Shown: positions 1 to 25,472 of the stretch, piece by piece
Layout: every line of letters begins with the position of its first letter
Numbering within the stretch: position 1 is the stretch's first letter
IMG/VR virus record: IMGVR_UViG_3300027863_000162
Span: 1-25,472 of that record
DNA length: 25,472 nucleotides
Direction: 5' to 3' (one strand)
Origin: a virus
Taxonomy: Duplodnaviria > Caudoviricetes
Position numbers and translations under genes: made by a program
The notes under the pieces: model-generated
Told to the model about the DNA's origin: nothing
Database searches by the model: none
The model's input: only the letters and a program-made list of their open reading frames with translations

Positions 1-4
1 CGGC

Positions 5-130
5 GTTGATTTCACTGGGCGGGCGGCGGTCTCCTGTTTCAGTAGGATAACCCATTGCCGCCCGCCATTCTTGTATATTGATTTTTCTTTTTTTGACTAC
101 TCGTTCGTCTGTCGGCAAATATTTACCTCG
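5..130. repeat. 126-bp terminal direct repeat, left copy (circular assembly overlap)
   Basis: Bases 5-130 are identical to 25347-25472; only bases 1-4 differ. Confidence 0.97.
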
Positions 131-304
131 CTGATTGAACCAACGCCGACACCTTTCAATGCTGGTTGCTTTGGCTATTGGATCGTGTCCGAAGGTTTCG
201 CAGACAAGTTTAACGAGCGCCCGATCATCGTTCCGTGTGTGCGGATAGTTTTGAAGAATAAATTCAGTTTGCTTTTTAAGTGTTTTGATTCCTACGTAGT
301 CCAT
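5..304 (-). CDS. 5' part of a junction-spanning SWIM-type Zn-finger protein (161 aa in total; continues to 25161)
   Basis: ATG at 304, just after the exonuclease stop; manual translation MDYVGIKTLKKQTEFILQNYPHTRNDD...RGKYLPTDERVVKK joins ORF 25161..25460 in frame. Confidence 0.85.
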
Positions 305-310
305 AAAAGA

Positions 311-1027
311 TTAACCTAATTTTTTGAGTCGCTCCTTTATGGTTTTGCAGGCAAGGAACGCTTCTTGGTCGTCCTTGTTGTCGCTAAAAATCCGCCATTC
401 AAAGTCGCCCGTGTCTTTACCGAATCTAACAATTACCCTGTGATCAATCTTTTTGCCTGTCATCTCTTCATAGGCAATCTGATAAGCCGCTGTTTGGAGA
501 GCATGCTCTGGATAAATACCGTTTGAACTTTTGAAGTCAAAAAGAACTAATTTTTTGCCTGTTTTACCGATGGCATCTAAAACACCAGCAAAGCCATGTT
601 TCTGGCTGTAAATAATCATTTCTGATTCCAGCCATTTTACTTTTTGGTCTTTCTGGAATTGAAGAAAAGCAGTAATGCCATTTCTGATACGATCGTCTTC
701 TGGTATTTCTGGTTTTTCGCCTTTGATCCAGCGGCTGACCCATTCGTGGATTTGTGTTCCGATATCTGCGGCTTCTTCTTTGATTCGGCGGTGTTCTTTT
801 GTCGCTTCTTCAATGTCAAGCGTGGTTATCTGCTCGCCGTTTTCGATTTTGGCGAGCAGATATTGCTTGGTAAGGTTGACCGCCCAATTGATTAAGGCGC
901 TGCTTTTGTCAATTATTCCCGTGAAGGTAGTAACCGATGGGATTAAGTTGCCCTCTTCGTCCCAGAATTTGTGTTTTTCGTCGTCAAAATAGATCGTTTT
1001 TTTGCCAGATTTGATTGAGGTTATCAT
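311..1027 (-). CDS. PD-(D/E)xK exonuclease, phage recombination nuclease
   Basis: Motifs PSVTT, GTxIH, E, GxxD, DFKSS, QxxAY; adjacent to an SSAP-like gene. Confidence 0.85.
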   Translation of the reverse strand: MITSIKSGKKTIYFDDEKHKFWDEEGNLIPSVTTFTGIIDKSSALINWAVNLTKQYLLAKIENGEQITTLDIEEATKEHRRIKEEAADIGTQIHEWVSRWIKGEKPEIPEDDRIRNGITAFLQFQKDQKVKWLESEMIIYSQKHGFAGVLDAIGKTGKKLVLFDFKSSNGIYPEHALQTAAYQIAYEEMTGKKIDHRVIVRFGKDTGDFEWRIFSDNKDDQEAFLACKTIKERLKKLG

Positions 1028-1028
1028 G

Positions 1029-1814
1029 TTATTTTTTAACTACCGCCGCTAAAAATTGAGCTTTCATCATCGAGATGTATTTTTTGGTTGGGTGGTTGAG
1101 GTCAAGATTGTGACCAATTTTTGCCTCGATGAATTGCTTCTCTTGTCCGACCTTTGCGCCGTATTGTCTGGCAAGGGCGAAGAGTTCACTAATGTCTTTA
1201 TCATCGCTGAAAAGCGGTTTTTGTTTGTCTGCTTCGTCCTGAATCTCTTCTGCTGATACGATTGCAGCGCTACCAATCACCTGAGCTTCTTGGTCTGTGA
1301 TTTGTTTCTGTTCGTAAAGCTTGGCAATGTTTGCCAGCATTTCCTCATGAATTTTTACGCCGAATGCTTCAAGGATGGCTCGGTTTCTTGCTCTGGTCTG
1401 CGCCATGTGGTTTTGGTAACCTTTAAGCGTTCCCATTTTTTGGGTTGATGGTGAGCATTCGCCGATAATCCAATCGGTTATATCTTTATCTACGTCTCCC
1501 TCTACCAATTTGCAGGCGCAGATTGCTTTTTCGGTGTCATCGTTAGCGTATTTGATCCAGTTATATTTAAACTGGATATTTGGCTTGTACTCTTTTGCTT
1601 TCTGCGTAAGCCCGAGCTTATTGATGTACGGAATGTTGCCGAGAATGTTAACGCCAAAAGGCGAAACGCCTAAAACCTTAGCAGTGACGAGAATTAGATT
1701 TCGTTCTCTTATCTCTTGAGAAGTTTGTGGCTTGTTCATTAATCTTTGAGCGCCAAGCCAGATTGCTTTTTTATCGTCAGTGGTTGTTTTTTTGACTATT
1801 TTTTTGGTTGTCAT
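1029..1814 (-). CDS. putative single-strand annealing protein (RecT/Red-beta-like)
   Basis: YINKLGL and MAQTRARNRAILEAFG resemble RecT/Beta motifs; directly upstream of the exonuclease. Confidence 0.65.
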   Translation of the reverse strand: MTTKKIVKKTTTDDKKAIWLGAQRLMNKPQTSQEIRERNLILVTAKVLGVSPFGVNILGNIPYINKLGLTQKAKEYKPNIQFKYNWIKYANDDTEKAICACKLVEGDVDKDITDWIIGECSPSTQKMGTLKGYQNHMAQTRARNRAILEAFGVKIHEEMLANIAKLYEQKQITDQEAQVIGSAAIVSAEEIQDEADKQKPLFSDDKDISELFALARQYGAKVGQEKQFIEAKIGHNLDLNHPTKKYISMMKAQFLAAVVKK

Positions 1815-1836
1815 GTTTTTGAGGTTTTTGTAATTT

Positions 1837-1907
1837 ATCGGTGGATGTCAGAAATCTTCTTTGGGTGAATCGTCGCCGAAAACCCTTGATTTCTGGCATC
1901 CGCCGAT
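1837..1907. repeat. intergenic 20-bp imperfect inverted repeat
   Basis: atcggtggatgtcagaaatc (1837-1856) and gatttctggcatccgccgat (1888-1907), 18/20 Watson-Crick pairs. Confidence 0.85.
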
Positions 1908-1916
1908 GCGACCATT

Positions 1917-2135
1917 TTATTTTTTATTGGCGACGATTTCTTGTTGGCAGAATCCGCATACTTCTGGTGGCATCCAGTGTTTGCAGTAATTTCCTTGTTG
2001 TTCTTTTCTTATCTTCTCGTTGACCGCGTCTCTTACTAACCCTGCTATCGTTGCTTTTTCTCCTTCTCTTTTTTTCTGTTCTCTTAATTGATAAAGTGCT
2101 GCGATTGTTTCTTGCGGAAGTTTAATTAGATACAT
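1917..2135 (-). CDS. small putative ribbon-helix-helix DNA-binding protein with a C-terminal CxH..CxxC motif
   Basis: ATG at 2135; MYLIKLPQETIAALYQL...TIAGLVRDAVNE fits a strand-helix-helix pattern. Confidence 0.55.
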   Translation of the reverse strand: MYLIKLPQETIAALYQLREQKKREGEKATIAGLVRDAVNEKIRKEQQGNYCKHWMPPEVCGFCQQEIVANKK

Positions 2136-2301
2136 GTTGAAGTAATCGCACCACGTGTTTGGCTTGCCATAACCAGAAGGGATTCCAGTATCCTGTTCTG
2201 CCTTCAAAGGCGATTTGAGCCAGACCAGTAAATAGAATGGCTAAATCTAAGAAAACAAAAACAAGGATTGTGGTAATGGCGATTTGTAACACTTTTTTCA
2301 T
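2122..2301 (-). CDS. 59-aa membrane protein (not in the ORF track)
   Basis: Manual translation MKKVLQIAITTILVFVFLDLAILFTGLAQIAFEGRTGYWNPFWLWQAKHVVRLLQHVSN; fills the gap in the operon. Confidence 0.7.
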   Translation of the reverse strand: MKKVLQIAITTILVFVFLDLAILFTGLAQIAFEGRTGYWNPFWLWQAKHVVRLLQHVSN

Positions 2302-2351
2302 GATGCTTTTTTGTTTTTTGAGCTGATTAAGGCACAGCGTAGCCCGACCTT

Positions 2352-2388
2352 AAAAATAAAAATCCTCGCTTTTTGAGCGAGGTTTTTT
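2352..2388. terminator. intrinsic terminator in the early leader, possibly bidirectional
   Basis: cctcgct-ttttg-agcgagg hairpin with an A-tract on the left and a T-tract on the right. Confidence 0.7.
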
Positions 2389-2493
2389 CGGGCTGCGCCG
2401 CGTTGAATCAACCATTTTTATGAAGCGTTGAATCGCGCGCAGGTCATAACCTCGCTCAAAATCGATTTCTTAATTTTTTAATCTTCTATCCTA

Positions 2494-2539
2494 ATTTTAA
2501 GAGAAATCCGAACGCTGTCAAATGTCAATCTGTGGATAA
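2494..2539 (-). promoter_or_regulatory. sigma70 promoter of the early operon with an upstream DnaA box
   Basis: TTGACA (2521-2516)-N16-TAAAAT (2499-2494); TTATCCACA at 2539-2531. Confidence 0.75.
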
Positions 2540-2549
2540 CTCCGAACGA

Positions 2550-2708
2550 TTAGTGCGCCTTTTTTCTGATGTATTTTTTCTCGTCTCGGCGGTATATTTC
2601 GTGAGCCGTTGAAACAGAAATATTAAAAAAACGCGCTAATTCACGAAATGTCCATCCGTTTCGGCGCTTTCTAACTAAATCTATATTTCGTTTAGTGTTC
2701 GGCTTCAT
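2550..2708 (-). CDS. 52-aa helix-turn-helix regulator (not in the ORF track)
   Basis: Manual translation MKPNTKRNIDLVRKRRNGWTFRELARFFNISVSTAHEIYRRDEKKYIRKKAH; HTH pattern FRELARFFNISVSTAHEI. Confidence 0.8.
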   Translation of the reverse strand: MKPNTKRNIDLVRKRRNGWTFRELARFFNISVSTAHEIYRRDEKKYIRKKAH

Positions 2709-2716
2709 TTAATCTC

Positions 2717-2744
2717 ATTATAAACAACACTCCGAACGTGTCAA
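2717..2744 (-). promoter_or_regulatory. consensus sigma70 promoter for the HTH gene, probably leaderless
   Basis: TTGACA (2744-2739)-N16-TATAAT (2722-2717); ATG lies 8 nt downstream. Confidence 0.85.
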
Positions 2745-2752
2745 GTTAATAA

Positions 2753-3658
2753 CTAACGCCCCTTAAATTTTCGGTATCTTGCTTCGAGTTCTCGGTCTGT
2801 CATCATTGTGTAGACCATCGTGCTTTCTATTTTTGCGTGTCCGAGGATATTCATTACGTCCGCGTTCGTCCCGCCTTTCTGAATTATTTCGTGTCCCATG
2901 TGATGTCTGAAGCTATGAGGATTGAGTGCTGGCTTGATGCCTGCTTTGTATGAATAACTACGAAGAGCATCTGTGATGGCTCGTGCGCTTAAGCGGCAGC
3001 CGCTGTTTGAAGCAATGTTAACAAATAATGCGTGTGGATCGATGTGTTTCATTCTTCTGGCTAATTGTTTTTTTCTTTCTAACCATTGAAGAATATTTTT
3101 ATTTGTTTCTTTCGTCCAGAAAATTTCTCTGAATGGGCGCGTGCCTCGCGATTTTTCGGTTTTAATAATTGCCTTCATTCTACTAAAATCTAAATCTTCG
3201 ATATTAAGTGATCGTAATTCGCCTACTCGCACTCCTGTGTCCCATAATAAATTAATGATTGAAAGGTTGCGAACGTGGCGCGGGTCTTTTCCGTCTTTTG
3301 GAATAACAGAAATTATTTTTTGGTATTGCTCTTCGGTAGCGCTGCGTGGAATGCTGGGCATCACTTTGGGCATAGGTATAAGTTGAGGATCAATAACTCG
3401 ATAACCTTGCCGCATGTAAAAATCAAAGAAACTTCTTAGTGCCGATGCTTCGCCAACGAATGCTTTTTCTGTCCAGCCGAGCTTTTTAAGCATTGCGAAA
3501 TAGTCCAAGATATCGTCCAGAATAATATTTTCTATTTCGGCGTCTTTGACAAATAAACAAAACTTACGCAAGTCGTAACTGTATCCTTTGAGAGTGTTTT
3601 TCTCGCTCCTGTAAGAACGCCACTCTATGAATTTATCTATTGCTTCACTTATCCTCAT
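2753..3658 (-). CDS. XerC/XerD-like tyrosine recombinase (integrase or resolvase)
   Basis: Catalytic motifs TGVRVGEL, HSFRH, LGH, VYT; probable ATG at 3658; no arm-binding domain visible. Confidence 0.93.
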   Translation of the reverse strand: MRISEAIDKFIEWRSYRSEKNTLKGYSYDLRKFCLFVKDAEIENIILDDILDYFAMLKKLGWTEKAFVGEASALRSFFDFYMRQGYRVIDPQLIPMPKVMPSIPRSATEEQYQKIISVIPKDGKDPRHVRNLSIINLLWDTGVRVGELRSLNIEDLDFSRMKAIIKTEKSRGTRPFREIFWTKETNKNILQWLERKKQLARRMKHIDPHALFVNIASNSGCRLSARAITDALRSYSYKAGIKPALNPHSFRHHMGHEIIQKGGTNADVMNILGHAKIESTMVYTMMTDRELEARYRKFKGR

Positions 3659-3659
3659 A

Positions 3660-3840
3660 AAGCACGAAACCCGCCGAGACAATCAGCGGGTTCGTGCCGT
3701 TTCCGCAAGAATAAATCTTGCGGGCGTAAAACCGCCACGTGGCGGTAGTAGAGTGATCAGCTCTACCATCGTTAATTGTGGCATAAATTCGCTGTTGTCT
3801 CAACCCCCGCGAGCGGGAGTGACCCTTTCGGGCAGCGGTT
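3660..3840 (-). ncRNA. candidate structured leader RNA upstream of the recombinase
   Basis: GC-rich island with about six consecutive hairpins, including a GAAA tetraloop on the minus strand. Confidence 0.55.
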
Positions 3841-3865
3841 ATTCTTTTTTAATTTTTTCGAGTAA

Positions 3866-3894
3866 AAAATAAACCTATTTATTAAAATTGTCAA
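3866..3894 (-). promoter_or_regulatory. putative promoter for the leader and recombinase
   Basis: TTGACA (3894-3889)-N17-TATTTT (3871-3866). Confidence 0.5.
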
Positions 3895-3911
3895 GGGCGA
3901 GGCGTCTTTCT

Positions 3912-3941
3912 AAAAAATAGAGGGCTTGTAGTAAGCCCTCT
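3912..3941 (-). terminator. intrinsic terminator ending the late/lysis operon
   Basis: 9-bp stem agagggctt/aagccctct followed by ATTTTTT on the minus strand. Confidence 0.8.
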
Positions 3942-3956
3942 GGTTGCTTGTCGTGA

Positions 3957-4160
3957 TTATGGCGGCTCTTCGGCTTTGTTGTTCCTGATAATTTTGTAGA
4001 TGCTATAAATTTTTCTCAATGCTAATTCTGCGGTTTCTTCATTTTTGAATTCTTTAATCAATTCTGTTGTCCATGCTTTTTTACACCAGCCGTTTTTGAA
4101 ACGAATAACTTCTGCTCGTAAAATTTGCTTCCCTTGTCTCCAATAAATATACTCCTTCAT
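3957..4160 (-). CDS. hypothetical protein
   Basis: 67-aa ORF with AGGAGG just upstream of the ATG. Confidence 0.65.
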   Translation of the reverse strand: MKEYIYWRQGKQILRAEVIRFKNGWCKKAWTTELIKEFKNEETAELALRKIYSIYKIIRNNKAEEPP

Positions 4161-4368
4161 ATCTCCTCCTTTCTTTTTCTTTCATTCGTTTTAATCTTAT
4201 TAACAATTCAATCACCTCATCTAATGTCCTAACGCCGAAAATCTTATGCCATAAATCATGTCTTTCTGCTTTAATCAATAAAAGATTGTCTGGTGAATCG
4301 CTACCTCCACGACATCGCGGTATTAAATGATGGTGATTCCTGCGACTTTTTTTCTTGTGTTTTGCCAT
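4081..4368 (-). CDS. small HNH-like endonuclease
   Basis: HHHLIPRCRGGSDSPDNL...H...H; probable ATG at 4368. Confidence 0.75.
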   Translation of the reverse strand: MAKHKKKSRRNHHHLIPRCRGGSDSPDNLLLIKAERHDLWHKIFGVRTLDEVIELLIRLKRMKEKERRRYEGVYLLETREANFTSRSYSFQKRLV

Positions 4369-4580
4369 TCTTTCCCCCTTTCTTTTTTTAATATCAAAAA
4401 GCAATCATCGCATAACCCGTGACTCATATCGGGCATCTCTTTGTCGTCCGCTTTTTTTCTGTAAAATTCGCACGGCTTTTCGCAAATTAAACAATCACAT
4501 TTTAGCCACCTATCTTGATCAAAAACACAACACCCGTAAACTACTTGACACCGAATACAACAGCGATACATTCTTCTCAT
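4323..4580 (-). CDS. Cys-rich putative Zn-binding protein
   Basis: CxxC clusters and SHGLCDDC; GAGGTG upstream of the start. Confidence 0.6.
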   Translation of the reverse strand: MRRMYRCCIRCQVVYGCCVFDQDRWLKCDCLICEKPCEFYRKKADDKEMPDMSHGLCDDCFLILKKERGKEWQNTRKKVAGITII

Positions 4581-4588
4581 TTCTCACC

Positions 4589-5062
4589 TCATTTTTTTAA
4601 ATTTTTAACGTACTTGCCCCAGCAATGTCCGCTCCATCTATACCACGGCTTGAGACCATAGTTTTGATAAAGCCAGACCGCTGCCTTGAGGTTGCCTTGC
4701 CACTCGTAAATATCAATCTTCATCGCCTTAAAAAAGTCATACCAAACAAGGCGGTTGATTTGCCCGTAACCGATATTGCCAGAACTAATTACTACTTCGC
4801 CGTCTTTTCCGAAATGTCGCCAGCCCGATTCACACTTGATAACTTCGCGTAAAATTAGAAAATCTCGATACCTCATACCACTTTCTAAAACAAGGTTATA
4901 CAAATAAACTTTTGCCTGTTCTTCCTGTGTTAATTCCCGTATGAATTCTGCTTTTGGCAGCATTTTTTTCAGCTCTTTATCTATCAATTGTTGCATTCCG
5001 TACCATGTTGCGCTTACTACAAATGTCGCCAAAATCAGAAATTGTGCGATGTATTTAAACAT
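4589..5062 (-). CDS. membrane-anchored lysozyme-fold lytic transglycosylase (SAR-endolysin-like)
   Basis: N-terminal hydrophobic helix; CESG (catalytic Glu), GYGQIN, and G..PW motifs. Confidence 0.75.
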   Translation of the reverse strand: MFKYIAQFLILATFVVSATWYGMQQLIDKELKKMLPKAEFIRELTQEEQAKVYLYNLVLESGMRYRDFLILREVIKCESGWRHFGKDGEVVISSGNIGYGQINRLVWYDFFKAMKIDIYEWQGNLKAAVWLYQNYGLKPWYRWSGHCWGKYVKNLKK

Positions 5063-5092
5063 AAGCGGCGGGTGTTTGCTCCCGCCAAACCC

Positions 5093-5335
5093 TTATTGCT
5101 GCTGTTCCTGTTGTGCTTCTTTACGAAAAATTCCCCATGATAAATCTTTTCGGGTGAATTGTCCTATGATCCAGAGAACCGCTCCGATCCCCTGTAAAAT
5201 AGCAATTATTGCTTCTGTGAATATGCCTTCGTCTAAATCTAAACCGAAGGTGCGAAGAAGCGTCGCCACGATTGCGATGTACATGCCGACGCCTGCTTTT
5301 GAGATTGTTGTAAACATATTAGTTGTAAAGTTCAT
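5093..5335 (-). CDS. putative holin with two TM helices
   Basis: 80 aa, two hydrophobic segments, charged C-terminus, located between two hydrolase genes. Confidence 0.65.
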   Translation of the reverse strand: MNFTTNMFTTISKAGVGMYIAIVATLLRTFGLDLDEGIFTEAIIAILQGIGAVLWIIGQFTRKDLSWGIFRKEAQQEQQQ

Positions 5336-6380
5336 TTAATTTCGACCTTGTTTTTGGACCGACAATGCGACCTCCGAGCGCGTCAAGCTCGGCATCATCG
5401 GCGACTTTATATTTCTTTTGAAAAGCAAGCACTGCTTTGGCGGTGATTGCGCCGTAGTAGCCAGTGCTTTCTGTGTTGATCGGAAACAACCCTTCATATT
5501 TCAAAATATCTTGAAGGGCTTTTACGTCGTTGCTTGTTTTATTGAAATTTAAATCTCGCATAAAATTGTATTTTGGTTTTTCTGTTGTTTGTTCGGCAAA
5601 TTTAAAGTTAATCAAATAAGCGGCAAATGTGTTTCTCTCTTTGTGAAAATCTTCAGTAATAATCCTTCTGCCTTGTATGGCATATTGAATGCCCCAGCTG
5701 TCTTCTATGATTAGGGCTTTTTTGCCTTGATATAAAGTAAAATCTACGGCTGTGACGCTGTGGTGCAGTTTCGGGTCATTGGTTTTGATAGTAGGAACAT
5801 CTAACCATTCGTCGTAGTTGAATTTATACCAAACCATTACTCCTTTGCCTGTGGTCTGGATAATTGAGGCGATTGTTTCGATGTCGCCAATTGGTAGAAT
5901 CACATAATTATTAACTTTGAAAATGGCACCCACTTCTTCCTTGTAATTCTCTATTCTGACTGCGTCCATCTGGGCATCGTTCATGCCTTGTGACGGCGCT
6001 AATACTTCAAGCGTTACGCCTTTACGTGCGATGTTTAGGGCATCAACGCCCCACATACCGCTTGCTGGTTTATTTTGACGACGTTGATAAATATGAGTTG
6101 CTGAAAAATGAACGTAATCGCCGTTTTTTAACCAGTAAAGAATACCAAGAAGTTTCGCCGCTGTTTGCGCTACGCAAGATCCGCTTCCGTTTTGATTAAA
6201 AATCGGAAACTTTCGCCATTCTTCTGGCTTCTTCTCTATCCAGTTGACTGGATTAATACTTGCGACAATTTCTTGAAATTGATAATCTTTCTGGCGCTCA
6301 TCTGGCGTACGGGGATCTTCCAGTGCGCCTGTGCCGAATTGCTGTTTTTGAAATAAATTTTTAAACCAGTTTATGTTCAT
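5319..6380 (-). CDS. papain-like (C1) cysteine peptidase with a C-terminal peptidoglycan-binding domain; putative endolysin
   Basis: QNGSGSCVA, HHSV, EDSWG; PGBD-like DVKALQDIL...GYYGAITAKAVLAFQ...VGPKTR. Confidence 0.8.
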   Translation of the reverse strand: MNINWFKNLFQKQQFGTGALEDPRTPDERQKDYQFQEIVASINPVNWIEKKPEEWRKFPIFNQNGSGSCVAQTAAKLLGILYWLKNGDYVHFSATHIYQRRQNKPASGMWGVDALNIARKGVTLEVLAPSQGMNDAQMDAVRIENYKEEVGAIFKVNNYVILPIGDIETIASIIQTTGKGVMVWYKFNYDEWLDVPTIKTNDPKLHHSVTAVDFTLYQGKKALIIEDSWGIQYAIQGRRIITEDFHKERNTFAAYLINFKFAEQTTEKPKYNFMRDLNFNKTSNDVKALQDILKYEGLFPINTESTGYYGAITAKAVLAFQKKYKVADDAELDALGGRIVGPKTRSKLNELYN

Positions 6381-6384
6381 GGCT

Positions 6385-6615
6385 TTATTTTTCTTTTAAG
6401 AAAAACGAAATAACTGAAACAATAATGCTTACCACTGCAGAAATGCCCGCTACAATACCTTTGTGGCGAGATATTTCTTGCTCAATCGTATCAATGCGAC
6501 AATCGTGTTTTTCTATGCTTCCGTTGATTTTTCTCAAGTGTTCTAAAATTCCATCGATTTTACCCTCGATTCTTCCGATACTTCGTTCTAAATTGTTAAG
6601 TTCGTTTTCGTTCAT
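6385..6615 (-). CDS. coiled-coil protein with a C-terminal TM helix (XhlA/holin-like)
   Basis: True start probably ATG 6615 (MNENELNN); first gene of the lysis cassette. Confidence 0.7.
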   Translation of the reverse strand: MNENELNNLERSIGRIEGKIDGILEHLRKINGSIEKHDCRIDTIEQEISRHKGIVAGISAVVSIIVSVISFFLKEK

Positions 6616-6626
6616 ATTTTTGTTAG

Positions 6627-7829
6627 TTAGAAGTAGGTAATGACAACACAAATTCCAGGAGCTCCATTGCCACCTGAACCGCCATAAGTTCCACCAGCCC
6701 CCATCGAACCTCCGCCACCACCGCCACCGCCATATAATCCTCCCGCTCCTCCCTTTCCTCCGACTGATGTCCAACCGCCACCGCCACCTCCGCCACCACA
6801 TCCACCTAATGGTTCATTGGTTAACACACTTGCTCCGTTTCCTCCGTCAGAACCACTGCCACATCCGCCGCTACCACCAGATATATTTCTGGTAACTGTT
6901 TTTCCTCCTCCGCCTCCACCACAAGTAGTGCCCCCAGATGATGGTTGTCCTCCACCTCCGCCACCACATCCACCGAAAACTTCGCCACTGGCACCTGCAC
7001 CAGCATTCCCCCCATCTGTTCCATTACTTAAATTTCCTTTTCCTCCTGCACCGCCTGGAGCGGGGTTACTACCGCTAGCTCCCCCTTTACCACCACCAGC
7101 ACGCACATAATTACCAAATGTAGTATCTCCCCCGTCACCTCCGCTGTTTCCAGGAGAACCGCCACTTCCACCTGCTCCTACTGTAACCGCCACAGAGGAT
7201 GGTAATAAATCAGCTTGTAGAATTTGCCTTGAAGCACCACCACCTCCTCCGCCACCCGCAGATCCAGCATTTATTCCCTTTCCTCCTCCGCCACCACCGC
7301 CACCACCAATACAGGTAACTTCTATAACCTTCGCACCTGCTGGTTTATACCAAGTTCCACTTGAAGTAAATACTTGTACATCTGGTGATGCTGATTTCGG
7401 TTTCAACATAAATGGTCTCACATCCCTCAAAATATACCCCTGTCCTGCTGTGTCTTTATCTCTTATCTGAGCTTGTCCAACCCTGTTGTACACTTCGCAA
7501 ATTACTATTTTATCCGATGGATAACTTGGCGGTGTTGGATTGGCTGCTTCTGTTCCTGCTACTATTGAAAGTGTGCCTGAGCTATCAATTACTAATAAAT
7601 CTATTCGTGGGTTACTTGTTGGCGCTGTAAATTGCGGGCTGTCGCCACCAGCAAATTCCACTCTCGTGTCTCCGATAAAAAATACACCTTTTTCGACTTT
7701 TAATGTTAAGTTTGGCGTGCTTTGTTCGTGCGCCAAAAGCTGTGATGCTCCGTAGGCATCGTCTATTAAATTGTTGTATTGCGCGGCTGTTGCTGTGTCG
7801 CCTGCGTTGACTTTTGATGCTTTTGCCAT
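6627..7829 (-). CDS. glycine-rich tail fibre / receptor-binding protein
   Basis: N-terminal attachment region, then FTSSGTW..P.G and poly-Gly runs ending GICVVITYF; last tail gene. Confidence 0.75.
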   Translation of the reverse strand: MAKASKVNAGDTATAAQYNNLIDDAYGASQLLAHEQSTPNLTLKVEKGVFFIGDTRVEFAGGDSPQFTAPTSNPRIDLLVIDSSGTLSIVAGTEAANPTPPSYPSDKIVICEVYNRVGQAQIRDKDTAGQGYILRDVRPFMLKPKSASPDVQVFTSSGTWYKPAGAKVIEVTCIGGGGGGGGGKGINAGSAGGGGGGGASRQILQADLLPSSVAVTVGAGGSGGSPGNSGGDGGDTTFGNYVRAGGGKGGASGSNPAPGGAGGKGNLSNGTDGGNAGAGASGEVFGGCGGGGGGQPSSGGTTCGGGGGGKTVTRNISGGSGGCGSGSDGGNGASVLTNEPLGGCGGGGGGGGWTSVGGKGGAGGLYGGGGGGGGSMGAGGTYGGSGGNGAPGICVVITYF

Positions 7830-7845
7830 AGTTTTTAATTTAAAT

Positions 7846-8331
7846 TTAAATTTCTATCTCGACCTCAAATGTTGAATCCTCGCCTGATGATTTAGTGTAA
7901 GGGCTACCAAATAAGGCGCGGTTGAATAATCGACCTGATGAAAGTGTTCCCGATCCGTCAATAAATGTGCCAAATTCTGTATATGTCCCATTTGGAAGCA
8001 AGGCATCTGAAAAGAAAAATCTAAGTGTTAATAAGTTAGACGATATTGTATAACCTGAAATCGCGGCGCGGACGGTTGGAGTTTGAAGTTGTGTATCGCT
8101 GTTAGATGGCGGATTTGTACCAGTGCCAATATCTGCGTGTGTAATGTTTAAACTGTATGTATTGTCCCCAGCTAATCTTTTAAGAATCAAATTTCGCCCC
8201 GTGTTTTCGCCTAAAACAATCAGATTTTTTGTCCACTCCGAAATTCGCAGAATCTGATTCGTCCCTGCCTTTGTGGTGATAACCCGTATCCTACCTTTTA
8301 TTTTTAGTTGTTCATTTTCTTTTATGACCAT
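7846..8331 (-). CDS. minor tail / baseplate protein
   Basis: IGTGTNPP..SDTQL and E.G.F..LFNR pattern; synteny; probable ATG at 8331. Confidence 0.65.
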   Translation of the reverse strand: MVIKENEQLKIKGRIRVITTKAGTNQILRISEWTKNLIVLGENTGRNLILKRLAGDNTYSLNITHADIGTGTNPPSNSDTQLQTPTVRAAISGYTISSNLLTLRFFFSDALLPNGTYTEFGTFIDGSGTLSSGRLFNRALFGSPYTKSSGEDSTFEVEIEI

Positions 8332-9737
8332 GTTCCAAAATTCCAAACTAAATCATTCGACCCGCTAACGCCCCATTTGTATGGTGGCGATTTTTTGATT
8401 GGAGTTTTAAGTGTGTCAAAAATTGACATCTCTTCATAAAATGTATCTAATCTTTGAAGTACTTCGTTTGTTGCAATCGTAATGTTCTTTTTGTCTTTAC
8501 TTAGTAAATCAACCATCATGTCTGTGAGAGTAATGTCGCCTGATGCTATCATGCTTACTTCATACTCTAAGTGATCACTGCCTCTTGCTTTGGCATTAAT
8601 GCGATTGATTTTGAAAAATTTATTAAGTCCGCGAATATCGCTACTAACAAGAATTTTTTGACCTGTGCGAAGTCCCGCTCTTGTTGTTTTAAATCTTGCT
8701 TCAAAAACACTTTCAGCAAATTTTTTAAGTTCTGCTTTGGCTCTGGTTTGGGCTTCGGCTATACTTGTAATGCTTTTATCAACTATCGCGTGCTGAAACT
8801 CGCCATATGTTGAAATTGAAATTTGATCTCTGACCGAAGCGATGATTGGAATAAAAGCGTCGCCATAAATTACAATTGTGTCTCCGCTGGCTGGCGCTGT
8901 CGTGAACCTAATAAATTTTTCATTGAAGTTATAAAGGCAGTCTACGGTGTTTGGATTGGTTTGTTGGTCTGTGCCGATTGTTTGAACGACCCCGTTCTTT
9001 TTGACCGTGATGTTATCGTATCTATAAGCCAGTTGAAATGTTTTGCGCGTACCGTCTCCGATGTATTTATCAACAGAATCTGCTTCACTTATAGTTTTTT
9101 TGTATTCCCCGCCTCTTACAAAAACGTGATTTTTAAGATTTAAGATTGTTTTATTAATTTCGAGAGTTTGCCATTCAAAATTTCCGCTGGTGTCATCTAA
9201 ATTGAAAGGTGCGACGTTTGTTTCTTCGTCAAAGAAGTGAATGTCTTTATTTGCGTCTACATACCAATCCCAACCAATTTGATCAGCTAATTGAGTTAAG
9301 GCGCGGCTTACTTGTTCATAATTAAATTTTATTGACCCGACGGTTAGGTTATCTCCTTTGACATTGTTAGTTGTAAATCCACTGGTGAAGGTGTTGATGA
9401 TATCAAGCACGATTGATTTGGCGCTCTGGTTCGCATAGGATTTGGTTACAAGTTTACCGTCAAGTTTAGCGCTCCAATCTTTACAGCGACATTCGTAACC
9501 GATGAGTTTTCCCCCGATAATTTTTTCATTTCTTTCTACTAAAATTCCACCGAATATTTTTTCGCCGTTTTCTAACAATTCAATCGTATCACCAAGATCT
9601 GGAATAGTTTTCGCGCCTGTCTTTTTAATCAGAAATTCAAGCCGATCGACTTCCTTTGTCAAAACCGAAGTCCAAGATAATGACGACCAATCAATTGAGC
9701 TGCTTCTATCTACATTGTTAATTTTTAGCGTGAGCAT
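8322..9737 (-). CDS. tail-tip hub protein with an inserted GDG beta-domain
   Basis: Directly after the tape measure gene; hub-like L.QLA..GWDWYVD..K.IHF; inserted domain at 8862-9071. Confidence 0.75.
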   Translation of the reverse strand: MLTLKINNVDRSSSIDWSSLSWTSVLTKEVDRLEFLIKKTGAKTIPDLGDTIELLENGEKIFGGILVERNEKIIGGKLIGYECRCKDWSAKLDGKLVTKSYANQSAKSIVLDIINTFTSGFTTNNVKGDNLTVGSIKFNYEQVSRALTQLADQIGWDWYVDANKDIHFFDEETNVAPFNLDDTSGNFEWQTLEINKTILNLKNHVFVRGGEYKKTISEADSVDKYIGDGTRKTFQLAYRYDNITVKKNGVVQTIGTDQQTNPNTVDCLYNFNEKFIRFTTAPASGDTIVIYGDAFIPIIASVRDQISISTYGEFQHAIVDKSITSIAEAQTRAKAELKKFAESVFEARFKTTRAGLRTGQKILVSSDIRGLNKFFKINRINAKARGSDHLEYEVSMIASGDITLTDMMVDLLSKDKKNITIATNEVLQRLDTFYEEMSIFDTLKTPIKKSPPYKWGVSGSNDLVWNFGTWS

Positions 9738-11042
9738 TTATAGTTTTAATTGATATTTAATGACCTTTGCGATGGCGTTTCCGAATTTTTCTGCTATTTC
9801 CATGTCAGTGTAAAAATCACCCTGTAAGTTAATCGTAATACCTCCCGTGCCTAAACCACCTAATCGGTTTAATGGAATAATTGCTTCTGGACCCGCTTCG
9901 CCGACCATGCCTAAGATTGGCTTGGTAACAATTCCGCCTTCTTGAAAAGGAATTATCTTGCTTATGCCTGATTTAATTGTTCCGCCAACAGATGAAACAA
10001 GTGATTTTGCCGCATTGACAGCGCTTGATAATGCGTTAATTAGTGATTGAACTACTCCTAAAACCGAGTTAACCGCATTTTTAATAAAATCAACCACGCC
10101 TTTGGTTATATCCTGAATTCCCAGAAAGTTTGTTTTCCACGCTGTATAAAGTGCTGTGCCAACGCTAATTATGGCTGAAATAGCGGCAACTATTAGTCCA
10201 AATGGACCAAGAGCCGCTAAAGCAGTTGACGCGGCTACAACGAACCCTGCTCCAACCATGCCAATCAATAAACTACCAGCAATGGTTAGAAGTGTGTTGT
10301 GTTTTTCTAATACCGCATTGATGCCGCCTTGTGCCTCGACCCATCTTAATATCGATTGAATAACCTCTTTAATAAATTCTACAAATGGTTGCCCTATTGC
10401 TTCCTCTATCTCTCCAAGATAAGTTCTAAGTGTTTGAGTCATACCAGTTAGTGTTTCTGAATATCTTTCTGCTTGCCCTTGTGTCGCTCGCATAACTGAT
10501 TGAAGGATTGTTTGTTTGGATGCGTGTTCATCTATGTCAATTCCGAATTGTTTAAGTAATCTTCCACCGCCCTGAAAAGCCAAAATTAATGCGTTCGTTG
10601 CCTCTTCTAAACTGATGCCTCTAAAACGCGCTAAATCCATTGCCGCCTGAAACGCTTGCATTGTTAGATTGATGTCTCCAGTTGCCTGAAGGAGACGCGC
10701 CATACTCACTGCCGATTCTTCATTATCAAAACCAAATCGCATCGCAGCATTTGCCGCTTCTAAAATTTGACCCCTGTATTGTTGAAGTTTTGGCGGTAAT
10801 GAACTCATAATTGCGTCAAACTTTGCCATTTTTACTTCTGATTCGGCAAACGCATTAATGCTTTTTAGTAAAGTTGCGCCTGCTATCGCCGCCAACGATC
10901 CTGCTAATATACCCGCTTTTAATCCAGCAAAGTTAAGCGAGCCCCCTAAATCAGAAACATCATTTGAAAGCCGATTTAAAGCCGTCGATGCTTCATCTCG
11001 GACTTTCACTAAGATATTAAGTTGGCTTGTTGCTTCCGACAT
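9738..11042 (-). CDS. tape measure protein (short, 434 aa)
   Basis: Helical Ala/Gly-rich sequence with a hydrophobic middle; C-terminal FQEGGIV...GEAGPEAIIPL; follows the tail chaperone. Confidence 0.9.
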   Translation of the reverse strand: MSEATSQLNILVKVRDEASTALNRLSNDVSDLGGSLNFAGLKAGILAGSLAAIAGATLLKSINAFAESEVKMAKFDAIMSSLPPKLQQYRGQILEAANAAMRFGFDNEESAVSMARLLQATGDINLTMQAFQAAMDLARFRGISLEEATNALILAFQGGGRLLKQFGIDIDEHASKQTILQSVMRATQGQAERYSETLTGMTQTLRTYLGEIEEAIGQPFVEFIKEVIQSILRWVEAQGGINAVLEKHNTLLTIAGSLLIGMVGAGFVVAASTALAALGPFGLIVAAISAIISVGTALYTAWKTNFLGIQDITKGVVDFIKNAVNSVLGVVQSLINALSSAVNAAKSLVSSVGGTIKSGISKIIPFQEGGIVTKPILGMVGEAGPEAIIPLNRLGGLGTGGITINLQGDFYTDMEIAEKFGNAIAKVIKYQLKL

Positions 11043-11058
11043 TGTTTTGTGTTATAAT
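11030..11058 (+). promoter_or_regulatory. antisense promoter of the moron gene
   Basis: TTGCTT (11030-35)-N17-TATAAT (11053-58) with an extended -10 TG; overlaps the tape measure start codon. Confidence 0.7.
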
Positions 11059-11090
11059 TTTTTGGTCGATAAATAATGTGTTGTTTTTTT

Positions 11091-11519
11091 ATGGCTTTTA
11101 ATCAAGTCAATCAAAAACTCTCGGGTCTACAAATTTTTAAGGTTTTGAGCGGCATTTTCTTGTTTGCTATTATTTTGCTTATTATTATTGCCATATCCTC
11201 TAATAAATCCCCAAATAAAACCGTAATCCCTCTTCAAGCCAAATCTATTTCTAAAACTACGTTTACTGATCTGGATCGCTATAAATCTAATTACATAATT
11301 GAACGGTTTGTAGCTGATGGTGTATCAAATATCCTTTCACTTTCAAATAGTTACGATGATGTAACTGTTAAACTGAATGGAGAAATTCAACTATTTTCTA
11401 CCTGCCCTCATCAAACATATAATCTTTGCTACGATTTTTCTGGCAAACGATTCATCTTTCGATCCGCCCCATTTAAAGACTCTGAAATAACTGTTCGTGG
11501 TTTTCCTTTGTCAAAATAA
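11091..11519 (+). CDS. moron: single-pass membrane protein with a tail-tip-like domain; candidate superinfection exclusion factor
   Basis: Only plus-strand gene; TM segment VLSGIFLFAIILLIIIAIS; C-terminal domain aligns with the hub protein; ATG at 11091 (alternative 11076). Confidence 0.8.
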   Translation: MAFNQVNQKLSGLQIFKVLSGIFLFAIILLIIIAISSNKSPNKTVIPLQAKSISKTTFTDLDRYKSNYIIERFVADGVSNILSLSNSYDDVTVKLNGEIQLFSTCPHQTYNLCYDFSGKRFIFRSAPFKDSEITVRGFPLSK

Positions 11520-11527
11520 TTTTTTTA

Positions 11528-11743
11528 TTATTTTGTTGTTGTCCGTCTTTTGATTTCTTCACTCTCCGCTTTTAGCAATGCGCGAATTATATCAATGAAC
11601 CAACTCGGCTGATTTTGGTATTCCTGATAAGTCCATTTCATTTCTCGGCAAATCAGCGCGGCAATCATTTCTTCTCTTAATTCTGCCTTCCCTAAGGCGA
11701 AATAGCGTTCCCATGTGTACGCTATTTCGCCGTCTGAAAATTT
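11528..11743 (-). CDS. frameshifted extension of the tail assembly chaperone (gpGT-like)
   Basis: -1 frame reads FSDGEIAYTWERYF...ICREMKWTYQEYQNQPSWFIDII...TTK*. Confidence 0.8.
   Translation of the reverse strand, partial: KFSDGEIAYTWERYFALGKAELREEMIAALICREMKWTYQEYQNQPSWFIDIIRALLKAESEEIKRRTTTK
11696..11743 (-). promoter_or_regulatory. programmed -1 frameshift signal
   Basis: A AAT TTT heptamer (11743-11737), 5-nt spacer, perfect 13-bp hairpin (11731-11696). Confidence 0.85.
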
Positions 11744-12051
11744 CCTGACTTTATTTTGTTTGCTTCTGCTACGACAAAATCGTATTCTTCTGGCGCACTA
11801 TCTAAAAGACGATCAACGATGTTTTCTGAGCTGCCATCATAAGAAATAACCGCAACCTCAATAAGTTTCTTTTCTGCTTCATCCATAACTGAAGCGGGTA
11901 TTTCATCTTTAACTTGCGCCGTATTACTTTCTATTTTCATTTCTTTTAAGAAGACGTTTCTCAATTCATTTCTTTCTCGGGCATTAAGGAAGGTTTTCAT
12001 AACGATCTCTTTTCCAGATGGTGTTTTTATTGTTTTGGTTTCTCTTTCCAT
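11722..12051 (-). CDS. tail assembly chaperone (gpG-like)
   Basis: Acidic 109-aa protein between tail tube and tape measure, with a slippery site at its 3' end. Confidence 0.85.
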   Translation of the reverse strand: MERETKTIKTPSGKEIVMKTFLNARERNELRNVFLKEMKIESNTAQVKDEIPASVMDEAEKKLIEVAVISYDGSSENIVDRLLDSAPEEYDFVVAEANKIKSGNFQTAK

Positions 12052-12056
12052 AATTT

Positions 12057-13037
12057 TTAGTAAGAATTAACTGTGTTATTGCATAAAACGCTTATCATTT
12101 TAGCGTCTGATAAATCATAATGCGCTTTGAAAGCGAGAGTTTGCATCACGATGTCGTTGAGTTTAATCGGTCTCGTGATTTCCTTAAAAATCACTTTATG
12201 AAGATCAATTTTAATTCTTGGGTTTGATGAATTGCCGATAGTCACATCGTTATTAACCAAATCAAGCCTCATGGCTTTTTTGGTCGCCGTTAATGCCACT
12301 TCTTTGAAGTCTGTTTCGTTTTGCCAGATCGCTTCTAATGTCCCCTCGATTGAGAGTTGCTTATTGAGAAGATCTATCGGAGAAAGGTTACCAAGTGCGA
12401 GGTCTTCTTCGATGTTCTTCTCAATCTTGAGCGTCAATGATCTAATGTTCATTGGCGACGCCGCATCTAAACCTGCCTGATTTGAAGCTAATTTGAAAGT
12501 AAAGTGTTTATGTGTGAAGCGGTTTTCGGCTGTTTGCGATGGCGTCAATGTTGCTGTTTCTCCTTTCTTGGCTTTAATTGTGACCTTGTAATTAAGAATT
12601 TTGCCAAGTTCGTAGGCAATTTCTAATGTCTGGATAACGCCGAGCGCGTGTTTATAATCTTGTCCGCTTAACGGATCGTCGATGCCGATTGTCAAACTTT
12701 GGTGTTGCGCTCCTTGTTGGACGCTGATTATGTGGTCATAAACGGTTGTCTCGCCGCTTTTGAGCGCGCTACTAATTGCGCCTAACGCCGCATAAAGCAA
12801 TAACGGAAAGTGGCGGTCGCCAATTGGCGCTTCCCAGTTTCCTTCTGCCCATTGTTTGACTATTGTTTGTCCGATTGAATCCTCGATAACGCCAACGGTT
12901 GCATCGTCAAGCACTTTTTCGTCCTTCTCTTGAATATCAAGGCTTGAAAATGGTATCCAGTAGGACGGATTTACTGTCGTTCCTCTGGTTGTTTCTTTGC
13001 CTATACCTAATGAAAATAGTCTACCAATTCCTTTCAT
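12057..13037 (-). CDS. major tail tube protein
   Basis: N-terminal GIGKETTRGT, 326 aa, beta-rich, synteny. Confidence 0.85.
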   Translation of the reverse strand: MKGIGRLFSLGIGKETTRGTTVNPSYWIPFSSLDIQEKDEKVLDDATVGVIEDSIGQTIVKQWAEGNWEAPIGDRHFPLLLYAALGAISSALKSGETTVYDHIISVQQGAQHQSLTIGIDDPLSGQDYKHALGVIQTLEIAYELGKILNYKVTIKAKKGETATLTPSQTAENRFTHKHFTFKLASNQAGLDAASPMNIRSLTLKIEKNIEEDLALGNLSPIDLLNKQLSIEGTLEAIWQNETDFKEVALTATKKAMRLDLVNNDVTIGNSSNPRIKIDLHKVIFKEITRPIKLNDIVMQTLAFKAHYDLSDAKMISVLCNNTVNSY

Positions 13038-13042
13038 GTTTT

Positions 13043-13237
13043 TTATTCATTAATTATTTGACTTTTTTCGACCTTTTTTCTTTTGCTTTGCCAGATTTCT
13101 TCCGCTTCTTCGCGGCTTCTGGCTAAAATTGTTATTGGTTCGTATTCTCCACTGCCTGCGAAATGAAATTCTTGAAGTTCGCCCTCAATTTTTGTTTCGC
13201 TACCGACTATTTGTTTGTTTTTCGCGTTTTTTATCAT
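13043..13237 (-). CDS. hypothetical protein (neck/tail region)
   Basis: 64-aa ORF tightly packed in the operon. Confidence 0.7.
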   Translation of the reverse strand: MIKNAKNKQIVGSETKIEGELQEFHFAGSGEYEPITILARSREEAEEIWQSKRKKVEKSQIINE

Positions 13238-13249
13238 GGTTTTTATTTT

Positions 13250-13693
13250 TTATGTTCTTGTGTATGTCGCCCGTGCTTTGATGATAATTGAAAATACGAT
13301 GAATGATCTTGAACGATCCGTAATTGTAGCGACTGGCGACGCTGATGGTTCGACCCCGCCATCAGCTGTTCCGTTTAGTGTCGGGTTGTCGTCAAATCGT
13401 TTCATAATTTCATCTCTTAAATCTTCAATCTGTGTTGCATTTTGTATATTTTCTCCTTTTTCTAAAATTACAATCTCAAAAGAATAAATTCTGATATTAT
13501 CTCGGTTCGTTAGTGTTTCTGCTTCAATGCTTGGCGATAAAAGAATCGCAGCTGGATATTTGGCAATGTCTCTATCAAAAATATTTGAAACCTTAAAGTC
13601 GTCTACCTGAACTTCGCCGAGTATGCCTGCTGTCACTAATGCGTCCAGCTCGGTTTTGATTGCATTTTTTAGTGTTGTTTCGATGCTCGCCAT
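13250..13693 (-). CDS. tail terminator-like protein
   Basis: Size, YPA motif, position before the tube gene. Confidence 0.65.
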   Translation of the reverse strand: MASIETTLKNAIKTELDALVTAGILGEVQVDDFKVSNIFDRDIAKYPAAILLSPSIEAETLTNRDNIRIYSFEIVILEKGENIQNATQIEDLRDEIMKRFDDNPTLNGTADGGVEPSASPVATITDRSRSFIVFSIIIKARATYTRT

Positions 13694-13698
13694 GATGA

Positions 13699-14166
13699 CT
13701 AAAATTGATTTGCCTTATTAGCGATTTCTTGATTGACCTTATCAAGTGCTTGTAAAAATAATTTATTAATCTCTGGCGTTGCCTTTTTGGCTATTTTTAT
13801 CATGAACGGATTCGGCTTTGTGCCAGGATGCCTTACTCTTTTTACTGGATGTTCTGCTCCTTCCCAGTAAAGCGCTCTTTTGAATTTCGGAAATATTTCG
13901 TGCGGGCGTGTGCCTTCGTGGACATAAACTGCATATTTTACTGTCGGAAACCACCTTGCCCATAATCTACCTGTTGCAAACCTGAAACTTTGCAGAAGAA
14001 ATCCTGTTCTGTATGGCACTGGATCGTTTTTTAACGTGTATTTTGCTAACACTGCCTGCGACGCTACAATCGCCTTCTGAAAAATTGGCTCACTGATTTT
14101 CGGGTAATCTCTTAGCGCTCTTCGCAATGAATCCAAATTTTTAATTTCAATTTCTATGTCCGCCAT
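13699..14166 (-). CDS. HK97 gp10-like tail completion protein
   Basis: PYRTGFL..S, YAVYVHEGT, HPGTKPNPFM. Confidence 0.85.
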   Translation of the reverse strand: MADIEIEIKNLDSLRRALRDYPKISEPIFQKAIVASQAVLAKYTLKNDPVPYRTGFLLQSFRFATGRLWARWFPTVKYAVYVHEGTRPHEIFPKFKRALYWEGAEHPVKRVRHPGTKPNPFMIKIAKKATPEINKLFLQALDKVNQEIANKANQF

Positions 14167-14167
14167 G

Positions 14168-14788
14168 TTAGATGAATGCTGGTAATCGACGATATCTGGC
14201 GATTGTTTCTCTGTCCTCTGTTGTTATATCCTGCGCCCAGTTAATCGTTCCGCCTTCAAATGAATCATTGACTCTTCCTTCTGACTCTCGGCGCTTGAAC
14301 CAGCGAATAACCAATCTTTCGGCTAAGTCTGTAATGTCCGCTGGTAGGGTATGCTTGCTTGTATCTCCTGCATTTGCGAAATCTATTTTATATCCCGCTT
14401 TGTATGTAAAACGCACCGCATTTATTCCCTTAATCAAACCGTAAAATTTGACGATGCCTGATTCTCCATTATCAAGTAATTCGTAATCATTAGCATTGAA
14501 ATCAGTCCATTGAAGATCCGAAGTTGAACCTGAACGATATTGTGCTGAGATAATTTCTGAAACTGGTATTTGTTTCAAAAAGACCATATCCTGTATTTCG
14601 CCGTGAATAGAATAAACCTCGTCCGTATAAATGGTCTCTTTAAACCTTCGGTTTGTCTGGTTTTCTATAAAATCAGTCGCAGCATTAATTAAACGCTGAA
14701 TAAGCACATCATGTCCTGTTGTGGTTATGGCAAGGCGATCTTTAATACGTTGATCCGTTGTTAATGCGTAATCTAATAATTTCTCCAT
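14168..14788 (-). CDS. head-tail adaptor (HK97 gp6 / SPP1 gp15-like)
   Basis: LINAATDFIE...R.F, YKAGY, LPADI, C-terminal YRR. Confidence 0.85.
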   Translation of the reverse strand: MEKLLDYALTTDQRIKDRLAITTTGHDVLIQRLINAATDFIENQTNRRFKETIYTDEVYSIHGEIQDMVFLKQIPVSEIISAQYRSGSTSDLQWTDFNANDYELLDNGESGIVKFYGLIKGINAVRFTYKAGYKIDFANAGDTSKHTLPADITDLAERLVIRWFKRRESEGRVNDSFEGGTINWAQDITTEDRETIARYRRLPAFI

Positions 14789-14911
14789 GTTTTAATGTTT
14801 TTAAATTTTTAGAGAAGCCTCTCACGATATCCCCAGTTTTCACCAGAGAGTCGGTATTGAGATTCCTCAATTTTTTCAGGGTTTTATGTTTATATTTTTG
14901 AGCCCCCGCTT

Positions 14912-14945
14912 CTCTCCTCTTGTCTTATTGTCGCCAAGAGGAGAG
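14912..14945. other. intergenic 11-bp hairpin
   Basis: ctctcctcttg / caagaggagag. Confidence 0.7.
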
Positions 14946-14963
14946 TCAGCCGAAGCTCAGTCG

Positions 14964-15350
14964 TTAGTTGACTGGCTCTTGGTAAGCGCGACCAAGCAGT
15001 ATTACGCAAGCCGCATCAAAACTTGGTGATGTGCCTCCAGGAGTAGCAACCGCTCTTAGATATCTCTTTCGTGAAGTACCTAAGCCCTCAATTCTTAAAA
15101 TTTGCGAATTATTCGCTGCTGTTACTTGTGCGAAGGTTGCGCCGCTAACATCAGACCAAGTTGAAGCATCATCTGACTCTTGAATTTTGACATTAAGAGT
15201 CGGGCTTGTGCCTGAAACTGCGCCAACTTCAAGGATAGCCGCTGCTGAATTATATCCCTGCGTATCAACCGAACCACCATTAGTGTTTGAGCTGATAGTT
15301 TGCGGTCGGATTGTTACTGCTGCTTTAATCGCATCATAAACACTGCGCAT
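14964..15350 (-). CDS. capsid decoration/cement-like protein
   Basis: Beta-rich with QESDD..W.DV and KRYLR; follows the capsid gene. Confidence 0.65.
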   Translation of the reverse strand: MRSVYDAIKAAVTIRPQTISSNTNGGSVDTQGYNSAAAILEVGAVSGTSPTLNVKIQESDDASTWSDVSGATFAQVTAANNSQILRIEGLGTSRKRYLRAVATPGGTSPSFDAACVILLGRAYQEPVN

Positions 15351-15353
15351 ATT

Positions 15354-15572
15354 TTATTTTTTGGCTTTCCTGCTCCTCTTGGGCTTGACAGCCGCCTCGT
15401 CCTCGACCTTTGCGCCCGTTGTCACGGGTACGGACTCCAGCGCGACGTACTCGTCGCCAAGATTCGCCGCCTCTTCATCCGTTAGCATGATAGTTTCGCC
15501 AATTTCTCGGCGTCCTCCCCATGCTATCGGTTTTATGACTTTATAAATTTTTTTTTCTTTTGTTGTGTTCAT
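15354..15572 (-). CDS. small head-associated protein
   Basis: YKV..PI..GG....GE.I.LT.EEA..LG pattern directly after the capsid gene. Confidence 0.6.
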   Translation of the reverse strand: MNTTKEKKIYKVIKPIAWGGRREIGETIMLTDEEAANLGDEYVALESVPVTTGAKVEDEAAVKPKRSRKAKK

Positions 15573-15585
15573 AATAATAATCTTT

Positions 15586-15631
15586 CTCTTTCTCCTCCCG
15601 TCCTGAGGAAGAGGTACAGGAGGAGAAAGAG
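15586..15631. other. 13-bp hairpin after the major capsid gene
   Basis: ctctttctcctcc / ggaggagaaagag. Confidence 0.75.
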
Positions 15632-15645
15632 TTTAATCGCTAAAA

Positions 15646-16824
15646 TTAGGATGCCGCTGTCTTGATAACGGCAAAGGCTGCTGGAAGGACTACAGCCAAA
15701 GCATGACGATGCTTGTAGACAATTCCAGTCTGGTCTGATAATGCTACTTCTTTACCGCCGAAGCTGCCTGAGGCAAATTGACCAACACGCAATTCTCCTT
15801 TATCTCCGTAAGCAAGAGCTTTTAAATTACCGAAAATAGCAAACTTAGTTGAAGCTGCTGAATCAGAGATGGCTGGAAGATGGCGTGTGGTATAGACAGG
15901 ATAGCCAAGAATTGAACCTACTGGCTTTGGACCACCACCTTGTGGGGTTTGTTCGGCAAACCCCGTATTGTTGTAACCAAAGATGTAGTTGCCTGCGCTA
16001 TCCTTCTGAGATCGGATTTTCGCCCAGACAGTGCGGTTGAAGAAGAAGGCTGCACCCTCTAAGACCGACTCCTCAACGCCACCGATGGCATCTGATGCCT
16101 CCTCAATGTCAAATTTGGCAAAAGTAGTTTTGCCGCTTGCCATTGATTGCACCGTAACAGTTGGATGATTGAGAATGCCAACGAATGGTTTACCGTTCCC
16201 TGCGAAAGCTTCTTTATCGATTCGGTTGGCTAAGGCTTCACCGCCAAGCGCTAACAACCAATCAGCTAAGTTGACACTTGCATCTTCTAATAAGTCGTTG
16301 CCGAGCACGAAAGCAAGCTGCCATTTCTTAGCGATAAGATTGGCGCTCTTAAATGTTAGGCCAGTAACATTGCCTGCCGAATCGACGCCGAGATATTCGC
16401 CTTCGAGGAATGAACCTGTATAAGCAGGAATGCCGAGTTCGTCGGTTTTCATAGGCCACTTTTGCGCTTGGCTCATAACTAAACCGACAGAAGCGGCAAT
16501 TCTTACAATCGCATCAGCCACCTCTTTGCTCACGAGATAACCACCTCGCGAATCTACTTCTTCAATAAGAGCTTCATTCGCTTTGGTTGAAACTCCAGCA
16601 AGAGGAGCGTTGCGAACAGCTTTGGCAAATTCTATTTTCTGCTCATCGGTCAAGCCTGATCTGTCGTAGCCGAATAAGGCGCGCTCCACCCTCATTTGAC
16701 TGACGATTTTGCGCGTTTCGGCAGCAACGATAGGACTAACAGCCTCGCTAAGGCGCTTCTCAAGCACCGAATCAATGGCTGTTTCCAGTTTGCCTTCTAA
16801 TTCTTTTATAAATTTCTCGTCCAT
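15646..16824 (-). CDS. major capsid protein, HK97 fold
   Basis: GGYLV, G.G.P.GIL, KDSAGNYI, ILGYPV, FGNL motifs. Confidence 0.95.
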   Translation of the reverse strand: MDEKFIKELEGKLETAIDSVLEKRLSEAVSPIVAAETRKIVSQMRVERALFGYDRSGLTDEQKIEFAKAVRNAPLAGVSTKANEALIEEVDSRGGYLVSKEVADAIVRIAASVGLVMSQAQKWPMKTDELGIPAYTGSFLEGEYLGVDSAGNVTGLTFKSANLIAKKWQLAFVLGNDLLEDASVNLADWLLALGGEALANRIDKEAFAGNGKPFVGILNHPTVTVQSMASGKTTFAKFDIEEASDAIGGVEESVLEGAAFFFNRTVWAKIRSQKDSAGNYIFGYNNTGFAEQTPQGGGPKPVGSILGYPVYTTRHLPAISDSAASTKFAIFGNLKALAYGDKGELRVGQFASGSFGGKEVALSDQTGIVYKHRHALAVVLPAAFAVIKTAAS

Positions 16825-18173
16825 TTCTTTTTTGCTCGCTCATTAAATTTTTCGAGCGATTTACTGGTGAGGTTATTGATTGAGCGCAAGACTTGACGAA
16901 CTGCAAGCCACTCATCGAGAGCTTTAATGTCAAACCCTGCGTCACTCGACCTTTGTTTTGGCGTCCCTTTCTGGGATTCCTCCGCCACGCCACCCTGCTC
17001 ATTATTGGTTGAGGCAGCGTTTTTGATTGCTTTTTTAATTTTTTCTGCTCCTTCTTCTCCATACTCACTGCGAATTATTTCAATAATTGCTTGTGAATGA
17101 CGGACGATCGCATCGTCTACTTCTGATTGAAGTGCAGCAAGTTCTGCTCCAATTTTTTCTATGTCTTTCTCTGGTTCTGATTCTTGTTCCTGATTTTGTT
17201 CTTCATCTTCTTTTTGCGATTCTTCTTTCATTGATTTTTCTGGCGGTTCTTTGTCAAATTGTGCGTAGTGTTTGGCTAAATGGTTATAAACCGAATCCCA
17301 TTCATCGTCTGGGATATCTACTCCGCCTCTTGCGCCCATTAAAGCCGCCATTGCCGCCGCAACTCCACGCCAGACGACTTGAAGTTCGCCGTTGATAACT
17401 TCGTGGTGTGGTAATTTGTACGCTCCGAATGTTTCTTTGTTTTCTACGTCGTACCAAGCAAAACCCCTGCGGTATTTTTCCCAGTTGATTGTGTCTGGCT
17501 CGCCTGATCCATCGCTTGAAGCCCACTTTCTAATTGATAGTTCTGCTTCGCCCGCGTCCCATTCTCTATCCTCTGGCGCTTTCGGCGTTTCTTCAAAAGA
17601 AACTGCGGTCTTGGTGTTCACGATGCCCGTAATTCCTTTGGTGGCGAGCATCGGAAGATCAAGACCTAAACTTTGCGCCTTGCTCAGTGAAAGAGCGAAT
17701 GGATTGGCTGGAACTGGAACAAAACTAAACTCTAAAAGTTCCGCTTTTGTAATTTTATTTCCGTCTGTTTCAAGTGGAATAAAGCCGACCGAAGTGGCAC
17801 GAACAATTTTCAAGTCGTAAAGCCGCCGCACTTGCTGAGCAAATGGATTAGCATCTTCGGGTGCAAACATTCCTTTGGCAATAAGTTTGCCGTCTTTAAC
17901 TTCTATTTCTGTGGCAATGCCAATCGGCAAACTGAAATAATCATGCGCCCATAAAACAACAGGATTCATCCTGTAAAATGAAAGATCCCAGCCGTTTTGA
18001 TCAATAGTTTCTCCTTGCCTATCAATATCGGCTGTTGAAACTACGACCTCAAAATTACCCGCGTCTTCGGCGGCTTTTGTTCGGGTGATAAAATCCTGCA
18101 CCTCTTTCGTTTGAAGTTGTTCAGCGATTTTTGTTTTTATTTCTTCTGTTAACTTTTTAAATGTTTCATTCAT
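16806..18173 (-). CDS. HK97-family prohead protease with an extra central domain and a scaffold-like tail
   Basis: DRQGE, NPVVLWAH, SVGF, LLEFSFVPVPANP; probable ATG at 18173. Confidence 0.9.
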   Translation of the reverse strand: MNETFKKLTEEIKTKIAEQLQTKEVQDFITRTKAAEDAGNFEVVVSTADIDRQGETIDQNGWDLSFYRMNPVVLWAHDYFSLPIGIATEIEVKDGKLIAKGMFAPEDANPFAQQVRRLYDLKIVRATSVGFIPLETDGNKITKAELLEFSFVPVPANPFALSLSKAQSLGLDLPMLATKGITGIVNTKTAVSFEETPKAPEDREWDAGEAELSIRKWASSDGSGEPDTINWEKYRRGFAWYDVENKETFGAYKLPHHEVINGELQVVWRGVAAAMAALMGARGGVDIPDDEWDSVYNHLAKHYAQFDKEPPEKSMKEESQKEDEEQNQEQESEPEKDIEKIGAELAALQSEVDDAIVRHSQAIIEIIRSEYGEEGAEKIKKAIKNAASTNNEQGGVAEESQKGTPKQRSSDAGFDIKALDEWLAVRQVLRSINNLTSKSLEKFNERAKKKWTRNL

Positions 18174-18210
18174 ATTTTCAAAATTAAATAAATTTATTTT
18201 TTTTCGACCT

Positions 18211-20415
18211 TTATTCAATAGAAATTTCTTCTGGTCTAATGTAACAGCGGCAGGAAGGATGAAGTGGCGGGTATTCAACGTCGCTATAATCAATCGCCAG
18301 TATTCCTCCTTCATTGCCTGTAACCTCATCTCCTTTTTCAAAGAATTTTTCTTCAATATCTATAACTTTGCCGTGCATTGAAGCGCAGAATTCGCAAACT
18401 CTTTCGTCCGCTGCTGTGTACCATTTAATCGTCTTAACTACTCCGCTCTGCTGCCACGCTTCTTTCGTTGCCGCGTTAGCGATTCTGAATGTTTCGGTTC
18501 TGGCTACTTGCTCAGCGCGGACTTCATCGCTGAAGTCATACACCTGAGAAACAAGATCTTTTAACTCCTCAAGGCTTGCGCCCTCGCTCAATCCTTGCTC
18601 TAATTTATCCCTCAAAAGAGCTATTGTGGTTTCGTTGTAACTACGAGACATAAGCTCGAGCGCCCGCTCAATCGCTCGGCGTACTTCTGGCGTTATCGGA
18701 TCGGACAAATCAATGCCTAAAAGCGATGCCGCTTCTCTCGCTTCTTTTTCAAATAAATCAGTGGCTATTGGACTTGATAAATCTATAAGCAAACTTACCC
18801 ACTCGTCTTTATTGAATAAATCGTCTTCGTTAATTGCTTTTGCTGTTTTTATTGCTTTTTCAAGGTTCGCGATCACTTCTTTTTTCTGATCGACATTAAA
18901 TTTTTTTATTGCTTCCGCCTGCGCTTTTTCGTATGGTGTAACTCTGTTAACGAATGCTTTCCATAAAATTTCGTATTCATCGTCTGTCATATTGGTGATG
19001 TTTTTGCTTTTCTGGTCTTTCGTCTCTTTTATTTTTTGAGATGTTTCTTCCATTTCTTTGGCTAATTTTTCGGCTATTGATTTCGCTATTTCTTTTCTTT
19101 TTTCTGCACTTCTTGAATATTGAGTTTTTCTTCTGGCTGGTTTAGCGCTTCCACTAGTCTTGGCTTGTGGTCTTTTTGGCGCTTTTCTCTCTTCTGGCTT
19201 GCCTAATGGAACGCTTGAAAAGTCAGTCATTACGCTATCTCCGCCAGTAATTGGAGGTAAGCCCTCTTCTTCTCTGACTTCGTTCACACTTTTGTATGGC
19301 TTGTTACCGAGCGCGGCTTGATATTCTCTAATTTTTAATTCGCGGTCGTCTGGCACTGGATCAACGAAGTCAAGAAATAAATCGTCTCCATAGCGCGGCA
19401 CTAAAAATTCGTTTAGGTAAGAAACAATCATCTGGACCTTCGGTTTAATCGTTCGTGCCGCGAACACATAATTGGCGGTTTCGGCTGTGGCTCGGTTTGT
19501 TTCACTTTCTGCTGTTCCGAGAATTGTTTTTGGCACTCTAAATCCTGCGAGAATTTTGTCTCTCATCACCTGCTGTAAGTTGTAGAAATCCATATCTTTC
19601 GGGTTATCTGATAGTGGCTGATAATCTGTACCTTTTGGCAAAGCAGCAACCTGATAAGAATTTTCCGCTCCTTTATAAATTGCTTCAAAGGATTTTTTCA
19701 AAATTTCTAATTGTTCTTTTGTGAAAGCGGTTTCTGATTTTAACAACCCACTGAGCCTTGCTCCGTTTTTGAAATAGTTAAGATTTACCTGGCTGGCATA
19801 ATTATCAGCATTTATCCAGTCAAAAATTGCCTGAACCGTTCCTATTCCTTCGTATGGATCGTTAGGATCTGGATATTTGAAATGGATAACTTGATATGGT
19901 TTCAAAGTTTTAGTATTGTTACCAACTCTGTATTCGTAGCCCGAAATAAAATCTGGGAGGTTCTTTTTAATCGGTTTAACAAAGCGTGGGTTCAAAATAT
20001 AAATTGCACTTGGTGCGTCATCTTCTTTCTCTACTCCGTCTAATAGCCAGTAAGCATTGCCCGTGAGTTCAAGGTGGGCGGCGGTGAGGTATTTCAATTC
20101 AAACCCTGTTTGGAATGAATTGACGCCGTCCAGCAAATCAAGTAAAGGGTGTTGATAGATTTCTTTCTGGTTTGATTCTCGGTCTAATTCAAAAAGTTTT
20201 AGCTCAACATTGGCTACGGCTTCAGCAATAGCGCGAATGCAAGCATAAACCCACCCTGTGTTTAATGCCATTGCTTTGTCCGCCGCGATTTTCTTTGTGC
20301 CTTGCCAGATAAAAAATGAATCGGAGCCGCCTAAACCATAAGACAGCGGCAAGTTTTCAATGTGCGCTTTTTTAATTACCCCTATCTTGTTTAGAAATTC
20401 ATTAAAAATTGACAT
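18211..20415 (-). CDS. HK97-family portal fused to a MuF / SPP1 gp7-like head morphogenesis domain
   Basis: VYACI..IA, GNAY, VIHF, NEVRE..GLPP, then RA..VARTE, K.W, D.RVC.FC, PPLHPSCRC. Confidence 0.93.
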   Translation of the reverse strand: MSIFNEFLNKIGVIKKAHIENLPLSYGLGGSDSFFIWQGTKKIAADKAMALNTGWVYACIRAIAEAVANVELKLFELDRESNQKEIYQHPLLDLLDGVNSFQTGFELKYLTAAHLELTGNAYWLLDGVEKEDDAPSAIYILNPRFVKPIKKNLPDFISGYEYRVGNNTKTLKPYQVIHFKYPDPNDPYEGIGTVQAIFDWINADNYASQVNLNYFKNGARLSGLLKSETAFTKEQLEILKKSFEAIYKGAENSYQVAALPKGTDYQPLSDNPKDMDFYNLQQVMRDKILAGFRVPKTILGTAESETNRATAETANYVFAARTIKPKVQMIVSYLNEFLVPRYGDDLFLDFVDPVPDDRELKIREYQAALGNKPYKSVNEVREEEGLPPITGGDSVMTDFSSVPLGKPEERKAPKRPQAKTSGSAKPARRKTQYSRSAEKRKEIAKSIAEKLAKEMEETSQKIKETKDQKSKNITNMTDDEYEILWKAFVNRVTPYEKAQAEAIKKFNVDQKKEVIANLEKAIKTAKAINEDDLFNKDEWVSLLIDLSSPIATDLFEKEAREAASLLGIDLSDPITPEVRRAIERALELMSRSYNETTIALLRDKLEQGLSEGASLEELKDLVSQVYDFSDEVRAEQVARTETFRIANAATKEAWQQSGVVKTIKWYTAADERVCEFCASMHGKVIDIEEKFFEKGDEVTGNEGGILAIDYSDVEYPPLHPSCRCYIRPEEISIE

Positions 20416-20423
20416 TGTTTGCG

Positions 20424-20480
20424 AAATAAAAAAGGGGCTGACAATATGCCCCGATTGAATCAGAACATATTGTCAGCCCC
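20424..20480 (-). terminator. strong intrinsic terminator immediately upstream of the portal gene
   Basis: 15-bp perfect stem (20434-48 / 20466-80) followed by UUUUUUAUUU. Confidence 0.8.
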
Positions 20481-20541
20481 GTGTGGTTCTTCCACTTGAA
20501 GCTGTTTCCGCTTGCGCGGAATCAATTTTCAATTTGATTTT

Positions 20542-20586
20542 ATTTTACCTTCAGAAAATTTATTGTCAAGCCCTTCCTGTGGATAA
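20542..20586 (-). promoter_or_regulatory. sigma70 promoter of the structural operon with an upstream DnaA box
   Basis: TTGACA (20569-64)-N16-TAAAAT (20547-42); TTATCCACA at 20586-78. Confidence 0.75.
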
Positions 20587-20632
20587 CTTTTTTTCTCTTT
20601 TTTAGAGAGAACGAATGTATGAGTAAAAAGTT

Positions 20633-20854
20633 TCACAAAAGTGGGATTGTTTGAAGTTCTTCAATCGCTTTTTTGAATTCTTCTGGTCTATCAAAATTTA
20701 ACATTAATCTAACTTCTAATGTTCGCACCTGTCCGTCTTTGATGGTGATATTCTCTATTCTGGCGTAATGCACGGCTTCTAAAACACGAAGCACGCGGTC
20801 TTCTCTTTCGGTTACTTCGCGTAATATTCTTGTTTTCTGTTCTTTATTGCTCAT
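20633..20854 (-). CDS. 73-aa protein, weakly DUF2292/YezD-like
   Basis: ATGA overlap with the TerL stop; LEAVHYARIENITIKDGQVRTLEV. Confidence 0.65.
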   Translation of the reverse strand: MSNKEQKTRILREVTEREDRVLRVLEAVHYARIENITIKDGQVRTLEVRLMLNFDRPEEFKKAIEELQTIPLL

Positions 20855-22290
20855 AATAATCCGATGACTTCGGGCATTTCTAATCCTTGCCGCGAAAGCC
20901 CGAAAACTAAATAACAAAAAGCGTCCATTAGATCGTCGTGATCGGTCACGCCAAAATTTACTAATTGGTCTATTAAATCCTCTGCGCCTTTTCTCGGAAA
21001 TAAAATTGTACCATTTTGAATTAATGTTGCTGCCGTTCGCAATCTTGCCCGCTTGTCCGTTCCTGCTTGCATCGGCTCAACAGGAATCATTGCTCTTTGG
21101 AATTCTTCAATCGCTGCCTGCTGGTATGCAACCTTTTCAGGAAAGAAAATCGGAGGTGCGTAAATGCTAATTGTCCTATAAAGCGAAAGCGCCTGCTGTT
21201 TTGTTTCGTGAAAACTTAATCGCTCATTGATTGGATTTGGGAGAATAAAAATTTTCGGCACACCATCTACTAAAGCGCTTACGCCCGAAACCATTGCTGT
21301 GAAATCGGCGGTTTCTTTTTTTGAAATCGCAAAATCAACACCAACGCCCGCCTGCATAATACCTTCTGGGAGTTCGTCGTAGTATTGTATCCATTCCTCT
21401 TTCACTTCCTGTCCTTCTGACGGGACGACCTTTAATAAATACTCGCGAAGCCAAGCGGTACGCCCGACTTTTTGTTCTTGTTTTTTAATTGATTCTGGTG
21501 TTGGATATTTTCCTTGCCATGTCACTCTTCCTTCTGAATCAATTAATGGGTACTCTCGGTGAAAGAAAATCGGATCGTTTTTCAATCGAGCGATTAAAGA
21601 GTCAGTGTGAAGAATATTTCCGATGACAATTAATCGTGCATCTGTTTCTTCGATGGCTGGGATGATATCACTTCGCAACCAGCGCTCAGTTTTATCTCGG
21701 TATTCTTTCTTTTGAACTTTTTCGAGCTCTTCTGGATCATCGACAATGACGAGGTCTGGTCTGAATTGACGATGACGCAATCCTCTGAATTTTTGCCCGC
21801 GCGATCTTCCCATGATCCTTGCGCCGTTTGCTAAGACGATATTCGTTTCGGCGAATTTCGTGAATCCAGTTTTTATGATTTTGATTTTTTCTTCATAATC
21901 AAGTTTCAATAATTCGTTTGTTTCGAGTTCGCTTCTAATGTTTGCGATAGTTAATTTTACTATTTCGTCTGTTTCGTTGATCGGAACAATAAATTTTGCC
22001 TTCTCTTCCAACGCTGCCCAGAGCGGAAGCGCTAAACAGGCAGTGCTTGACTTCGCTGATCCTCTAAATCCGATTATCTCCAAGAATTTAATTTGCCAGT
22101 TTTCCAATAAAGAAATCATCTCTTGGTGAAAGGATGCGGGAGGTAATGTCAGATAGTGCGGGAGGTAGACAATCATGAAACCCAGCAGTGTTTTTGCCAT
22201 TTCTCGCCGCGTGGATTGATCTTCCAGTAATTGAGCCATCGTTTCTTCGTCAATTAAGTTATTTGATTGTATTTGAATCAATTGATCCAT
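20851..22290 (-). CDS. terL: terminase large subunit
   Basis: Walker A GFRGSAKS, RG coupling motif, Walker B LVIVDD, nuclease motifs GVDFA, DFTA, HDDLMDA. Confidence 0.95.
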   Translation of the reverse strand: MDQLIQIQSNNLIDEETMAQLLEDQSTRREMAKTLLGFMIVYLPHYLTLPPASFHQEMISLLENWQIKFLEIIGFRGSAKSSTACLALPLWAALEEKAKFIVPINETDEIVKLTIANIRSELETNELLKLDYEEKIKIIKTGFTKFAETNIVLANGARIMGRSRGQKFRGLRHRQFRPDLVIVDDPEELEKVQKKEYRDKTERWLRSDIIPAIEETDARLIVIGNILHTDSLIARLKNDPIFFHREYPLIDSEGRVTWQGKYPTPESIKKQEQKVGRTAWLREYLLKVVPSEGQEVKEEWIQYYDELPEGIMQAGVGVDFAISKKETADFTAMVSGVSALVDGVPKIFILPNPINERLSFHETKQQALSLYRTISIYAPPIFFPEKVAYQQAAIEEFQRAMIPVEPMQAGTDKRARLRTAATLIQNGTILFPRKGAEDLIDQLVNFGVTDHDDLMDAFCYLVFGLSRQGLEMPEVIGLL

Positions 22291-22789
22291 TTGTTTGTGG
22301 AGGATTAATGATTCCGTAGTTTTTTAATGCGTTTAAAATAAGAATTTTTTTCTCTTGGATTATTTCGTAAGTGTGTGTGTGTTTCATTTCAAAAGTTCCA
22401 AGCTTCCTTTCAAAAATTCCTGCGTCCATTTTGGCTTCAAAAAGTTTTATTTTGGCATCGATGATTGTCTTTGCCGCTGCTACTCTTGCTCGTTCGTCCA
22501 TCGTCTGATCAAGAACAATTCGCCACATCTGAATACAAAGTTGCTCGGTCTCGTCTTCTAACTGCGCGATGTGCTGCTCGACCTTTGCTTGGTCAAAACG
22601 ATGAATGCGCTCACCCTGAATCTTTCTTTTTAGTTTAACAATGTAATGAGGATCAAGATTGATCGGATTATTTCTATCCTCTTTTAGTAAATTACTAATC
22701 GCGATTGCGCCTGCGCGAGGATTTAATGCGAGCACTTCTCTGACTCGTTCCATGTGATATTGTTCGGTTTCTTTTTTGTATTTTGGCAT
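22259..22789 (-). CDS. putative terminase small subunit
   Basis: Helical 176-aa protein overlapping the terL start; called on synteny. Confidence 0.65.
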   Translation of the reverse strand: MPKYKKETEQYHMERVREVLALNPRAGAIAISNLLKEDRNNPINLDPHYIVKLKRKIQGERIHRFDQAKVEQHIAQLEDETEQLCIQMWRIVLDQTMDERARVAAAKTIIDAKIKLFEAKMDAGIFERKLGTFEMKHTHTYEIIQEKKILILNALKNYGIINPPQTNGSIDSNTIK

Positions 22790-22791
22790 GG

Positions 22792-23478
22792 CTATTCTAA
22801 CTCTAATAAACTATCGATGATGTTGTGTTGAATCGGTGGCGGGTTTTTGAAGTCCTCTTTTATTTTTTCTGGATCGCCCTTAAAAAATCCGAGTACCTTG
22901 TGGTGAACCTCTAAAAGCTGCGGATTTCTTAGAAGTGAATGGTCGCCTCTATAAAAAGTGTATAAGTTCTGGTGCGTTTTTACGACTTTTCTTTTACGCA
23001 TATTTCGTTCTGCTCGGTGTGGCGCAGTGGCGAGCATCTGGACATAAATAATTTCATTGTAAAGTTCAAAAAGCAAACGAATGATTTCGTTTGTATCAAA
23101 GCCAAGTGTGGCGGTTTTTGCTGCGTCTAAGTTATGAAGTTCGGTGATTAAATCTGCGAGCGATTTTTTATCAAATTTTTCTTGCGCATTTAATCTAAGG
23201 TTTGCCCGTTTTTCATCTTCAATATGTAAATTAACAAAAACAGCGGGCACTTCTGTGAGCCCTTCTGCCTGCGCTGCTTCAATCCTGCGGTGTCCGCCGA
23301 CAATGACATTTCGCCTGTCTCCGCACCGTTCGCATTGGTGTGTGTTGACTACGACTGGCTGTAAAAATCCGTATTCTTTGATGCTCTGGCGCACACTTGC
23401 GAGGATGTGGTCGCTTTTCTCACGCGGATTATAATCAGCTGGTCTTAATTCACTAATTTTTACTTCTTTTATTTCTAT
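22792..23478 (-). CDS. ParB/Srx N-terminal domain protein with an ATA start; possibly a degenerate ParB-methyltransferase
   Basis: ISELRPADYNPR lies upstream of the annotated GTG; SI.EYGF.QP and GGHRR motifs. Confidence 0.7.
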   Translation of the reverse strand: MEIKEVKISELRPADYNPREKSDHILASVRQSIKEYGFLQPVVVNTHQCERCGDRRNVIVGGHRRIEAAQAEGLTEVPAVFVNLHIEDEKRANLRLNAQEKFDKKSLADLITELHNLDAAKTATLGFDTNEIIRLLFELYNEIIYVQMLATAPHRAERNMRKRKVVKTHQNLYTFYRGDHSLLRNPQLLEVHHKVLGFFKGDPEKIKEDFKNPPPIQHNIIDSLLELE

Positions 23479-23489
23479 GTTTTTAATTT

Positions 23490-23654
23490 TTAAATATCTA
23501 AGAAAAATTTAATCGCTCGACGCCATAACCATTTCGGAAACCACCACGGACGCGGCTTGAAAATTTTTAGCATTGCGTGTTGCTGCGCTAAAATCGATGC
23601 CCGAATGTCTTTGTTGTACCAACGCCTTATTTTTTTTATTGCTTTTTGGCTCAT
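23490..23654 (-). CDS. 54-aa basic, Trp/Pro-rich protein (not in the ORF track)
   Basis: Manual translation MSQKAIKKIRRWYNKDIRASILAQQHAMLKIFKPRPWWFPKWLWRRAIKFFLDI. Confidence 0.7.
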   Translation of the reverse strand: MSQKAIKKIRRWYNKDIRASILAQQHAMLKIFKPRPWWFPKWLWRRAIKFFLDI

Positions 23655-23669
23655 AACTTTATCTAACAC

Positions 23670-24005
23670 TTACACCTCTATTATTTCTGGTTCTCGTGAT
23701 TTTGGTTGCCAAACCACGATCCATTTTTTAACCAAACTCGGTGTTTTATATTTTTCAAATTCTTTCGCGGCTTCGGCTACATTTTTCTTGCCAAGTTTGA
23801 CTTGGACTAAAATAGCCCACTCTTCTGAAATAGCAAATAAATCTGAGCCGAGCTGATCTTGTTTAATAAATATTGTTTTTAAATCGTTTGTTTTTTTGTC
23901 ACGCGTAATCAACCTTCTTATCTGCTCTAAATAAGCAACCTGATAACCGAGTTTTTCAAGCCACGCCTTCGTTTTGATTTTGTAATATTGCCCTTTATTT
24001 GCCAT
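23670..24005 (-). CDS. PD-(D/E)xK nuclease, Hjc-like Holliday junction resolvase
   Basis: LEKLGYQV, DLFAI, LVQVK; probable ATG at 24005. Confidence 0.7.
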   Translation of the reverse strand: MANKGQYYKIKTKAWLEKLGYQVAYLEQIRRLITRDKKTNDLKTIFIKQDQLGSDLFAISEEWAILVQVKLGKKNVAEAAKEFEKYKTPSLVKKWIVVWQPKSREPEIIEV

Positions 24006-24136
24006 ACAATACAATTATCTTAATTTTTTATTTTTCTAAGATGGTTTTAATTTGCGTGGCTGGTGAGCATACTTCGCGCCATTTAACCCAGTAGCATTAT
24101 CCTATCGGTTAACCTTGCTGGTTGCACCACGATTTT

Positions 24137-25147
24137 TCATTTCGCCGCTCTTTCCGCCGCCGCTACTTGCTCTTGGATTTCGTTTATCGTCTGAAAAGAA
24201 AACTGGCTCTTGAAAAGTTCAGTTTTTAATTTAGCCAAACGCTCGACCAATTCGTTTGACTCTATTTTTTTGACTGGTTCTCTAATGTATCTTGCAGCGA
24301 AAATGTCAATTTCGCGCCAAAATTCTGAGTCATTCTGGGCGCGATTCATTAATCCGTTAATAATTCCTGCTGAAAGAAAAGTGGCTATTGACGGGCTAAA
24401 TTTTCTGAAGCTCGGATGAGCCAGGAAGTAAATGGCTAATTGTTCTAATTGATTTTGGCTTAAAATCTCCATATCAAGCACTCTTTTAAGATTTCTGGCG
24501 TCCTTGCCTGTGATTATTGGTTTGATGCCGCGCGTGCGCTGTGTTGTTTCGTGCCAGAATTGAATGAATTGATTATGCTCTTTATGAGGTTTTTTCTTTT
24601 GTTTTTCCTCTTTTTTTTCTGTTTCCTGCGGCTTTGCCGCATATATATTTTTTGTATAATCGGTTTCTTTTGTAGTGTGTCCTTTTTGCGTGGGTCTTTT
24701 TGTCACACGATGTTTTTTTATTATCGTGTGTCCTTTTGTCACACGATGTTCTTCTGGTGAATCGTCAAATAGTGTTTGCGGCGGGTGGTGAAGGTTTAAC
24801 CTATAAAAAATCTTACCGAATTTTGCCCTGCGTTTTTCTGCTGTGTCTAATAGTTCCCCGTCTTCGCTTCGGGCTTCGATAAGGTTGTATTTTTCGATTA
24901 GGTTTTTGATGGCTTTGGAGATGTGTTTGGCGCTGCGTCCTGTCTTTTTCATGAGTTGCCCCCTACTGATCCAGTCTTTTTCTTTTCGCCGTCCAGTTGC
25001 TTCATCTTCTATCCAGCCGAGTGTTTGGTCTGCCACTACAAGAAGAATTCTAAGTTCTACGTCTGATAAACGTGGCATCCATTCTCTAATTATTAAATGG
25101 GGAATCTGAGTTGTATTTGGAATAATTAAGTATTTTTGATCGTTCAT
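24137..25147 (-). CDS. replication initiator, lambda O-like N-terminus
   Basis: TQIP...LS..EL......T.GW.K..DWIS..QL...TG winged-helix pattern; internal iterons. Confidence 0.85.
   Translation of the reverse strand: MNDQKYLIIPNTTQIPHLIIREWMPRLSDVELRILLVVADQTLGWIEDEATGRRKEKDWISRGQLMKKTGRSAKHISKAIKNLIEKYNLIEARSEDGELLDTAEKRRAKFGKIFYRLNLHHPPQTLFDDSPEEHRVTKGHTIIKKHRVTKRPTQKGHTTKETDYTKNIYAAKPQETEKKEEKQKKKPHKEHNQFIQFWHETTQRTRGIKPIITGKDARNLKRVLDMEILSQNQLEQLAIYFLAHPSFRKFSPSIATFLSAGIINGLMNRAQNDSEFWREIDIFAARYIREPVKKIESNELVERLAKLKTELFKSQFSFQTINEIQEQVAAAERAAK
24675..24750. repeat. iterons, probable replication origin
   Basis: 26-bp repeat at 24689-714 and 24725-750 (2 mismatches), a partial copy at 24675, and an adjacent AT-rich tract. 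Confidence 0.75.
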
Positions 25148-25160
25148 GATAATATAAAAC

Positions 25161-25472
25161 TTAGAAAAGCCTATTTAAAGCCGCGAGCCGACGCTTTTTC
25201 TCTTGGCGCTCGTATTCTTTGACATGCCAGCAAGTGCCGCGATATTTATATGATGGGCAGTTACAAATAATAGTCGAGCCGATGTCTATCACCTGATAGA
25301 TTGTGTTGCGCTGCGTTTTTGATACAAACTCCATCTTTTTTGGTTTGTTGATTTCACTGGGCGGGCGGCGGTCTCCTGTTTCAGTAGGATAACCCATTGC
25401 CGCCCGCCATTCTTGTATATTGATTTTTCTTTTTTTGACTACTCGTTCGTCTGTCGGCAAATATTTACCTCG
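25161..25472 (-). CDS. 3' part of the SWIM Zn-finger protein (starts at 304 across the junction)
   Basis: CNCPSYKYRGTCWH matches CxCx(n)CxH. Confidence 0.85.
   Translation of the reverse strand, partial: RGKYLPTDERVVKKRKINIQEWRAAMGYPTETGDRRPPSEINKPKKMEFVSKTQRNTIYQVIDIGSTIICNCPSYKYRGTCWHVKEYERQEKKRRLAALNRLF
25347..25472. repeat. 126-bp terminal direct repeat, right copy
   Basis: Identical to 5-130. Confidence 0.97.

Follow-up and report, generated by a model that had tools for sequence, protein, structure and literature searches.

HK97 gp15 is a superinfection-exclusion moron, a small membrane protein encoded between the tail assembly chaperone and tape measure genes, and its exclusion activity depends on the incoming tail (PMC3594210). 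Tab and Tai are prophage-borne, tail-directed proteins that act on virion assembly inside the cell (PMC10884400, PMC11364771); the gene for Tab is a moron in reverse orientation with a promoter of its own, and its product blocks tail assembly (PMC10884400). In these reports, exclusion and tail-blocking morons either come from bacterial genes (gp15, from the YebO family; PMC3594210) or have no known domain (Tab; PMC10884400).

Here we describe a moron in the same slot as gp15 whose product is predicted to carry a relative of a tail-hub domain on a membrane anchor. Both its position and its probable function have precedents, whereas a literature search that covered few subscription journals found no virion hub domain on a membrane anchor.

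A reversed gene between the tail chaperone and the tape measure

The window, by which we mean the whole stretch of DNA analysed, is a 25.5-kb virus record (G000) whose minus strand encodes terminase, portal, capsid, tail tube, tape measure, hub, fibre, lysin and a tyrosine integrase. Although the record is catalogued as linear with 74% completeness, its positions 5-130 and its final 126 bases are identical and cut the same gene, so it is probably the entire genome, circular and about 25.3 kb long. The integrase, and relatives lying within contigs of 204 kb and of 811 kb, make a temperate phage likely. Patescibacteria titles are attached to 7/8 of the hub relatives found in genome contigs (three of them on contigs of 93-204 kb), pointing to an ultra-small CPR (Patescibacteria) bacterium as the likely host, and DNA of the phage is contained in hot-spring and microbial-mat sequencing runs. 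The listed runs that contain it include no RNA run, which bears neither way on expression. The features of the window used below are:

2753-3682, minus strand: tyrosine integrase (PF00589, E 6.7e-28)
7846-8328, minus strand: 160-aa gene after the hub, tail-fibre-N-terminal-like (phrog_4176, E 4.9e-8), conserved after the hub in relatives; its product is a candidate partner of the hub
8322-9737, minus strand: tail hub protein, 471 aa; YqbQ-like, below the Pfam cut-off, with PHROG tail and baseplate hub matches
8862-9074, minus strand: inserted domain of the hub (hub residues 222-292), found in 19/19 hubs aligned
9738-11042, minus strand: tape measure, 434 aa, with PHROG tape measure matches; its start codon lies inside the predicted moron promoter
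11030-11058, plus strand: promoter-like cassette, TTGCTT (11030-11035), 17 nt, extended -10 TG-n-TATAAT (11050-11058)
11076-11519, plus strand: moron ORF, 147 aa; transmembrane (TM) anchor, linker and hub-type jelly-roll domain
11124-11198, plus strand: single TM helix, about residues 17-41 (helix 12-36 of the AlphaFold model, in P0001 numbering), predicted N-in, C-out
11244-11258, plus strand: extra beta-strand in the linker (strand 52-56 of the model); a similar motif occurs in many family members
11280-11507, plus strand: hub-insert-like beta jelly-roll domain, residues about 69-144
11528-11740, minus strand: downstream frame of the chaperone, stop at about 11528-11530; conserved in relatives, convergent with the moron
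11722-12051, minus strand: likely tail assembly chaperone, named from gene order (after the tail tube gene)

The moron ORF fills the space from the stop of the chaperone read-through frame to the tape measure start (11042). All six other plus-strand ORFs of at least 100 aa overlap minus-strand genes, bearing out the initial annotation, which had described a sole plus-strand gene between chaperone and tape measure. The public gene call (P0001) starts at the second ATG, position 11091, giving 142 aa. The ORF has a GC content of 0.327 vs 0.411 for the window, a difference to be read with the caution that membrane proteins are AT-rich anyway. Neither Pfam nor PHROG returned a match for the ORF, and tblastn found none among 50,697 phage records, so that homology to gp15 or YebO is not supported. 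In many relatives the two chaperone frames overlap where the first one ends, at a conserved GGAAATTTT stretch, likely a programmed frameshift.

The protein was earlier proposed to consist of a TM helix, a linker and a C-terminal domain, and hydropathy (highest 19-residue window at residues 23-41, mean 3.06), the AlphaFold model (mean pLDDT 93.2) and the domain alignment given below all agree with this layout. The stalk between helix and domain is about 33 residues long, and Cys110 and Cys118 of the domain form a predicted disulfide.

Sequencing runs gave some view of variation at the locus. In run X3 (window 11315-11570), one low-depth contig had 0 substitutions across 257 bases of the moron, and the remaining seven contigs listed differed by about 0.6-6% over the moron region; the substitution-free contig is a weak hint of either recent exchange or strong constraint. 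Reads joining across an absent moron were not seen in four DNA sequencing runs.

The slot holds different cargo in related phages

We found 37 distinct related loci containing both flanking genes. In most of these (30/37) the gap between the genes is 106-313 bases, below 350, identifying the gene in the window as a moron at the position of HK97 gp15-type morons, as initially annotated. The gap exceeds 350 bases in the other seven, and six of these hold a reversed ORF of at least 55 aa:

L015 3804-4280, reversed: TM helix and tRNA_anti-like OB fold (PF12869, E 1.5e-24)
L050 1818-2105, reversed: TM helix and zinc ribbon; this is the closest phage, with a hub 82% identical
L031 5509-6099, reversed: two-TM protein
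L020 5524-5835, reversed: small soluble protein, no Pfam match
L022 5512-5775, reversed: small soluble protein, no Pfam match
L025 5014-5690, reversed: a protein that we take to be receiver-like

Since the cargo differs between related loci, the slot behaves as a swappable moron site; the TM-anchored family of the moron occupies it in 0/37 of these loci. The moron shares with gp15 its place between tail assembly chaperone and tape measure and, by prediction, its coding for a small membrane protein, but differs in lacking a Pfam match, in its virion-derived domain and in lying on the opposite strand. The six unrelated reversed genes form a ready list of candidates for exclusion or defence genes of CPR-type phages.

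A promoter-like cassette spans the tape measure start

The TTGCTT-N17-TATAAT motif with an extended -10 TG that had been noted upstream of the moron is present as described, and TGnTATAAT occurs nowhere else on the plus strand of the window. Its -35-like box lies within the first tape measure codons and agrees with the consensus at only 3/6 positions, which is why a consensus promoter scan (4 sites found vs 4.8 expected) did not list the cassette. The better support is comparative: by eye across 21 loci, L050 and L023 hold other, unrelated genes in reverse orientation yet have the same hexamer, the 17-base spacing, a TG-extended -10-like box and a near-identical flank, in a cassette that again spans the tape measure start. 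In the same inspection of 21 loci, L022 and L031 had TTGACA just upstream of the tape measure start, and a pattern search of 14 short-gap loci found no extended box there.

In the window (11030-11058), L050 and L023 the -35-like box is supplied by conserved tape measure codons, so that an incoming gene would need only the -10 part; such a ready-made box may explain why the slot is a hotspot. A terminator scan (2 sites found vs 1.3 expected) placed no hairpin directly after the moron stop and one weak plus-strand site at 11873-11898.

The moron domain is homologous to a domain inserted in the tail hub

Moron residues 75-142 and hub residues 222-292 are identical at 21/71 aligned positions, with a single 3-residue gap (E 6e-9), upholding the hand alignment of the initial annotation (21/70). 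The alignment score of 95 compares with a mean of 29 and a maximum of 51 for shuffled sequences (0/5000 shuffles reach it), and the hub was the top non-self match of the moron among 262 six-frame segments. No similarity between moron domain and hub insert was detected at the DNA level by blastn. One aromatic residue in the connector upstream of the hub insert also falls within the homology to the family. The hub inserts themselves show weak Pfam matches, to DUF2460 in 7/19 rows and to Phage_T7_tail in 4/19.

The fold core is common to hub inserts and the TM-anchored family described below. Four residues that are nearly invariant in hub inserts (Tyr, Asp, Asn and Glu, query positions 91, 110, 120 and 123) are replaced in the family; these signature polar residues may make contacts within the hub or form a ligand face, and their replacement weakens the case for strict mimicry of the hub.

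A fold comparison, a step proposed in the initial annotation, matched the domain to phage tail modules. In the predicted model it is a small beta jelly-roll resembling XD2/XD3 of T4 gp10 and CBA120 TSP4 and the docking jelly-rolls of T7-fibre-N type. Whereas XD2/XD3 and the N-terminal domain of T7 gp17 are parts of virion proteins, and the XD domains act as trimers, the moron domain has a TM anchor, an added strand and, in the family, often a cysteine pair, at 13-19% identity. The DUF2460 insertion domain (RcGTA g12, R4C Dit) differs in belonging to the distal tail protein rather than to a hub or a membrane protein, and reaches only 12-14 bits with the family profile. Complex prediction with three copies each of the 160-aa post-hub protein and the ectodomain scored 0.00, giving no answer on binding or trimer formation either way.

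An unnamed family of membrane-anchored hub-like domains

An exhaustive phmmer scan with the moron returned 20 proteins, comprising the query, two spurious, non-domain matches that were left out (P0012 and P0023) and 17 proteins with TM helix, linker and domain (32-43% identity). A profile search added three further members, giving an unnamed family of about 21 TM-anchored proteins, each with a TM helix predicted ahead of the domain; P0018, whose domain is identical to that of P0020, was left out of later counts. Word-indexed searches missed the rest of the family, finding only the moron protein itself and hub fragments. A profile built exclusively from hub inserts scored 21/21 family proteins. 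Charge bias favours an outward domain in 18/21 and the reverse in 0, and together with the paired cysteines predicts that the moron domain faces outside the cell.

Two members come from named sources, assemblies of Ca. Liptonbacteria and Ca. Wildermuthbacteria. Viral contigs yielded no other TM-anchored member, and the one scan of metagenomes yielded nothing beyond a locus with 100% identity to the window. Genome searches (1443, overlapping) gave one further TM-anchored member, at locus L072, located in an island of about 9 kb directly after tmRNA, with no tail genes in the 20 kb read and no att duplication in the 20 kb examined. One of the island's TM-anchored proteins is a staphylococcal-nuclease homologue. 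With two known contexts for 22 members, the contexts seen indicate a family that is rare and not tied to the tail slot, and it appears to be mobile. Several members carry a fusion to a generic bacterial domain (no Pfam family; atlas score 0.95), and that domain also stands alone on a TM anchor beside an integrase, suggesting that CPR mobile elements shuffle surface modules. The two elements are:

L072 2111-12293: tmRNA-linked island with serine recombinase, MT-A70 methylase, RelE-type pair and four co-oriented TM-anchored proteins including the family member
L077 8054-10869: small element with tyrosine integrase, 155-aa gene, TM-anchored protein with the fused-type domain and 221-aa gene

Trees placed the anchored domains in one clade throughout: with support of 100/99 in the first (21 anchored vs 28 hub rows), 97/94 in a second with five outgroups and 95/88 in a third under a mixture model. 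These trees rest on 73-85 columns and five outgroups, with both sets gathered from the window's own proteins. A clade of the moron with its own hub was rejected (AU p 8.75e-6); for the family together with the hub group of this phage, a clade was neither shown nor rejected (AU p 0.23). The initial annotation had the phage duplicate its own hub domain. The rejection of the own-hub clade and the separate clade, in which the moron groups with 20 other TM-anchored proteins, rule out a recent duplication in this phage. The expected co-variation of moron and own hub found no support either: the member at L072, the sole relative with context, has no tail genes nearby.

The family is nonetheless closest, among the domains tested, to the hub inserts of this phage group. 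With a family profile built without the moron, 19 CPR-type hubs scored 22-68 bits, led by the hub of L050 (67.8) and the phage's own (66.2). The comparison scores were 32 bits for a hub from a Thermoanaerobacterium phage, 20 for a protein of an archaeal virus and 12-15 for domains of the DUF2460 and T7-type fibre kinds. Profile scores gave no support to short-linker hubs as the source. The moron domain is 51% identical to one family member vs 30% to its own hub, and up to 35% to other phages' hubs.

Possible functions of the anchored domain

Slot, promoter cassette, topology and tail-tip origin together lead us to read the moron, tentatively and at somewhat less than even confidence, as an envelope defence that lysogens express and that derives from a hub domain. 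A single, ancient recruitment would have taken the domain from a hub of this phage group, and it would since have moved between mobile elements. Made from the prophage, a single-pass membrane protein would show the hub-derived jelly-roll outside the cell, its topology being predicted, and would block related phages as they adsorb or as their DNA enters. It would either occupy a surface partner of tail tips or catch an incoming tail protein. Since the signature polar residues of the hub are replaced, the ligand of the moron may have shifted from that of the hub.

The moron might instead be generic envelope cargo, CPR elements placing small beta domains on TM anchors for a role, such as envelope remodelling or scaffolding, no longer related to tails. 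The slot does hold unrelated cargo, including a TM-anchored OB fold and a TM-anchored zinc ribbon, TM-anchored proteins of a similar type occur in two small islands with a recombinase or an integrase, and the hub-signature residues are lost; however, the core motif is kept in members 33-43% identical to the moron, which suggests a specific retained function. We consider this reading rather unlikely, and it is compatible with a defence role, which it does not exclude. Somewhat less likely still is an adhesin of lysogenic conversion, a tail-tip module on the surface of an episymbiotic host that binds glycans or proteins of a partner cell or surface and has no part in defence, because the short stalk would keep the domain near the membrane, protein-docking modules give the best fold matches and the precedent for the slot is exclusion.

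Strict tail mimicry, in which this phage would have copied the domain from its hub and kept the copy in step with its tail, could appeal to the top ranking of the own hub and its closest relative by the family profile and to the clade with this hub group that was not rejected. Against it stand the rejected own-hub clade, the greater identity to a family member and the equal or better match of other hubs, the lack of blastn similarity to the own hub insert and the different slot gene of the closest phage, L050, and we regard it as highly improbable. An inward-facing blocker of tail assembly of the Tab/Tai type, which would sequester new fibre or hub partners of a superinfecting phage, is similarly hard to credit: a docking-module fold would suit sequestration, and Tab offers the precedent of a reversed moron with its own promoter (PMC10884400), but charge bias and paired cysteines predict an outward domain for the moron. 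Nor does any evident counter-defence gene adjoin the moron.

Host-expressed domains of viral entry proteins that block related viruses are familiar from endogenous retroviruses, whose domesticated Env proteins (Fv4, suppressyn) act through receptor interference. A broader version of the envelope-defence reading, which we consider rather unlikely, is that a tail-hub domain underwent a single domestication by CPR mobile elements, which fixed it to the membrane, stabilised it by a disulfide and now use it for portable defence, by receptor interference or as a tail decoy, against the source phage group, a prokaryotic counterpart of Env restriction. The likeness to Env lies in the concept alone, the retroviral system being eukaryotic and unrelated in sequence, and both blocking by the moron and receptor binding by the hub insert are conjectural.

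If the envelope-defence reading is true, a virion tail domain displayed as an outward-facing membrane protein would mean that structural parts of phages are recycled for defence. To our knowledge, almost nothing is known of the resistance of CPR bacteria to phages, and the family, together with a swappable slot that has a shared promoter cassette, offers concrete candidates. The anchored copy would also offer a way to find the binding partner of the conserved hub insert. Even as an adhesin or generic cargo, the family documents an unnamed recruitment of a virion domain to the membrane.

Other features of the genome

The hub gene directly follows the tape measure gene (window 8322-11042), with no separate distal tail gene, and a Thermoanaerobacterium phage has the same order of tape measure and hub and a related insert. 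The putative lysin (window 5319-6380) joins two domains, a papain-family C1 peptidase and PG_binding_1, and the portal (window 18211-20415) is fused to a Phage_Mu_F domain.
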